From NCBI GenBank assembly GCA_018304465.1, contig JAGVWC010000010.1:192001-256000 (forward strand): 64,000 nucleotides of DNA, read 5' to 3'. This document shows, piece after piece, positions 1 through 64,000 of this stretch. How positions within the stretch are numbered: the first letter of the stretch is position 1; the number at the start of each line of letters is the position of its first letter. Position numbers and translations under genes: made by a program. The notes under the pieces are model-generated. The model did no database searches. It was not told the origin of the DNA and worked only from the letters and a program-made list of their open reading frames with translations. The DNA comes from Candidatus Iainarchaeum sp. (lineage in GTDB: Archaea > Iainarchaeota > Iainarchaeia > Iainarchaeales > JAGVWC01).

Positions 1-81
1 GGAGTCCTAAACGCGATCTGCAAAACCGGTTGCACCGGCGAACACAACCAGCGACTGGAACAATGTCAGGCAAACCGATAA
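1..81 (+). CDS. 3' end of an upstream Cys-containing protein (partial)
   Basis: Frame 1 is open from the window edge: GVLNAICKTGCTGEHNQRLEQCQANR, then TAA at 79-81. Confidence 0.35.
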   Translation, partial: GVLNAICKTGCTGEHNQRLEQCQANR

Positions 82-145
82 TGGATTGTTGGGATTGGCC
101 GCAATACGGGTCAACCCATTTTGTTTATCATGAGGTGATAAGATT

Positions 146-631
146 ATGCAAGAAATTAGAGCAATAACGCGGGAAAAAGATGCGGGAATCAAGGCAAATG
201 ACTTGAAGGGAACAAAAGTTCGTGCGGCCAACGGAAAGGAAATCGGCCACGTCATAGGTGTCCGGTTAGATGTCAATACCTTTAATCTGGATGGAATTGA
301 AGTGGACCGCGGTTTTTTTGGAAAAGACACGTTCATCGGGCGAAAATACATCACGTCTCTTTCCAAAGAAGGAGCTGTTTTGAACATGAGCCCCGTATCC
401 GACTACAAGGGCCTCAAAGTCTTTGACTCGTCAGGAAAAGAAATCGGAACCGTGAAAGAAGTCAGGACCAACGAACAAACCAACGACATTTCCGCCATCG
501 TGGTTGGAACCGGTTTTCTCAAAAACGACGCGGTTTTTTCCAAGTCAGACGTTGAAGAAGTGGGCGAAAGCATCATGCTAAACGTTCTGGTGGATGCCAA
601 TGCCGTCAAAGTAGGCGGACGCGCAGAATAA
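146..631 (+). CDS. Tandem PRC-barrel domain protein
   Basis: Two repeats of the PRC pattern (LKGTKVRAANGKEIGHV; YKGLKVFDSSGKEIGTVKEV). GAGGTGA SD-like motif upstream. Confidence 0.85.
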   Translation: MQEIRAITREKDAGIKANDLKGTKVRAANGKEIGHVIGVRLDVNTFNLDGIEVDRGFFGKDTFIGRKYITSLSKEGAVLNMSPVSDYKGLKVFDSSGKEIGTVKEVRTNEQTNDISAIVVGTGFLKNDAVFSKSDVEEVGESIMLNVLVDANAVKVGGRAE

Positions 632-645
632 ACGCAATGCAACCG

Positions 646-676
646 CCCTGACAGGGCTTTACACCCCTTGTCAGGG
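646..676. terminator. Imperfect inverted repeat between convergent genes
   Basis: CCCTGACAGGG...CCCTTGTCAGGG hairpin just downstream of the PRC gene. Confidence 0.35.
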
Positions 677-762
677 GAATGTTGAATTAAAACCGCGCTA
701 ATATCGCTACAAACGGCGATAACAACATCTTCGCAGCTAAAAAATATTTTCCAAAATCAGAT

Positions 763-942
763 CTATTTGTTTTTCGGTTTAAAGTATTCTTTTTTCGGCA
801 ACTTTTCAGGTTCGATGCGTGCCTTGAAAAACTTCACCATCAGTTTAATCGCTTCTTCTTTTGTTCGAAGGTCATGAGCCAGCTTGTAAATTTCGACAAT
901 CGTATCCTCTTCATGAGACAAGTCAATCTGAATTTTTACCAT
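763..942 (-). CDS. Small DUF2683-like/antitoxin-like protein (59 aa, below ORF-track cutoff)
   Basis: Manual translation MVKIQIDLSHEEDTIVEIYKLAHDLRTKEEAIKLMVKFFK...; RHH-like pattern typical of DUF2683. Confidence 0.65.
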   Translation of the reverse strand: MVKIQIDLSHEEDTIVEIYKLAHDLRTKEEAIKLMVKFFKARIEPEKLPKKEYFKPKNK

Positions 943-1129
943 ATATTACCACAATATACAATGTACTTGCATCACTGCTTAAACAGATGTTTTACAGTCC
1001 AACTAAAAGTTCAATCACCGAAACGTAATTAAAAGAGACGGTGCACTATCCGGAAAACGAAAAAAGGCGACCAACCTCAACCCGTAACGAATCCACCACC
1101 GCAGCCAAATAGAGATTAGATTTATTAAA

Positions 1130-1618
1130 ATGCGTGCCCTAATTCTTTCAATGAAAAATATTCCAAGTGCTCGGTCTGTGATCGAGTTTCGTTTCATCGC
1201 CCAAGTCCCACCAACACTTGTCGACAAATTTATGAAAGACACCTACGCACCACTCAAATACCACACCCTAATCAAGAACTCGGACAGAGTTTTGGGCGCT
1301 TTTCACAACGAGCAAATGATCGGATTTATTAGCGCAAATGGACACCAAGTCACCGCATTGTACGTCGAACCGCAATATCGCAGGTTAAAAATCGGGTCAC
1401 GGTTAATCCGAAGATTAGGAACAACCTTGAGGAAAAACGGCTTTGATGGGTTTCATCTCGCTGAAATGACCGGCTATGCGCAAGTGACCGTAAAAAAAGA
1501 AAGTGAGCGATTAGCAATGAGAAAAAAAATGGGAACAGGAAAAGAAATCAGAATTTATCCCTCGGGCATCGGGTTTCGAGGAGACATTCGCTTTCCGCGA
1601 AAAACCCCCCGAAAATAG
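1130..1618 (+). CDS. GNAT family N-acetyltransferase
   Basis: Motif A: LYVEPQYRRLKIGSRLI; MIGFI strand. Basic C-terminus PRKTPRK. Confidence 0.75.
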   Translation: MRALILSMKNIPSARSVIEFRFIAQVPPTLVDKFMKDTYAPLKYHTLIKNSDRVLGAFHNEQMIGFISANGHQVTALYVEPQYRRLKIGSRLIRRLGTTLRKNGFDGFHLAEMTGYAQVTVKKESERLAMRKKMGTGKEIRIYPSGIGFRGDIRFPRKTPRK

Positions 1619-1755
1619 CCTGGGTGTGAACTGATTAATTGAACGCAAAGGGGGTACTTTGTACCTGAAGTTCAAAACAAACCCCAAAGTTTCGGTTGCT
1701 TTGCTTACTGAATACATTATGCAGAAACTTGCATAAACGGTTTTCAGCATTTCGA

Positions 1756-2613
1756 CTATTTTTTTGCCCTTAAATATTCTTTTGCGATTGCGATTCCGAG
1801 TTGATAAGTGAGCCTGCGCACTAAGGCGCTTTTTTTGTTTGCTTCTTTGGGGCTCATGCGCAGTTCTGCTGGAGGATTATATTTGATTTCACTCGGGTGC
1901 TTTTGTGCGTATCGCTGGGCGTGGCCGAGCGGCATGGCTTTTGTTCCAGAGCGAGTCTTTACCCATCCAAGATTAGCGGATTGGATTATATCGGGGCGAT
2001 CAAGGTTGGAGTAATATTTTGTATAAAATAAGCGATTGTTCGTATTCGCAAAATGTGCCATGCTGTAAAGTACCATGGGGGACATAGGCCAGCTATGCAA
2101 CTCCCCTGTTTCCGGGTCTCGCCAAGGTAGGCTTACAGCCCCGTCTTCTTCAGGTTTGATGCTTTGAATTACTTTACGTTCATCTGCAACTGCAAACGCT
2201 TTCTTAATCCGTTTAAGTGTTTTCAGCCTATCGAACATATCCACTATTCGAACATGATGACTTTCAGGTGTAAGCGCTTTCGAAACGTGACGAACGAGCG
2301 TTGGAAATTCTTCATTGGTTCCTCCTTGAAAGGGAGTTACGAGAAATGTCACTCTGGCTTCGGGGGCAACCACGTGTAAGATTCCTTTAATTAATTCGCC
2401 TGAAGAGGCGGCCGTTGTGAGCGGAAAAAAGAAATGGTATCCGCTTCCATCCGAACTTCTTACCATCTTTTTGACACGTTCAACGGATTGCAATCCTCTT
2501 TTCATGTCTTCGGGTCGAGGAGCATAATCTGGACGAAAAAGGTGCTTGCGGTTCCGTTCAAAGAAGTCCGCATAGTTTTTTGGTTCCCTACGAAAACGCT
2601 TGCCTCGCGCCAT
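1756..2613 (-). CDS. Hypothetical basic protein, possibly degenerate phosphoribosyltransferase-like
   Basis: 285 aa ORF with Arg-rich N-terminus. VRIVDMFDRLKTL weakly resembles a PRPP loop. Confidence 0.6.
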   Translation of the reverse strand: MARGKRFRREPKNYADFFERNRKHLFRPDYAPRPEDMKRGLQSVERVKKMVRSSDGSGYHFFFPLTTAASSGELIKGILHVVAPEARVTFLVTPFQGGTNEEFPTLVRHVSKALTPESHHVRIVDMFDRLKTLKRIKKAFAVADERKVIQSIKPEEDGAVSLPWRDPETGELHSWPMSPMVLYSMAHFANTNNRLFYTKYYSNLDRPDIIQSANLGWVKTRSGTKAMPLGHAQRYAQKHPSEIKYNPPAELRMSPKEANKKSALVRRLTYQLGIAIAKEYLRAKK

Positions 2614-2817
2614 GAAATACTATCTAAATTTTAGCTATATAAAGCCATTGTTCAAGAAACTTCGGGTTTTTGATTATCCAAATGACTCCCCTCCCAGGGG
2701 GTTGTTTAACCACGGCAGATTGTTATTGGCGGCGATTGATTGTTAGATCAATTGGTAATTACACCAATTTAGCCCTACAAAAATCGCACACACCAAAAAT
2801 TGTGGGAATAATTCGTT

Positions 2818-3228
2818 TCAAAGCAAATTAGTGATTTCATCCAGAAAATTTTTCGGCGTCACAATCCGAATCCTGTTGTATTCACCGATTTTGAGCAGGT
2901 GCTTGTCACCAGTGACAATAAAATCGGCATGTGCTTCGAGAGCGGCTTCGATGATCTTGTTGTCCGCCGGATCGTCTTTCACGATTTCCAGACGACGCCC
3001 GGGATTGACTACTTCGTGAAAAGAGAGAACTTTGCTTACCTTTGCTTCGATCTCGGATTTTGTTTGCTTGAAATCACGATCCAGAATAAACGAATACTCA
3101 TCCATTATTTCCGGAGAAGTAAAGCACCGGATTTTTTGTTCAATGGCAAGCAAAGTAATGTGATTGGAAGCACCGGGCCAGAACGTAGCCGAAATTAACA
3201 CGTTCGTATCAAGAACAACTGCCATCAT
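2818..3228 (-). CDS. PIN-domain (VapC-like) toxin
   Basis: VVLDTNVLIS...DDPADNKIIEAA...ADFIVTGDKHLL. Start overlaps the antitoxin stop (ATGA). Confidence 0.92.
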   Translation of the reverse strand: MMAVVLDTNVLISATFWPGASNHITLLAIEQKIRCFTSPEIMDEYSFILDRDFKQTKSEIEAKVSKVLSFHEVVNPGRRLEIVKDDPADNKIIEAALEAHADFIVTGDKHLLKIGEYNRIRIVTPKNFLDEITNLL

Positions 3229-3503
3229 TCTTTTATTCCTCGGCCCTTGTGAATCATCCGAACGACATCTTTTTGCTTGATTCCCAATTTCTTGACTTGC
3301 TTGTTTCCTTCGGTCACGGTTTTTTTCCAATCTGCCAAAATCTCTTCCCGCGAAGGCGCTTTCACTCGCTTTAGCAACAACGTATCGCCGGTCCGAACCA
3401 CGGCAAAGGTTTCTCCTTCCTGCAAGTTCATTTCATCCCGCAAATCCTGCGGAATAACTACCTGGCCACGAGAACTCATCTTGGTCAATTCAACATCCGC
3501 CAT
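3225..3503 (-). CDS. AbrB/MazE/SpoVT-family antitoxin
   Basis: TKMSSRGQVVIPQDLRDEMNLQEGE; GGAGGTGA SD upstream. Start trimmed to exclude the tRNA. Confidence 0.9.
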   Translation of the reverse strand: MADVELTKMSSRGQVVIPQDLRDEMNLQEGETFAVVRTGDTLLLKRVKAPSREEILADWKKTVTEGNKQVKKLGIKQKDVVRMIHKGRGIKE

Positions 3504-3573
3504 TTCATTCACCTCCAATAAACTACCGTCACAAACACTTAATAAAATTATCTTATTGTAAGAAAGTAAGATT

Positions 3574-3658
3574 CGCAGAGGGGGAGATTTGAACTCCCGT
3601 GGGGTTTCCCCCAAGAGGTTAGCAACCTCTCGCCGTAACCAGGCTGGGCCACCTCTGC
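3574..3658 (-). tRNA. tRNA-Ser(GCT)
   Basis: GCAGAGG acceptor stem, AGAGG-TTGCTAA-CCTCT anticodon arm, long variable arm, GTTCAAATC T-loop, G discriminator. Confidence 0.95.
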
Positions 3659-3762
3659 AGCAAACAAAATTCAATCAGAAAATGCCATATAAATCAGCAT
3701 TGCCAAGGTTAAAAAAACCATTCGGATAATTCAACAGAAAAAAGACTATTCGGACGCTGTTT

Positions 3763-4265
3763 CTACGACCTCAACCCATTTCGACACCGTTCAAGCGTCA
3801 GAACACGCACCAGCAACACACGTTCTAAAGTACGAAAAAGACGCTTCCAAGCAAATCGGAAGTTTTCACTGCAAGTAAACAGAACCGATCGTTCAACGAA
3901 ATCACCCGGCGTCAATTCGCCAATCGCGTTTGGAGCACTTGGATCCGAAATACCGTCCGGACACGTAATCACGGGAACCGTTTTATCCGAAGGTTCCTCG
4001 CCAGCGGGAACAATACAACCCGGCCACCAGCCCTTGCCAATAAGCTGGATTCCCATGCAACGATTGTAAAAAATCGAAGCGTTGGAATCATTGAACGCCT
4101 TCATTTCAATCGTTCAACGACAGTATAAACGGATTTGGTGGTTTCGATTCGAACGTCATCGAAAGGCACCACCGGCGCGAGAGAAGAATCCGAAACACAA
4201 CCCGCCAACACAAAAACGAGAACCAATAATCCAATCCCCTTTGAATCCCTGCACAACAAAAGCAA
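3763..4265 (-). pseudogene. Frameshifted lipoprotein gene
   Basis: N-part has lipobox LVLVFVLAGC and runs ...TTKSVYTVVE. It continues in another frame as IEMKAFNDSNASIFYNRC... One extra base near 4110 restores a single ORF. Confidence 0.55.
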
Positions 4266-4353
4266 ACACGCTATAATAAACTATTCTAAAACAGATCACC
4301 GGCAATCACGGGCGCCTGCAAAGCAACTTATATTCAGTGAATATGGTCTTAGC

Positions 4354-4662
4354 ATGTGGAAGGAAAAGCAAAAATTTGTAGATTATGTCCGTGAACGACG
4401 ACGCCGATATAAACGCCAACTCCTTGAATTAAAAGGAGGAAAATGTGAAAAATGTGGTTATTCAAACTGCGAAGCAGCTTTAGAATTCCACCATATCGAT
4501 GAAAAAGAAGACCGTATTTCAAGATTATATAACCGTGGATGGAAACGATTGGTTGGCGAGATTGACAAAACGATTTTGTTATGCGCGAATTGTCATCGAG
4601 AACAACATGCAAAAGAACAGGATATTGGTAAAAAAGCAGTTTATCCAATTGAAACGCAATAG
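4354..4662 (+). CDS. HNH endonuclease (free-standing)
   Basis: CEKCGY..CEAALEFHH...LLCANCHREQH: zinc-binding HNH motif. Confidence 0.88.
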   Translation: MWKEKQKFVDYVRERRRRYKRQLLELKGGKCEKCGYSNCEAALEFHHIDEKEDRISRLYNRGWKRLVGEIDKTILLCANCHREQHAKEQDIGKKAVYPIETQ

Positions 4663-4730
4663 ATTCAAGATGATGTTTAAATACCTTATCTTGCCCAAAT
4701 TTAGAAACAGCAAACCAAATTTTCACATTA

Positions 4731-4860
4731 GCCCGAGTAGCTCAGACAGAATTCGGTTCTGAAATTGGTTCCGAGTCTGGGGCCACAGGTAGAGTGATCG
4801 GCTGTTACGACAATTGTCGTAGATACCGATTGGTCGAAGGTTCAAGTCCTTCCTCGGGCG
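4731..4860 (+). tRNA. tRNA-Asn(GTT) with two introns (4746-4785 in D-loop 15/16; 4808-4824 at 37/38)
   Basis: Removing both segments yields a standard cloverleaf: GCCCGAG/CTCGGGC acceptor, GCTC-AGCAGGTA-GAGT D arm, ATCGG-CTGTTAA-CCGAT anticodon arm. BHB-like junctions at both introns. Confidence 0.88.
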
Positions 4861-4921
4861 TTTCTTCTTTTTTTGGCCACCGATACTATTTATTAGCCCC
4901 AAAAGCCTTTGTTGTGTCCAT

Positions 4922-5551
4922 ATGCGATCCAAAAGCGTTTTCATTGTTTTCGAAGGAATCGACGGCACGGGAAAAACCGAAGCCCTTTCCAAACTGATTC
5001 CCCACCTGGTGACCCGCCATAAGGAGTTTTCCAGTATTGTGCTCACCAAAGAACCCACTTGTGGAAGCACTGGAAACAAAATCCGAAAACTGCATCGCGC
5101 CGACATCAAAGACCCTGAATTGTTTTTTCGCTTGTTTTGCCTGGACCGATCCGAACACATCGAACGCACCATCAAACCCGCACTCAAAACGAATTCCCTG
5201 ATTATTTCGGACCGATACGCCTATTCGACGCTTGCATACCAATCGGTCCAAGGAATCCCCAAAAAAACGCTGCAACACTATTCCTTTCTCAAACCCAATT
5301 TGGTAATCTTGTTTGACGCGCCCGCCAAAACCGTCATGAAACGCATTTACCGACGAAAAAAAGCTCCGGAAGTATTCGAACACACCCGGTTTCTTGAAAA
5401 CGCACGTCAAGAATTCTTAAAAATCGCGAAAAAAACAAAAAAACCCCGTTTTGTCGTGATTGACGCCAGCAAAAACCGAAAAACCGTGGCGTTATCGGTT
5501 CAAAAAGCTGTTGAAAAATTCCTTTTTGATTCCTCAAGAAACCGATTTTAA
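4922..5551 (+). CDS. tmk: Thymidylate kinase
   Basis: FIVFEGIDGTGKT, TKEP, ISDRYAYSTLAYQ. Confidence 0.95.
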   Translation: MRSKSVFIVFEGIDGTGKTEALSKLIPHLVTRHKEFSSIVLTKEPTCGSTGNKIRKLHRADIKDPELFFRLFCLDRSEHIERTIKPALKTNSLIISDRYAYSTLAYQSVQGIPKKTLQHYSFLKPNLVILFDAPAKTVMKRIYRRKKAPEVFEHTRFLENARQEFLKIAKKTKKPRFVVIDASKNRKTVALSVQKAVEKFLFDSSRNRF

Positions 5552-5679
5552 TTGTTCGATCTTTTTTCTTACAGGAGACTGCTTTCGATTGCGATGGGAA
5601 ACGTTGGCCACCCAAAAAACACCCAAATAAAAATAAAAAGCCCTTGGAACATGGGTAGTGCAATCCCGATTGTGATTTT

Positions 5680-7239
5680 GTGAAAAAAATAATTCTGATA
5701 GTATTGGACGGATGGGGCATCGCGCCTGACGGACCCGGAAACTGCATTTCGCAAGCCCACATTCCGTTTTACAATTCCTTACTTGAAAAATACCCTCATT
5801 GCCAGTTGCACGCCCACGGAAACGCCGTGGGACTACGCGAAGACGCCATGGGAACCAGCGAAGTCGGACACCTGCACATGGGCGCGGGACGAATCGTCTG
5901 GCAACCCATCGCTCAAATCGACCGTGACATCAAAAACGGAGAATTCTTCAAGAACAAAAAACTTGTGTCCGCCATGGAAACCGTTCGAAAACGAAAAACC
6001 CGATTGCACTTTATGGGTATCTGTTCGGACGGCGGCGTCCACTCCTCCATCGAACACTTGGACGCGCTCCTAAAACTCGCCAAACAACAAAAAGTCCCCA
6101 AAGTATACATTCATTTTTTCAGCGACGGACGCGACGTACCTGAAAAAAGCGCGCTCACATACGTGAAACAAGTGGAAAAACAGATTCAAAAAAACGGAAT
6201 CGGAAAAATCGCAAGCGTCATTGGCCGGTATTACGCCGGAGACCGCGACAACAACTGGGACCGAACCCAAAAAGCATTCGATTGCCTCGTGAACGGAAAA
6301 GGATTCACCGCAAAAAACGCGTCCGACGCGGTACAACAAGCGTATGCACGCGGCGACTTGACGGATTACTATATCCAACCCACAATCATATCTGAAAAAA
6401 ACAAACCCCTCGCCACGATTTCGGATGGCGACGTCGCGATTTTTTTTAACATTCGCACCGACCGGATTCGACAACTCATCAAAAGCATCGTATTACCCAA
6501 TTTTAAGGGATTCAAACGCCCCAAAACCCCCAAAGTCGATTTTTATTCTTTCGTTCAAACCGAAACCGCGATTCCCGCTAACAAATGCGTTCCAATATTC
6601 AACCCCATCCGCATCAAAAACAACCTCGGAAACCAAATTGCCCGACAAGGCTACAAACAATTACGCGTCGCGGAAACCGACAAATACGCGCACGTCACCT
6701 ATTTTTTCAATTCGCAAGTAGACGAACCCAATCCAGGCGAAGACCGCATCATGGTGCCAAGCCCCAAAGTCCCGGTATACGACCAAAAACCCGAAATGTC
6801 CGCCCGAGAAATCACTGAAAAAGTCACGGAACAAATCAAAACCGGAAAATACGATTTTATCCTGATGAACTACGCCAACGCCGATCTTGTGGGACACTCC
6901 GCCAATATCCCCGCGATTATCATCGGTGTGCAAACCATCGACCAATGCTTACAACACGTCATCGAAAACGCGCTTGCCAAAAACTATTCGATCATGGTCA
7001 CCGCAGACCACGGAAACGCCGAAGAAAAACTTTCTCCGACCGGAGAACGCATTGCCAGCCACTCATGCAACCCCGTTCCGTTCATTTTGGTGTCCAACGA
7101 ACCCGAACTCCAAAAAACGTTTCTTCGCTCCAACGGACAACTCATTGACATCGCGCCCACCATCTTGGAACTGATGAACCTTTCCATTCCAAAAGAAATG
7201 ACCGGAAAAAGCCTGATTCTAAAAAACCAGAAAAAGTGA
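5680..7239 (+). CDS. gpmI: 2,3-bisphosphoglycerate-independent phosphoglycerate mutase
   Basis: LIVLDGWG, MGTSEVGH, SDGGVHS, AETDKYAHVTYFFN, NADLVGH, TADHGNAE. Confidence 0.96.
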   Translation: MKKIILIVLDGWGIAPDGPGNCISQAHIPFYNSLLEKYPHCQLHAHGNAVGLREDAMGTSEVGHLHMGAGRIVWQPIAQIDRDIKNGEFFKNKKLVSAMETVRKRKTRLHFMGICSDGGVHSSIEHLDALLKLAKQQKVPKVYIHFFSDGRDVPEKSALTYVKQVEKQIQKNGIGKIASVIGRYYAGDRDNNWDRTQKAFDCLVNGKGFTAKNASDAVQQAYARGDLTDYYIQPTIISEKNKPLATISDGDVAIFFNIRTDRIRQLIKSIVLPNFKGFKRPKTPKVDFYSFVQTETAIPANKCVPIFNPIRIKNNLGNQIARQGYKQLRVAETDKYAHVTYFFNSQVDEPNPGEDRIMVPSPKVPVYDQKPEMSAREITEKVTEQIKTGKYDFILMNYANADLVGHSANIPAIIIGVQTIDQCLQHVIENALAKNYSIMVTADHGNAEEKLSPTGERIASHSCNPVPFILVSNEPELQKTFLRSNGQLIDIAPTILELMNLSIPKEMTGKSLILKNQKK

Positions 7240-7287
7240 CGCCTAACCATTAAATAATCCTTTTTCCTAAAAAAGCCAAAGGGTAAA

Positions 7288-8337
7288 ATGAAACCACGGG
7301 TAAAAAAAGAAGCGGTTGCCTACGCAAAACGAATCGAAGAAAAATACGGAGTCACCACCAGCGTCATCGCCCAAACCAACCAAGGCCTTCCGTGGGTCAC
7401 CTCGGGTGACGGAATCACGATTTTTGTCATCGAACCCCGAAAAGACAATTTTAAAATCCTCAAACAACTCGCCGCTGATCTGGAAGTATCCTCCTTTGGC
7501 CAGCCGCGCCATTTGGTTCAGGGAATGCATCCCGTCTCCGAAATGGTTGCAATCACCCGCGAAAACCCCAGTCTCCTCCGAAGCGGCCTTGGCGCCGCCG
7601 GTTTTTTAGTCCCGTTCCTAACCCACACCGAAATATTCGGAAAGTACCAGGACGAATTCCGCCGCGCGTTCCAGACCGCCTTCGGACCCGCGCTTGTAAA
7701 CGAACTCCGCGAACGCAAAGAACGGTTAAAAAAATTCCAACAACAAAGGCTTCAACGCGTCAGAATGGCGAGGACGGCCGAACAAAAACAACTGCTGGAC
7801 CAATTTGAAGCACTCGCCCAACGCGTCCACGCCGAACAACCAACCGTATTAATCGCCCTGGACCGGTCCGGTCGACCCGTCGGAACAACGGTTCAACAAA
7901 TACTCAAAGAAGCCTACGGAGAACGCATTCCCCTGTTTTTCATCAATCCCGAAATGCTTCGGAATACAACGCTTCCAAAACAAACGCTTCGAAAACTTCT
8001 CGAAACCCAGCACCCGCACCTATGCCGACACCTTCCAGACGCCACAGTGATGATTCTCGACGATCAAATCGCCACCGGGAAAGCGGCAGGAGCCGTCGGA
8101 GAACTGCTCAACCAATTCCACCCCAAAAAAGTAAAAACAGAGGTCTTATCCGAGTATCCCAAAACCCATCCCCCCAGCTGGTGGTACCAAAAACCGTTTC
8201 TTATTCAAAGCGCGAAAGGTCGCCTGATCTCAAAACGCATCCGGGCAAATCAAAAACTCCGCCGAAAATCCGCGACTATCCGAAAAAAGTTCGGTAAAAT
8301 CGCACGCACCCTCACGATCCGTCTTCGGAAAAAATAA
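7288..8337 (+). CDS. Basic hypothetical protein with C-terminal phosphoribosyltransferase-like domain
   Basis: IALDRSGRP and VMILDDQIATGKA resemble type I PRTase motifs. Lys/Arg-rich termini. Confidence 0.65.
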   Translation: MKPRVKKEAVAYAKRIEEKYGVTTSVIAQTNQGLPWVTSGDGITIFVIEPRKDNFKILKQLAADLEVSSFGQPRHLVQGMHPVSEMVAITRENPSLLRSGLGAAGFLVPFLTHTEIFGKYQDEFRRAFQTAFGPALVNELRERKERLKKFQQQRLQRVRMARTAEQKQLLDQFEALAQRVHAEQPTVLIALDRSGRPVGTTVQQILKEAYGERIPLFFINPEMLRNTTLPKQTLRKLLETQHPHLCRHLPDATVMILDDQIATGKAAGAVGELLNQFHPKKVKTEVLSEYPKTHPPSWWYQKPFLIQSAKGRLISKRIRANQKLRRKSATIRKKFGKIARTLTIRLRKK

Positions 8338-8682
8338 TTACCGTTTTTGCGTCGCGTCTTCGCGCATCAGCCATTTCACGATCAAAAACACCACCAACGC
8401 GATGATTAAAAAATCGATCAAATTTCCCGCGAAGTCGCCGATGAGAAATTTCACGGGCCCGACCTGCAACACCGCCTGGCGCCACTCTCCGTTTGGGACC
8501 AACACACCCACAATCGGCATAACCACGTCGTTTACCAGCGCGGTCACGAGTTTGGTGGAGGCCGCACCGATAATAAACGCGACCGCAAGCCCGATGACCT
8601 GATATTTTTTCAAAAAGTCCAGAAACTCCCCCGAAAACCCTTTTCCGATGTTCGCCGCTGCCTTAATTTTCTCCACCTTCAA
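8338..8682 (-). CDS. mscL: Large-conductance mechanosensitive channel family protein
   Basis: EFLDFL...VIGLAVAFIIGAA.TKLVTALVNDVVMP...GDF...IDFLIIA. Confidence 0.9.
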   Translation of the reverse strand: MKVEKIKAAANIGKGFSGEFLDFLKKYQVIGLAVAFIIGAASTKLVTALVNDVVMPIVGVLVPNGEWRQAVLQVGPVKFLIGDFAGNLIDFLIIALVVFLIVKWLMREDATQKR

Positions 8683-8722
8683 AAAAAAGCCTCCTTGATC
8701 AACCCAAACGCCAAAAAATTTT

Positions 8723-9190
8723 TTAACACACCGCGTGCTTGTTTTTTTCCAAATACCGCTGATGGTATTCTTCCGCTTTCCAGAAATCGCCCGCGGGAAG
8801 GATTTCCGTCACGATGGGTTTTGAAAAACGACCCGACTTGTTCAATGCGGCTTTCGATTCCTTCGCAATTCTTTTTTGTTCCGGCGAAAAATAAAAAATA
8901 ACGGAGCGATACTGATGCCCCACGTCAGGACCTTGGCGGTTCAATTGCGTGGGGTCATGAAGCGCCCAAAACAAATCCAGGATCTTTTGAAACGAAACGC
9001 GTTTCGGATCGAATTCCACCAGCACCGTTTCGGCGTGACCCGTGGATCCGGAACACACGTCTTCATACGACGGGTTTTTTTTCCATCCACCCGCATACCC
9101 CGACGTCGCTTCAATCACGCCGTCCAAATTACGAAATGCGGCTTCTACACCCCAAAAACAACCCGCGCCCACCAACGCTTTTTCGGCCAT
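8723..9190 (-). CDS. msrA: Peptide-methionine (S)-S-oxide reductase
   Basis: GCFWGVE, TGHAE, HDPTQLNRQGPDVGHQYRS, AEEYHQRY. Confidence 0.97.
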   Translation of the reverse strand: MAEKALVGAGCFWGVEAAFRNLDGVIEATSGYAGGWKKNPSYEDVCSGSTGHAETVLVEFDPKRVSFQKILDLFWALHDPTQLNRQGPDVGHQYRSVIFYFSPEQKRIAKESKAALNKSGRFSKPIVTEILPAGDFWKAEEYHQRYLEKNKHAVC

Positions 9191-9233
9191 ACGAACAATA
9201 AGACGGAATATAACTTAATAATATACTGACGGT

Positions 9234-11807
9234 CTAGGCGCGATCTTTGGAATAATACCAATCCATCATTTCTTTTGACGCGTCTTCGTCGAGGTTTTCC
9301 GACCCAATGGCTTTTGCGGCCAAAAAACCGCGTTCAATCCGATCCGCGACCCATTTTTCATTTGACCGCACAAACGACCAATACTCGTCAAAATCCCGCA
9401 CAAACGAGTCGCCGGACAAAATCCGGCCTGTTGCGACATCCACCACGACGTGCTGGGCTTGACCGGATACCCACGCCGTAAACGAATCCTTCGAACGATC
9501 GTTTTTGTTTTGCACCAGAACGATTTCAACGTTTCGCACCGCCAGATTCCTTTTTTGTTCCATCTGGTTTTTGGACGCAAGTTCCGAAACCTTTTCGGAA
9601 ACTTTTCCGAACAAATCCGACGAAACAAAATCTTTTGCCGTGGACAAATTACGGGTTTCGATTCCCGTGTTCAAAAGCACAAATCCAAGGCGCGCCTGTT
9701 CGCGCATGAAATCCTCGTTCCACATCGCATCGGTTTGGCTTAAAAAATTCAGCAATCGATGCACTTTTCCCCCTTTGGATTTGATATCCGCGATTCCGAC
9801 GGCTTCAAACCCCGTTTGTTCGCGCGTTTCCGAAATCGAGACATCCATTTTTGCGGATTTTCCGGATTTTTCGTATATCCGTTTCAACATGTCCGGCGTC
9901 GCGTTTTCCACCACGTTTTCTTTTGAAACAAACGACGCGCCTTCTTCCGGCTGATCAATCGCGTTCAATAGCCACTGGTCCGACACCCGGATGAACGTCC
10001 AGAATTCCTCGAACCGGCCGATCCCCATATCCCCACGGATTTTTTTTCCGGTTCGATCGTCGACAATCGTATCGCGGCACTCGGCTTGCACCCACACCGT
10101 GAACTGGTCCGAAAAACGCTTGCCGGCATCACCCATTGAACTCTTCAGGCTTTTCACCCACACGATTTTTTGATCCAGCAACCGCAATTCTTCCAAACGG
10201 TTGATTTCATGCCGCACTTTCATGGCTTCCAACTGCGACACGTGCGAAACAAACAACGACTGCGACAACAACGGGCGCATTTCGGAATAATCGCGTTTTT
10301 CCCAGCATTCCTGAAGCTTCAAAAAAACCGTTTTCGAACGGTTAACCATTTCGGATTCGTTCCACACCGTCGAAACAGACGCCAGATACGAAAGCAACGC
10401 GGATACCTTCGCGGCCTTGGCATTGATCTTGGGTTTTGAAAGCGCGATCGTGGAGCTCCATTCGCCCAAAAAACCCGAAAACGCGTTTCGGTCGCCGGAC
10501 AAAAAACGAAAACCGCTTTTAACGATTGCCGAAAAAACCATGATGATCACGATGCCCCAGACTCCAAAGAAAAACACCAAAAAGAAACCCATCAACAACA
10601 ATTCGCCAAGCGACATGGGGCATTCGGGGATGCTGGCTTTGTTCGAAAACGCCGCGTCATTGGTGCAATAACACGAATCAACGATAATGTTCGGATTTTC
10701 GGAATCCGAAGAAACCACTTGTCCGCCGGAAATACAACTGCAAAACGGATACTCGGGCGTTGGAATCACCGACGAAGCCGTCAGAAAAGGAAGATACGAA
10801 CCGGATTTTTTTTCACAGCACGTCTTGTTTTGATCGGATTTTTTGCAGTCAAAATACGCCATATTGTCCGGTGGACCGCTAGAGCGGCTCGAACCGCCGG
10901 ACGACCCTCCGCCGCCACCCTTGTTGTGCACCGCAAAACCGTTCGCCAAAAACGTGTTCGGTTCGTTTACGCTCAAATTGTACGCGATGACGGACGCGGG
11001 AACAACATCGATTCGAGTCAGTCGCACGGGCAAAAGATCCCCGTTATCCGAAAACACGATCACTTCATCGCCCACCGCCAATGACTCGGCAACGCGATAT
11101 CCGGCCAACGTCCAGAACGGGTGTTCAGGAGTGACATCCACCCAAAAATCCCCCGCTTCCAAATGCAAAAAACGGTCGCGCACCACCCGATACACGTCCG
11201 TGACCGAGGAAGACACCAGAGAACCGTTTTCGTCAAACGAAACCACTTCATCACCGACTTTGATGTCCGCAATCGACTTCAAACCAAACGAAGTTTTCAC
11301 GGTTGTTTGACCCAAAAAACATCCGCCGCCACCGCCTTTGTTATGCACGACAAAGTGGTTCGCGACAAAAAGATGGTTTTGGGAAACCTCCAGATTAAAC
11401 GCCTTGACTTTTTTTTGATACTTTTCCACGGATTCGATTTTTTTTGAAACCAACCGATTGTTTTCAAGCATCATCACATTGTCGTCAGGAGAAAACGACC
11501 GGGCTTCGCGAAACAATCCGTTGGCGACCAAAAACGGATGCTCACCAGTCACGAGAACGGAACCCAGGCCGGTTTTAATCGAAAAAAAAGCGTCTCTTTC
11601 CACGGAAAAAACGTTTTGAACCTGCACCCATTGCGCACCGTTTTGATCGAAACCCAACACCGTGTCTCCGACCAAAAGGGATTCAATCGGAACGGGTCCT
11701 TGCGGCGTATCGATCCAAGTGCCTTCCAAAAAACACCCGCCACCGCCCCGCGAAAACGCGCTTGAAAAAAGCAGCAGGAAAAAAACCGCTGCAAAAAAAC
11801 GGCGCAT
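9234..11807 (-). CDS. Secreted/membrane protein: signal peptide, two tandem Hint (intein-like) domains, Cys-rich linker, TM segment, two Tim44-like domains
   Basis: GGGG|CF...TGEHPF...VHN|K and GGGGG|CF...TPEHPF...VHN|K. Tim44-like motifs LQECWEKRD...FEEFWTF and ...FDEYWSF. Confidence 0.85.
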   Translation of the reverse strand: MRRFFAAVFFLLLFSSAFSRGGGGCFLEGTWIDTPQGPVPIESLLVGDTVLGFDQNGAQWVQVQNVFSVERDAFFSIKTGLGSVLVTGEHPFLVANGLFREARSFSPDDNVMMLENNRLVSKKIESVEKYQKKVKAFNLEVSQNHLFVANHFVVHNKGGGGGCFLGQTTVKTSFGLKSIADIKVGDEVVSFDENGSLVSSSVTDVYRVVRDRFLHLEAGDFWVDVTPEHPFWTLAGYRVAESLAVGDEVIVFSDNGDLLPVRLTRIDVVPASVIAYNLSVNEPNTFLANGFAVHNKGGGGGSSGGSSRSSGPPDNMAYFDCKKSDQNKTCCEKKSGSYLPFLTASSVIPTPEYPFCSCISGGQVVSSDSENPNIIVDSCYCTNDAAFSNKASIPECPMSLGELLLMGFFLVFFFGVWGIVIIMVFSAIVKSGFRFLSGDRNAFSGFLGEWSSTIALSKPKINAKAAKVSALLSYLASVSTVWNESEMVNRSKTVFLKLQECWEKRDYSEMRPLLSQSLFVSHVSQLEAMKVRHEINRLEELRLLDQKIVWVKSLKSSMGDAGKRFSDQFTVWVQAECRDTIVDDRTGKKIRGDMGIGRFEEFWTFIRVSDQWLLNAIDQPEEGASFVSKENVVENATPDMLKRIYEKSGKSAKMDVSISETREQTGFEAVGIADIKSKGGKVHRLLNFLSQTDAMWNEDFMREQARLGFVLLNTGIETRNLSTAKDFVSSDLFGKVSEKVSELASKNQMEQKRNLAVRNVEIVLVQNKNDRSKDSFTAWVSGQAQHVVVDVATGRILSGDSFVRDFDEYWSFVRSNEKWVADRIERGFLAAKAIGSENLDEDASKEMMDWYYSKDRA

Positions 11808-11811
11808 GTTT

Positions 11812-12075
11812 TTACCAACCGTGAATACCCGAAATAATCGCCGCCGCGATGATCAGGGCAAAACCGATTAACACGCCTTGGACAATGGCACCGTAATAAT
11901 GCGCGACCGCCATGTTACCGCGCGCGATTTCTTTTTCCTCGTCTATTTTCGGGGAAAGCGCGTACAAAATCCGCGGTACCACGAGCACCGCAAGCAACAA
12001 CAACAAAAGCCCCAGCACGCCGCCAAGCAACGTGTAAACGACCGCACCGATCACGTCATCAATCAGAATTGGCAT
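11812..12075 (-). CDS. DUF350 family membrane protein
   Basis: Two TM helices flanking PKIDEEKEIARGNMAVA. Ends 4 nt before the Hint/Tim44 start. Confidence 0.8.
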   Translation of the reverse strand: MPILIDDVIGAVVYTLLGGVLGLLLLLLAVLVVPRILYALSPKIDEEKEIARGNMAVAHYYGAIVQGVLIGFALIIAAAIISGIHGW

Positions 12076-12152
12076 TCAAACCCCCCTTTTTTTGGGAAAA
12101 AATCCCGAAAGAAAATAGAACAAAACCACAATATAAAGATGGCGGTTACACT

Positions 12153-12572
12153 TCAGCCGGGTTTTGAGACAGGAATTTTTTTGCGAAAATCCAAAGAAAC
12201 CGAATTGATGCAAAACCGCTTTCCCGTGTCCGTGGGACCGTCGTCAAACAAATGCCCCAAATGCCCTCCGCAATTCCGGCACACGACTTCAATCCGATTC
12301 ATGCCCAGGCTTTTGTCTTCCTTTAACTCCACGTTTCCTTCGTTTGCGATCCGGTCAAAACTCGGCCAACCGCAATTCGAATCGAATTTGGCGTCCGACG
12401 AAAACAAATCCAGTCCGCACGCCGCGCACACGTACATCCCCGTTTCCTTGTTTTTGAGCCACTTGCCCGTGAACGGAATCTCCGTTCCTTTTTCGAACAA
12501 CACGCGAAACTGTTCCGCTGAAAGCGATTTAGAGACTTTTTGGGATCGAATCACACCAAAAATTCCAAACAT
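12153..12572 (-). CDS. msrB: Peptide-methionine (R)-S-oxide reductase
   Basis: GTEIPF, CAAC, GWPSF, CRNCGGHLGHLFDDGP, RFCINS. Confidence 0.96.
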   Translation of the reverse strand: MFGIFGVIRSQKVSKSLSAEQFRVLFEKGTEIPFTGKWLKNKETGMYVCAACGLDLFSSDAKFDSNCGWPSFDRIANEGNVELKEDKSLGMNRIEVVCRNCGGHLGHLFDDGPTDTGKRFCINSVSLDFRKKIPVSKPG

Positions 12573-12693
12573 ATAATTTAATTATAATAACGGTTGTTAA
12601 TAAATAATACGGTCAACCCCCAAAAAAACCATTGTTCGAACGGATAACCCACGCCAAACGATTAAAAAAAAATCGCACTGCAAGTAAGTACAC

Positions 12694-13512
12694 ATGTCGT
12701 ATTCGAAACGCCCCGGCAACGGGAAAAAAAAACAGCCACCCATCATGACGCTAAGTCAAGACCAACTCTTTTCGCTGGGCGTGACATTTCTTGTGGTGCT
12801 CGTGTTCTTTGCCGGTTTGCTTTTGCCCAAAAACCACGCGACATTGGTTTTCAACGGAGAAGACACCCAGGTCACGATTTTCCATCAACCGGAATACAGC
12901 ACCCCCACCACAGGAGAACTCACGGTATCCGCGTGGATGCGCCCCGAAACGCTTGAATTTTCGAAAAGCGAAGGTAGCGGATATGTGTATTGGCTGGGCA
13001 AAGGCGAAAAAGACGATTTCGAATGGACGTTTCGCATGTACTCCCAATCAAACACCGAATTACGCGACAACCGAATATCGTTTTACGTGTTCAACAAATC
13101 CGGCGGACTAGGGGTTGGCGCGTATTTCCAGGAACCCGTCACTCCAAACGAATGGATCCACGTGGTGGCCACCGTGGACCGGTCCAACGTCAGCATTTAC
13201 AAAAACGGGCTTTGGAAAAACACCCAAGACCACACCCAAAACGTGGTCCTTGAAACGGGTGCAAGCCCGGTTCGAATCGGAACACGCAACGAACGCAGTT
13301 TTTTCAAAGGAAACATCAAAGACGTCGCGATATACAACCGAAAACTGCGAAGCGACGAAGTCATGCGATTGTTCCAGCAACCCGAAAACATTCCCCAGAA
13401 CGGCCTCGTCGGTTATTGGCGTTTAAACGAAGGCATCGGATTCATCGCCAACGATTCCGGATCACCCCAAAACAGCGGAACCATCACGAACCCCACCTGG
13501 ATCGAACCATAA
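12694..13512 (+). CDS. Membrane-anchored LamG/concanavalin-A-like domain protein
   Basis: N-terminal TM; TVSAWM, WIHVVAT, FKGNIKDVAIYNRKL, GLVGYWRLNEG. Confidence 0.85.
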   Translation: MSYSKRPGNGKKKQPPIMTLSQDQLFSLGVTFLVVLVFFAGLLLPKNHATLVFNGEDTQVTIFHQPEYSTPTTGELTVSAWMRPETLEFSKSEGSGYVYWLGKGEKDDFEWTFRMYSQSNTELRDNRISFYVFNKSGGLGVGAYFQEPVTPNEWIHVVATVDRSNVSIYKNGLWKNTQDHTQNVVLETGASPVRIGTRNERSFFKGNIKDVAIYNRKLRSDEVMRLFQQPENIPQNGLVGYWRLNEGIGFIANDSGSPQNSGTITNPTWIEP

Positions 13513-13515
13513 CCC

Positions 13516-13884
13516 TCAAGACAAGGGGGCGGGACCATACCGCTTCACGGCCGGATCGATCGCGCTCCATTCCCAGATGCTACCCGAAAAATTCCGCACA
13601 TCAAACCCTTTTCGCTTTGCAAGCCCCGTGGCAAACAAGCTGCGGTTTCCAGTGCGACAATAAAACACGACGGTTTTTCCCGCCGGTTTTTCGAACCTGA
13701 AGCGATTCAAAAAATCTTTTTCAGGCAAATCCAACGCATCGGACAATTCTTTCAACGGAATGTTTTTTGCACCCGGCAACAATCCGTGAGAGAGCTCTGA
13801 CGGCGAACGCACATCGATCAAAATGAAGTCACGCTTGGAATCCATCCACTGTTTTAATTCCTTCAACGAAATAACATCCGACAT
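13516..13884 (-). CDS. Rhodanese-like domain protein
   Basis: LIDVRSPSE...LPGAKNIP; active loop FYCRTGNRS; GSIWEW. Confidence 0.9.
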   Translation of the reverse strand: MSDVISLKELKQWMDSKRDFILIDVRSPSELSHGLLPGAKNIPLKELSDALDLPEKDFLNRFRFEKPAGKTVVFYCRTGNRSLFATGLAKRKGFDVRNFSGSIWEWSAIDPAVKRYGPAPLS

Positions 13885-14099
13885 TCGCCACCGTACCCAT
13901 AACAAGAAACACCCAATCCTTTAAAACGCAAACACCGGCCAAACCGCCAGGAAAACGCGAAAATAAGAGTAAGTTTAAAAGCATTTTACAGTTAAATTAT
14001 AACTCAGTTATCTAAAATTGTTTGGACAACGGGTGAAAAAGATTTCTCTGAAAGCGGAAACCGAAACAACAACCATCATTCCGGTGCCACGACGCCCGA

Positions 14100-14367
14100 A
14101 AAAAACGAATCCGACTGGATCGCAACCACACCCGTCACCCAAGTCTTACCGCTTAAAGACAACAGCACGGTCGACGTCGCGATCGTCGGCGACAAGGGGG
14201 CACAAAACCCGACAATTCGACGAAACCGAAAAACTATTCAACTGTCCCGTCACAACAGCCATTTTACCGCCATCGGCAAAGTCGTCAACGGACCGGCAAA
14301 CGAGGATCTTTTCCACATTGACTTAGAAAAAAACCCACCTCATCACAGAGGGACCAAAGGAGGATGA
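14100..14367 (+). pseudogene. Relic of YhfW-like FAD oxidoreductase/Rieske fusion with large internal deletion
   Basis: Frame A: ESDWIATTPVTQVLPLKDNSTVDVAIVG. Then FDETEKLFNCP-(frameshift)-HNSHFTAIGKVVNGPANEDL, matching the Rieske CPCHGSxF...GPA end. Confidence 0.7.
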
Positions 14368-14374
14368 AAAAAAT

Positions 14375-14587
14375 ATGCCATCTCGCACCAGCAGTAGACA
14401 AGGAAGCCGAAACAAAACCAGCGCAAGCCGTACCGGCGGAAGCAGAAGCTCCACCGCGCGCGGAGGCGCGCAATCCAAATCCCGAACCAGCCGAAGCGGA
14501 CTAACCCGAAGCAAAGTCGGAAGCTCCCGCACCGGAGCACGCGCACGCTCCGCCCGTTCACGTTCTGCCGGACGAAGCATAAGGTAA
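14375..14587 (+). CDS. Small Arg/Ser-rich (protamine-like) protein
   Basis: 70 aa with 16 Arg, 3 Lys, 20 Ser and no acidic residue. AAGGAGG upstream. Confidence 0.6.
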   Translation: MPSRTSSRQGSRNKTSASRTGGSRSSTARGGAQSKSRTSRSGLTRSKVGSSRTGARARSARSRSAGRSIR

Positions 14588-14652
14588 ACCCAAGTGTCCC
14601 AAAAAACATGGAAAAAACCCAGACGGAAAAAAACTTCCGCTGGGCGCTTTTT

Positions 14653-14859
14653 TTATTCCAACCCGTCCGGAAAATCCTCAAAAGGAGTCGCATCAGGGGA
14701 AATGACGGAATTGAAATCCGAAGGCGGCTTCGAGCCCTTTAGCGCTTTGGAAGGGAAATCGTCCCGGGCAAAATCCTTAGGAGTATCTTTTTCCGCCTGC
14801 GAAAGACACCCGAAAAGCAGCAGCCCCATGATCAGCAAGACAAACAAAGTTTTGGACAC
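14653..14859 (-). CDS. Small putative lipoprotein
   Basis: Hydrophobic leader ending LLLFGC. Confidence 0.55.
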   Translation of the reverse strand: MSKTLFVLLIMGLLLFGCLSQAEKDTPKDFARDDFPSKALKGSKPPSDFNSVISPDATPFEDFPDGLE

Positions 14860-14904
14860 GGGGATATTATAAACGAAAAATAATTTAAACGGTTGTTTTC
14901 AAGA

Positions 14905-15330
14905 TCACTTTTTGGAAAAAACCGAAACTAGCACTTGGCGGGTTCTCGGACCGTCGAACTCCGCGAAAAAAATTCCTTGCCAAGTACCCAACACCAACCG
15001 GTTTTGTTCAATTAGCACCATCACGCTCGAACCGATCAAAGAAGACTTGAGGTGCGCGTCCGAATTGCCTTCGGCGTGACGAAACTTTGAATCTTTTGGC
15101 ACCAGTTTCGATAACGCCGACAGCAAATCAAAAGAAACATCCGGATCCGCGTTTTCGTTAATCGTCACGCCGGCGGTCGAATGCGGAACGAAAACAACGA
15201 CAAAACCCGATTCGACTTTCGATTTCGAAACGGTTTCTTGAACCAGATCCGAAATATCCACCAGTTGATTCCGATCGGTTGTTTTTTGTTCGAGTTCGAA
15301 AAACACCGGATCACTTCTTTTTGACGGCAA
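14905..15330 (-). CDS. yjbQ: YjbQ/UPF0047 family protein
   Basis: PHSTAGVTINENADPDV, HAEGNSDAHLKSSL, LGTWQGIFFAEFDGPR. Confidence 0.93.
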   Translation of the reverse strand: MPSKRSDPVFFELEQKTTDRNQLVDISDLVQETVSKSKVESGFVVVFVPHSTAGVTINENADPDVSFDLLSALSKLVPKDSKFRHAEGNSDAHLKSSLIGSSVMVLIEQNRLVLGTWQGIFFAEFDGPRTRQVLVSVFSKK

Positions 15331-16012
15331 CCGCTTCGGTCATCGACGGTACCGATTCCACCGAGATATCCGTCACCTTGGGCGGCAACGGCGCAAACAA
15401 CACCCGAAGAAAAACAACCAGCGCCCTCAAAAAACGCAGCCCCCATTCCAAAGCCACCACGAAAAGAATGAACTGAAACGTCTGGCGCAAAAAAGCAGGC
15501 AGTTCCAGCAAACGCGACGCGCTGTCATTTAACACCACGACCGACGGATTCGCGAGAAACACCGACAACACCACGAGCGGAAACAACTTCGACAGTTCGC
15601 GCGCCAAGTCCTCGTTGTAATACGACGAGATTCGAATCGAGGAAACCAGGGAAATCGACGTGACCAGCACCAAATCCAAACGCGTGCCCGATGACAAAAA
15701 CAACAACATGACGGCAAAAACCACGAAAAAAACAAAAACCAACAGCGGATAAACGACCGCGTATTCGACAAAATACCAGAACGCGTCTTTTAGCTTTCCG
15801 ACAAAACCTTCATACCGAAACTTCGTGGTGTTAAACCGAAAAAAATCCCGCCGAGAGACAAACCGATAAAAATTCCAGATCAGCACCGCGTACAACGTGA
15901 TGAAAACAATGAAACTGAACACCGGAAGCAAGTTGTCGAAAAAACCTTCTGAAATCCACTCGGAAACACCAGAATTCGCGACCGTCGACAAGGAATCCAA
16001 CGACAAATCCAT
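15311..16012 (-). CDS. Multi-pass membrane hypothetical protein
   Basis: About five hydrophobic segments; IRISSYYNEDLARELSK motif. Confidence 0.75.
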   Translation of the reverse strand: MDLSLDSLSTVANSGVSEWISEGFFDNLLPVFSFIVFITLYAVLIWNFYRFVSRRDFFRFNTTKFRYEGFVGKLKDAFWYFVEYAVVYPLLVFVFFVVFAVMLLFLSSGTRLDLVLVTSISLVSSIRISSYYNEDLARELSKLFPLVVLSVFLANPSVVVLNDSASRLLELPAFLRQTFQFILFVVALEWGLRFLRALVVFLRVLFAPLPPKVTDISVESVPSMTEAVAVKKK

Positions 16013-16052
16013 TGCAATATTTATCGCAAAACGGGGATATAAAGGTTTTGAT

Positions 16053-16682
16053 CTACACGAGCAAACCCGAAAGCTGTAACCCGTTGATCACAAACTGCAC
16101 TGAAAGCGCCATTAACAACATCCCCATGATCCGGGTAATGACCTTTAAGCCCGTGACTCCAAGCCAGCGGGAAATCTTTTCGGATTGAAGCAACAGAAAA
16201 TAGCTTAACAAAAAAGCGATGATAATCGCGACAAAAAACAACATATAATCAAAAATTCCCGTAGCCCGCGAAAACAACACGATTCCCGTCGTAATCGCAC
16301 CCGGACCCGTAATCAGCGGAATTGCCAGCGGCGTAATCGTCACGTTTTCGCGTTCTTCCGCTTCTTCCTGCTCGCCTTGCGTGATCTCGGTTCGCGTCTT
16401 GTATCCGAACAACATTTCAAGCGAAATCAAAAAAAGCAAAATTCCGCCCGCAATCTTAAACGAGGAAAACTCGATGTTAAGATACGTGAAAAGAAAATTT
16501 CCGAACAAACAAAAAAAAACAAACGCGACAAAACCGATGATGTGCGCTTTTCGAGCCGTTTTGATTCTGTTTTTATGCGAAAAATTACGCGTAAACGACA
16601 AAAACAACGGAATGTTGGCAAACGGATCCAAAATGAAAAAAACCGAAGTCAGCACCAAAACGAAAAAAGACAAGTCCGCCAT
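16053..16682 (-). CDS. MarC family membrane protein
   Basis: ILDPFANIPLF, KIAGGILLF, PLAIPLITGPGAIT, TRIMGMLL. Confidence 0.93.
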   Translation of the reverse strand: MADLSFFVLVLTSVFFILDPFANIPLFLSFTRNFSHKNRIKTARKAHIIGFVAFVFFCLFGNFLFTYLNIEFSSFKIAGGILLFLISLEMLFGYKTRTEITQGEQEEAEERENVTITPLAIPLITGPGAITTGIVLFSRATGIFDYMLFFVAIIIAFLLSYFLLLQSEKISRWLGVTGLKVITRIMGMLLMALSVQFVINGLQLSGLLV

Positions 16683-16726
16683 ACGACACCAAAAAGGCAA
16701 AAAGAATATTTAAAACCATGGTAAAC

Positions 16727-16891
16727 CTAGCCGTTGATGCTTTCGCTTCCATTCGGATGCAACACAGGTCCCCGGATATACGACGAATCGCTTGAGACCA
16801 AAAACACAACACACGACGCGATTTCAAACGACTGTCCCGCACGACTCAACGACGAACCCGAACCAAACGACTCGACTTTTTCTTTCGGCAA
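16727..16891 (-). pseudogene. C-terminal remnant of an SDR oxidoreductase (YdaD/YhdF-like)
   Basis: Manual translation LPKEKVESFG...RAGQSFEIASCVVFLVSSDSSYIRGPVLHPNGSESING*. The rest of the gene is absent. Confidence 0.7.
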
Positions 16892-17083
16892 TTTTTCACC
16901 CTCCGCCTTTTTTCAGACGGGAAGAAAAAGTACAAAAGAAAAGGCTATTGAAAAAAAAAGCAAATCCGAAAACAACCGCGTTATACAAATCGCTCTTCAC
17001 ACCCCCCGCCCGGCAAAAAACACCCAAAAAAAACCCCGAATTCCCGGAAAAGTATAAAAACAAGCGAGTAGAATTATTTGCAT

Positions 17084-17926
17084 ATGAGAAAAATTCTCGT
17101 TCTGGCGGGATTAACGCTCCTTGTTCTTTTCGGTTGCGTTCAACCCCCCGTAGCGGGTCCCAATGACAACAGCGGATTAAACGACTCCCCCGCATACATC
17201 GATCCGACCATGTTCGACCCCAACCGCGATCCCCAGTTGAACGCGCCGAATCCCAACCTCGGGGGTCTCCCAAGCTGCGATACGATCATGAGCGCGCAAG
17301 ACCGCGAAGCCTGTTACGTACGGTTTGCCATGGACAATCTCGAACCCCAATGGTGCCAAAACCTCTGGCAACAAATCAATGATTGCTATTCCGGTGTCGC
17401 CTACCTGAAAAAAGACATTTCTCTATGCGCTCACGTCAAAAACAGCGTGGACGCCAAAGACATGTGCATTTTCGGAGTCGCAGACCAACTCCAAAACCCG
17501 TCGTTATGCGACTCCGTTCAAACTGAATCCATTAAGCGCGAATGCGTTTCCCAAAGCGCACCCCAAGCCGATCCGATCGCGCCCGAATCCCCAAGCCCCG
17601 TAACCGATCCAAACGATTGCCCCGCCAAACCCACGCAATTGGAAAAAGACACGTGCTATTGGGGACAAGGCCTACAAAATCCGGATCTTTCCACGTGCGA
17701 AAAAATCGTGAACCAAGATCTTCGAGAAGGATGCTATCTTGCAACCGCGGTTGCCCTAAAAGACGAAACGATTTGCGACAAAATGACCACCGAACGAGAC
17801 CGCTGGGGAAAAAGTCAATGCTATTTCGACGTGGCGATAGCCAAACAAGACCCCTCAGTCTGCGCACTGGCACCCACCACGCCCGACGCGATCGAAACCT
17901 GCCAAGTATTCGCAAACCCGCAATGA
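17084..17926 (+). CDS. Cys-rich repeat surface lipoprotein
   Basis: Lipobox LVLFGC; repeated C(Y)xxxAxxxxDxxxC units. Confidence 0.8.
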   Translation: MRKILVLAGLTLLVLFGCVQPPVAGPNDNSGLNDSPAYIDPTMFDPNRDPQLNAPNPNLGGLPSCDTIMSAQDREACYVRFAMDNLEPQWCQNLWQQINDCYSGVAYLKKDISLCAHVKNSVDAKDMCIFGVADQLQNPSLCDSVQTESIKRECVSQSAPQADPIAPESPSPVTDPNDCPAKPTQLEKDTCYWGQGLQNPDLSTCEKIVNQDLREGCYLATAVALKDETICDKMTTERDRWGKSQCYFDVAIAKQDPSVCALAPTTPDAIETCQVFANPQ

Positions 17927-17927
17927 A

Positions 17928-18761
17928 TCACGCCAACGGATCCAACACGGCCGCATGATAGTAATCGCGAAACAACTTCTGCACCCGTTTTGTTTTTTCG
18001 AACGGACCTGCGAAAACCACGTCATCCACCTGCCGAACCGGCAACGCATTAAACAACGTGCTAGAAATAAAAACCTCGTCAAAACACCCGATTTTTTTCA
18101 AAGGCAAATCCCGCGCCACCAGTTCGAAATGCGGTGCGCACACTTTAAGCAAAATTTTTTTCGTGACCCCTTCCAACACTTTTTCTTTTGGCGGAAAAAA
18201 CAATTTGTTTCCCTTAAAAGCAAACACGTTGCTTCGAGTTCCCTCGCGCACGTTTCCATCCGCATCGACCAATAACGCTTCCAACGCCCCGGCTTTTGTT
18301 GCCGCGCGCAACGCCACAAAACCCAGCAACAAATCCTTGGTTTTCGCGTTCGGAAAAAGCCGCTCGCCGGAAAAAGAAATCGTTTTCACGCCTTGCGAAT
18401 AAAACTTCTTCGGATAAAACGTCACTCCCGCCAACGGAAACACGAACAACTTCGGATCCTTGTTGGCGTCGGCGTCGCCGATCAAAAGCACGCGCAAAAA
18501 AGCGTCGATTAAGGAATTCGCTTCCACCACTTTTTCGATCCACGAAACGACCGCGGCTTTGGAAAACGAATGACCCAATCCAATGACTTTGGCGGAATCA
18601 AACAACCGGTCCACGTGATACTCGGAAAAAAACACTTTTCCCGACACCACTTTAAGCGACTCGTACACGCAAAAATCGAAAAAATATGCCTTGTCCGAAA
18701 CCGGCAACACCGCTTCGGATTCCGCAATCAAACGACCGTTTAGAAGAACCTTCATATCCAT
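17928..18761 (-). CDS. Aminotransferase class IV (BCAT/ADCL-like)
   Basis: YESLK, HVDRLFDSA, AKT (PLP Lys), EGTRSNVF, VLEGVT, DEVFISST. Confidence 0.88.
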   Translation of the reverse strand: MDMKVLLNGRLIAESEAVLPVSDKAYFFDFCVYESLKVVSGKVFFSEYHVDRLFDSAKVIGLGHSFSKAAVVSWIEKVVEANSLIDAFLRVLLIGDADANKDPKLFVFPLAGVTFYPKKFYSQGVKTISFSGERLFPNAKTKDLLLGFVALRAATKAGALEALLVDADGNVREGTRSNVFAFKGNKLFFPPKEKVLEGVTKKILLKVCAPHFELVARDLPLKKIGCFDEVFISSTLFNALPVRQVDDVVFAGPFEKTKRVQKLFRDYYHAAVLDPLA

Positions 18762-18802
18762 TCACTTAAACTCGAACAGAATAAAAGAAAACCGTGGACC
18801 CC

Positions 18803-19663
18803 TCAGTTATTGGTGGGAAAACGCGTTTTCCGAACCTGGACCGGCGCGGGAACAACCCATTTTTCGCGGATACGACGCACGGATTCACGGCGAAAACGCG
18901 GTTCGGCTCCATGCCGGTCACGAAACTGGTCAATAATCCAAATCCGCGTGATCCGATCCCCCTTCACGTTCGCGATAATATTAGAGGGAATAAAATCAGG
19001 CGTCGGATATTCCAGCCCCGCTTGCGTGAACAAATGAATCCACTGGTTACTGCCAAGCGAAATCTGCCGGCCTAACGCCGAAATCGCAACCTTAACCGCC
19101 TCGAAGTGAGAAGGCGTCAACTTGTCCGCGACCACGAGGCGTTCACCCGACAAATCGCGCATCACCAAAAAAGGACCTTTGATCGTGATGGCTTCCGGAA
19201 TCCGAATTTCAAAATCCGCTTTGGGAAGACGACCCGTACTGGACAAGTATTTCATCATCAAATTAAGGCTATACAAAGTACGCGCCTGGTTTTGCGGATT
19301 GCTTCGAGCGCCTTTCTTGAATTTTTTCACGGCAAGCGAATTCCATTTGATTCCGCTGGAAGAAACAAACGGTTCTTTTGGAACAAATCTTCGCACTTCT
19401 CCTTCCCCGCGACCGCCAAGTCGCGGTAAACGGGAAAAAAATCGAGTCGTAAAAAAACCAGGAAAATCTTGCTCTAATGTTTGCCGGTTCTTGACCCAAC
19501 GCGCTTCCCGGCCCACCCAATCCGCCGCCGGAACAGGCGCCAAACCCCGACCCAATCGAGAACCCAAACCTTTCGGACGCCGGTTTTGGATTGCCGCACG
19601 CACTTCTTTTGGTCGACGATGCCACGGCGCCGGCTTTGCATGGGAATCGTATCGTTTACGCAT
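18803..19663 (-). CDS. Basic protein with protein-kinase-like fold motifs
   Basis: LGGRGEGEV (Gly loop), LAVKKF, DFIPSNII (DxxxxN), WIIDQ. Arg-rich termini. Confidence 0.6.
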   Translation of the reverse strand: MRKRYDSHAKPAPWHRRPKEVRAAIQNRRPKGLGSRLGRGLAPVPAADWVGREARWVKNRQTLEQDFPGFFTTRFFSRLPRLGGRGEGEVRRFVPKEPFVSSSGIKWNSLAVKKFKKGARSNPQNQARTLYSLNLMMKYLSSTGRLPKADFEIRIPEAITIKGPFLVMRDLSGERLVVADKLTPSHFEAVKVAISALGRQISLGSNQWIHLFTQAGLEYPTPDFIPSNIIANVKGDRITRIWIIDQFRDRHGAEPRFRRESVRRIREKWVVPAPVQVRKTRFPTNN

Positions 19664-20198
19664 GTTCCAACGCCTTCCGCTGTTCGTCCAAAATCATGTC
19701 CAACGCATCCAAAAGTTTCAGAATCTGGTCGCGTCGGTTGATTGCGGTTTCAAAATCAAGATCCAATTCCAGTTTCTTGTTCACGTGCACGATCAGGTTT
19801 CGAAGCGAACTGGCCGCCTTCAAATCCTCCTTGAAATCGCTTCGCGAGGAATACAACGATTGAAGCGAAAACAACACGGGGTCATCGACTAAAACGCGGA
19901 TATAATCATTCAAGTGTTTTTCGTTCAGTTCCCTCACCGGGTTATGCGACCATTCCTGCACCCGATACAACCGGGATTCAAGTTCGGTTAACAACACGAA
20001 AAAAATAATGCGCAGCGGGCGCTTTAATACCATATGGCGCTTCACGATTCTTGCATCCGGCAACACTAAACAATCCGAATCCGAAAACAAGGTCAGCGCG
20101 TCCCACACGGGAAGCGAATCCGGCACGTTCATGCATCGGTCTTTGGGATGCGAATGACCCGGTTTTGCGACCAACGACACGGGAAGAACCGAAGACAT
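19656..20198 (-). CDS. Hypothetical protein with HEPN-like RxxxxH motif
   Basis: LTELESRL...LRNLIVH in a helical C-terminal domain. Confidence 0.55.
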   Translation of the reverse strand: MSSVLPVSLVAKPGHSHPKDRCMNVPDSLPVWDALTLFSDSDCLVLPDARIVKRHMVLKRPLRIIFFVLLTELESRLYRVQEWSHNPVRELNEKHLNDYIRVLVDDPVLFSLQSLYSSRSDFKEDLKAASSLRNLIVHVNKKLELDLDFETAINRRDQILKLLDALDMILDEQRKALEHA

Positions 20199-20380
20199 AT
20201 TGCTTAAAAAAACCTTGAACTCGGGTCCGCGCATGAAACATACCAGTGAACCAAAACACGTAAAAAAACCACCTAACCCTAAAAAAAGGAAAAACGACCC
20301 GGGCCCCACAGGCAAATACAGCGCTGACGAAAAAAACATCTTTTTTTAAAGGTATGAATTTCATACTTATATGTGGTTCA

Positions 20381-20638
20381 GTGAGTGAAGTAGCAATTAC
20401 AACCATTTCAGAACGCGGACAAGTCGTCATACCCAAAGAAATCCGAGATGAACTGGGCCTGACTAAAAATTCAGGAGTTGCAATGAAAACCGTGGACGGA
20501 AAGCTGGTGGTGACAAAAATAAAACTTTCAGACAAAGATTTCGAACTAAAAGAATCTTTCATTAAAAAAATGAAGAAACGAGAAAAAACAAAAGGAATTC
20601 CGATAGATAGCTTCGCCAAACGCTATGGACTTGAATAA
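20381..20638 (+). CDS. AbrB/MazE/SpoVT-family antitoxin
   Basis: TTISERGQVVIPKEIRDELGL. Confidence 0.88.
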   Translation: MSEVAITTISERGQVVIPKEIRDELGLTKNSGVAMKTVDGKLVVTKIKLSDKDFELKESFIKKMKKREKTKGIPIDSFAKRYGLE

Positions 20639-20911
20639 ATGTATCGCCTCATTGTTTTACCCGTAGTTGATCGAATATTTAAAAAACTGGCAAAAAAAGA
20701 CCCCAATCAGCTTCGTGCAGTCGACAAAAAAATAAAACAAATATTACAAAACCCACCGCTTGGAAAGCCGCTTCACTTTCCGTTACAAAACATGCGCCGG
20801 GCCCATATTCAAAAGTCATTTGTTTTACTTTACGATATTCAAGAAAAAGAAAAAACAATCACGATTCGAGATTATGACCATCACGATAACGTGTATAAAA
20901 ATAAGAATTAG
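20639..20911 (+). CDS. RelE/YafQ-family mRNA interferase toxin
   Basis: KQILQNP..GKPL...LQNMRRAHI..SFVLLY...DYDHHDNVY; directly abuts the antitoxin. Confidence 0.88.
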   Translation: MYRLIVLPVVDRIFKKLAKKDPNQLRAVDKKIKQILQNPPLGKPLHFPLQNMRRAHIQKSFVLLYDIQEKEKTITIRDYDHHDNVYKNKN

Positions 20912-20981
20912 CCTCCGGTGGGATTTGAACCCACGACCCCATGCTTACGAAGCACGTATTCTGCCGCTGAACTACGGAGGC
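20910..20981 (-). tRNA. tRNA-Thr(CGT)
   Basis: GCCTCCG acceptor, CGTGC-TTCGTAA-GCATG anticodon arm, GTTCAAATC T-loop. Confidence 0.95.
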
Positions 20982-21075
20982 CGAAAAAAGCTGTTTTTAC
21001 CATTTAAACGATTACGTTTGTAACAAAACTGCACGCTAAATCGTTAAAAAAACCACCGGTTTTAACGAATCGATT

Positions 21076-22041
21076 TTATCGCAAAAACCGCCGAAAACGC
21101 CCAAAATCCTTGGGATACTCTTCGCACAATTTTTGCAATTCCCGGTCCCGCACAAAAACAAAGGGTTTGTCCTTGTAAAAATTCCAATAATCCGAAAGCA
21201 GTCCTTTGCGCCCAAGGTAATGCAACGTCAAGCCCTGCGCAATGTCATGCGAAAACATTTCCCCTACTTCGTGCTCGGCAATCGCCCGCCGAAACCGCGC
21301 TGGAAGCACAGCCGGATCCGAATTCAGCCACAATACCCCGTGAATATACTTTCCCAACGCCGGCAGCTTGGCGCCTTCTTTTGGCGGAAGCGATTTCGAA
21401 TCCACCAAATACACCGGCACTCCCCGATGCAAAAAAACCTGGCGACCCGCGTTTCGGTTTTTTTCGATTTCCGAAATCGGAACCGGCTCCGGACTCGATT
21501 CAAGATAAAAAAGCTCCGGACGCGTCACCCGCTTTGCGTTCTCGGGAAAAAACCGATCCAACAAACCCGCCAGGTAACGAAACCCTTTTCGCTTGACGAG
21601 TTCGACCGCGGCGGCTTCGCGCACACTGCGATGCGAATCAAACACCGCGTGCTCAATCGTCCGAAGTGGAACACGCGTGGGTGAACGCGTCAAATACCGG
21701 ATCAGTTCAAAACGGTTTTGATGAACATCGTCGGTTCGAACCCGCTCGGATAACAATTTGGAATAACCCCGCGGACGCACCAAGGACAACACATCATAGG
21801 CGTGAGATCGCCAATCCGAATCCGGACTATTCGCGGCCCGAAACAACGCCCGTGTCACATCGTTTCTCCGCGCGATTTTCAAATAACGGGCGGTCGAAGC
21901 CTCGGACAAATAACGGTCAAAAAAAAGTTTTTTCAACGCGACCCGTTGCCGGACGTTTCGGATTCCCCCAAAAATATCCGAATGATCCGAAAACACCTGT
22001 TTGGCGGAAGGTTTTCGAAAATGCCAATGAAGCTGCGCCAT
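21076..22041 (-). CDS. HEAT-repeat-like hypothetical protein with C-terminal HExxE motif
   Basis: DSDWRSHAYDVL, DSHRSVREAAAVEL; IAEHEVGE; Arg-rich C-terminus. Confidence 0.6.
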   Translation of the reverse strand: MAQLHWHFRKPSAKQVFSDHSDIFGGIRNVRQRVALKKLFFDRYLSEASTARYLKIARRNDVTRALFRAANSPDSDWRSHAYDVLSLVRPRGYSKLLSERVRTDDVHQNRFELIRYLTRSPTRVPLRTIEHAVFDSHRSVREAAAVELVKRKGFRYLAGLLDRFFPENAKRVTRPELFYLESSPEPVPISEIEKNRNAGRQVFLHRGVPVYLVDSKSLPPKEGAKLPALGKYIHGVLWLNSDPAVLPARFRRAIAEHEVGEMFSHDIAQGLTLHYLGRKGLLSDYWNFYKDKPFVFVRDRELQKLCEEYPKDFGRFRRFLR

Positions 22042-22122
22042 TCCAAAAAAAGGGTTTTCCATTGTATTTAAAGCCTTACTTTGCACAAAAATCATTAGTA
22101 TAACAAAAAAAATGGGTCCGGA

Positions 22123-23619
22123 ATGAAACCAACCAAAAACGATTTTTCCCTTGAACTAGCCGCATACTTGTCCGAAAAAGACTTTGTCTACGGACCCGAA
22201 CCCGAATTATACGGCGGCATCGCGGGATTTTATACCTACGGACCGCTTGGAAAACGATTGAAAAACAACATTGAAACCGTCATTCGCAAAGCGTTTAACG
22301 TCAACGGTTTTTTTGAAATCGAATACCCCTTAATTGCGCCCGCCGCGGTGTGGAAAGCCTCGGGTCATTTGGCCAATTTTTCGGACCCGACCATCGAATG
22401 CTCCAAATGCAACTCCAGTTTTCGCGCGGACAAACTCGTCGAAGAAGCCACGGGAACCAGCGACGCGGGCCACTTGACCGACGAACAACTCGTCAACCAG
22501 ATCCGCGAACACGACCTCAAATGCTTAAACTGCAAAGGACGCTTTAACCTCGAAATCAAACGATACTCCTTGATGCTCAAAACCACGATCGGATCCGACA
22601 TCGAAGCGTATAACCGACCCGAAACCGCGACCACGACCTACTTGCCGTTCAAACATTACCTGAATTTTTTCCGAAACCGTTTGCCCTTCACGGTGTTCCA
22701 AATCGGAAAAGCGTTTCGAAACGAAATTTCTCCGCGCCAACACTTGCTTCGCATGCGCGAATTCACCCAAGCCGAAAGCCAATTCTTTATCGCGCCCGAA
22801 TCCAAACACACGTGGGAAAAATTCTCCAAAATCGAAAACGAAACACTACCGTTTTGGACCGAAGACGCCCAAAAAAAAGGTCAACCCCTTCAAATAATCA
22901 AACTCAAAGACGCGTTGGCCAAAAAAATCCTCAAAAACAAGGCCTACGCGTGGAACCTGTGGTTATCGTATCACATTTTCACGGAAATGGGAATACCCGT
23001 CCAAAAAATCCGGTTACGCCAGCATTATTCGGATGAACGCGCGTTTTACTCCGACGACACCTGGGACCTGGAAGTCGAACTCAACGCGTTTGGCTGGACC
23101 GAACTTGCCGGAATATCCGACCGAACCGATTACGACCTCAAACAACACGCCAAACACTCCAACCAAAAACTCGTGGCACGCTCGCCTGAAAACGTGGAAT
23201 TCGTTCCGCACGTCATCGAAATCGCGTTCGGAGTCGACCGACCCGTATTCGCGTTATGCGACTTGTTTTATTCCAAACGCGAACAAGACGAAAAAAGAAC
23301 CATTCTCGCGTTTCCACCCAAAATGGCTCCGATTCAAGTCGCGGTTTTTCCCCTGGTGAAGAAAGACGGTTTGGATGACAAAGCCGAACAACTCTACCGA
23401 TCGCTTGAAAACCAGTTCCTATGCTATTTTGATGATTCCGGAAGCATCGGAAAACGATACTCCCGCATGGACGCCGTTGGAACCCCGTACTGCATTACCA
23501 TCGACTACGATTCCATGCAACACCAGGACGTTACGGTCCGCGAACGCGATTCCATGAAACAAGAACGCGTCAAACTATCCGAACTCGAAAAATACTTATT
23601 TCAAAGGCTGCAAAAATGA
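22123..23619 (+). CDS. glyS: Glycine--tRNA ligase (archaeal/eukaryotic type)
   Basis: YTYGPLG, RPETA, QIGKAFRNEISPR..LLRMREFTQAE, GSIGKRYSRMDAVGTP. Confidence 0.96.
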   Translation: MKPTKNDFSLELAAYLSEKDFVYGPEPELYGGIAGFYTYGPLGKRLKNNIETVIRKAFNVNGFFEIEYPLIAPAAVWKASGHLANFSDPTIECSKCNSSFRADKLVEEATGTSDAGHLTDEQLVNQIREHDLKCLNCKGRFNLEIKRYSLMLKTTIGSDIEAYNRPETATTTYLPFKHYLNFFRNRLPFTVFQIGKAFRNEISPRQHLLRMREFTQAESQFFIAPESKHTWEKFSKIENETLPFWTEDAQKKGQPLQIIKLKDALAKKILKNKAYAWNLWLSYHIFTEMGIPVQKIRLRQHYSDERAFYSDDTWDLEVELNAFGWTELAGISDRTDYDLKQHAKHSNQKLVARSPENVEFVPHVIEIAFGVDRPVFALCDLFYSKREQDEKRTILAFPPKMAPIQVAVFPLVKKDGLDDKAEQLYRSLENQFLCYFDDSGSIGKRYSRMDAVGTPYCITIDYDSMQHQDVTVRERDSMKQERVKLSELEKYLFQRLQK

Positions 23620-24995
23620 CGGACTTTTTAGAACTGAGAAAAAAACTCCTCGAACGCACCAAAAAACAAGTGCAAATCGAATTCGGAGAAAACGAAATCC
23701 ACTTGATCCGCGCCAGCAACGCGTTATCCGATCTGGAAGCCGTATACAACCTGCTGTACGAACACACCAAAGAATGGTATCACTATCACTTTCCCGAACT
23801 CGAAGGCCTTTTGGACGATCCTGCGTTGTACCTAAAACTCGTGTACGAACTCGGTGAACGATCGAAAATGACCGACGACGCGGTCGCCAAAATCGAAACC
23901 GACATTGAAAAAGCCAAAACCATCGCCCAAAAAGCGGTTTTTTCCATCGGAGCCGACATTCCCGACGAAACACTCGCCGAAATCCGGCTCATCGCGCTCA
24001 ACGCATTAAATATCAAACAAGAAATGGACGCATTGGAAAAACTCCTTGAAAAACAACTCAAACAAATCGCCCCCAACTTCTCGATCATCGCCGGCACCCA
24101 AATCGCGGGCCGCATGATCAGCCACACCGGAAGCATCCAAAAACTCGCGATGCTACCCGCGTCCTCCATTCAAGTGCTTGGCGCCGAAAAAGCCTTGTTT
24201 CGATTCTTAAAAAACCGAAAAAACCTTCCGCCCAAACACGGTTACTTGTTCGCCCACGGATTCGTCCGACAATTACCCGCCGAAAAACGCGGTCGCATGG
24301 CGCGCACGCTTGCAAGCAAACTCTCGATCGCGATTCGAACCGATTACTACAACAAAAACGAAAACGTCGCCGGAAAAATCCAAGAACAACTCGCTCGCCG
24401 CGTCGAAGAACTCAAAAACGCGAAAACCAAAAACAAACCCATCCGAAAATTCGACGCGCCACGACCAATGTTCCAGCGACCCGAACGATTCCAACCCCGC
24501 GATTCGAATGAACGAAAAGAAAGATACCCACCCAAAAGCGATTATCGTCCCAAAGGCAATTATCCGCCGAAAAGAGACTACAAACCCCGCGAAAATTACA
24601 GACCCGCAGGCGAATACAAACCCAGAGACAATTTCACCCCAAACACCGATTACAAACCCCGCGGAAATTTTTCACCCAACACGGATTACAAACCCAAAGG
24701 AGACTACAAACCCAAAAGCGACTACAAACCGCGGAACAAACCATTCCAAAAAGACCGATTTCGACCCCAACGCTCGGGTCGACGCGAAGAAAAACGGGAT
24801 TTCGGAACACAACCCGTCGAAAAAAAGTTTTCCTCGTTTACCGTAGAAAAATCCACGTTCCAACCCTTGCCACCCGGACAAGCCCCCAAATTCCGAAAAT
24901 TTAACCAGCCGCGCAGCAAATTCTCAACCCGAAACCGATCCGAAGCCGGGTCGCAAGGACGCCCCAACAAATTCAGAAAGAGAAAATCCAGATGA
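23616..24995 (+). CDS. nop5: Box C/D sRNP protein Nop5 (Nop56/58) with long low-complexity C-terminal tail
   Basis: EWY.YHFPEL, APN, LPASSIQVLGAEKALF, PKHG, GRMARTLASK. Confidence 0.92.
   Translation: MTDFLELRKKLLERTKKQVQIEFGENEIHLIRASNALSDLEAVYNLLYEHTKEWYHYHFPELEGLLDDPALYLKLVYELGERSKMTDDAVAKIETDIEKAKTIAQKAVFSIGADIPDETLAEIRLIALNALNIKQEMDALEKLLEKQLKQIAPNFSIIAGTQIAGRMISHTGSIQKLAMLPASSIQVLGAEKALFRFLKNRKNLPPKHGYLFAHGFVRQLPAEKRGRMARTLASKLSIAIRTDYYNKNENVAGKIQEQLARRVEELKNAKTKNKPIRKFDAPRPMFQRPERFQPRDSNERKERYPPKSDYRPKGNYPPKRDYKPRENYRPAGEYKPRDNFTPNTDYKPRGNFSPNTDYKPKGDYKPKSDYKPRNKPFQKDRFRPQRSGRREEKRDFGTQPVEKKFSSFTVEKSTFQPLPPGQAPKFRKFNQPRSKFSTRNRSEAGSQGRPNKFRKRKSR
24525..24738 (+). repeat. Coding hexapeptide (18-nt) tandem repeats, (D/N)YKP(K/R)x, in the Nop5 tail
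   Basis: YPPKSDYRPKGNYPPKRDYKPRENYRPAGEYKPRDNFTPNTDYKPRGNFSPNTDYKPKGDYKPKSDYKPR; recurrent GA(T/C)TACAAACCC. Confidence 0.85.
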
Positions 24996-25651
24996 AAACG
25001 CTTTTTCCAGGGGTGTTTGAACACCAACGAAAACTCTGGACCCAAAACCTGGTTCCCGGCAAACAAGTCTACGGCGAAGAACTCCAAACCATCGACGGCA
25101 ACGAATACCGCAACTGGACTCCGATGAAAAGCAAACTCGCCGCCGCCATCAAAAACGGCTTGACGACGTTTCCATTCGCCCCCAAAACCCACGTGCTGTA
25201 TCTGGGCAGCGCCGAAGGCACGACCTTATCCCATTTGTCCGACATACTCCAAGGCACCGGCGTCCTCATCGGAATCGACGTATCCGCACGCACCGTTCCC
25301 AAACTCATCCAGATATCCGAACAACGCCCCCACTTAATCCCCATTCTTGCGGACGCCGAACACCCGGCCGAATACCCCGCTGAAATCCGCGAAATCACGT
25401 TTGACGTGTTGTTTCAGGACATCGCGCAAAAAAACCAAACCGAAATATTTCTCGCCAATGTACCCTTGCTCAAAACCAACGGCTATGGACTCCTGGTGAT
25501 CAAAGCCCCCAGTATTGACAGCCAACAACCCACGGAAACCGTCATCCAAGAACAAGTCCAAAAACTCGAAAAACACGTAAAAGTCCTCCAAATCGTGTCT
25601 TTGGAACCATTTGAGAAAAAACACGCGTTAATTCTCTGCCAAAAAAATTAA
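24992..25651 (+). CDS. flpA: Fibrillarin-like rRNA/tRNA 2'-O-methyltransferase
   Basis: VYGE, EYRNW.P..SKLAAAI, VLYLGSAEGTT.SH, FQDIAQKNQ, LEPFEKKH. Confidence 0.95.
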   Translation: MKTLFPGVFEHQRKLWTQNLVPGKQVYGEELQTIDGNEYRNWTPMKSKLAAAIKNGLTTFPFAPKTHVLYLGSAEGTTLSHLSDILQGTGVLIGIDVSARTVPKLIQISEQRPHLIPILADAEHPAEYPAEIREITFDVLFQDIAQKNQTEIFLANVPLLKTNGYGLLVIKAPSIDSQQPTETVIQEQVQKLEKHVKVLQIVSLEPFEKKHALILCQKN

Positions 25652-25672
25652 AAACCACCAAACCCTACAATA

Positions 25673-26266
25673 ATGCACCACAGGGAAAAAAACATGCGAA
25701 AAGAAATTCACCGGCAATTCATTCACTTCGTAGGCGGAAACCTCGCGATCGGAGTCCTCTCCGCTACCCTGTTGCTAGGCATTGAAAAATGGATCCTGGT
25801 CGCCGTGCTCATTGCCGCCTTCATGATCGGATACCTGCTGGCCAAACGCGTTCAAAAAGGCCACAAAGTCACGATCATCCATGACCTCATCAAACACGTC
25901 GAACGCGAAGAAGAAAAAAAAGATTTTCCCGCAAAACCCGCTTTTTTGCTTTTGGCCGGAATCATCTTCACCATCGCGTTATTTGACCCGCTTCCCGCCA
26001 TCATCGGAATCGTAGTGCTCACATACGGAGACACCGTCGCGACACTCATCGGAAAATACAGCGGAAAAATCGAACTCATTTCCAACCGCACGCTCGAAGG
26101 AACCGTCGCCGGCATCATCGCCGCAACCATTCCCTTATTGTTTTTGCTTGATCCCTCCAAAGCCATCGGAATCGCCATCGTCGGAATGCTCGCCGAATAC
26201 CTTCCCATAGACGACAACATCGGAATCCCGCTGGTCGGAGCACTCGCTGCCAAACTATTAATCTAA
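25673..26266 (+). CDS. Dolichol/phytol kinase-like (CTP-dependent) membrane protein
   Basis: RQFIH, GDTVATLIGK..G, RTLEGTVAG, IDDNIGIP. Confidence 0.85.
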   Translation: MHHREKNMRKEIHRQFIHFVGGNLAIGVLSATLLLGIEKWILVAVLIAAFMIGYLLAKRVQKGHKVTIIHDLIKHVEREEEKKDFPAKPAFLLLAGIIFTIALFDPLPAIIGIVVLTYGDTVATLIGKYSGKIELISNRTLEGTVAGIIAATIPLLFLLDPSKAIGIAIVGMLAEYLPIDDNIGIPLVGALAAKLLI

Positions 26267-26268
26267 AA

Positions 26269-26766
26269 ATGATTTTCATGACATCCGAACAACTCTATAC
26301 GGATCAGCTGGGGCACGAACACCCGATTCCCGACTACCTCACTCCGAAAAAAAGGGTTTCCTGCTACGCCGCCATCATCTCGAACAACAAACTCTTGCTG
26401 GTTCGCCAGCAATGGGATCACAAACTCGTGTTTCCCGGCGGAAAAATAGACGACGAAGAAACCGTAAAAGACGCGCTTTTCCGCGAAGTCCGCGAAGAAG
26501 CCGGACACGAACTCGCTTCGTTTTCCACCATCCCGTTCTATGTCAAAAACAACCATTTCTTCGAACTCGACCACAAAGACTATTTCGAATCCACCATGCA
26601 ATACTACTTCGGCCAAATCACCCACGCCAAAAACGCGACCCCAAAAGACGTAAACGAAATCGAATCTATCGAATGGAAACCGATCGAAGAAATCAAAGAA
26701 GAACAAATCAGCCAAAGCCAACGCGAAGCCTACGTGGCCCTCAAACAGCATTTAAAAAACAAATAA
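26269..26766 (+). CDS. NUDIX hydrolase
   Basis: PGGKIDDEETVKDALFREVREEAG. Confidence 0.9.
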   Translation: MIFMTSEQLYTDQLGHEHPIPDYLTPKKRVSCYAAIISNNKLLLVRQQWDHKLVFPGGKIDDEETVKDALFREVREEAGHELASFSTIPFYVKNNHFFELDHKDYFESTMQYYFGQITHAKNATPKDVNEIESIEWKPIEEIKEEQISQSQREAYVALKQHLKNK

Positions 26767-26781
26767 GCAACGAATTCTTAC

Positions 26782-26908
26782 GGACCCGTAGCGAAGAGGA
26801 TATCGCAGCGCTCTCCTACAGCTTTTTGTCTTGGGACAAAAACCTGGGAAAAAAAATCCCGGAATTGGAGTCAGGCGCAGGTCGTGGGTTCAAATCCCAC
26901 CGGGTCCG
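26782..26908 (+). tRNA. tRNA-Arg(CCT) with 54-nt intron (26819-26872)
   Basis: GGACCCG/CGGGTCC acceptor; GCGCT-CTCCTA|A-GGCGC; CTCC/GGAG central BHB helix. Confidence 0.9.
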
Positions 26909-27012
26909 AAACAACCTCCCTCGTGACAACAGGGATTGCACAGGAAATCGCCGTTTAGAGGCACTGAATAAGCTTTAATTCTTGAGAATGCCAAGGCCTA
27001 TGGAGAAAGAAA

Positions 27013-27756
27013 ATGTCAAGGAACGCACGACGAATCCGCAGACAAAAAGCGCTTGAAGCACGCGGTTCTTTTAACGCAAACAAACCAGTCAGGAGTGTTA
27101 CTCCGAAAGAAGCCGCTCTTCGTGCCTTGAACGAAAGCAACTTGGATTTTGAAAAAGCGATTGAAAAAATCGCCAAAAAAAGGGCTGTCCGTCGCAAGCA
27201 GCTTTCGCGAGTCCCAGCAACGGCCATAAGCAAATTCAGGGACGTTATCGAGTACGAGCGCGCTACGATCGCATTGGAACAGCAAGCGATCTGGGAGCTT
27301 GAACGGCTAAGGAAAATGGCCCCGGATTCGTGGATCAGAAGCGCAAGACAATTGTACAACCGCGATTTAATCAAATCAGTGCAGATTGATGAATCCCCGT
27401 TGGAAACCGCGGCTGTCCTGTTAACTATTTCAGCCGTTTCCCGCAAAGGAGATGCGAATAGCCTGACTAGCGGCTTACGAGCAAGCCGGTTACCCCCAAG
27501 CGCAACAACAAGTCTAAAGAATGCGATCGCCCTTGCAAGAGCAGGACCCTCATTAATCCGAACAAAAATTGCGGACGCGCAAAAAAAGCGCGCGAACAAA
27601 AAAGACCTTGAAGTTCTTGAGCGCTTATTGCAACACGCTGAAAGGACAGCAAAAATACTCGAAGAAATCGACTCAAAACCACCCGCAGAAAAAGAACGAC
27701 GAGTAACTGAACTCTTGAAAAAATTCAATCGGTGGGTTATGCCGAATCCAAAATAG
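27013..27756 (+). CDS. Basic helical hypothetical protein
   Basis: 247 aa, Arg-rich N-terminus MSRNARRIRRQK, TATA-like TTTAAT upstream. Confidence 0.6.
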   Translation: MSRNARRIRRQKALEARGSFNANKPVRSVTPKEAALRALNESNLDFEKAIEKIAKKRAVRRKQLSRVPATAISKFRDVIEYERATIALEQQAIWELERLRKMAPDSWIRSARQLYNRDLIKSVQIDESPLETAAVLLTISAVSRKGDANSLTSGLRASRLPPSATTSLKNAIALARAGPSLIRTKIADAQKKRANKKDLEVLERLLQHAERTAKILEEIDSKPPAEKERRVTELLKKFNRWVMPNPK

Positions 27757-27786
27757 TGCGCACAACGCCAAAAGCCAGCAAACGGT

Positions 27787-28140
27787 TCAGCTTCGCTTGT
27801 ACCCGAATTTCCGTTCGTAATCCTTGTGCGGGACCCATTCGAGCAGGATGGAAATTATTTCAATTTCGTTTCCTTTAATGGTGTAGAGCAGCCGCCAGCC
27901 GTTAGGCAAATCGTATTTGCGAAGATTATCGATGCGATACTTCCGGATGTACTCTTTTGGCCATTGGTTTGATGGCACCCGAATTCCGCACAAGGGGTTT
28001 TGCGTGAGATCCGCAACGGCTCTTTTCAAAAACGCGCCCAATTGTTGCTCTTCGGACTTTCCTTTTTCAAGCCCGTCAAAAGCCGCCTTCAAGGAAGGAT
28101 CGACAAAAGCCACGCGCTTTATCCGCTCTTTTGGAGTCAC
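27787..28140 (-). CDS. RelE-like toxin
   Basis: LTQNPLCG...YRIDNLRKYDLPNGWRLLYTI...HKDYERKFGY; coupled to the upstream gene. Confidence 0.75.
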   Translation of the reverse strand: MTPKERIKRVAFVDPSLKAAFDGLEKGKSEEQQLGAFLKRAVADLTQNPLCGIRVPSNQWPKEYIRKYRIDNLRKYDLPNGWRLLYTIKGNEIEIISILLEWVPHKDYERKFGYKRS

Positions 28141-28421
28141 TTGACCACAAGCCCTTTTTTCTTAAGCCGTTCGACATCTCTTGGCGCCCAAATCCAAATC
28201 GGATGCTTTTCTTCATCAATCAGGATTTTTCCGCTGTATTCCAGATAATCCAAAGCCGCCAGGAACGTTTGCCACATCACCTGTTTTGGAAGTTTCTGCC
28301 AAAGTTTTCTAACGGTAAAATCTCCCTTCGCATCCAGTATGGCCTTTTCAATCATCAAAACAGTGTCCAAGCGGGGAAACCGTAAAACTTCGCCCCTAAA
28401 AATCTGCATCTGATCCGACAT
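28137..28421 (-). CDS. wHTH putative antitoxin
   Basis: PRLDTVLMIE...LWQKLPKQVMWQTF...LDYLEYSGKI; 4-nt overlap with the toxin. Confidence 0.72.
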   Translation of the reverse strand: MSDQMQIFRGEVLRFPRLDTVLMIEKAILDAKGDFTVRKLWQKLPKQVMWQTFLAALDYLEYSGKILIDEEKHPIWIWAPRDVERLKKKGLVVK

Positions 28422-29052
28422 ACAACCACAATATATCAATTGATATACAACATTATTTAAGCATTTGCCCGCGGGAATGAAACAGCCCCAGCGATCCGAC
28501 AAAACACCCACGCCTCAATCCGCAACCCGACAGCAATCGTTCGTTTTCTGGGTGTTTACCCCCCAGCCAAACACATAAATGGACAACCACCGAAAAAATA
28601 ATCATGAAATTTGACAAAAAAAATAGGAGCCCCATGGCAAAAAAAGTAGCGGGATAAAGTTCCCTCGATCCGAACATTATTTTTTCTTTTGTTTGGGATT
28701 GGATCCGTTTTGAATTTTTTCCCAGCGCTCAGCCAGGTTTTTTCGCAGGCGTCCCAGGCGATATCCGGCATGAAGACGCAACGCGGGCCGCTCGGCATCC
28801 AAAAAATCCGCTGACACCCATTCAAAACGGGTTCCCACCGTTGCGGCTGGATAAAACGACCGTTTTTTTGGGCTCGAACCGAAACAGCCATCCAACCGAT
28901 GCGCCGCGAAAGTACTTGCAGGATTCCAAACGACTGTTTTTCCAACGAAAAAAGCTTTTTTCATAAACCCGCATTGCAAAGTCGGAAAAGAATTTATTAG
29001 TCTTAAAAGAATAAATTGAAACTATTATATTCTTTTTTGAATTAAGTTCTTC

Positions 29053-29412
29053 ATGGCCGGAAAAATAAAACACGGAATCATTGCCACCATCGGGTTCTTG
29101 CTTTCCCCGCTTTCATGGTGGAACGATTTGATCATTAACATTCCCATCGCGTACGCCATCGGAACCGCGGTCGCCGTAATTGACAAAACGCTTTTTTTTC
29201 CCGCCGTGATTTTGGGGTACTGGGCCACCAACATCGCGGGAATGCTGTTGCTTTCCCACGGACTTGCCGGACTTGGGGAAAAAAGGCCTCGCCCGTTATT
29301 GGAACAACTAAAAGAACAACTGGTTTGGACCTTGCTCTACACCGCCTTCATCGCGGTTTTGATTTGGGCGGGAATCCTTCGGTTTCCCACGGAATATTTC
29401 CAAACGAACTAA
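29053..29412 (+). CDS. Small membrane hypothetical protein
   Basis: GFLLSPLSWWNDL..NIP; three to four TM segments. Confidence 0.75.
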   Translation: MAGKIKHGIIATIGFLLSPLSWWNDLIINIPIAYAIGTAVAVIDKTLFFPAVILGYWATNIAGMLLLSHGLAGLGEKRPRPLLEQLKEQLVWTLLYTAFIAVLIWAGILRFPTEYFQTN

Positions 29413-29419
29413 ACCCAAC

Positions 29420-30844
29420 TCAGTAACCGAGTTTTCGAACTTCGCCTTTTTGACCGTCCACCAAAAGAACGTCCCCTTCTTTGATTCCGTCAATTCCTTT
29501 TACTTGCGTTACGCACGGAAGATCATATTCGCGCGCCACAATGGCCGCATGAGACAAGTTTCCGCCCGCGCCACTCACCACGCCTTTAACCTGGCTGTAC
29601 AGCATCACCAAGTCCGGAAACAACGCATCGCACACCACAATTCCGTCTTTTACGGGTTTTTTCAAATCTTTCGAAGAACGAATCCACACCGCGCGCCCTT
29701 GCACCTGCTTTTTTCCGCCTGCCGAAAGACCCGTCAAGGTAAACGACGATCCCGCATGATCCGAAAACGACGGCTCTTGGGGTTTTACGGGTTTTGTTTC
29801 CACGTGCCACGTCGAATCAAACCAAACCGGCGACGACACGTCAAACAGCGAAAACGATTGATACCGCCCTTTTCGGCTTTGAACCAATTTTTGCATCGAA
29901 GAAACATCACCGGAATCCAATTCTTCAAGCCGCAAGAAAAAAACGTCTTCGCCCAGACCCGTGGAAGCCCCCAACGCCAAAAACGCTTTTCGAACCACAT
30001 CCAGATACAATCCCGACACCAACTTGCATTCTTCGCGAAACCGAACCCGCGGATCCCGCGAAAAAACCAGTCCTTTCGGAGTTTTGCGCGACTCGGACAC
30101 GCGCGGAGACGTCAAATCATACGGATTCAGGGAAAAAAAACCAAACTGCTCAAAAAACGCTTTTCTGGGCAACTCTGTTCGAGCCGAACTTGCTTCCAGC
30201 CAATCCACCCAAACCGTCGCGTTTTGGGGCACCACCACGGGAATACGCAGCGAATACGCCAAAGACGCCAAAAACGAAAACCGCATCACGGAAACGGCAT
30301 TCGCCAACGCGATTTGACCGATTTCAAGCGGATTTTCCGCCACGGAATTTTTTTTCCAAAATTCAAACGCTTTTTCCCGCTCCGCCTCGAAATCCGGCAC
30401 GGATTCCGAAAACAAAAACGCCAGTTTCACCTGACTCATCGCCTGCGAAAAAAAATCACGCGGAAAAGACGCGATGCAAAGCAACGAAGCGGGATTTATC
30501 ACCCGTTTTGAAACCACGCGGCCGTTTTGCACGACCAATTCGCGATCCAAACCCGGAGAAATCAAAAAACGCGTCTCGAAATTCTTGACAAAAAACAGTC
30601 TTCCCGCGACAAACACGCCACATTGTCCTTTCGACGGCCGCACGCCAAAACCGGTTTCTTCCATCACGGACCAATACGGCCCATCAGTGGAAAACACGCG
30701 TTCGAAAAAAACCTCGCTTGCGGGATTTGAAAATGAAAGCAAATCCGAGTTCTCGTTTTTTTCCAACACGAACGTCGAAGACTTGAAAACCAAGTTACGA
30801 TTTTTCGCCCGGTTCAATTCCTCGGCCAAAAAATCCGGATTCAT
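29420..30844 (-). CDS. Protein with C-terminal PEP-utilising enzyme mobile (phospho-His) domain
   Basis: GGNLSHAAIVAREYDLPCV...LVDGQKGEV. No recognisable N-terminal ATP-grasp domain. Confidence 0.8.
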   Translation of the reverse strand: MNPDFLAEELNRAKNRNLVFKSSTFVLEKNENSDLLSFSNPASEVFFERVFSTDGPYWSVMEETGFGVRPSKGQCGVFVAGRLFFVKNFETRFLISPGLDRELVVQNGRVVSKRVINPASLLCIASFPRDFFSQAMSQVKLAFLFSESVPDFEAEREKAFEFWKKNSVAENPLEIGQIALANAVSVMRFSFLASLAYSLRIPVVVPQNATVWVDWLEASSARTELPRKAFFEQFGFFSLNPYDLTSPRVSESRKTPKGLVFSRDPRVRFREECKLVSGLYLDVVRKAFLALGASTGLGEDVFFLRLEELDSGDVSSMQKLVQSRKGRYQSFSLFDVSSPVWFDSTWHVETKPVKPQEPSFSDHAGSSFTLTGLSAGGKKQVQGRAVWIRSSKDLKKPVKDGIVVCDALFPDLVMLYSQVKGVVSGAGGNLSHAAIVAREYDLPCVTQVKGIDGIKEGDVLLVDGQKGEVRKLGY

Positions 30845-31683
30845 TAATTTCCCTCCGGATCGAACAGACGACAAGCGCCCGAAACAGTTACATCCGCAAG
30901 CGCGTTCGAATGGAGTTCAAACGGACAAAAAACCCGGACCGAAACATTGTTTTCAATGGCCACACACGAAAAAACCGCTTCGATTCGAATCGATTGGATA
31001 CCATCCGAAACAACGCAGCCTTTTTCATCCAACGGCTGCACCCAAATCGAAGAACGGCCGGTCACATCCGGCGACTCCGCCGCTTTTCGGACCTCCGAAT
31101 CCCCCCGGTTGGAAGGGCTTGGAGAACCCATCGAAGGCAAAATCGAATTCAATCCTTTGGAAGCGTCCGAATCGCTTTGACCCGGGGCATTCGAAGTCGA
31201 AACCGCCCGAAGTTCAATGGCTCCATACACGGAGACGCCCACCAGAAGTCCGATCACCAAGGACCGGAGGAAAAAAGAACCCAACCGCGAAAAACGCGCG
31301 TCTTCTTGCTGCACCCGCCAGCGCTTGTAATCCAACAGAAAAAACAACACAAAACTCGCCGCCACCACGATTCCGGCGGCAAACAAAATTTCCGTCCACA
31401 CAAGCGGCGAAACGAAAACCAATCCTACGACCGCGGCTGCGAGTCCCACGAAAAGCGTTTTTGCGCCATCCGCCGCAAAATCCAGCAAGGCGGAAACCCG
31501 GCGGTTAAACACGCGTTTTTGGGCGATTCCCTGCAACGCAAGCCACACGCCAAACCCCACCAGCAAATTCGCGGCAAAAGTCAACGCCGAAAAAGTCGCC
31601 ACGTAAATCAAAGGCGGAATAATCACCACGCCAAAAACCGACACCGCAAAAAAAAACAAAAAAAACAACAGCAACCGCTTCAT
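30844..31683 (-). CDS. Membrane protein
   Basis: Multiple TM segments plus polar C-terminal domain; translationally coupled on both sides. Confidence 0.7.
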   Translation of the reverse strand: MKRLLLFFLFFFAVSVFGVVIIPPLIYVATFSALTFAANLLVGFGVWLALQGIAQKRVFNRRVSALLDFAADGAKTLFVGLAAAVVGLVFVSPLVWTEILFAAGIVVAASFVLFFLLDYKRWRVQQEDARFSRLGSFFLRSLVIGLLVGVSVYGAIELRAVSTSNAPGQSDSDASKGLNSILPSMGSPSPSNRGDSEVRKAAESPDVTGRSSIWVQPLDEKGCVVSDGIQSIRIEAVFSCVAIENNVSVRVFCPFELHSNALADVTVSGACRLFDPEGN

Positions 31684-32474
31684 TTCCAATCCCCGTACAA
31701 CTGAAGGAACAACCGCTTCGCGCCGGAATTAACGCAAAAAAAATCAAGGGACTCCCGCGCTCCTTTGGACACGATCATGGAACCATGGGTCAAACTCGCG
31801 GGACAATCCACGGCAGCGGGATCGGAAAAAAAGTCATCCGAAACCGAATCGAACACCTTGGCCACCTTGACGGGATCGTTTCCCACCCTGGCCGAAAGAA
31901 TCTCGCCGTTTCCAAACCCAAATTCCGACCGGACAAAGGTTCCGTCCGGAAAAAAATGGTAATCCACGAACCGGCCGCCGTTTTCCTGAAAAACAAACTG
32001 GACAAACAAATCGTCAGAAGGCGAAGCGGAATCCGACAATTGTTTTAATTCGAAAAAAATATCCGAAAGCTGTCCGGAGCGGTTTTCATCCTGAAAAAAT
32101 TTCCCAATGTTTACCCGCGTTAATTTTCCGTTGTGTAACCAAAACGAATTCCACACCGGGCACGACGAACAATTCGCGTCCATTGAAGACGAAAACAACG
32201 GTGGCAACCGGTTCCAAATTTTTTGAACCGATTCTTGCGGCACCCGCGTCACCGAAATCGAAACGGGATTCGTGGAATCACCGGAATTCTGGATTTTTTC
32301 AAGCAGCCAGCCGTTTGAGGTGAGCAAGTATTCAGAAGAACAAACATTGGCGGGACATGACAAATCATCCAGCGCCACTTCGAGAAAACCCTCTGTTGAC
32401 GCAGGAGGCGTCACGCAACCCGACACCCAGATGCCTGCCAAGAGAAAAACCACAATCCAAAAAAAGGAACGCAT
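31680..32474 (-). CDS. Putative lipoprotein with internal duplication
   Basis: Lipobox IWVSGC; Cys pairs. Confidence 0.7.
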   Translation of the reverse strand: MRSFFWIVVFLLAGIWVSGCVTPPASTEGFLEVALDDLSCPANVCSSEYLLTSNGWLLEKIQNSGDSTNPVSISVTRVPQESVQKIWNRLPPLFSSSMDANCSSCPVWNSFWLHNGKLTRVNIGKFFQDENRSGQLSDIFFELKQLSDSASPSDDLFVQFVFQENGGRFVDYHFFPDGTFVRSEFGFGNGEILSARVGNDPVKVAKVFDSVSDDFFSDPAAVDCPASLTHGSMIVSKGARESLDFFCVNSGAKRLFLQLYGDWK

Positions 32475-32571
32475 TACAAACTGAGCGCCAAGGCGTTAAT
32501 TAAGCTTTCCAAAACCCACGGGAAAAGCAAAACCGGCACCTTAAAATCCCGCGCCGTTCCAATACTATCCG

Positions 32572-32853
32572 ATGGATTGCATGGTGTACCTGCTGCAATG
32601 CCGCGACGGCACCTATTACTGCGGCTGGACCAATGATCTGGAAAAACGGTTGAACGCCCACAACGCCGGAACCGCAAGCAAATACACGCGAAAACGACGC
32701 CCCGTGCGGTTAATTTACACCGAAAAACACCTCAACCGCTCCGAATGCCAAAAACGCGAATACGCCATAAAACAGCTTTCCAGAGCCGAAAAAGAACAAT
32801 TAATCGAAAGCAACTCCCGGTTAGAAAACCCAAAAAAGCAGGGTTTAAAATAA
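32572..32853 (+). CDS. GIY-YIG nuclease (UPF0213)
   Basis: VYLLQCRDGTYYCGWTNDLEKRL..HN.G..SKYT..RRPV...REYAIK. Confidence 0.92.
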   Translation: MDCMVYLLQCRDGTYYCGWTNDLEKRLNAHNAGTASKYTRKRRPVRLIYTEKHLNRSECQKREYAIKQLSRAEKEQLIESNSRLENPKKQGLK

Positions 32854-32873
32854 GTATAACCAACTTATAGAGT

Positions 32874-33515
32874 ATGGTTGAAAGCTATTCCGTCCAGCGA
32901 AAAAAACTCGTTGAAAAAATGAAAAAAGAAAAAACCATTCGCACCCCGGAAGTCGAAAACGCTTTCTTGGCGATTCCGCGGGAACATTTTTTCCCGTCCG
33001 TTGACCGCTTGTTTGCCTACCAAGACGACGCGTTCCCCATCGGATACGGCCAAACCATTTCCCAACCCAGCACGATCGCGGAAATGCTCGAACTACTCGA
33101 AGTCAAACCCGGAATGCGCGTACTCGAAATCGGAAGCGGAAGCGGCTACGTACTCGGTTTACTGTCTTGTCTCACTAGAGAAAAAAACACGGTGTACGGA
33201 ATTGAACGCATCACCGCGTTGACCCAAAAATCCCGATTAGCGCTCGAAAAAACCCACTTGGACGACGTCGCGATCCAAGTCGGAAACGGCCGCGACGGCC
33301 GGAAAGAAAAAGCGCCGTTTGACCGCATCATCATCAGCGCGGCAAGCGAAAAAGTCCCGCACGCGCTCGTCGAACAACTCGCCGAAAACGGAAAACTCGT
33401 CGCGCCGCTTGGCGAAACCCAAATGCGCGAACGCGTGGTATTCACCAAGAAAAACGGAGCACTCGTTCCCGCAGAAAAAAAAGGAACCTACAGTTTCGTG
33501 CCGCTGCAAGCGTAA
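32874..33515 (+). CDS. pcm: Protein-L-isoaspartate O-methyltransferase
   Basis: AYQD..FPIGYGQTISQP, VLEIGSGSGY, APFDRII, FVPL. Confidence 0.95.
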   Translation: MVESYSVQRKKLVEKMKKEKTIRTPEVENAFLAIPREHFFPSVDRLFAYQDDAFPIGYGQTISQPSTIAEMLELLEVKPGMRVLEIGSGSGYVLGLLSCLTREKNTVYGIERITALTQKSRLALEKTHLDDVAIQVGNGRDGRKEKAPFDRIIISAASEKVPHALVEQLAENGKLVAPLGETQMRERVVFTKKNGALVPAEKKGTYSFVPLQA

Positions 33516-33517
33516 AT

Positions 33518-34168
33518 TCACGCGGATGGGCCCGCGCGCCCATATTTGAAAAAATCGTTGATTGAATGAATCCCGATATCCCACGCATCCAAACCTTCCG
33601 CATACGTCTTTCTCTTGGCACTCATTTTTGACTGGTGTTTTGCAAGTTCATTGACCGACAAAGCACGCACAATATCCCAAAATGGATCCGCAAGCCACCA
33701 GCGCGAACCATTCCAAAATACAACCTGTGAATGATCCAATATACGCGTAAATTTTGCGGGCACGCCATGAATACGAAGAACTGTGCACAACACAAGACAC
33801 TCATCCAAACAACCGGCTATCCCATGTTTTTTGAACGCATCCGCATCCCCTTTCAAAATAGTCTTTGTCCGGACGATATCATCCGCCGAGCGTTTCGCAT
33901 ACAGCTTCTTCAAAACAGCATCCGATACCTCCACAGCATCAAAAGAATCCAACCGAAGAATAACATCCTCAACGATTTCCTTTGGCGAACCATGAAATTG
34001 AGAGGCAAATTTGATCAAGGCTTTCGTCACACGTGTCTGCCGGCCCGACCGCAACCACTCCCGAAAAACCACGGGTTCGATGCGTTTTCTAACGACAGAT
34101 CCGGGTTTTTTAGACACCAAACCCCGAACAAGCTTTGTTCGCCGAAAACCGTTTCTTATCCGACGCAT
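33518..34168 (-). CDS. Basic transglutaminase-like protein
   Basis: GCLDECLV..TVLR..GVPA, HSQV, WWLADP (Cys-His-Asp triad pattern). Arg-rich N-terminus. Confidence 0.65.
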   Translation of the reverse strand: MRRIRNGFRRTKLVRGLVSKKPGSVVRKRIEPVVFREWLRSGRQTRVTKALIKFASQFHGSPKEIVEDVILRLDSFDAVEVSDAVLKKLYAKRSADDIVRTKTILKGDADAFKKHGIAGCLDECLVLCTVLRIHGVPAKFTRILDHSQVVFWNGSRWWLADPFWDIVRALSVNELAKHQSKMSAKRKTYAEGLDAWDIGIHSINDFFKYGRAGPSA

Positions 34169-34233
34169 ACCACATAACAACCACGAAAACCATTAAAAAA
34201 ACCCGCCTGCATTCAATATATGAATCAGTTCGT

Positions 34234-34395
34234 GCAGAGATGGCGGAACCTGGTTAACGCGCCAGCCTTGAGCGGCCTTTTCACAAAGGCCGGCGAAAAC
34301 GAAAACCGTTTTTCCCAGGTTTTTGGCATTGGCCAAAAAGCTGTAAGAAAGCTGGTGGGCGCAAGCCCGTGTGGGTTCAAATCCCACTCTCTGCG
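34234..34395 (+). tRNA. tRNA-Ser(TGA) with 77-nt intron (34273-34349)
   Basis: GCAGAGA/TCTCTGC acceptor; CCAGC-CTTGAG|A-GCTGG; long variable arm GGGCGCAAGCCC; CTTG/TAAG BHB helix. Confidence 0.9.
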
Positions 34396-34444
34396 AACCC
34401 AAAAAACAGCAACAAATAAGAATGCAAAAACCGTTGTTGAATCA

Positions 34445-35116
34445 ATGCTCGATTGGAAAAAAATCATTTGGAACATTTTTCTCGGAGTCGCCGCGATTTC
34501 GCTTCTTTTTCAGGCCCTTGATCCGATTCTTCACGGATTTTCCAAAGAACGCCTCGTGATCGCAAGCGAAATCCTGCTGTTGCTTTGGCTTGGAACCGTG
34601 TGGAAATTCCAAAACACCATCCGCGAAAAAACAAAATTCATTTCTTCCCTGCGAATGCGCTTTATTCTAATCGGGTTTTTTTCCACCCTGCTTGCCGAAA
34701 CCATTTACATTTTTTCAAAACCCCTGCATCAAAACCTCGCATGGGACCTGATCCTAACGGCGCCATGGTATTTCCTGTGGATGACCGCATGGTACTGGGT
34801 TTTGTCCAAACACCATTTTTCATTCAAAGAAGCGTTTCTTTTAGGCGGGTTCCACGGATTCGTCATTGAAGGACTCCTCTCCGGCGGACTCGTGTTTAAT
34901 CCCCTGCTCGCCTTGGCGATCCTGCCGCTCATGACGGTGTTGTACGGATGCTTTTTCCTGGTACCTTACATTATCACCAAGCCCGATTTTCCCAATCAGT
35001 CGCCCGCGTCCCTTTCCACCAAAATCAAATATTCCCTTGTTCCGCTGCTGATGTATATTCCCGGATTCCTCTGGATCGCTGTTTTAACCAATGTTTTTCA
35101 ATTGGTCTTGCATTAA
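34445..35116 (+). CDS. Multi-pass membrane hypothetical protein
   Basis: About seven TM segments. Start trimmed to exclude the tRNA. Confidence 0.75.
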   Translation: MLDWKKIIWNIFLGVAAISLLFQALDPILHGFSKERLVIASEILLLLWLGTVWKFQNTIREKTKFISSLRMRFILIGFFSTLLAETIYIFSKPLHQNLAWDLILTAPWYFLWMTAWYWVLSKHHFSFKEAFLLGGFHGFVIEGLLSGGLVFNPLLALAILPLMTVLYGCFFLVPYIITKPDFPNQSPASLSTKIKYSLVPLLMYIPGFLWIAVLTNVFQLVLH

Positions 35117-35126
35117 GAGAAAAAAA

Positions 35127-35561
35127 ATGAACGAAAACAAAAACCCAAAAATCGCGAATACGCGTTCCTTCAAAGAAATCAAAGGATTTTCATTCGAATA
35201 CCCCGAATTCGAAGAATGGACCGTGCATCACGTGGAACAAAACGCTCGCCTCACCAACGTGCTTCGATTCGAGATCAACGTTTTTTTCAATCACCCCACC
35301 GAGCTCCAGGTGGAAACCCCGGCCCACATGGGCGTGACACGCGATTATTCCATTCTCAATTATCCGAACTTCAACAACATGCAATTAAAACAAAACCCCA
35401 AAGGAATCCGCTTCGAACAAAACCCCGTATTAAACAAGGCGATTTTTTACCTCGAAAAAACCGCAGTGACCGTGGATATTTCAAGCATTCCAAACAAGCA
35501 AGGCTTTTCAAGCAACCGATTCATCGAAGAAATCATCCGAAGCTTTCAAACCAACCGATGA
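35127..35561 (+). CDS. Hypothetical protein (PsbP-like GFSFEYP motif)
   Basis: GFSFEYPE..W N-terminal motif and IEEIIRSFQ C-terminal motif. Confidence 0.55.
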   Translation: MNENKNPKIANTRSFKEIKGFSFEYPEFEEWTVHHVEQNARLTNVLRFEINVFFNHPTELQVETPAHMGVTRDYSILNYPNFNNMQLKQNPKGIRFEQNPVLNKAIFYLEKTAVTVDISSIPNKQGFSSNRFIEEIIRSFQTNR

Positions 35562-35622
35562 CAAAAAGCGAAAAAAACACCGCACGAATAGGATTAAAAT
35601 AGGCTCTTTCGAAAAAATAAAT

Positions 35623-36159
35623 ATGAAAAACCAATCAGTAATGATTCTATTCATCAGTTTGACGGTACTGGTCGCCGGATGCACCACGCCGTCCACCAAT
35701 CCAAATCCCAATGGAGGAACCAATTTGGCTGAAACAGTAGAAGTAGGAGACACCGTTGCCGTCAATTACAAAGGAACCCTGACGAACGGACAAGAATTCG
35801 ATTCATCGCTTCAACCCGGACGCACACCGCTTGAGTTTACGGTCGGAGACGGCAACATGATCGCCGGATTTGACGACGCCGTCCGCGGAATGAAACTGAA
35901 CGAAGAAAAAACCGTTACCTTGCCGCCCGAAAAAGCCTACGGATTCGAACAACCCGATTTGATCGTTCAAGTTCCGCGCGAAATGCTTTCCGGCGTGCCC
36001 GAAGAACAATTGGTCGTCGGAACCGAACTTAGGGGCCCCATGGGACGCGGCGTCATCACCAAAGTGGACACAAACAACGTCACCATCAACTTTAACCACG
36101 AACTCGCCGGACAAACCCTCGTGTTCTGGATCAAAGTCGTTGAAATCAAGAAGAAGTAA
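35623..36159 (+). CDS. FKBP-type peptidyl-prolyl isomerase (SlyD-like) with lipoprotein leader
   Basis: LVAGC lipobox; GDTVAVNYKGTL..G..FDSS, GFDDAV.GM, PEKAYG, FNHELAGQTL.F. Confidence 0.93.
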   Translation: MKNQSVMILFISLTVLVAGCTTPSTNPNPNGGTNLAETVEVGDTVAVNYKGTLTNGQEFDSSLQPGRTPLEFTVGDGNMIAGFDDAVRGMKLNEEKTVTLPPEKAYGFEQPDLIVQVPREMLSGVPEEQLVVGTELRGPMGRGVITKVDTNNVTINFNHELAGQTLVFWIKVVEIKKK

Positions 36160-36202
36160 GAAAACCACTCTTCTTGAATCCTTTTACTTTTCCAACAAAA
36201 AA

Positions 36203-36685
36203 TCAGCGGCTTGGACCCTCGAAATCAAACGAATAATCCAAAACGGAGTTGTCGTCTTTGGAAAACACCACGGTTCCCGACACCGTTTGTCCCTCGAAAA
36301 TCAACGGCAGCCACAACGGATCCGCCGGCCACATGGATTCGAACGGCAACCGATCCAATGGAAACCACTGCGGCACCATTTCTTCGGATTCCGTCGGAGT
36401 CCCCGTCCAAGCAAACGCCACGAACACTTCAACACGCGTCGCAAACTCCGGACGATCCTTCGTCAAAAACACCACTTCACCCGCGGGAACCAGCGACTCC
36501 AAAGCCACCACCAAACTGCTTTCTTCGAACACTTCCCGCACCGCGGCTTTAACGGTTGATTCGCCCGGATTCAATTTTCCGCCAAACCCGTTCCACTTTC
36601 CCCGGCCAAAACCGCGTTTCTTTAAACCCAACAATACCTGTCGATGATCCACGTCCACGACGAACACCAAGGTCTTGACTTCCAT
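36203..36685 (-). CDS. 8-oxo-dGTP diphosphatase (MTH1-like NUDIX)
   Basis: LLGLKKRGFG.GKWNGFGGK...REVFEE; ESEEMVPQWF; MWPADPLWLP. Confidence 0.9.
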   Translation of the reverse strand: MEVKTLVFVVDVDHRQVLLGLKKRGFGRGKWNGFGGKLNPGESTVKAAVREVFEESSLVVALESLVPAGEVVFLTKDRPEFATRVEVFVAFAWTGTPTESEEMVPQWFPLDRLPFESMWPADPLWLPLIFEGQTVSGTVVFSKDDNSVLDYSFDFEGPSR

Positions 36686-36802
36686 ACCAAACCAGCAGAA
36701 CCAAGCATTTAAAAACAAATTTCGTTATTTGGCTACAAAAACACCAATTTCAAATGACAATTGACGAAGTTTTTTAAATCGTGATCGTCATAAATACGTC
36801 CT

Positions 36803-37504
36803 ATGGACAAACTCGCCGTCACCATGGCCGGAGAAATCACGTTGTCACGCGACCCCGGCGGCTCCATGAAAAAATGGCGCGAAATCTTCGGAGTCTCGCA
36901 AACCGAACTAGCCGAACACCTAAAGATCTCCAGCTCCACGATTTCCGATTATGAAGGCGGACGCCGAAAAAGCCCCGGCATCAACGTCATCAACCGATTC
37001 GTCGAAGCCTTGCTCACGATCGATTCCAACCGCGGAAGCAAAATTCAAAAACAACTCGAACGCGACTTTGCGCCAAAACAAGAAATATTCGACACCCACG
37101 AATTCTCCAAAGCCATGAAAGGAACCGAATTCCTCGAACTCATCGCGGGCCAATGCGTCACAAGCCCCGCGCGCTTAAAAGAAACCACCATCTTCGGATA
37201 CACGGTTATCGATTCCCTCAAAGTCATTCTGGAAGTACCCGTGCACGAATACCTGCAATTGTACGGAAAAACCCCCGAACGCGTCGTTATTTTTCAACAA
37301 GTCGAAAACGGGCGCTCGCCCATGATCGCGATCAAAATCGGCCGCTTTTCCACGGACATGAAACCATCCATCGTGGTCTTGCATGGATGCAAAATGGTGG
37401 ACAAAGTCGCCATCAAAATCGCGGAAACCGAAAAAATCCCGCTCTTAACCACCAACAAACCCATTGAAGAAATCAAAGCCGCACTCAAAGCGTTCGAAAG
37501 CTGA
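36803..37504 (+). CDS. Archaeal XRE-HTH transcriptional regulator (COG1709-like)
   Basis: AGEITLS.DPG..MKKWREIF...ISDYEGGRRKSPG; GYTVIDS; GRSPMIAIK. Confidence 0.88.
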   Translation: MDKLAVTMAGEITLSRDPGGSMKKWREIFGVSQTELAEHLKISSSTISDYEGGRRKSPGINVINRFVEALLTIDSNRGSKIQKQLERDFAPKQEIFDTHEFSKAMKGTEFLELIAGQCVTSPARLKETTIFGYTVIDSLKVILEVPVHEYLQLYGKTPERVVIFQQVENGRSPMIAIKIGRFSTDMKPSIVVLHGCKMVDKVAIKIAETEKIPLLTTNKPIEEIKAALKAFES

Positions 37505-37505
37505 A

Positions 37506-37952
37506 TCAGGGAACCCGATCGCAATCGTGTTTTTGGTTGAATTTTCCCAAAATAAAATCCTTGGCGGACTGCACCGCGCCAAACGTGAACAAGGATTCGT
37601 TTTCCATTTCGCTTAACGAAAACCATTTCGCTTCTTTGATTTCTTCCGGCGGAATCCGCAATTCCCCTGAAACGATTTCGGCTTCAAACACGTACTTGAC
37701 AATCAAACGGCCGTTTTCAACAAACCGAAACGTTCCCGCCAACCGGCCCAACGATACCACGAAACCCGTTTCTTCCAATGTTTCGCGCACCGCCGCGTCC
37801 TCCAAAGACTCGTTTTTTTCCACGTGTCCCCCCGGATTGTTCCACAACCCCGCAGGAGTACCCACCACGGCGTTCACGAACAAAAAACGATTGTTTTTCA
37901 CGACCAATGTCGCCCCCACTTCTTTTGCCTGCAAAAACCCACCGCCTTCCAC
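37506..37952 (-). CDS. NUDIX hydrolase
   Basis: PGGHVEKNESLEDAAVRETLEETG. Confidence 0.9.
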   Translation of the reverse strand: MEGGGFLQAKEVGATLVVKNNRFLFVNAVVGTPAGLWNNPGGHVEKNESLEDAAVRETLEETGFVVSLGRLAGTFRFVENGRLIVKYVFEAEIVSGELRIPPEEIKEAKWFSLSEMENESLFTFGAVQSAKDFILGKFNQKHDCDRVP

Positions 37953-38678
37953 TCAACGATTAAACCGTAACAAAAACGTAAAATTCTTGCGTGTTCGACC
38001 GCTTTTGTCCACGCCCGCCAACGTAAAACTCGTCACGGGTCGAATCCGATATTTTTTCGACAATTCATCCACAATCGTTTTCGCGGCGCGCTTGGAACCC
38101 ACGCGCACATCCACGCCGTTCGAAATCAATTCTTTCTTGGCAACTTGCGCCAACGAATCCGTTCGATACAATTCATCCAAACGCGATTCGAATTCATCCA
38201 CGATTTTTTGCCATTCGTTCTTGTCTTTTGATTCGAACCGAAACTGGATTTTGGCTTCGAAATAATCCGCGCGCACCAAACTGCATTTTCGACACAAGGT
38301 TTCACGCGGTTCCAGCGAAACCGACACCGGAACCGAAATTTCTTCGCTTCCAAGCAACCCTTTCACATGACCCGACGCCACCGAAGAACCGTCATCTTGG
38401 GGTTCAAGCCCCACATCGAATTCGAGATGATCCAATGATTTAGACTTGATGTTTTGCCGCACCAATTCGAGCAAATGGTCTTCCGACGGAGGCACCCATT
38501 TTCCTTGTCGCAACACTTTTGCGCACTCGCGGCAATACATGACTTCGATTTCTTCCGGATACATAAGCAGCTTGTTTTTCTTCTGAAAACAATCGATGCA
38601 CACATTTTCAATAAACGGCTTGCTGGTGGCTCCGCAATCGGGACAAAAACGCTTTCGCATAAACACAGTACCTTCCAT
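37953..38678 (-). CDS. NMD3-family ribosome biogenesis protein
   Basis: CPDCG, CIDC, CREC, CRKC, YFEAKIQFR, GVD..G. Confidence 0.88.
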   Translation of the reverse strand: MEGTVFMRKRFCPDCGATSKPFIENVCIDCFQKKNKLLMYPEEIEVMYCRECAKVLRQGKWVPPSEDHLLELVRQNIKSKSLDHLEFDVGLEPQDDGSSVASGHVKGLLGSEEISVPVSVSLEPRETLCRKCSLVRADYFEAKIQFRFESKDKNEWQKIVDEFESRLDELYRTDSLAQVAKKELISNGVDVRVGSKRAAKTIVDELSKKYRIRPVTSFTLAGVDKSGRTRKNFTFLLRFNR

Positions 38679-38964
38679 TCACTTCTTTATTCTATTTGTT
38701 TTTCGGCGTAAAGTGCCTTTTTTTCGCGCCTTATTGGAAGCAGGATACGAAAAACAGTTTTAAAGAAACCGGACACACGGAGTACTAGGATCAAATACTT
38801 GAAGAACTCATTTCCAGCGAGAAAAAACTTTCCGTGACCAAGAAATCTGCCAAAGCGGCACTCGATCTTCGAACCAAGTTCAAGTCCCAATTTATTAAAA
38901 TCAACTGACTAGCGGAATCGTACTGAAACTCTGACAAACCCAAAAGGACCGGATAGAATCCGTG

Positions 38965-39732
38965 TTATTGTTTCTTCTTGGACGTCGAAACCACCGATTT
39001 CGGTGATGCAAACCGAAGGTCTTTTCCGGAACTCGTTTTCCAAAGCGATTTGAAATAGGCCCTATAATTCTCGGCGACCGCCTTGTTGCGAAGGATGACT
39101 GTCGTTATGGGATCCCCCCACATCATAGTCGCTGTGGTATCCCCATATACCCAAATTACGCTGGGGGCAAAAAGGCTTTTGGGAAGGGGTAACATGTGGG
39201 ATCGCGTCGGATGTGTTCCCGGATCCTGTCCTTCGGGAAAAATTAAGTATTCGTGAAGATTGTTGCGCTTGAGGCAAAGAAAATATTTCTGGAGGTGAAT
39301 CGGTGCGACAGTCTGGAAATCCGTCATGTCACCGAATAAAAAAGCCGTCTCCGGATGCGCCATGTAATCGTTAAAAGCGTGGCGAACTCCGTCTTTTCCC
39401 TTATAAATTTCAATCGCAAAACTGGCGGGTTTTTTTCCAGCGATCTTCTGCAACTGAGGCACCAACCGCGACAGCTCTTCCTGCTGATCAGACAAGTCCG
39501 TTACCAGTTTCTCAGGATCGGATGCCAAGAACTGCTTGACGGACCCTTCGGTGAAAAAGCTGACATAGCCGCGATCTACCAGCTTGTTAAGCAGCGAATA
39601 GCACAGGGTGCGGTCCACTTGGCTTTGCTCGGAAATACGCGAAACAGTCGCAGGGCCCAAGCGCAGCGCCGACAGATACACTGCAACTTCTTTTGGAGAA
39701 AGACCCATCCGTTCCAATATCTGTGTGTCCAC
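38965..39732 (-). CDS. TrmB-family transcriptional regulator
   Basis: LERMGLSPKEVAVY.....LG, R..CY..LNKL..RG, IYKGKDGV, VYGD. Confidence 0.88.
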   Translation of the reverse strand: MDTQILERMGLSPKEVAVYLSALRLGPATVSRISEQSQVDRTLCYSLLNKLVDRGYVSFFTEGSVKQFLASDPEKLVTDLSDQQEELSRLVPQLQKIAGKKPASFAIEIYKGKDGVRHAFNDYMAHPETAFLFGDMTDFQTVAPIHLQKYFLCLKRNNLHEYLIFPEGQDPGTHPTRSHMLPLPKSLFAPSVIWVYGDTTATMMWGDPITTVILRNKAVAENYRAYFKSLWKTSSGKDLRFASPKSVVSTSKKKQ

Positions 39733-39830
39733 AGGAACATCTTGAGCCGAATTTTATTTAAATGTTGTTATTTTTTCACAACAAATGAATAATACGCCCA
39801 GAGACAGTATTCATTATAGCGAGTGAAAAT

Positions 39831-40049
39831 ATGAAACAATATGTCATTACCCCGCACCAGCCATCCGAAAGAAAAATTCAAGCCCATCCGATCCTCGTAA
39901 CTCACGACATCGAAGAAGCGATTTATCTCGCGGACCGCAGTATCGTGCTCAAAAACCATCCGATGATCGTGAGCGCTGTCCTAGCCAATCCTCTTCCAAA
40001 ACCGCGCACTCCCGAACGGAAAACAAAACAGGAATTCCGAAAACTGTGA
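39831..40049 (+). pseudogene. C-terminal remnant of a NitT/TauT-type ABC ATPase
   Basis: ILVTHDIEEAIYLADR.IVL...LPKPR; Walker A/B absent. Confidence 0.7.
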
Positions 40050-40105
40050 CAACAGATCACGGAATTGCTGAACCCAAAAAAAAATGAAAAAATGGAATAT
40101 TTCAC

Positions 40106-40675
40106 ATGAATGAAAAAAGCAAATGGGAGAACGGCAAACCAAAGATCGCGATCATTCTCGGAAGCCGCAAAGACGAACCGACAGTCGTCGCATCCAAATT
40201 ATTTCACATACTCAAAAACGCTGGAATCGGATACGAATACTCCATCATTTCCTCCGATCGAAATCCGGAAGAGTTACGAACGTATTGCAAAAGCCTGGAC
40301 ACGGAAATAATCGCCGTTATCGCGGTTGCAGGCCTCATTCCCAATCTTCCGATTGTTACAAAGTCCTGGGCACCCCACATACCGGTTATTTCGGTTCCCC
40401 TTACGGGAGACGGATACACCCCGAATGACACCCTGCTTGCAGCCGCGAGTACCCCTGGAGAACGACCCATTATTGTCAGTGGAATCGGAAAAAACGGCCT
40501 TGAAAAAGCAGGGTACCTCGCCGTGGAAATCGCCGGCGTAAAACACGCCCACATTCGAAAAAAATATGCTTCTTTGCAGGAAATTAAAAGTGCCGAAATC
40601 AAAACAACGCATCCCCGGCCAAAATCAAAAAAAGGAAGTGAAACAAATGGATCCGCGAGACCTCATTTCAGTTAA
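40106..40675 (+). CDS. AIR carboxylase (PurE)-like protein, divergent
   Basis: IAIILGS..D; IISSDRNP in place of SAHRTP; IAVAG...LP; PVISVP. Confidence 0.75.
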   Translation: MNEKSKWENGKPKIAIILGSRKDEPTVVASKLFHILKNAGIGYEYSIISSDRNPEELRTYCKSLDTEIIAVIAVAGLIPNLPIVTKSWAPHIPVISVPLTGDGYTPNDTLLAAASTPGERPIIVSGIGKNGLEKAGYLAVEIAGVKHAHIRKKYASLQEIKSAEIKTTHPRPKSKKGSETNGSARPHFS

Positions 40676-41687
40676 CGTAAACGTTTTCGAAGGGGACATT
40701 CTTCTGTGCGACTCGTACGTGTCGGATGTAGCGCCAGAATTCGTGAAAAAATTATCGACCCATAAAAAAACGTATTCTTTCACTCCAGAACTGACGCATA
40801 GCGACATATTGGGATTCAAGCTGTGCACCATCTTTCGACTGGGCCGAATTAGTCGATTGACGGTTTTTATCAAATCCGGCTCTCCGCATTCGTTGCAGAT
40901 TCCGCTGATTGTCCAAGAAGCCGCCGACGATACCGGATTCGATCGATCGAAAATCGAATACTTTGTCTGGGAAAAAGGCGAAATGATCCCTGTTTCTAAC
41001 GAAGCAATCCGCAAAGCCCGGCACTTACACGAAATCGAGCGACTGCTTGCCTTTGAACGACTGCAAAAAACGGTCGAAATCCTGCGAAAAGAATGCCGCA
41101 ATGACCAGCAGGAAACCTTCGAAACCATCCTGGAACACTTTGTTGAAGAAACCAACGAGCTAAAAGAAGGGATCAAAAACAAAGATACGGCCAATACTCA
41201 GGAAGAACTCGGCGACATCTTGTTCAATGTTTTCTTATTCGCCAAAATCGCGCAAGAAGAAAACCAATTCGATATGGAAAAACTGCTGGATACGGTGAAT
41301 GAAAAAATGGTGAAACGGCACGATCAAATATTTCCAAACAGAAACGTAGTGATATTGGTTTCGCCCATTCATGGAAAAGGAGTCTTTGCATTGCAGGACA
41401 TCAAGGCCGGAACGATCGCTGACAAATGGCAGGCGTACGCACAAAACCAAAACCCACGCACAGATAAAACCGTTGACCAGTTCGTGAATCATTCGTGCAA
41501 ACCCAACGCCTACGCCAAAGACTCCGTCGACATCGCACTCCGCGACATTAAAGCAGGCGAAGAAATCACCTGTGACTACACCAAAGAAAACGGAATACAC
41601 CCTAAGTTCAAGTGCAATTGCCAATGCAAAAATTGCAGAGGAGCGATTTACACCAATTTTCAAAGAATCGGACCCGAAAAGGATTGA
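40647..41687 (+). CDS. Fusion: unknown N-terminal domain + MazG pyrophosphohydrolase + SET/post-SET domain
   Basis: MazG: EETNEL...EELGDIL...EKMVKRH. SET: SPIHGKGVFA, FVNHSCKPN, ALRDIKAGEEITCDY, CNCQCKNCRG. Confidence 0.85.
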   Translation: MDPRDLISVNVNVFEGDILLCDSYVSDVAPEFVKKLSTHKKTYSFTPELTHSDILGFKLCTIFRLGRISRLTVFIKSGSPHSLQIPLIVQEAADDTGFDRSKIEYFVWEKGEMIPVSNEAIRKARHLHEIERLLAFERLQKTVEILRKECRNDQQETFETILEHFVEETNELKEGIKNKDTANTQEELGDILFNVFLFAKIAQEENQFDMEKLLDTVNEKMVKRHDQIFPNRNVVILVSPIHGKGVFALQDIKAGTIADKWQAYAQNQNPRTDKTVDQFVNHSCKPNAYAKDSVDIALRDIKAGEEITCDYTKENGIHPKFKCNCQCKNCRGAIYTNFQRIGPEKD

Positions 41688-41736
41688 AGAACTCAAACCG
41701 TTGACCAAGACCCAAATCTACGGAACCGTTCGAAAA

Positions 41737-43014
41737 CTAGCCGAATAACTTGTACGTCTTGCCCCGCTCCGGAATCACGGGTTTGATTCCAAGGCCCTTG
41801 ATTTGCTCGGCAAACGTATTCATGACATCCGGATCCCCGTGCACCAAAAACGCGCGTTGCGGCGACCACTTGTTCAACGCTTTTAACATGTCATCGCGCT
41901 GCGCATGCGCCGAAAACTCGTAGCGAACGGTTTCAAACGCGACATCCAACGATTCGTTGTCGATTTCAAGCTTGTGGGTTTCATAGAGTTTTCGACCCGC
42001 GGTGCGCTCGGCCTGAAACCCCGTAAAAAACAGTTTCGAACGGGTTTCAAGACGCAATTTGCGAATATAAAACAAAATCGGACCGCCTTGCAGCATTCCC
42101 GCGGACGCGACAATCACGCACGGTTTTTTCAACGCGTCTTTTCTTTCTTTTCCGCTTCGCACCCAAAACACGCTTTCCAAGGCTTTCTTTAACGCTTTTG
42201 GATCCCGCAAATACTGGGGATACTTGAGCATGACATTAGCGGCTTTTTGCCCCATGCCGTCATAATAAATATCCGCGGTCACGCCGTGACTACGCAAAAT
42301 CTCGATGACTTCTTGTCCGCGGCCAATCGCAAACGACGGAATCAACGCCCAGCCTTTTCGATCCACGACGTTTTGAACGTCTTCGGCAAACACGGCTTCC
42401 AGTTCTTTTCGCGGCGGATGATTCCGATCCCCATACGTTGACTCGGTGATCACGGTGTCAACCGCACCGATTTTCAAATCCGCGCCCGTGTGCAAACGCG
42501 TATCCGCGGGATTATAATCCCCCGTGTACAACACGTTTTTTCCGTCCACCGACAGCTTCGTCATTGCGGAACCCAGAATATGCCCCGCGTCAAAAAACTC
42601 GAACTGCACATTCGGAGAAATCGATAATTTTCGCTTGTATCCGACTTCAAAACTGAATTTTTTGATCAAAAACAAATCATCCGGTTCGAAACCCGCGTGC
42701 TCGCGGTTATGCTTCGCGATTTTTAAGGAATCTTCCCACAACAAATTCGACAAATCCAAGGTCGGCGACGTCAAGTACGTCAACACAGGGGCTTGCGCGA
42801 ACAGTTTCGGAAGATTACCCGAATGATCCAAATGCGCATGCGACAAAATCACGGCATTCAAATTCGTTTTCACGGGTAACGGCTGTTCAATCTGATTTTC
42901 CGCGCCAAACTTCAAACCCGTATCCAAAACGATTTTGTCCGGCAAATCCAGCAAAAAACTCGACCGCCCCACTTCCTGAGCGGCACCCAAAAACGAAATT
43001 GATTCTTTTCCCAT
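41737..43014 (-). CDS. MBL-fold beta-CASP ribonuclease (aCPSF2-like)
   Basis: LGAAQEVGRS, SHAHLDH, AGHILGS, YTGD, ESTYG, FSAH, LVHG. Confidence 0.92.
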   Translation of the reverse strand: MGKESISFLGAAQEVGRSSFLLDLPDKIVLDTGLKFGAENQIEQPLPVKTNLNAVILSHAHLDHSGNLPKLFAQAPVLTYLTSPTLDLSNLLWEDSLKIAKHNREHAGFEPDDLFLIKKFSFEVGYKRKLSISPNVQFEFFDAGHILGSAMTKLSVDGKNVLYTGDYNPADTRLHTGADLKIGAVDTVITESTYGDRNHPPRKELEAVFAEDVQNVVDRKGWALIPSFAIGRGQEVIEILRSHGVTADIYYDGMGQKAANVMLKYPQYLRDPKALKKALESVFWVRSGKERKDALKKPCVIVASAGMLQGGPILFYIRKLRLETRSKLFFTGFQAERTAGRKLYETHKLEIDNESLDVAFETVRYEFSAHAQRDDMLKALNKWSPQRAFLVHGDPDVMNTFAEQIKGLGIKPVIPERGKTYKLFG

Positions 43015-43086
43015 GCAACCTTCACTTCCACATAAAAATACGAAGAAAACATATTTATTTAGAAACTGCACTTTAAATACGTTTGG

Positions 43087-43608
43087 ATGAACCGAATCCA
43101 CCAGCCACCAGGCCCCCGCCGCACAAAACGGATACTCAAAAGTGCAAAACGACAACAAAAACAATTCCACGCCCGACAAATAACCGGGTTTTCACGCGCA
43201 AAAATTTCGACCCGGTATCTGGGCAACAAAACCCCCGACGACAAAAAAATCATCCAACGCCTATGGCAAAAAAACCTCAATTCCAAAAATTCCGCGCTGG
43301 CTCTGAAAAAAAGACATTTGATCGAATACGAACGACTAAGAGAAGTGTTTTTCGCTCAAGGCGAATGGAAACAGATTTACACTACTGATACGCCTCTCCG
43401 CCAAATCATGGAATACGTCCGAACCCACTATCAAAACCACGGCACCATTCCCGCCCAGCCCAAAATCGCCACCCACACCGGCTTGTCCCTTCAGGTGGTC
43501 CGCCAACGCATTCGCCGGCAATACCAACGCGCGTTTGTCCGCGTACGACGAAAAACATCCCACGGAAAACGGAAAACAAAACCGATTTCCGACAAACGCC
43601 GCGAATGA
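43087..43608 (+). CDS. Basic hypothetical protein with HTH-like segment
   Basis: Arg/Lys-rich; PAQPKIATHTGLSLQVVR. Confidence 0.55.
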   Translation: MNRIHQPPGPRRTKRILKSAKRQQKQFHARQITGFSRAKISTRYLGNKTPDDKKIIQRLWQKNLNSKNSALALKKRHLIEYERLREVFFAQGEWKQIYTTDTPLRQIMEYVRTHYQNHGTIPAQPKIATHTGLSLQVVRQRIRRQYQRAFVRVRRKTSHGKRKTKPISDKRRE

Positions 43609-43653
43609 ATCCATCCAAAACCATTTTAAATTTCAAAAAACAATGAAACTAAC

Positions 43654-44271
43654 ATGCCCACGGTTCTCCCAGTCGCCCAATCCTTGTCTTTGCTGCACCA
43701 ATACAAGATTCCCACGTGCGAATTCTACGTATGCCGCGAACCCTTTGAACTCTCCGAAGTCCCCTTCAAGTTCCCCTGGGCCATGAAACTATCATCGGAC
43801 CGCATCGTTCACAAAACCGAACAAAAAGCCGTGTACACGAATATTCAAAACCGAACCGACGCCAACACCACGTTTTCGGAACTCCAAAAACGCGATCCAC
43901 GTGCCCCGATTCTCGTGCAACCACACTTGGATGGCACCGAACTCTTCATCGGAAGCAACCAAGACATTCAATTCGGACCCACCATATTGGTGGGCTTGGG
44001 CGGCGTATTCGTCGAACTCCTAAAAGACACCAGCATCCGCGTGCTCCCCGTTTCGATCGACGACTGCCGCCAAATGATCCGCGATCTAAAACACCAAGCC
44101 GTACTCGCGGGGTTTCGCGGAAAACCCAAAGTCGACACCGATCAACTCGCCAAAATTCTGCTTCAAACCAGCAAAATGATCCAAGAAAACCAATTCCTCG
44201 AACTGGACATCAACCCCCTGATCGCCACCAAAAAAGGCATCTACGCGGTCGACGCCCGCATCGTGAAATAA
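43654..44271 (+). CDS. Acetate--CoA ligase (ADP-forming) beta subunit, ATP-grasp
   Basis: FPWAMK...HKTE, FGPTILVGLGGVFVE, ELDINPL, AVDARI. Confidence 0.9.
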   Translation: MPTVLPVAQSLSLLHQYKIPTCEFYVCREPFELSEVPFKFPWAMKLSSDRIVHKTEQKAVYTNIQNRTDANTTFSELQKRDPRAPILVQPHLDGTELFIGSNQDIQFGPTILVGLGGVFVELLKDTSIRVLPVSIDDCRQMIRDLKHQAVLAGFRGKPKVDTDQLAKILLQTSKMIQENQFLELDINPLIATKKGIYAVDARIVK

Positions 44272-44318
44272 AAACCACAACCAAAGCTTTTTCTATTTCC
44301 GATCCCTATCCATTTCAT

Positions 44319-44918
44319 ATGGGATTAAAACGCGTTGGAAAAAAACCCTTGTCCCGGGTCCGTGAAGGAATATTCCAAACCGTGGACATCGGAAGCGGTT
44401 TTGGCGAATACATTTCAAGACAAGCCGAACGATTTCCGCATCGACGATACGCCGTGGTGGATCCGCGGTACGCGCGAACCAGCGGATTCGGACAAATTCA
44501 CCTCGAATCCGAATTCAAACGACTTGGAATTCACATGCATCCCGGCACCGGCGCATCGTTTTTCGAAGAAATGGCACGACGCGGATGGAAAACCCACGCC
44601 ATCAATTTCGATATGCCGTTAGGATCGGAAGCCGAATTGTCCCGCATACTGGACCTGGCACCCCACACCTTGTTTCCCAACGGAAAAATATTCGTCGCCA
44701 CCGAACGGTTAACCGCACTGGATCACTTCATCAAAATCGCGCGCGAAAAAGGTTTTTCGGTCACCGAACGAAAATCCATGCCTCCCGCCCAGGCTCGACA
44801 ACGCACCGCGTATTCACACCGCCATTCCAACAACCCCCAACGACCGATTCGACGCCTCGAAATCACGTTTGGATTAAAGAAAGCGTTTCCGGACAAAAAA
44901 CAAAGGCAAAAAAGATAA
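44319..44918 (+). CDS. Basic class I SAM methyltransferase-like protein (tRNA m7G MTase-like motifs)
   Basis: VDIGSGFG, YAVVDP, LFPNGKIFVATE; basic termini. Confidence 0.6.
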   Translation: MGLKRVGKKPLSRVREGIFQTVDIGSGFGEYISRQAERFPHRRYAVVDPRYARTSGFGQIHLESEFKRLGIHMHPGTGASFFEEMARRGWKTHAINFDMPLGSEAELSRILDLAPHTLFPNGKIFVATERLTALDHFIKIAREKGFSVTERKSMPPAQARQRTAYSHRHSNNPQRPIRRLEITFGLKKAFPDKKQRQKR

Positions 44919-44984
44919 ACGAAAACCACTGTCCCCAAGCATTAAAAAACTCTTCTGGCATCAAACAATGTAGGAAAAACCCCT

Positions 44985-46019
44985 ATGAAACAAACCCCTG
45001 AAGAACGGCTACGACTTGTAACGCGAAACACCGCGGAAATCATCACCCGCGAAGAACTCAACCAATTGCTTAAAACCAAGGAGCGCCCAGTCATTTATTT
45101 AGGCGTCTCCATCACGGGTCGACCCCACGTAGGTTACTTTGTCTGGGCCACCAAAGTCGCGGATTTTTTAAAAGCGGGTTTCAAAGTCAAAATATTGCTG
45201 GCCGACGTTCACGGCGCCATGGATAACTGTCCCTGGGAAGTCCTTGAAAAACGATTCGAATACTACAACATCGTCATCAAAGGAATGCTTAAAAGCGCCG
45301 GCGCCGACCTCACGCAACTCGAAATCATCAAAGGCTCAAGTTTTCAACTCGAAAAAAACTATGTATTGGATTTGCTCAAATTCTCCACCCAAACCACGGT
45401 GCACGACGCATTAAAAGCCGCCAGCGAAGTCGTCAAAATGGGCGACAACCCCAAAGTATCCGGACTCATTTACCCGATGCTCCAAGCCCTCGACGAACAA
45501 TACCTCGATGTGGACATTCAATTCGGCGGAACCGACCAGCGCAAAATCATGGTGTTTGCCCGCGAAAACCTACCGATCCTCGGATACCGCCCCCGCATCG
45601 AACTCATGCTGCCCTTGATTCCAGGTTTAACACAAACCGGAAAAATGTCGTCCAGCGAACCCAACTCCAAAATCGATTTATTGGAAACCACGACCGACAT
45701 CAAAACCAAACTCAACAAAGCGTATTGCCCTGAAAAACAAATCGAAGGAAACGGCGTCATGGCGTTATGCCAATTCGTGATCATGCCCAAAAAAGAAGAC
45801 GAAAAAAAAACCTTGATCATTAAACGCCCCGAAAAATTCGGAGGCGACGCGTCGTATTCCACGTACGCCGAACTCGAAAAAGCGTTCGTTTCCGGGGCCT
45901 TGCACCCCATGGACCTCAAAACCGCGGTCGCAAGCGAAATCGACCAATTGGTGGCCCCCATTCGAAAAGACTTCGAAGGAAAAGAAAAGCTCATCCAACA
46001 AGCATATCCAACCAAATAA
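44985..46019 (+). CDS. tyrS: Tyrosine--tRNA ligase (archaeal type)
   Basis: TGRPHVGY, YPMLQALD, GGTDQRK, KMSSS, LHPMDLK. Confidence 0.96.
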   Translation: MKQTPEERLRLVTRNTAEIITREELNQLLKTKERPVIYLGVSITGRPHVGYFVWATKVADFLKAGFKVKILLADVHGAMDNCPWEVLEKRFEYYNIVIKGMLKSAGADLTQLEIIKGSSFQLEKNYVLDLLKFSTQTTVHDALKAASEVVKMGDNPKVSGLIYPMLQALDEQYLDVDIQFGGTDQRKIMVFARENLPILGYRPRIELMLPLIPGLTQTGKMSSSEPNSKIDLLETTTDIKTKLNKAYCPEKQIEGNGVMALCQFVIMPKKEDEKKTLIIKRPEKFGGDASYSTYAELEKAFVSGALHPMDLKTAVASEIDQLVAPIRKDFEGKEKLIQQAYPTK

Positions 46020-46092
46020 AAATCCCGATCAAAACCCGAACCCATAAAAAACCCACGGACCTCATAATACTTAGAAAGGAAAACGACCCCGT

Positions 46093-46443
46093 ATGGACGA
46101 CGAATATTTCGAAGACGAGCCCCAGCCCAAAAAACGGCAACTGCCCATTCAAACCAACCCCTTGTTTTACCTCGCCATCGGACTCGCCTTGGGATTCACC
46201 TTATCCGTGTTCGTTTCCCCCGAATTCTTGGAAAGCTTTTCAAACCCCCAAAAATTCGACGGACAAATCACGGACATCAACAAATGGGTCTCCGACGACT
46301 TGCGCGTCAACCTCGTGATATTACGCATCAATGACTCGAACGTCGCGACCTGCATCGACGGCGACGCGTGCCTCGGATACCAACCCGGCGACACCGTTCA
46401 CGTCACTTGTTTTGGCATCGAATGCCGCGCGACGAAACGCTAA
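46093..46443 (+). CDS. Small single-pass membrane protein
   Basis: One TM helix followed by a small Cys-containing domain. Confidence 0.65.
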   Translation: MDDEYFEDEPQPKKRQLPIQTNPLFYLAIGLALGFTLSVFVSPEFLESFSNPQKFDGQITDINKWVSDDLRVNLVILRINDSNVATCIDGDACLGYQPGDTVHVTCFGIECRATKR

Positions 46444-46487
46444 ACCCAATCCGAAAACTTAATATGGGCCTGGTTCTAAACCATACT

Positions 46488-47570
46488 ATGCCGCGACGCA
46501 TTTCTCCCCGCGTTCAACGACTATTCCAACAATACGCGGCCGCCCGACACCAAAGCGGAGGACGCAAAATCGGAATTGGTCAATTTCAACTCATTGTAAC
46601 GGCACCCAAAAACGAATCCCTTAGAGCCATCGGAAAACGCGCGCACACCACGCGCGCCACCGCGCGAAACGTACTGGTTACCACCCGTCTGCGAAACAAA
46701 GACCGGATCCAAGGCATCGGAATCGCCGCCAACACGCGTCTACGAAGCGTGGAAACCATGGCCAACGGCACCGTCCTGCAATTCATCCAAGACCAACTGG
46801 CCCACACGGACAAAACCATGCGCCAAATCGCGATCAAAGCCGGCGTCAATCCGTCCACCGTCAAAAAAATAAACAAAAAAGAAAAAATCCGAAAAAACCC
46901 CCGAAGCGTCGGAGGAAAAATAGCCGCGAAACAACGCTTGGAACCCAAATGGGACGCCATCCGCGCTTTGCTCCAACAAAAAACACCCGAAGGAAACTTC
47001 CGATTCACCCAAAACGAAGTCATTTCCCGGTTAGCCCGACAAGGAATCCGAACAAATCACGTGGTCGTCGGAAGAATCGCCCGCCACGTTCGAAGCGAAC
47101 AAGAACGAAATGAAATGCGCGGACACGCGGTTTCTCCATCCAACCGCCGGAGGGCATTCCTCGAAAAAGCCCTGCGATTCACCCGTTCTCCCATCGCACG
47201 CATCACGCAACGTGCCATTACCCGCGAAACCCGACAAGGCCGTCCCGCCACCCAAACCGCCATCCGAAACGCGATCGTGAACGTAAAACGGGAACGCGGA
47301 TTAAAAGGAATGCGATTCCAAGAAAGCAAAACCGCCACCCAAAAAGTGGTTCGGTACCTCATGCCCACTGGAACCCCCCGATTACCCATTCCCTGGGAAG
47401 AAACCGCCAAAAAACTCGAAGTTCCGATTTATTTCCTGCAAAAAACAATCGTCAACCAACTGCTTTTACGAAAACCCCTGCACGACATCGTTCTCGCAGA
47501 ACGAACGGGACTACGCCGCGAAAAAATCCGTCAAATCCGCCTCGAACTCGCCAACGAAAACAACCGATAA
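46488..47570 (+). CDS. Very basic multi-HTH hypothetical protein
   Basis: TMRQIAIKAGVNPSTV; LAERTGLRREKIRQI. BRE/TATA (CGAAAACTTAATA) about 25 nt upstream. Confidence 0.65.
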   Translation: MPRRISPRVQRLFQQYAAARHQSGGRKIGIGQFQLIVTAPKNESLRAIGKRAHTTRATARNVLVTTRLRNKDRIQGIGIAANTRLRSVETMANGTVLQFIQDQLAHTDKTMRQIAIKAGVNPSTVKKINKKEKIRKNPRSVGGKIAAKQRLEPKWDAIRALLQQKTPEGNFRFTQNEVISRLARQGIRTNHVVVGRIARHVRSEQERNEMRGHAVSPSNRRRAFLEKALRFTRSPIARITQRAITRETRQGRPATQTAIRNAIVNVKRERGLKGMRFQESKTATQKVVRYLMPTGTPRLPIPWEETAKKLEVPIYFLQKTIVNQLLLRKPLHDIVLAERTGLRREKIRQIRLELANENNR

Positions 47571-47571
47571 C

Positions 47572-48333
47572 TCAATTCTTTTTTCCCGTCAACACGAAAA
47601 ACGCGCCGCGCTTTTCTAAAAACCATTTGATCTGCATCCACGACAAATGATTTTCAAGCGCCGGACGACTGTGGGTTACAACCAAGCGCTCTTCCGAAAA
47701 CCAGTGCAACACTTCTTCGACCAAATGATACGATTCATAAGGCTGGCCAAACTTGTCCGCCAAATACACCTCGCCTTTTGGAGGAACCCGTCCTCCGTAA
47801 AACAATTTTTTCGCGGTTTCCATTCGTTTTTTCACATCGGATCCGGCCAGCAATCCCACTAACCAACGCTTCCAACGCAGACGAAGACGACCCACGGCAT
47901 TATACAATCCGACGCAAACGAAACCACCGGCTTTGACATGCGAGACCGCGACTCCAAACCCTTTCCGCGGATTCTTCGTATGATGCAACACCCCAAGCGA
48001 CAACACGACATCGAATTTTTCTTTCGGATCAAACAAAAACAAATCGCCTTGCACAAACGAAACCGAATCCAACCCATATTTTTTCTTCAAACCCAACCCT
48101 TTTTCAATCGACGAAAACGACAAATCAACCGCAATAACCCGCGCGCCAAACAACCCCAATCCCGCCGCGACTTCACCGGTTCCACACCCAAGCTCCAACA
48201 CCGTTTTACCCAAAAACCAATCCCGCGGTTTTCCCATGGCATTGGCCGCCCACAACCCAAAGCCCTCCAAATCCGATTTGGATTGAACCACACGCGACGG
48301 ATACGGAAACCACTCATACATCATCGACGACAT
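47572..48333 (-). CDS. Class I SAM-dependent methyltransferase
   Basis: YEWFPYP, VLELGCGTG, FDVVLSLGVLHH, GGFVCVGLY. Confidence 0.88.
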   Translation of the reverse strand: MSSMMYEWFPYPSRVVQSKSDLEGFGLWAANAMGKPRDWFLGKTVLELGCGTGEVAAGLGLFGARVIAVDLSFSSIEKGLGLKKKYGLDSVSFVQGDLFLFDPKEKFDVVLSLGVLHHTKNPRKGFGVAVSHVKAGGFVCVGLYNAVGRLRLRWKRWLVGLLAGSDVKKRMETAKKLFYGGRVPPKGEVYLADKFGQPYESYHLVEEVLHWFSEERLVVTHSRPALENHLSWMQIKWFLEKRGAFFVLTGKKN

Positions 48334-48622
48334 CTGAATTAAGAATAAAGCCAAATGCTTAATACATTCGGTTGTAGAGCTTCTCCAAGCCGTAGAAGAA
48401 GCCTAAGACGACGATGTGTCCAAACTGACGTCAAATGCCGTCCAGAGCAGACATAACAACTCTTTTTGGAGTTGTAGCAAAAAAAAGCACAATTTTATGG
48501 AATTAATCGGCAATTAACGATATTTTTTATTTTCCGCCCCACGATTATTATGTTAAAAAAGATATTAATCAAAAAAGATATACTTATTAATATTTTCATA
48601 CATAATAAAATAGAGGAGCGAA

Positions 48623-49912
48623 ATGTCAGAATCAAAGAACATTTGGAACGGATATGGCTTGCGCGGAAATCCGTTCAATCCAGATCCCCTGCAAGTGTAC
48701 GGCGGAGCGCTCCCGATCGAAGAATCATTCATTGGACGCGAAGAAGAGTTTAAACAGATCACCAAGCACATTCATTCAAACAATACCTCGCGAATCCTCA
48801 TTTACGGAAACATAGGCATTGGGAAAACCACCTTCGCCAATTACGTTCGCTTCGAATCACAAAACGATTATTTCACCCCGCTTGGCGAACTCGGAGTCCA
48901 GTACGATTGGACACCCCAAGACTTCATGTTCAATACTGTACAATATGTCTACTCAACCATCGAACGGAACGAAAGCATCAGGGAAAAATTCAACCCAGAT
49001 ATCCTTCAAGAGCTAAAAGTCCTGTTTGGATCCGAGCGCGGAATTCAAACTGGGATCGGAGCAAACGCATTTGGATTCGGAATCACATCCACCAAAGGAA
49101 AACAATTTGCCCCACAACCCACCAACCCACATGCACTCAAACTGCTTTTCCAAGAAGTATTGGATGAAATCCAACATATAGGATACAAAGGAACCATTAT
49201 TCACTATAATAACCTAGAACTCATCCAAGACAAAGGCGAGAATCAACTCATCAGCATCATGAATGGCATACGCGACTTCTTGCAAGTCGAAGGCGCTCAC
49301 TTCCTGTTCGTGAGTGAAACCAGTTTCTTCGAACTTTTTCACCAGATACCGCGGATAGAAGGAATCTTCAAAACTCCCATCCTGTTGACGGCATTCACAC
49401 CCCAAGAGATTAAAAAGATACTTGAAAAACGTGTCAGTCTTCTTCGGATAAGCTCCGACATTACCCCCATTAACCCCGTAGACGACGAAACGCTCGAGAT
49501 TTTGTACGACTTATATGAAGGAAATCTCCGAGGAATACTTCGAAGCCTCGACTGCGCAATCAACAACATCGAAAGCGCTACCCCCACACAAATCAACCCG
49601 ATGATTCTCAAATACACGCTTTATCATTTCTCAAACAATCGTTTCGTAACCAACCTAAATGCCACTGAAAAAAAAGTATTGAACAAAATACTCGAAAAAA
49701 AAGAAACTACCAACAAAAACCTCTGTGAGGCCTTTGGGATGCTCCCTCAAAATGTCGCGCCCATATTGACGAACCTTCGCGATATTGGTGCCATCCGTCT
49801 CGCACGGACCGAAGCCCAAAAACGGTTCTATTCCCCAAGTCAAGAAGCCCTCTGGCTCAAACTTAATCCCACACTGAACACGCCACTCAATCCATTTTTC
49901 AAAAAGAAGTAG
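48623..49912 (+). CDS. P-loop/AAA-type ATPase with C-terminal winged helix
   Basis: GLRGNPF, FIGREEE, GNIGIGKTT, GNLRGIL, C-terminal wHTH. Confidence 0.85.
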   Translation: MSESKNIWNGYGLRGNPFNPDPLQVYGGALPIEESFIGREEEFKQITKHIHSNNTSRILIYGNIGIGKTTFANYVRFESQNDYFTPLGELGVQYDWTPQDFMFNTVQYVYSTIERNESIREKFNPDILQELKVLFGSERGIQTGIGANAFGFGITSTKGKQFAPQPTNPHALKLLFQEVLDEIQHIGYKGTIIHYNNLELIQDKGENQLISIMNGIRDFLQVEGAHFLFVSETSFFELFHQIPRIEGIFKTPILLTAFTPQEIKKILEKRVSLLRISSDITPINPVDDETLEILYDLYEGNLRGILRSLDCAINNIESATPTQINPMILKYTLYHFSNNRFVTNLNATEKKVLNKILEKKETTNKNLCEAFGMLPQNVAPILTNLRDIGAIRLARTEAQKRFYSPSQEALWLKLNPTLNTPLNPFFKKK

Positions 49913-50022
49913 CCGCCATTTTCCCAAAAGAATAAAAATCAACTTTTTGGTTGAACAAAAATCAACCGCACATATATTACTTCGCGGCGCGGCAATATGT
50001 ATAACGGATAGGCCTATCCAAC

Positions 50023-50358
50023 GTGAAAAAACCCTTTCTTCTCTCGAAGAAAGTACATTCAGGAGGAATAGCCATCCGACTCAACGAACTCGCAGCACTC
50101 AAAATCATGCACCAAAAAATCGCACCAAATACCTTTTCCATGGAACACTACAGCAAAGTATTCAACGTGCTCACCTTAGGCGACTGCACCATCCACGAAA
50201 TCAGCCAATTCGCCGAACTCAACGAAAAAACCGTCGAATACCTCATCCAAAACCTGGCGCAAAACCACATCGTCAACCGAAACGACCACATCGTACACCT
50301 GAATTGTTCTCCCCAATGGTTGCTTTCGCAACTCCAAAAAAACGGAGGACACCGATGA
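50023..50358 (+). CDS. Small wHTH protein
   Basis: TIHEISQFAELNEKTVEYLIQNL...IV. Confidence 0.6.
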   Translation: MKKPFLLSKKVHSGGIAIRLNELAALKIMHQKIAPNTFSMEHYSKVFNVLTLGDCTIHEISQFAELNEKTVEYLIQNLAQNHIVNRNDHIVHLNCSPQWLLSQLQKNGGHR

Positions 50359-50645
50359 AACCATCGGAAAACACCTGGAACCTCTGCACGTACTGCCACA
50401 AACTCGAACTGGGAAACGAAACCCGCTTCAAACAAAAACACGCCCCCTGCAAAATAGATCCCAACCCCACGCTTGCCAACCGGTTTCTAACACTCAAACA
50501 CTACATCGAAGAACAACTCGAACTACAACCCGGACAAATCGAAATCAACCGCACGAAAAACCACATCAAAATGAGTTTTTTATTTGAAAATCCACCAAAA
50601 AAACAAACCGCCCCTTCGGCAGTTGACGAAAAAAACATCCGATAA
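50355..50645 (+). CDS. Small Cys/His-containing hypothetical protein
   Basis: ATGA-coupled to the previous gene, GGAGG SD; CTYCH...HAPC. Confidence 0.6.
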   Translation: MKPSENTWNLCTYCHKLELGNETRFKQKHAPCKIDPNPTLANRFLTLKHYIEEQLELQPGQIEINRTKNHIKMSFLFENPPKKQTAPSAVDEKNIR

Positions 50646-50673
50646 ACCACGCGTATTCCCCCAAAGAATACAT

Positions 50674-52512
50674 ATGAAAAATGCGCTCGAATGGACTCTG
50701 ATCATCGGACTAATCGCAGTAAGCGGAACCATTCTGTTATTTCCATCCGCTAATTCCGAAGCAACGATTTCACCCACCCTGTTTCAACTGAACACTACCA
50801 CCGATCAAAACACCCTAACCACACTGGACACTTTCGGCACCAATATACGATTTGACATGTTGGTGACCGACCAATTTTTTTCGCCACTGTCCGGAGTACT
50901 CATTGGAATCATTCCCAGCTACAACCCCACCAAAATCGGATCCGTAATATCTACTCCCCAAGGAAACGCATCCTACACCGACACCCATGTTCCGCCCGGA
51001 GTTCACAAATACCGTTTGATTGGATCCAAAGTCGGATATCAGAACGGCTACATGGAAAAAAACATAGTGATTCCATCAGGACATCTAGTGAATGTAGAAG
51101 TTTTTGATTCAGCGGGGAATCCAGTTCCGGATGCTTTTTTAGTGGTGAATGGAGAAGAAAAAAAGCGAACCAATCCAAATGGAAAAGTTAACTTGAATTT
51201 TTTTTCGGGAACGTATGTGTTGCAAGCAAAAACAAATAACGGATATATCTGTGAATCCAAAACAATCACAATTACAACCCCACAATCCGTCCGGTTCTCT
51301 TGTCCGGTGGGAAACCTGGTTGTTCGAGTGTTTTCCCCCGATTACGCTCCAATCGCAAATGCATATATTCAACTTGATCAACAACCATCCCAACTCACCA
51401 ATGCCAGCGGAGCCCATTTTTTTAAAAACCAAGCATTTGGAAACCACCTCGTCACTATTTTTTTAAAAATCAAAGAAACTCCCGAAACCCAACCCAAAGA
51501 ATTTTTTACCCAAACAACAGTAAACCTTTCAGAGGATCTTGTGCTAAAAGAATTCCAACTCGCCCCCAATTCAATTCAAGTTTTGGATACTTCAACCGAA
51601 ATGTTGGTTCTATCCGTTGATTCGAATCAATCAAAAAGACTACCCAACGACATCTCCACTGAAAATGCAATAGTCATCAAAGGAAAAATGAACATCAACC
51701 AATCCCAAGAAACCCCCATAACAGATCCTCTGCACTCCGACACCTGCTACAAAAAGTATCTATTAACCGGAGAATGGCCCACCACTGAATGCTCCGCTAC
51801 CAACACAATTTGGATCGGAACCGATTCGATAACTCAAACCATCAACACAAACCCCTTCGCCTACACCTGCGGAGACCAAAAATGCAGTCAAAATTTGGGA
51901 GTTATTCTTACACAGTATATTGTTCCTCCACTAAAAGAATTTTTTACTGGTACAGATGGAGGAAGGTATTTTCGCATTTCCTATACTGAAAAAGGAAAGG
52001 GTCAAGATCTTGAAGCCTGTTTAAACAAATTGGGAATAGCGAAAGACGAAATTATTCAGCACATCAACAACAAGATTCTTATCCCCCATACCCCGATAGA
52101 GAAATACAATCAGCATATTGGGCAATATAGAGAGAATGGGTTAGATTGCAGTGTCTTCTATGAATCGGTTGCATTTAAAGAAAGCGGCGGTACAAAAGGT
52201 TGTGAAAAAAGTTGCGAACCGCCAGAAAAGTATATCCGAAATCCCCCAATAAGTTATCCGTCTTTTATTCCAACAGAGCATTTAGACGATTGGGTTGAAA
52301 GAATAATTAGACATAACAACGTCGAAAATGGGTGGCCTACATTAGATAGGTTTAAACCTTTTTCAGACATTGGAATAATTATCGTGGAAGGAGCAGGGGT
52401 AGCTGCGGGAGCACTAATACTATGGGAAGCTACAAAACCTGTTCGATGCTTACTTGCCGCTTTTTTAGCTCCTGAAACAATTGGAGGAAGTGTAGTATTA
52501 TGCGTAAGTTGA
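50674..52512 (+). CDS. Secreted protein with carboxypeptidase-regulatory-like beta domains and a variable C-terminal (toxin-like) region
   Basis: Signal peptide; repeated V.V.D..G.P...A.......T...G units; C-terminal GAGVAAGAL...APETIGGS. Confidence 0.7.
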   Translation: MKNALEWTLIIGLIAVSGTILLFPSANSEATISPTLFQLNTTTDQNTLTTLDTFGTNIRFDMLVTDQFFSPLSGVLIGIIPSYNPTKIGSVISTPQGNASYTDTHVPPGVHKYRLIGSKVGYQNGYMEKNIVIPSGHLVNVEVFDSAGNPVPDAFLVVNGEEKKRTNPNGKVNLNFFSGTYVLQAKTNNGYICESKTITITTPQSVRFSCPVGNLVVRVFSPDYAPIANAYIQLDQQPSQLTNASGAHFFKNQAFGNHLVTIFLKIKETPETQPKEFFTQTTVNLSEDLVLKEFQLAPNSIQVLDTSTEMLVLSVDSNQSKRLPNDISTENAIVIKGKMNINQSQETPITDPLHSDTCYKKYLLTGEWPTTECSATNTIWIGTDSITQTINTNPFAYTCGDQKCSQNLGVILTQYIVPPLKEFFTGTDGGRYFRISYTEKGKGQDLEACLNKLGIAKDEIIQHINNKILIPHTPIEKYNQHIGQYRENGLDCSVFYESVAFKESGGTKGCEKSCEPPEKYIRNPPISYPSFIPTEHLDDWVERIIRHNNVENGWPTLDRFKPFSDIGIIIVEGAGVAAGALILWEATKPVRCLLAAFLAPETIGGSVVLCVS

Positions 52513-52517
52513 CAAAC

Positions 52518-53042
52518 ATGGAAAAAAAGTTCGATGTCAGCTTAGTTCTGGCTAACACTAAAAATGCCAATAACCTAAAACTTCTGTATGAAATATTGTG
52601 TTTCTGTAAAGAAATCGGTGCAGTAACCCTTGAAATAGAGTTTGTGAACCCAGATATCTTTACGGGAAAAGATTTTGTTAATCCAGTTTTTTTCGATCGC
52701 CTAAAGGTGTGCGTTAGCCTGCCAGGAGAACGGGTTCGATACGAAAAACCAAAAAGAAAAGAGGAAATAGGCCATGAAAAATTGCATTATCTTAAAGCTA
52801 ATTTTGACTCTCTTTTTATTGAGTGGTATAAAGAAAATAGCCTAATGACTTTTAACGTATTTAATTTGCAATTATTTGACAAAAACGGATCCGTTGTTGC
52901 AGACTTTACCGACGATCAGCTTAGTATTCACATATATTCTTTGAGTAAACAAGAGTTAGAAAAAGTAAGAAAAATTGCGAAAAAATATTCCGTAGATAGT
53001 ACTACTGACACGGCTAAAACCTTAATAAAAAAATGGCACTAG
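52518..53042 (+). CDS. Hypothetical protein (immunity-like)
   Basis: AT-rich ORF starting 5 nt after the secreted gene. Confidence 0.6.
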   Translation: MEKKFDVSLVLANTKNANNLKLLYEILCFCKEIGAVTLEIEFVNPDIFTGKDFVNPVFFDRLKVCVSLPGERVRYEKPKRKEEIGHEKLHYLKANFDSLFIEWYKENSLMTFNVFNLQLFDKNGSVVADFTDDQLSIHIYSLSKQELEKVRKIAKKYSVDSTTDTAKTLIKKWH

Positions 53043-53069
53043 GGACTTCGCCCATATGACCCTAAGTAA

Positions 53070-53750
53070 GCGTGTGTTCCACCAAACCCGAATGCTCCAA
53101 ATGCGTATCCGTATAATGCATTTCATCGCAATTACCACAAGCATAATAAGGCTGACATTGGGGATCACAAGATGCAAAAAGGGATCGAATACGAATATTT
53201 TGCCGACGAAAATGAAGGCAGCATACGGTTTTTGTTTCAGGGCACAGGCAGACTTGACGCACTTGAAGTCGTGAAACGTATCGTAGGAAAAAAAAGTGCA
53301 GAAATTCCCGCAAACCAATACCTCGGAAAAGAATTCATATATGAAGGACAACGACTGGTGCTGTCGTTTGCAAAAAACGGTGTGAACATAAACATCAAAA
53401 GAGTTGGTGGCCAAGTATTTGGTGAAATGGATGGCCTCCTGCTAAAAGACAATACCGTCGTAATACTAGAATCAAAAACAGGCACCGTGGCCAAAATAGT
53501 GGAAGACTTGAGCACGCAGCTACCAAGAAACATTAATGCCATCAACAACCTTTCTCAAAAAACAACAACAGAAGCGCTTATCGCGATCCCAAAAGGCACA
53601 ACCGAAGAAATAAAAGCGCTTGCAATAAACAATTCCAATCTCAACGCGCTCATCAACCAAGGAAAAATACATTTCATTGAAATAACGCAGACAAGCGATG
53701 AACTGCTTGCAACTGCGAATACGGTAAAAGACCTTATAGGTGGCGGGTAG
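53070..53750 (+). CDS. PD-(D/E)XK nuclease-like cassette (first ATG 53172; frame open from 53070)
   Basis: GEMDGLLLKDNTVVILESKTG...TQL matches the E-x-D...E-x-K pattern. Confidence 0.65.
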   Translation, partial: ACVPPNPNAPNAYPYNAFHRNYHKHNKADIGDHKMQKGIEYEYFADENEGSIRFLFQGTGRLDALEVVKRIVGKKSAEIPANQYLGKEFIYEGQRLVLSFAKNGVNINIKRVGGQVFGEMDGLLLKDNTVVILESKTGTVAKIVEDLSTQLPRNINAINNLSQKTTTEALIAIPKGTTEEIKALAINNSNLNALINQGKIHFIEITQTSDELLATANTVKDLIGGG

Positions 53751-54455
53751 ATGAAGGACGATACGATTAGAGAAGAATACCTAAAACTAAATAAAGACCA
53801 TGAATCGTTAAAAGAGCAAAAAAGGCCCGGAAATGCGCATTTGGGGGGATTTTATGTACGATTAGATCCGAATCGAGGAACCTCTTTATCTGGCTCAGTA
53901 AGCGAGTTCGGTGTTTGCGATTTTAGTTATGAGGAAAGAAAATTTTTTTCAGAAGAAGATCGGCAAAAAAAAGTATCCAAATTAATTGAAACCTTCGGAT
54001 ACGCAATCAGTCTTATTTTTCTGAGTTTTGGAGAGAGTGATATCGTTATTTGGCTACAACTCCCACTTGGCAGAAAAGAAATCCAAGAAATCCTGGATTT
54101 TCTACCTTCGACAGGGACATTCAAAAAATACGAAACCCCAATCATACACACCTTGGCAAATGACGAGCAAGTACAAAAAGCACGCAACGATTTTTATCAA
54201 AAACTTTCTGAATGTGTCGACGGCCAGCAGACCGAACATTGGCGTTTTTCGAAAGACATCGAACAAGAAAAAAAAACCGCGTTTCAAATAACCATAAACG
54301 AAGTAAAAAACATTCAAATAGGCAAAACAACAGGACACAACATTACGCTGGAATTTATGAAAAACTGCTCTACTTTTAAAAAATACATTTTCCCCCTTGA
54401 AGAAAAAAGTTTCAAAAAAACAATTGAAAGGATTCGAAATGCGCAGGTAAAATAA
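53751..54455 (+). CDS. Hypothetical protein (immunity-like)
   Basis: Starts immediately after the nuclease stop codon. Confidence 0.6.
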   Translation: MKDDTIREEYLKLNKDHESLKEQKRPGNAHLGGFYVRLDPNRGTSLSGSVSEFGVCDFSYEERKFFSEEDRQKKVSKLIETFGYAISLIFLSFGESDIVIWLQLPLGRKEIQEILDFLPSTGTFKKYETPIIHTLANDEQVQKARNDFYQKLSECVDGQQTEHWRFSKDIEQEKKTAFQITINEVKNIQIGKTTGHNITLEFMKNCSTFKKYIFPLEEKSFKKTIERIRNAQVK

Positions 54456-54534
54456 CGGGTAAATTCATCAGGATACACAAAATATAAAATTTGAGTATTT
54501 AGAGATAAAAACCGCAACTAGTGGAGGGGGATAC

Positions 54535-54798
54535 ATGAGTTGGATCACAGTATTATTCGGCATCGGGGGAATCGCATTGGTAGGATATGGAGTTTATGTA
54601 CTTTACCGGGTCCCAAAGCAGCTGCGCGAAGGAAAAACGCGTCTTACTGGAAAACTCATTACTATGGGTACCCCAGATATTGAAAAGGAAAAAAATCGGA
54701 CAACTTTTTGGGAAGTTACGCTGTGGAATATTATTCGAGGGATTCTCTCGATTATATTTGGGGCGTTTCTCGTTCTCAGTATGCTTTCAAATCTTTGA
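54535..54798 (+). CDS. Small two-TM membrane protein
   Basis: GGAGGGG SD; two hydrophobic helices. Confidence 0.65.
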   Translation: MSWITVLFGIGGIALVGYGVYVLYRVPKQLREGKTRLTGKLITMGTPDIEKEKNRTTFWEVTLWNIIRGILSIIFGAFLVLSMLSNL

Positions 54799-54833
54799 AA
54801 TAATAGTTAACCTCAAAGTATGAGGGCCTTGGA

Positions 54834-55688
54834 TCACGGAAAAGAATTTGCATGAACTGACTTTGGAAATAAGTTGATTCCTTCGGTTCGCAGTTGTTCC
54901 GCCAAAATAGGATTCCGTGTAATAACCATTTTGATCGAGACGTTTTCCATGTAAAGCGAATAGACTTTTGCCATGTCGAACTGTTCCATTGATTTTGTTT
55001 TTTCAAACAACGCATTTAATCGTTGTTTAAACTCCGTTGGATAAAAAATTTGAGCCACATAATCCCCTTCAATCACCAAATCACCGTCCGCCGGATAAGT
55101 GACCTGATGAATGGATTGCTTGCCCATCTTTTGGGTAAACGTATTCCCAAACTGGTCCAACACCCCAGCACCATGATACAACCCATAATAGGGAACTTGA
55201 AAAATTTTTTTCACTTGCTCCAAATCGCTTGGATCCAAACCCACCGGAAGCCAAGGATGACCCAACAGGCAAACACGAGATTTTTTATCCGGATTAGGAA
55301 ATTGATCATTAAAGACCCAAATAACAAAACGAATTAACTCAACCATACTATGGAATTCCAAATTCAGCACCTCTTTTTGCAACCAATCGGAAGGCAAAGA
55401 ATAATTGGAATAGGATTGTAGACGCGCACTAAACGCCTTTACATTTAATATCCACTCAGCACTTAACGAAAATTTCGACCCGTTTTTGACAACGACCCGC
55501 TCACCCTCCAAACTATGAAGCATTTTATGAACCGCTTGGTAGGAAGCTGAAATGGCATATTCTTTTTTGATATCCGAAAATATTTCCTTCAAACTCAAAG
55601 GATGCCGAACGCTAAGTAAACTAATAATCGCGTCTTTTGTTGAAAGTGTTTTTTTCCCAAAACCTGGCAGAACAATCGAAAGAGCCAT
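54834..55688 (-). CDS. wHTH regulator, paralog 1
   Basis: STKDAIISLL...PLSLKEI...SYQAVHKML..L....VV......LSAEW. Confidence 0.75.
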   Translation of the reverse strand: MALSIVLPGFGKKTLSTKDAIISLLSVRHPLSLKEIFSDIKKEYAISASYQAVHKMLHSLEGERVVVKNGSKFSLSAEWILNVKAFSARLQSYSNYSLPSDWLQKEVLNLEFHSMVELIRFVIWVFNDQFPNPDKKSRVCLLGHPWLPVGLDPSDLEQVKKIFQVPYYGLYHGAGVLDQFGNTFTQKMGKQSIHQVTYPADGDLVIEGDYVAQIFYPTEFKQRLNALFEKTKSMEQFDMAKVYSLYMENVSIKMVITRNPILAEQLRTEGINLFPKSVHANSFP

Positions 55689-55782
55689 CCAAATCACTAC
55701 GTATAGAACATACAAAACATCGATAACCGGATTTATAAACATAACCAAGTAAAAAGTAGATAAAACTCAGATTCTGATTTAC

Positions 55783-56790
55783 GTGGCCAAAAAAACCGTA
55801 AAAGATGCCTATGAAAGCATCTTCAAAAAAAGCGTCAAAGCCAGCGGAATATCCGTCAAAGGACTTGATTTTAACCAAGAAGTCACCTTGGAAAAACTGA
55901 TTAACGCGCTTGGAACCAGCGGATTCCAAGCCACGCATTTAAGCCGCGCCATCGAAATCGTCAAAAAAATGCGCAAAGACAAAGTAACGATTTTCTTAGG
56001 ATATACCTCCAACCAAGTATCCAGCGGAAACCGCGACATCATCCGCTATCTGGTTCAACACAAACTCGTGGACTGCTTGGTCAGCACCGCCGGCGGAATC
56101 GAAGAAGACTTCATCAAAACCCACGCTCCGTTTTTCATTTCCGATTTTCGACTCGACGGCGCGAAACTACGCGAAAAAGGAATCAACCGCATCGGAAACC
56201 TGCTCGCACCCAACGAGCGCTACATCTGGTTCGAAAAATTCTTCCAACCGATCCTCCAAGAACTGCTTGACGAACAACTCAACACCGGACACATTTTTTC
56301 CCCCAGCGAAATCATCGACAAAATGGGAGAAAAAATCAACCACGAAGAATCAATTTATTACTGGGCCCACCAAAACAAAATCCCGGTTTTCTCTCCAGCA
56401 TTCATGGACGGAGCCATCGGCGACAACTGCTACTTTTTCAACTACAACAAACAAAAAAAATTATTCATCGACCAAATCGCAGACCATCACCGCCTGATCG
56501 AAAAAACACTCGACTCCAAAGAAACCGGACTCATCATACTAGGCGCCGGCCTCGTCAAACACACCCTGCTAAACGCCAACATGTACCGCGAAGGCGCCAA
56601 ATACACCGTCTACATGAACACCTCCAGCGAATACGACGGAAGCGACAGCGGCGCCGAACCCGAAGAAGCCAAAAGCTGGGGCAAAATCGCAGCAGACGCC
56701 AACACGGTAAAAGTAGTTGGGGACACGACAGTGTTGTTTCCCTTAGTGGTAACAGTTGCATTAAGGCACTTTCAAAAAGCAAAAAAATAG
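55783..56790 (+). CDS. dys: Deoxyhypusine synthase
   Basis: GFQATHL, FLGYTSN, TAGGIEED, INRIGN, YDGSDSGA.PEEA.SWGK. Confidence 0.95.
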   Translation: MAKKTVKDAYESIFKKSVKASGISVKGLDFNQEVTLEKLINALGTSGFQATHLSRAIEIVKKMRKDKVTIFLGYTSNQVSSGNRDIIRYLVQHKLVDCLVSTAGGIEEDFIKTHAPFFISDFRLDGAKLREKGINRIGNLLAPNERYIWFEKFFQPILQELLDEQLNTGHIFSPSEIIDKMGEKINHEESIYYWAHQNKIPVFSPAFMDGAIGDNCYFFNYNKQKKLFIDQIADHHRLIEKTLDSKETGLIILGAGLVKHTLLNANMYREGAKYTVYMNTSSEYDGSDSGAEPEEAKSWGKIAADANTVKVVGDTTVLFPLVVTVALRHFQKAKK

Positions 56791-56804
56791 TGTAGGATAG
56801 TTAT

Positions 56805-57497
56805 TCAAAAATCCAGTAAACCACGTATATCAGTTTTATTTTTGACTATTGGCCATTTTCTTTGTTCAGCAATTTCAGAAAGTTTTTTGTCGGGGTTCAC
56901 AGTAACTGGATGTCCCACATGTTCTAAAACAGGAAGATCTTGTGAGGTATCTCCAAACCCAAACGAAGATTCTATGTCAATATTATACTTTTTTATCAAA
57001 GCATAGAACAAAGTTTCTTTATTTTCACGAATTACTAGATTCGTTTTGACATTCCCCGAATAAACACCATCAACAATCTCGCATTCTGTCCCATATAAAT
57101 CATCAAAGCCCAAGTATTTCAATTGTTTTATTACTTCGATAGGGGAACCGCTCATTGCAAGGACCAAATAACCTTTTTGTTTCATTAGTTTTACAAGTTG
57201 TTTTGAGTGTTCAAAAATATTTTTTTTGTATATAGCCATGAATGCTGCCCCCAATTTTTCAACTTTTTGGTGATCGCATCCTTTTAACCCTCTCGCAAAC
57301 ACTTGCGGGAGTTCGGTTGCAACTTCAGCAGCACTTTTTGTTCCTTTAATATATTCTGATAAAAGAAGTTGTATTTTTTTATTGGATTCGGAGCCTATGC
57401 ACCCTTGTTGGTCCAAATACTTTGGAAATTCACAAATGATAAAACCTTTAACAAGTACACCATCAATGTCAAATATTGCTGCTTTTTGCGCATGCAT
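56805..57497 (-). CDS. HAD-IB (PSP-like) phosphatase
   Basis: FDIDGVL, MSGS, K, GFGDTSQD...VGHP..VNPD. Confidence 0.9.
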   Translation of the reverse strand: MHAQKAAIFDIDGVLVKGFIICEFPKYLDQQGCIGSESNKKIQLLLSEYIKGTKSAAEVATELPQVFARGLKGCDHQKVEKLGAAFMAIYKKNIFEHSKQLVKLMKQKGYLVLAMSGSPIEVIKQLKYLGFDDLYGTECEIVDGVYSGNVKTNLVIRENKETLFYALIKKYNIDIESSFGFGDTSQDLPVLEHVGHPVTVNPDKKLSEIAEQRKWPIVKNKTDIRGLLDF

Positions 57498-57522
57498 ACA
57501 AAAGTTCTCCTGTAAAATAATG

Positions 57523-58302
57523 TTAAAATATCTTGCCAGGATATTTATTTGCCAGAGAAACCATTTTTTTCAAGGTTTCAATACCTTTTGGTTCTTCAAT
57601 GAGTTTACCAACATGAATAGCGTCAGCCTTATGTTTAAACATAAGATCAGCATCTTCAGGCGTTAAAATGCCACTAGTTGGAATAATAAATAAATTCGTC
57701 TTTCTTGCCAATAATTCAACATGTGTTGCTGGCGGCCCAAGTTCGCTACCGGATCCACCAGCCATGATATATATTCGCATACCTAAATATTGGGCTGCTA
57801 AAGCGACAGATAAACTAATTTCGGGTTTTTCTCTTGGAATTGGAACGGCGCGTGCCAGCCAGTTAGCTGTTCGCATTGACCCCCGATCATCAAATACATA
57901 CGCAGTAGGAATTGGTTCAAGAGTATTAGGCGTAACAGCAACTGAGTTCATTACCAACACATCACGCAAGAAAAATGGATTTTCTGAGTTCAAAACAGAC
58001 ATCCAATAAATTGCGGTTTTCCCTTCGTGGCCATTTAAAAAACACACTGCACTATTAGTCGGATAGGTTACTGTAGAAAAGTTATAATCCTTTACAGCCA
58101 TATCTTGCACTATTTGTAATTTTTGTGGAGTGATAATGCTTCCGCCAAGCGCAATATGTTGAATACCCAAATCAGAGATCGCTTGAAAAATTTTTGAAAT
58201 TACTTCTACAGGAAGTTTGTCAGGATCTATTTGTGGGATCACTAGCGGGTGATCCTCTCGAAGAGAATAGATTTTTTTTTCTACTTTTCCAAGGCGTTCC
58301 AT
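57523..58302 (-). CDS. Geranylgeranylglyceryl-phosphate synthase (GGGPS/PcrB)-family homologue, active site divergent
   Basis: IDPDK, LGGS, MSVLNSENPF, PIPREKPEI, AAQYLGM, ADAI.VG. The YLEAGSG motif appears as IMAGGSG. Confidence 0.82.
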   Translation of the reverse strand: MERLGKVEKKIYSLREDHPLVIPQIDPDKLPVEVISKIFQAISDLGIQHIALGGSIITPQKLQIVQDMAVKDYNFSTVTYPTNSAVCFLNGHEGKTAIYWMSVLNSENPFFLRDVLVMNSVAVTPNTLEPIPTAYVFDDRGSMRTANWLARAVPIPREKPEISLSVALAAQYLGMRIYIMAGGSGSELGPPATHVELLARKTNLFIIPTSGILTPEDADLMFKHKADAIHVGKLIEEPKGIETLKKMVSLANKYPGKIF

Positions 58303-58305
58303 TGT

Positions 58306-59454
58306 TTACTCAGCCCCTTCAAATAATAGCGCAAGATGACCTTTGGATACATCGACTTTAGGCTTTTTTAAGATAATCTCTTTCCCATACACTCTAGAAC
58401 ATAGACCAGATAAAAATCCGCCGATCATTAAGAAGTCAATTTCTTTATAAAATTTAGTCCAAGGAAAATAATTAATGATAACTTTTAATTTTTCTCCGCT
58501 TGAAAGAACTAAAACTTCGCCCCAGCCCAAAGCCGAAAGTAACTCCATTACTTCAAGCAATCTTCTTTTATCAATTTCAGGAAATAACTCTTGACCTATC
58601 CGAAACGCACAATCAAAAAGGATTTTTTTCATTTTTTCATTTTTCATTCCTTTTTCTAGCAGGTACATCCCGCTGACTTCCATTAAGAAAAAACGCTCCT
58701 TTTGTTTGTATACAATGATGCCTTCAGAATATGAAAACAATTTGGCGTTAAGATATGATTCAAAGGATTTTTTATATTGAATGTCCACTTCAGTATTAAA
58801 ACTTCGATAAGTTGAAGCGTCCTCTAATAGATCATCTACTTGAGTTTCACTATATACTTGTTCTTTGAATTGCTTTGAAAGAACATCGACAGGAGCACAG
58901 GTCACCTTACAAAACTGATCAGACCCTTTGAACAAACTATCATACATATGACCTTCAATTTTTATGTCTTGCAGTATCCACGCGATAATTCCTGCTGCAC
59001 CGGCAGTAGCAAGAAAAAAATCATACCCTAACTTTCTACACACAACAAAATTTTTCAGTTCATATTTCACAGTCTTATTTTTTACATCAGTCTCTTGCGA
59101 GATATTGCTCGCATAGGTGCCTTCGACAAATTTACTCGCAATCATCACCCAATCTTTTACTGCCTCGCCAGGGTGATCTTTAATATTTTCAAACCGCCCA
59201 TTCAATGCAAAGCTATACCCAAACCGTTTGCCGATGGAATATAATGTTTGCTCACCTTCAGCCCCAAACTCAGTAACTAATTGCTTTTCAAGAGCAACAA
59301 AAAAACTTTCAGGGAGCAGAAGTTGTCGCAAGTTTACAGTGGTTTTTCCAGAGATTTTAAAATCTACAAAGCCAGGCCTATCAAAAATCAATGCCCGGGG
59401 GATTACAAAGCGTTTAACGTACAATCTAACAACGCTATCTTTTACATCCACCAT
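58306..59454 (-). CDS. Tandem V4R-like domain protein
   Basis: RQLLLP..FF...LYSIGKRFG; GAAG...G...C; second copy ERFFL..., LSALGWG, GGFLSG. Confidence 0.7.
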   Translation of the reverse strand: MVDVKDSVVRLYVKRFVIPRALIFDRPGFVDFKISGKTTVNLRQLLLPESFFVALEKQLVTEFGAEGEQTLYSIGKRFGYSFALNGRFENIKDHPGEAVKDWVMIASKFVEGTYASNISQETDVKNKTVKYELKNFVVCRKLGYDFFLATAGAAGIIAWILQDIKIEGHMYDSLFKGSDQFCKVTCAPVDVLSKQFKEQVYSETQVDDLLEDASTYRSFNTEVDIQYKKSFESYLNAKLFSYSEGIIVYKQKERFFLMEVSGMYLLEKGMKNEKMKKILFDCAFRIGQELFPEIDKRRLLEVMELLSALGWGEVLVLSSGEKLKVIINYFPWTKFYKEIDFLMIGGFLSGLCSRVYGKEIILKKPKVDVSKGHLALLFEGAE

Positions 59455-59456
59455 GT

Positions 59457-60203
59457 TTATCCGCCTGCTTCGATAACAATGCCTTTTGCAGTAATATTAT
59501 ATGTTCGTGGACCGCCACGAATATCAGTTTTTCGCATTTTTCGAACTTCCAAGTTTCTATTCAAACTATCCCCAATCGAAACATGTTTGAGTAAAACTAC
59601 ACCGTCACATAAAAATTCACTAATTGTGTCCCGGCTCAAAAAATTTGTGGATTCAGGTAACTCAGAAATGATTATTGATGTTGCTTTTTGATTTTTTAGT
59701 GCTTCAAGCATATCCACTATTGCTTTTCGAGTAGCAACTTCAGGCCCAAGCTGGAAAGAGAATTGGCTTTTTTGCATTCCCATTTTTTCTAAGATCTCAA
59801 TATATGCAATCGTTTCTGCATAAATCCCATATGTCGAAATAGAATCCAAGACAATTCTATCCGGTTTAAACTCTTGGATTAATGCCTTAATTTCTTGTAA
59901 TACCGCAGAGAAAATCATTTTGTTTGGAGTGTAAGTTACAACTTTCAATTTTTTTTCTTTTTCAAGTTTAAGCAAATCCCACCCCAATTCGTTTGATTGA
60001 TCAATAATATCTTCTCTAATCTGTTCAAAACTAATCAAAAGCCCACGTTCATTATACTGCTTCACTCCATTTACAAGGTATTGAGTAGCGAAGATGGTCT
60101 TTCCAGATCCTGTTAACCCTGACAGCAATACCAGATTCCCTTTTGGAAATCCCCCATTAATGAGTTCATCAAAACCAGATATCCCTGTTTTAACTCGTAA
60201 CAT
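59457..60203 (-). CDS. KaiC/RAD55-like single-domain ATPase
   Basis: RVKTGISGFDELINGG.P, GLTGSGKT, RIVLDS, EFLCDGVV.L, RKMR.T. Confidence 0.92.
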   Translation of the reverse strand: MLRVKTGISGFDELINGGFPKGNLVLLSGLTGSGKTIFATQYLVNGVKQYNERGLLISFEQIREDIIDQSNELGWDLLKLEKEKKLKVVTYTPNKMIFSAVLQEIKALIQEFKPDRIVLDSISTYGIYAETIAYIEILEKMGMQKSQFSFQLGPEVATRKAIVDMLEALKNQKATSIIISELPESTNFLSRDTISEFLCDGVVLLKHVSIGDSLNRNLEVRKMRKTDIRGGPRTYNITAKGIVIEAGG

Positions 60204-60295
60204 TCAACATCAGACTCGGCCGCGCTTTAAGATGTATTTAATGGCTTTAAACACCTATTTAAACAATGCTGTTAATCAAAAATCAGTTTATCACG

Positions 60296-61054
60296 TTAGA
60301 GCGCCAAATCATCTATCTTAATTGTAATTCCTTTTGGCGACATCTCGTACCGTAGCGAGCCTTTTTCGTGATCAGTGTACCGCATTTTTCGGATTCGAAC
60401 ACTGCGAAACACCGAAGAACCGACACCCAAATAACTTAACACAATCACGCCATCCGCAATAAACTCGGACACGCCATCCGCACTGAGTCGCGCGGCTTCT
60501 TCAAACAATTCCGACGTCAACATCGTGGTAACTCCGTAGGCTCGAAGCGACGACAACAACCGATACAAAATCTGTTTCGCGATCAATTGTTCGGTTCGCG
60601 GAATCGGAGAAACCGTTTCGGCAATCTGAACCATTGAAAACGCATCGTGTTCCGCCAAACCCCCGACAATCATGGCATCCGTCAAGGTAGACATGGAATC
60701 CACCACAATGCGTTTGGGTTTGAATTCTTTTAGAATCAGATCAAGACGTTTGAGAAAATTATCCCCGCCGGTAATATCATAAAAAACAACCTTGATCAAG
60801 CCCCGCTTGATCAAACTTTCCAAATCCCAACCAAAACCGAGACCTTGCTTGATCAATTCGGATTCTGTTTGCTCCGTAGAAATGTATACTCCGCGCTCAT
60901 TGTTTTGCGCGCCGTGGACCAAAAATTGCATGCAAAAAGTCGATTTTCCGGTTCCGGCGCCGCCTGAAATCAAAACCATGTTGCCTTCGGGAAGACCCCC
61001 TTGCAACGCTTTATCCAATCCTTCGATTCCAGTTTTGGTTCGTGAAACAGCCAC
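60296..61054 (-). CDS. KaiC/RAD55-like single-domain ATPase
   Basis: KTGIEGLD...GGLP, GGAGTGKS, RIVVDS, EFIADGVI.L, RKMR.T.H. GTG start with AGGTG SD. Confidence 0.92.
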   Translation of the reverse strand: MAVSRTKTGIEGLDKALQGGLPEGNMVLISGGAGTGKSTFCMQFLVHGAQNNERGVYISTEQTESELIKQGLGFGWDLESLIKRGLIKVVFYDITGGDNFLKRLDLILKEFKPKRIVVDSMSTLTDAMIVGGLAEHDAFSMVQIAETVSPIPRTEQLIAKQILYRLLSSLRAYGVTTMLTSELFEEAARLSADGVSEFIADGVIVLSYLGVGSSVFRSVRIRKMRYTDHEKGSLRYEMSPKGITIKIDDLAL

Positions 61055-61157
61055 GAAAACACACCTAATAGCCCATTGGCTGACAAGATAACACCTTCGA
61101 GGTTTAAAAACCTTATTGGTAGGCGGATTTGAAGAAAAAGAAAGAATTACTAGCATG

Positions 61158-62003
61158 TCAGGAATGGGCGTAAAGAGAATTTATCTGGTCAAACGCCATC
61201 TTTGCCATTTGCGGATTTCGATAAACCCGGACTTTAATGGAGACACTAAGTGGCTTTTTAGCTAAAAATCGGGCGTAATGCAAAAAAACATCCAACAAGT
61301 TATTCGTCTTATCATATAGTGATTCTAGCCAGCGTCTGGAGTCCGAAGAAAAATCCACTTCCCAGTAATATGAACCAATTACTCCGAAATCTTTTTCAAA
61401 ATTTCCGGAAGGATTGATCCGCACGGAAAAACCTGCATCAGAATACATTTTTTGCGCCCAACGATTAAAGTTAGTGTCTCGCGTAATCACCACGCAAATC
61501 TGTCCAGGAGTTGCATCAGACATTTTTTTTAACAAAGAAAAATCAGAAAAACGAAACGACAAAGGAAACCACGCATTTCGAATCAACGCCATTGTCTTGT
61601 CGCCTTTTCGAACTGATTTTCCAAGTGTGACGAAAATTTTTGCCATTCCAACGCAAAACTCACTTATATCAGAGAATTCAAGAATCGTATCAGAGCCAAA
61701 AGAGATGGGAACACGCCTTGATTTAGAGCGTCGGAACTCCGAGTCTAACTCGCGTGAAAAATTTTTCAAGCTCAAAACCCACTGGGGATTCAACTCGAAT
61801 TTTTTTTGTTTTGAAACCAGAACATCTTCCGCTTCAAGAGAAACCAACATTTTGTGCACGGCTTGGTACGACACGCGATCTACTAGCGTCCAATCCATTT
61901 TTTCAAAAACGCCTTTTGCAGAAAGCGGGCCCTGCTGGCCAAGAATCAAAATAATTTGATCACGTGTGGAAGACTTTCCTAAAAGAATTGGCAATACCCC
62001 CAT
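61158..62003 (-). CDS. wHTH regulator, paralog 2
   Basis: STRDQII..L...PLSAK...VSYQAVHKML..L...LNPQW. Confidence 0.75.
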   Translation of the reverse strand: MGVLPILLGKSSTRDQIILILGQQGPLSAKGVFEKMDWTLVDRVSYQAVHKMLVSLEAEDVLVSKQKKFELNPQWVLSLKNFSRELDSEFRRSKSRRVPISFGSDTILEFSDISEFCVGMAKIFVTLGKSVRKGDKTMALIRNAWFPLSFRFSDFSLLKKMSDATPGQICVVITRDTNFNRWAQKMYSDAGFSVRINPSGNFEKDFGVIGSYYWEVDFSSDSRRWLESLYDKTNNLLDVFLHYARFLAKKPLSVSIKVRVYRNPQMAKMAFDQINSLYAHS

Positions 62004-62056
62004 AGATAACCCACTACATAACAAGTATTTTAGAACTAACGGATAAAAGAGTACCT

Positions 62057-62908
62057 ATGCAAGAATTCTGGTCCATTCCGGCGGCTCACGGCAACACCAC
62101 TGTCAAAGACTGGACCATCCGGATTCTCACCCAAGAATGGCCGCTGTCGTTAAAACAAATTACGGAGCGCGTCCAACAGCAATCCGGAAAAACCGTTTCT
62201 CAACAAGCCGTGTTCAAAACGCTTCAAGATTTGGTTCGACAAAAAGTCGTTGAAAAACACGACAAGAGTTACGCATTAAACAAAGAATGGATCACGCACC
62301 TCGCGAAATCCGTTCAAGATCTCCAGACCACGTATGAAAACCACGCTGGCCAATTGCCCGCACTCGGAAAACTTGACACCAAAACCGTAATCGAATTTCA
62401 TGATCCAAGCGCCGTCGCGGTCACCGTCGCCCAGATTCTGGCCTCGCGCGTACTCACCCAAGGAAAACCGGAACCGTTTTATGGAATCAAACGACACGGC
62501 TTGTGGCCGCTTCGATTCAGCTTTTCCGACTTCGAACTCTTAAAAGAAATGACCAAATCCATTCCGTGTTATTGCGCCGTAATCGGAAATGACCCCTTTG
62601 ACCGATGGGTGGTTGAACAATACCTTAAAGGCGGATTCAAAAAATCCAAAACCGGCGCCAAAGCCGAATTCAAAGAATGGGACATCATGGCCCACGGAGA
62701 ATACGTACTGACCATTCAATACGCCAAAGAAACCGAACAAGCCATCGAATACCTGTTCAAACAAATCAACAACCTAAGCGAACTATTCGAAAAATTCAGC
62801 CAAGAAGAACTGTCCAAATTCAAATTCCAAGCAACGTTAACAATCGAACGAAACCCGGACCTCGCACGGCTCATCAAAGAAAAATGCATGAAAATATTGG
62901 AAGAGTAA
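62057..62908 (+). CDS. wHTH regulator, paralog 3
   Basis: TVKDW.I.IL..EWPLSLKQI...VSQQAVFKTL...LNKEW; shares W.PL.F.FSDF.LLK.M with paralog 2. Confidence 0.75.
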   Translation: MQEFWSIPAAHGNTTVKDWTIRILTQEWPLSLKQITERVQQQSGKTVSQQAVFKTLQDLVRQKVVEKHDKSYALNKEWITHLAKSVQDLQTTYENHAGQLPALGKLDTKTVIEFHDPSAVAVTVAQILASRVLTQGKPEPFYGIKRHGLWPLRFSFSDFELLKEMTKSIPCYCAVIGNDPFDRWVVEQYLKGGFKKSKTGAKAEFKEWDIMAHGEYVLTIQYAKETEQAIEYLFKQINNLSELFEKFSQEELSKFKFQATLTIERNPDLARLIKEKCMKILEE

Positions 62909-62975
62909 AAACGAATACTGAAAGAAGAAGTACATACAAGTTCACAAAACAAAGAGATTAGCTAGTAGTTACCCG

Positions 62976-64000
62976 CTATTGGTTTTGGTATAGGTCTTTG
63001 CAGGATTGGACTGCTTCTTGGGTACTGAGTTCGTCACAGAGCGCAGTGTTTTGAGCGTTGATAATGATTGCGATGATGCATAAATCAGGATTTTCGAGTT
63101 GTTTGCATATGGCGGGGTCCATCCGGGTAATCGCAATTTTTTTCATGCAACGTTCTTTTTCGGTTGTGGCTTTGCATGCTTCCAGGTCGTCTTTGGCGAC
63201 TGCAACGTCCGAGAAACAAGTCTCTTCTTGATTGAGGCCTTTGCATAAGTTGGCGTCTTTTTTTGCGACGGCTACGCGCGAGATGCAAATATCACGAAAC
63301 ATTGCGAGTTCGGGATTTTTCGGGAGGGTTTCGCATATTTTTTCATCTTTTGCTTGTTCTGCTTGTGCAGTCGTGGTTTGTATGGTGGACCACAGGCTGT
63401 CCAACGTTGTTTGGTATCCTTTTTGGGCGGTATCCAAGCACACTTGTTTTTGAGTCGGGGTCGTAAAATTTTCGCATATCGTGGCGTCTTTTGTTTTTTC
63501 GACTACCGCAAACATGCAATTGATGCGAAAGCCGTCTAGCCGAGCCTTGCATAGGTCGTCTTGGCAGGCGGTCGGATGTTTTTCCAAAGTGACTTCTTTG
63601 CATCCTTCGAGTGTTCCAGTCTGACCGCTGACGATCGCAATGCATTGAAGTTTATAGACTTCTGATATGATTTTGTTGCAGATTTCGATATTTTGCGTTC
63701 TGTTCGCATCTTCCAATAACGCATCGGTAACCCCGCTGCTACAATACGAACCAGACCCAAGTTTTTCGCAGACGCTATAATCCCGAAGGGTAACTGCCAC
63801 TCCTTGAATGCAAGTTTGTATACCGCTTTGAGAGGTTAAGGCATTACACATCTTCAAATCGCCTCGTTTCCCTCCGATCTCAGCCAAACACTGGTCTTTT
63901 CGAATCGAAACAAAAAAAGAATCCGTGAGCAAATCGCAGATTTGCATGTTGTCTGCTTCTACGGCAACGTTTGTAATGCAAATGGACCGATTAAGCTCTT
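62976..64000 (-). CDS. Cys-rich repeat surface protein (5' partial)
   Basis: Repeated C...VA....D...C units; frame stays open to the window edge. Confidence 0.8.
   Translation of the reverse strand, partial: ELNRSICITNVAVEADNMQICDLLTDSFFVSIRKDQCLAEIGGKRGDLKMCNALTSQSGIQTCIQGVAVTLRDYSVCEKLGSGSYCSSGVTDALLEDANRTQNIEICNKIISEVYKLQCIAIVSGQTGTLEGCKEVTLEKHPTACQDDLCKARLDGFRINCMFAVVEKTKDATICENFTTPTQKQVCLDTAQKGYQTTLDSLWSTIQTTTAQAEQAKDEKICETLPKNPELAMFRDICISRVAVAKKDANLCKGLNQEETCFSDVAVAKDDLEACKATTEKERCMKKIAITRMDPAICKQLENPDLCIIAIIINAQNTALCDELSTQEAVQSCKDLYQNQ

Follow-up and report, generated by a model that had tools for sequence, protein, structure and literature searches.

A 64,000-nucleotide stretch of the genome of Candidatus Iainarchaeum sp. 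(the window; the genome is called G000 below) encodes a compact gene cassette that we read as a mobile accessory unit of DPANN archaea. In this reading a non-canonical acceptor would be prenylated and the product dephosphorylated, with a KaiC-V4R pair binding or sensing the resulting lipid; we assign it a probability of about 0.5. It builds on observations of gene order, the residue pattern of a GGGPS-family protein, the predicted fold of a 382-aa partner, a canonical GGGPS co-existing in the same genome, and foreign base composition.

A low-GC cassette with a recurring gene order

Four co-oriented ORFs occupy positions 56805-60203 on the minus strand, separated by gaps of 2, 3 and 25 nt, and the ORF map is identical to the layout given in an earlier, sequence-only reading of this DNA. 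The unit probably extends upstream to a second KaiC gene and a TrmB-like regulator on the same strand, the latter being its probable first gene. The features of the locus are:

54834..55748, minus strand: TrmB-like regulator paralogue 3, 29% identity to the 61158-62024 protein
56805..57497, minus strand: HAD-IB phosphatase, 230 aa, DIDG nucleophile motif (TIGR01490, 113.6 vs 98.3 bits)
57523..58302, minus strand: GGGPS-family TIM-barrel prenyltransferase paralogue, 259 aa (PF01884, 64.7 bits), acceptor site apparently remodelled
58306..59454, minus strand: tandem V4R-fold protein, 382 aa (AF2 model, pLDDT 92.9)
59457..60203, minus strand: KaiC-like ATPase 1 (KaiC1), 248 aa, Walker A GLTGSGKT (PF06745, 190 bits), within the low-GC block
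60204..60295, minus strand: intergenic gap between KaiC1 and KaiC2, 92 nt, read from the sequence; right border of the low-GC block
60296..61156, minus strand: KaiC-like ATPase 2 (KaiC2), 286 aa, Walker A GGAGTGKS (PF06745, 185 bits)
61158..62024, minus strand: TrmB-like winged-helix regulator, 288 aa, directly upstream of KaiC2 (AF2 pLDDT 82)
62057..62908, plus strand: TrmB-like regulator paralogue 2, divergent from the unit, 28% identity to the 61158-62024 protein

The four-gene block, already described as AT-rich from its letters, has a GC content of 0.363, whereas the genome averages 0.479 (sd 0.028). No other 3.4-kb stretch is lower: of 2398 taken across the genome, not one reaches so low a value. 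Within the block GC3 spans 0.26-0.32, versus 0.48-0.59 in KaiC2, the deoxyhypusine synthase (DHS) gene and TrmB-like paralogue 2, and the overall GC of KaiC2 (0.458) resembles that of the host genome. The gap at the right border carries a TTTAAATA box, a putative promoter, that precedes the KaiC1 ATG by approximately 45 nt, and also a copy of the 14-nt direct repeat D13.

The order KaiC, tandem V4R, GGGPS-like, (GGR-like), HAD, on whose recurrence the sequence-only reading had staked its proposal, is present in 21 other genomes, in records titled Iainarchaeum and Micrarchaeota, among others. Of the 19 loci for which upstream DNA is available, 18 have the V4R gene as the immediate upstream neighbor of the GGGPS-like gene. 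KaiC immediately precedes the V4R gene, likewise in 18 of 19 loci. A HAD-superfamily gene is found downstream of the GGGPS-like gene in all 19 other loci with downstream DNA, and in L047 this gene is of the non-orthologous HAD_2 type. In 8/21 there is a GGR-like gene inside or beside the cassette, and in five loci it sits between the GGGPS-like and HAD genes. No fused forms were found, which is weak evidence against our reading.

In a concatenated FastTree tree of the V4R and GGGPS-like proteins, read without support values, the G000 locus groups with loci outside the 215 genomes of its phylum, where assignment to another phylum means absence from the matches of the phylum search. We conclude from this and the foreign base composition that G000, a small groundwater archaeon, acquired the cassette horizontally; the foreign composition and the cross-phylum phylogeny mark it as an accessory trait that is under selection. 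At 10 of 19 other loci the cassette is likewise at least 0.05 below its flanks in GC, and low GC in many hosts could partly be a property of the cassette genes rather than a sign of repeated transfer.

A GGGPS paralogue with an apparently rebuilt acceptor site

GGGPS catalyzes the step that commits precursors to archaeal membrane lipids and sets their stereochemistry. The 259-aa protein exceeds the Pfam gathering threshold of PF01884 (PcrB/GGGPS; 64.7 bits, threshold 23.9), but is below every NCBIfam GGGPS cut-off (TIGR01769, 96.8 vs 161.55; NF003198, 145.8 vs 247; NF003202, 91.5 vs 353). It is an extra paralogue. A canonical GGGPS with which it shares 28% identity is encoded on another contig of G000 (145.8 bits), and canonical copies were also present in 5/5 other cassette genomes tested (134-188 bits). 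The cassette gene is not the sole GGGPS; the sequence-only reading had named a sole, normally active GGGPS of a complete lipid pathway as grounds for its own rejection. Besides the canonical GGGPS, G000 has a single UbiA, CarS, two polyprenyl synthases, and three genes of the GGR family, which makes that reading's premise that many DPANN lack ether-lipid synthesis inapplicable here.

The best solved relative is the Group II archaeal GGGPS of M. thermautotrophicus (4mm1; E 1e-24). Both proteins have the common PcrB-family TIM barrel, the Mg/diphosphate Asp, GGS, the GSG phosphate loop, and a Trp (W148, aligned with W141 of 4mm1); unlike 4mm1, the paralogue has lost Tyr-x-Glu, reads TSG for GGG, contains a 4-residue insertion, and has invariant residues of its own. 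We take W141 of 4mm1 to be the aromatic anchor of the hexamer. An anchor of this kind in the GGGPS hexamer is described, unnumbered, in the available text of PMC7888582. Residue-by-residue alignment to 4mm1 reproduces the motif substitutions first noticed in the translation, FYLEAGSGA to IYIMAGGSGS and IVGGGIRS to IPTSGILT, with DPDK, GGS, and MSVLNSENP retained.

These features belong to a tightly conserved subfamily of approximately 90 sequence clusters, in which matches P0001-P0092 have at least 44% identity, the following matches having at most 34% identity and 113 bits. Per-residue conservation was counted across 89 subfamily sequences, with residue roles taken from the available portion of PMC9385802. 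On the donor side, D26, equivalent to the essential Mg2+/diphosphate Asp D25 of MtGGGPS, is found in 89/89, and S55 (Ser54 of MtGGGPS) in 80/89, with Thr in the other nine. The GSG phosphate loop (loop beta-alpha 6) is likewise retained (G183 89/89, S184 89/89, G185 82/89). In loop beta-alpha 7, VGGG is replaced by P-T-S-G, conserved in 87, 86, 89, and 89 of 89, respectively, and the GG phosphate motif of this loop reads S210-G211 (G211 89/89); loop 8 retains G232 in 83/89, with a variable N/T position. The text of PMC9385802, as far as available, assigns G1P stereospecificity and catalysis to a strictly conserved Tyr/Tyr/Glu, with the Glu important for polarizing the acceptor hydroxyl. The first of these residues, Y135, is retained in 89/89, and the strand-6 Tyr-x-Glu of YLEAGSG has become I179 (86/89)-M-A181 (81/89; Gly in eight). 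The polarizing Glu is gone, as is one member of the strictly conserved Tyr pair, and the protein may have lost activity. Seven residues (Q24, Y80, W100, D138, R140, H194, and H230) are invariant or near-invariant and subfamily-specific, and the new invariant polar residues, including Asp, Arg, and His, occupy active-site positions.

The protein had earlier been called degenerate, a description at odds with 22 columns invariant across 51 sequences, with the preserved Mg/diphosphate site, and with the subfamily's own invariant polar residues. Because a conserved subfamily, an intact donor site, and new polar residues come together, a changed enzyme fits better than a decayed one, and the alignment suggests a donor site that was kept and an acceptor site that was rebuilt. 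A TIM barrel that no longer transfers prenyl groups could instead bind a prenyl phosphate or ether lipid and, with the V4R protein, report lipid status to KaiC; this would account for the loss of a Tyr-x-Glu important for catalysis and stereospecificity (PMC9385802, available text) and for the way in which a sensor-fold protein and a KaiC ATPase always accompany it. However, the Mg/diphosphate Asp and phosphate loop are kept in 89/89, new Asp, Arg, and His are invariant in active-site positions, the phosphatase partner is obligatory, including one non-orthologous replacement, and GGR-like reductases are inserted in some lineages. Since these are needs of a pathway and not of a receptor, we consider such a pseudoenzyme unlikely. 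The sequence-only reading had offered it beside a second alternative, an enzyme whose prenyl product, made together with the phosphatase, is read by V4R/KaiC, and the latter fits better.

We are similarly doubtful of a second true GGGPS isozyme, which would make prenylglyceryl phosphate from G1P (or G3P) via substitute residues, perhaps with another chain length, and whose product would be dephosphorylated into a monoalkyl-glycerol branch, on the model of Bacillus PcrB. PF01884 membership and the retained GSG and Mg site are consistent with this, as are phosphatase and GGR partners suited to a glycerol-ether product and the 4-residue insertion that follows strand 3, in a segment that aligns with the chain-length limiter V86 of MtGGGPS. 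Yet the residues that read the glycerol hydroxyls, as described in the available text of PMC9385802, are replaced in at least 86/89, the beta-alpha-7 Gly-Gly has become Thr-Ser, and all NCBIfam GGGPS cut-offs are missed.

A KaiC-V4R pair and its phosphatase neighbor

Profile searches of the 382-aa protein against Pfam and NCBIfam gave no matches at E<=0.01; PF02830 was absent even at E<=10, where the sole Pfam trace was XylR_N (E=0.13), and none of the 97 clusters of its family contains a Pfam domain. The AF2 model matches the V4R/XylR_N fold by Foldseek (E 1.8e-4). Residues 8-205 align with the sensor domains of PoxR, MopR, and DmpR (Z 11.8-12.8) and residues 234-382 with the V4R protein MJ1460 (Z 8.7), and both halves match ligand-binding V4R, Bet3, and H-NOX folds. 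The model thus predicts a complete XylR_N+V4R-type sensor domain followed by a second V4R-like domain, and the tandem V4R named in the sequence-only reading stands as two V4R-type domains in predicted structure, while remaining invisible to Pfam and NCBIfam. A 3-Cys cluster (C139, C182, and C186) is present in sequence, in 46, 46, and 38 of 59 family members, and V4R sensors of the PoxR/MopR type carry a conserved 3-Cys Zn site (PMC5847659, available text). The fold links the protein to PoxR, MopR, DmpR, MJ1460, and Bet3/TRAPPC3, and the partly conserved cluster may correspond to that of V4R sensors; unlike them, it combines two domains in a stand-alone chain, with no DNA-binding or AAA+ output and no Pfam-level similarity.

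The two KaiC-like ATPases share 37% identity, with Walker B motifs RIVLD (KaiC1) and RIVVD (KaiC2) in the translations. A circadian double-domain KaiC was rejected, as each has a single domain (248 and 286 aa; NF006799, 144 vs 408). In most same-phylum loci the direct predecessor of the tandem-V4R gene is of the KaiC2 type (49-62% identity), while the KaiC1 type directly precedes it in L030, L031, L032, L035, and L045, all of which cluster with the G000 locus in the tree. Distant tandem-V4R copies from the same phylum (n=18) also adjoin KaiC, in 13 of 14 with enough DNA, and 13 of the 18 have UbiA-like, GGR-like/GGR_cat, or SAM-methyltransferase neighbors (the five without a lipid-related neighbor are L020, L060, L061, L062, and L064). 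The V4R-lipid connection drawn earlier is therefore seen independently of the GGGPS-like gene, which these 18 loci lack.

That the KaiC-V4R pair is a constant core while the adjoining lipid enzymes vary could also point to an ATP-driven chaperone or extractor, moving polyprenyl lipids between membrane (or host) and soluble enzymes, with no signaling role. Palmitate-bound Bet3/TRAPPC3 chains are among the fold matches, and the V4R/Bet3 fold holds lipid in a cavity (PMC10933270, available text). Such a machine appears improbable to us, as no membrane-anchoring part is seen in either protein and the TrmB-like regulators beside many cassettes suit regulation.

The HAD-IB protein has FDIDGVL, with the DxD nucleophile motif, at residues 9-15, and its stop codon is followed by an oligo-T run. 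HAD-IB members include phosphoserine phosphatases, and the protein has weak NCBIfam matches to SerB models, both of which would suit a protein phosphatase resetting autophosphorylated KaiC, with the GGGPS-like protein merely an input. This is very improbable: the HAD gene follows the GGGPS-like gene and never KaiC, a GGR-like gene intervenes in five loci, and HAD is missing from all 18 distant KaiC-V4R loci.

Proposed pathway and related systems

In the pathway that we favor, the paralogue would still use a prenyl diphosphate, with a rebuilt acceptor pocket, and would probably alkylate a phosphorylated acceptor other than sn-glycerol-1-phosphate, or bind G1P very differently. The HAD phosphatase would then remove the phosphate and, in some lineages, a GGR-family flavoprotein would saturate the chain, so that the end product would be dephosphorylated and carry a prenyl or phytanyl chain. 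Binding of the hydrophobic substrate or product would fall to the tandem V4R-fold protein, which, as adjacency suggests, may couple this ligand to the KaiC-like ATPase, with TrmB-like regulators as the likely transcriptional output.

To our knowledge, departures from G1P alkylation in the GGGPS fold are rare, MoeO5 being one example. MoeO5, of the moenomycin pathway, is a GGGPS-like barrel that performs prenyl-diphosphate chemistry with a 3-phosphoglycerate acceptor (PMC9385802, available text). Its genomic context differs from that of the cassette, and it was not among the PDB matches of the paralogue at E<=0.001, with no closer sequence relation detected. In Bacillus, the heptaprenylglyceryl-phosphate product of PcrB is later dephosphorylated. 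PcrB has a product outside the bulk membrane-lipid route, as proposed here, but it lacks KaiC or V4R partners and keeps the G1P pocket (PMC9385802, available text).

A donor site that is kept, an acceptor site that appears rebuilt, and a phosphatase as constant partner together make the cassette a direct candidate source of new isoprenoid chemistry among the poorly understood DPANN archaea. It points to a hitherto undescribed route of isoprenoid-lipid metabolism, equipped with a sensor or handler of its own and possibly tied to lipid management or advertising by small-genome archaea. Archaeal KaiC-like ATPases have reportedly been proposed as signaling hubs by Makarova, Galperin and Koonin in 2017. 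As in that proposal, single-domain KaiC genes here adjoin small input-type proteins, and the fixed pairing of KaiC with a predicted hydrophobic-ligand-binding protein offers a defined case for matching a hub with a specific input. A link of KaiC/V4R to a GGGPS paralogue and HAD was not found in the texts searched. Single ordinary V4R proteins also adjoin KaiC in L014 and L018.

A bolder version, which we think has little chance of being correct, is a full lipid-signal system, in which the re-tooled GGGPS and phosphatase make a new prenyl ether or prenylated small molecule, a tandem-V4R receptor drives a KaiC switch and TrmB-type regulators, and the whole unit moves between DPANN phyla; if true, this would be an archaeal isoprenoid-based signaling or host-interaction module. 

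The 288-aa regulator has no Pfam or NCBIfam match, including Pfam TrmB. Regulators of the TrmB family are built from a wHTH, a coiled coil, and a PLD-like C-domain. The best Foldseek matches of its model are full-length TrmBL2 chains (E 6.6e-9, TM 0.35-0.39, high rmsd), but at only approximately 10% identity. Its homologues are encoded directly upstream of KaiC in G020 (L015/L033) and G090 (L022/L036), and those of paralogue 2 adjoin the cassette in G025 (L014/L040) and G142 (L026/L041). Paralogue 3 lies downstream of the unit, beyond the convergent deoxyhypusine synthase gene.

Gene order of the cassette and its conservation

The KaiC/tandem-V4R/GGGPS-like/HAD cassette is a functional, mobile unit. 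Its four genes are co-oriented with gaps of 2, 3 and 25 nt, as a sequence-only reading of this DNA had described, and two genes upstream, beyond the range of that reading, were also listed.

Genes of the cassette and its surroundings (window coordinates, strand, product)
54834–55748, minus, paralogue of the 288-aa TrmB-like protein
55783–56790, plus, deoxyhypusine synthase (PF01916, 368 bits)
56805–57497, minus, HAD protein, 230 aa (HAD-IB TIGR01490, 113.6 against 98.3)
57523–58302, minus, GGGPS-like protein, 259 aa (PcrB/GGGPS PF01884, 64.7 bits against 23.9)
58306–59454, minus, tandem V4R-fold protein, 382 aa (by predicted structure)
59457–60203, minus, KaiC-like protein, 248 aa (KaiC1; PF06745, 190 bits)
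60296–61156, minus, second KaiC-like protein (KaiC2), directly upstream of the block
61158–62024, minus, putative TrmB-like regulator, 288 aa (by predicted structure)
62057–62908, plus, paralogue of the 288-aa TrmB-like protein

The name putative TrmB-like regulator, given to the 288-aa protein and its two paralogues, is based on structure only: the model (pLDDT 82) has full-length TrmBL2 chains as its best Foldseek matches (E 6.6e-9). Ten KaiC-like and four TrmB-like paralogues are encoded in this 1.25-Mb genome.

The GGGPS-like subfamily occurs in 11 of 215 Iainarchaeota genomes, the genome under study included, and was not found in three genomes of its own family (82–85% complete). A pattern scan of the genome collection recovered 21 loci, 10 of them in genomes already reached by the phylum search, labelled Candidatus Iainarchaeum (4), Micrarchaeota/Micrarchaeia (6), Nanohalarchaeota (2), Altiarchaeota (1) and “uncultured archaeon” or “archaeon” (8). 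The four-gene order, which the earlier reading had proposed to look for elsewhere, is thus kept in 21 other genomes, and chance juxtaposition is ruled out. In 18 of 19 loci with upstream DNA, the GGGPS-like gene is immediately preceded by the V4R gene (in locus L046 an FAD/GGR_cat-like gene separates the two), and the V4R gene in turn by KaiC, likewise in 18/19 (in L047 a GGR-like gene takes the upstream position, with KaiC downstream on the opposite strand). The adjoining KaiC is of KaiC1 type in L030–L032, L035 and L045 and of KaiC2 type in the other loci; L031 and L032 carry two KaiC genes, like the window.

A GGR-family flavoprotein (346–349 aa) is encoded between the GGGPS-like and HAD genes in L037, L038, L041 and L049, before the contig end in L039, and beside the cassette in L043, L046 and L047; with the flavoprotein profile TIGR02032 the score was 141 bits against 158.8 (two scanned, L023 and L024). 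All 19 loci with downstream DNA have a HAD-superfamily gene downstream, L039 and L048 ending too early to be scored. At least three kinds of HAD gene are represented, and the non-orthologous HAD_2-type gene in L047 argues that phosphatase activity itself is what the cassette requires. The rival reading of the HAD enzyme as a KaiC phosphatase is one that we hold to be very improbable.

Active site of the GGGPS-like protein

Alignment to the M. thermautotrophicus GGGPS structure 4mm1 (E 1e-24), the comparison suggested by the sequence-only reading, bears out the motif substitutions that it had noted: FYLEAGSGA reads IYIMAGGSGS, and IVGGGIRS reads IPTSGILT. The protein belongs to a subfamily set off by a sharp gap in database searches, in which clusters P0001–P0092 share 44% identity or more with the query and the next matches are ordinary GGGPS at no more than 34% identity and 113 bits. 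No fused or longer forms were found at E ≤ 1e-20, which is weak evidence. The portion of PMC6431249 available to us names only two classical GGGPS groups.

Residues were counted across 89 subfamily members aligned with 29 canonical sequences, with roles mapped from the available part of a review (PMC9385802). Retained in the subfamily are Y135, the first of the conserved Tyr residues (89/89); D26, the essential Asp of the Mg/diphosphate site (89/89); S55, Ser in 80/89 and Thr in the remaining 9; the GSG phosphate loop together with G211; and the Trp that aligns with W141 of 4mm1. The Tyr-x-Glu pair, which according to the same part of the review sets G1P stereospecificity and polarises the acceptor hydroxyl, is gone, its positions now holding Ile in 86/89 members and Ala in 81/89 (Gly in 8 more), and the loop-7 Gly-Gly is replaced by Thr-Ser. 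Invariant or near-invariant residues have been gained at P23, Q24, Y80, Y99, W100, F137, D138, R140, H194, P208, T209, S210 and H230, and a subfamily-only alignment of 51 sequences has 22 invariant columns. The review numbers the triad of the M. thermautotrophicus enzyme Y134/Y178/E180; counted along the 4mm1 chain the triad-aligned residues are 130, 172 and 174, and D25, S54 and V86 match the published numbering. Because of this mismatch, the triad is cited here by motif.

At the level of sequence, this pattern marks a constrained protein with its predicted donor site intact and its acceptor site rebuilt, and it speaks against the decay implied when the protein was earlier called degenerate. 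MoeO5, a GGGPS-like barrel that alkylates 3-phosphoglycerate, provides a precedent in the part of the review consulted (PMC9385802). Loss of the Tyr-x-Glu pair could also be read as the mark of a non-catalytic receptor, which appears unlikely beside an Asp kept in every member. The retained donor residues would suit a second genuine G1P-using isozyme, which would have to dispense with the very pair that reads G1P and is, to our minds, an unlikely candidate.

The paralogue is not the sole GGGPS of the genome, a possibility raised by the sequence-only reading and excluded by a canonical copy on another contig (C6; PF01884, 145.8 bits; motifs ILESGGG and VAGGVRS) that is 28% identical to it; a canonical GGGPS is also encoded elsewhere in 5/5 other cassette genomes tested. 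Besides this copy, the genome (92% complete) encodes one UbiA, CarS, two polyprenyl synthases and three GGR-family proteins, so the premise of an organism devoid of ether-lipid synthesis falls. The G1P dehydrogenase family Fe-ADH_2 is present in 15 of 40 relatives and gave no match in this genome, 92% complete, or its three family relatives; canonical GGGPS, UbiA and CarS are present here despite the absence of that match.

The tandem V4R protein and a proposed mechanism

The description of the 382-aa protein as a tandem V4R protein holds at the level of fold and finds no counterpart in Pfam or NCBIfam, where nothing matched and only XylR_N (E = 0.13) appeared at E ≤ 10. No precomputed Pfam domain is assigned to any of the 97 clusters in its family, three of which are named “predicted hydrocarbon binding protein” by JGI. 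In the AlphaFold2 model (pLDDT 92.9, from an alignment of 59 rows), residues 8–205 align structurally with the entire phenol-sensor domains of PoxR, MopR and DmpR (Z 11.8–12.8, ~175 residues) and residues 234–382 with the V4R protein MJ1460 (Z 8.7), with further structural matches to Bet3/TRAPPC3, BcsD and H-NOX. Cys 139, 182 and 186, found in 46, 46 and 38 of 59 family sequences, recall the Cys cluster of V4R sensors as given in the available part of PMC5847659. The database version of the product is a 272-aa form (P0122, 71% of the ORF); since all orthologues are 375–389 aa long, the 382-aa start is likely the correct one. ESM Atlas clusters for this protein carry PF02830 in part, and serve as leads only. 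A single V4R-domain gene of ordinary type lies 3 kb beyond the window end on the same contig (C15:258977–259144), and in L014/L040 a homologue of it immediately precedes the cassette KaiC.

A profile search found the tandem-V4R gene 29 times in the phylum, spread over 26 of its 215 genomes; 11 copies are of cassette type and 18 stand in other settings (L016–L021, L054–L065). Thirteen of these 18 have UbiA-type prenyltransferase, GGR-like/GGR_cat flavoprotein and/or SAM-methyltransferase neighbours, in orders such as KaiC-UbiA-V4R-GGR (L019) and KaiC-V4R-UbiA-GGR (L059). In L055, L057 and L058 the neighbour is a membrane-methyltransferase fusion of 634–639 aa, with an N-terminal membrane region that has no Pfam match and a SAM-methyltransferase domain; its gene is convergent with the KaiC-V4R pair, followed by a GGR_cat flavoprotein. 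The remaining five copies are without a lipid-enzyme neighbour (L020, L060, L061, L062, L064). Of the 14 non-cassette loci with enough DNA, 13 have KaiC next to the V4R gene, L062 being the exception. By these neighbour tallies, the KaiC-plus-tandem-V4R pair is the apparent constant core, to which exchangeable prenyl-lipid enzymes are joined. KaiC-V4R contexts may also be listed in the neighbourhood tables and supplements of Makarova et al. 2017 (mBio).

The best reading, and the most economical mechanism, is prenyl transfer to a non-canonical acceptor, dephosphorylation by the HAD enzyme, and handling or coupling by KaiC-V4R, to which we assign a probability of roughly one half. The barrel would ionise a prenyl diphosphate in the manner of GGGPS and transfer the prenyl moiety to an acceptor that carries a phosphate and is recognised otherwise than by the usual Tyr/Glu pair; the HAD enzyme would then remove the phosphate, and a GGR-type enzyme, where present, would saturate the chain. 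The V4R protein would hold the hydrophobic substrate or product and couple it to KaiC, with the TrmB-like proteins as the likely output. KaiC-V4R might instead be an ATP-driven lipid handler and not a signalling pair, an arrangement that we consider improbable.

No description of the paralogue or cassette was found in literature on archaeal KaiC-V4R, V4R with geranylgeranyl, or Diapherotrites/DPANN GGGPS, a scope outside which supplements and the Makarova 2017 neighbourhood tables lie. Nothing was found on GGGPS pseudoenzymes or on hydrocarbon binding proteins with KaiC, and literature on GGGPS similarity networks had no DPANN content.

Base composition, borders and flanking genes

The block was earlier said to be AT-richer than its flanks, and the difference is stronger than claimed: its GC content is 0.363 against a genome mean of 0.479 (sd 0.028, 3.4-kb windows), a value reached by no other stretch of that size among the 2398 scored genome-wide. 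GC3 is 0.26–0.32 in the four block genes and 0.48–0.59 in KaiC2, the deoxyhypusine synthase gene and the second TrmB-like gene. The low-GC stretch starts just past the HAD stop codon and stops within the 92-nt gap between the KaiC genes. In 10 of 19 other loci, GC of the V4R and GGGPS-like genes falls 0.05 or more below that of the rest of the locus; 6 loci show a smaller deficit (under 0.05) and 3 show none. L048 and L050 contain the block only in part.

In a midpoint-rooted FastTree phylogeny of concatenated V4R and GGGPS-like proteins (20 taxa, read without support values), L030 is sister to the genome under study, and L031, L032, L035 and L045 fall in the same clade; the phylum search matched none of these five, and same-phylum loci are scattered over at least three separate places. 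Together, composition and phylogeny point to probable transfer of the KaiC1-type/V4R/GGGPS-like/HAD block into a site downstream of a resident TrmB-like–KaiC2 pair. A 14-nt direct repeat at the two borders (GTTATTCAAAAATC at 56800–56813 and GTTAATCAAAAATC at 60271–60284, 13/14 identical) could be an insertion scar or chance; it is a lead only, because pairs that long are expected by chance in AT-rich DNA, and the same 4 kb holds 24 short repeat families of such kind. No tRNA genes were found at 40000–64000.

DNA near-identical to 56805–62024 is present in groundwater and soil metagenome runs; seven entries contain half or more of the sampled words, four of these being flagged as possible sources. 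The deoxyhypusine synthase gene, host-like in GC (0.472), is convergent with the HAD gene, their stop codons being 14 nt apart. Three unannotated ORFs of 180, 192 and 234 aa occupy another lower-GC stretch (0.34–0.42) at 52500–54455 on the plus strand. On the minus strand, 62976–64000 and on to C15:256133 encodes a Cys-rich 385-aa protein whose N-terminus resembles that of a lipoprotein (LFVGCTS) and in which segments containing Cys are repeated many times.
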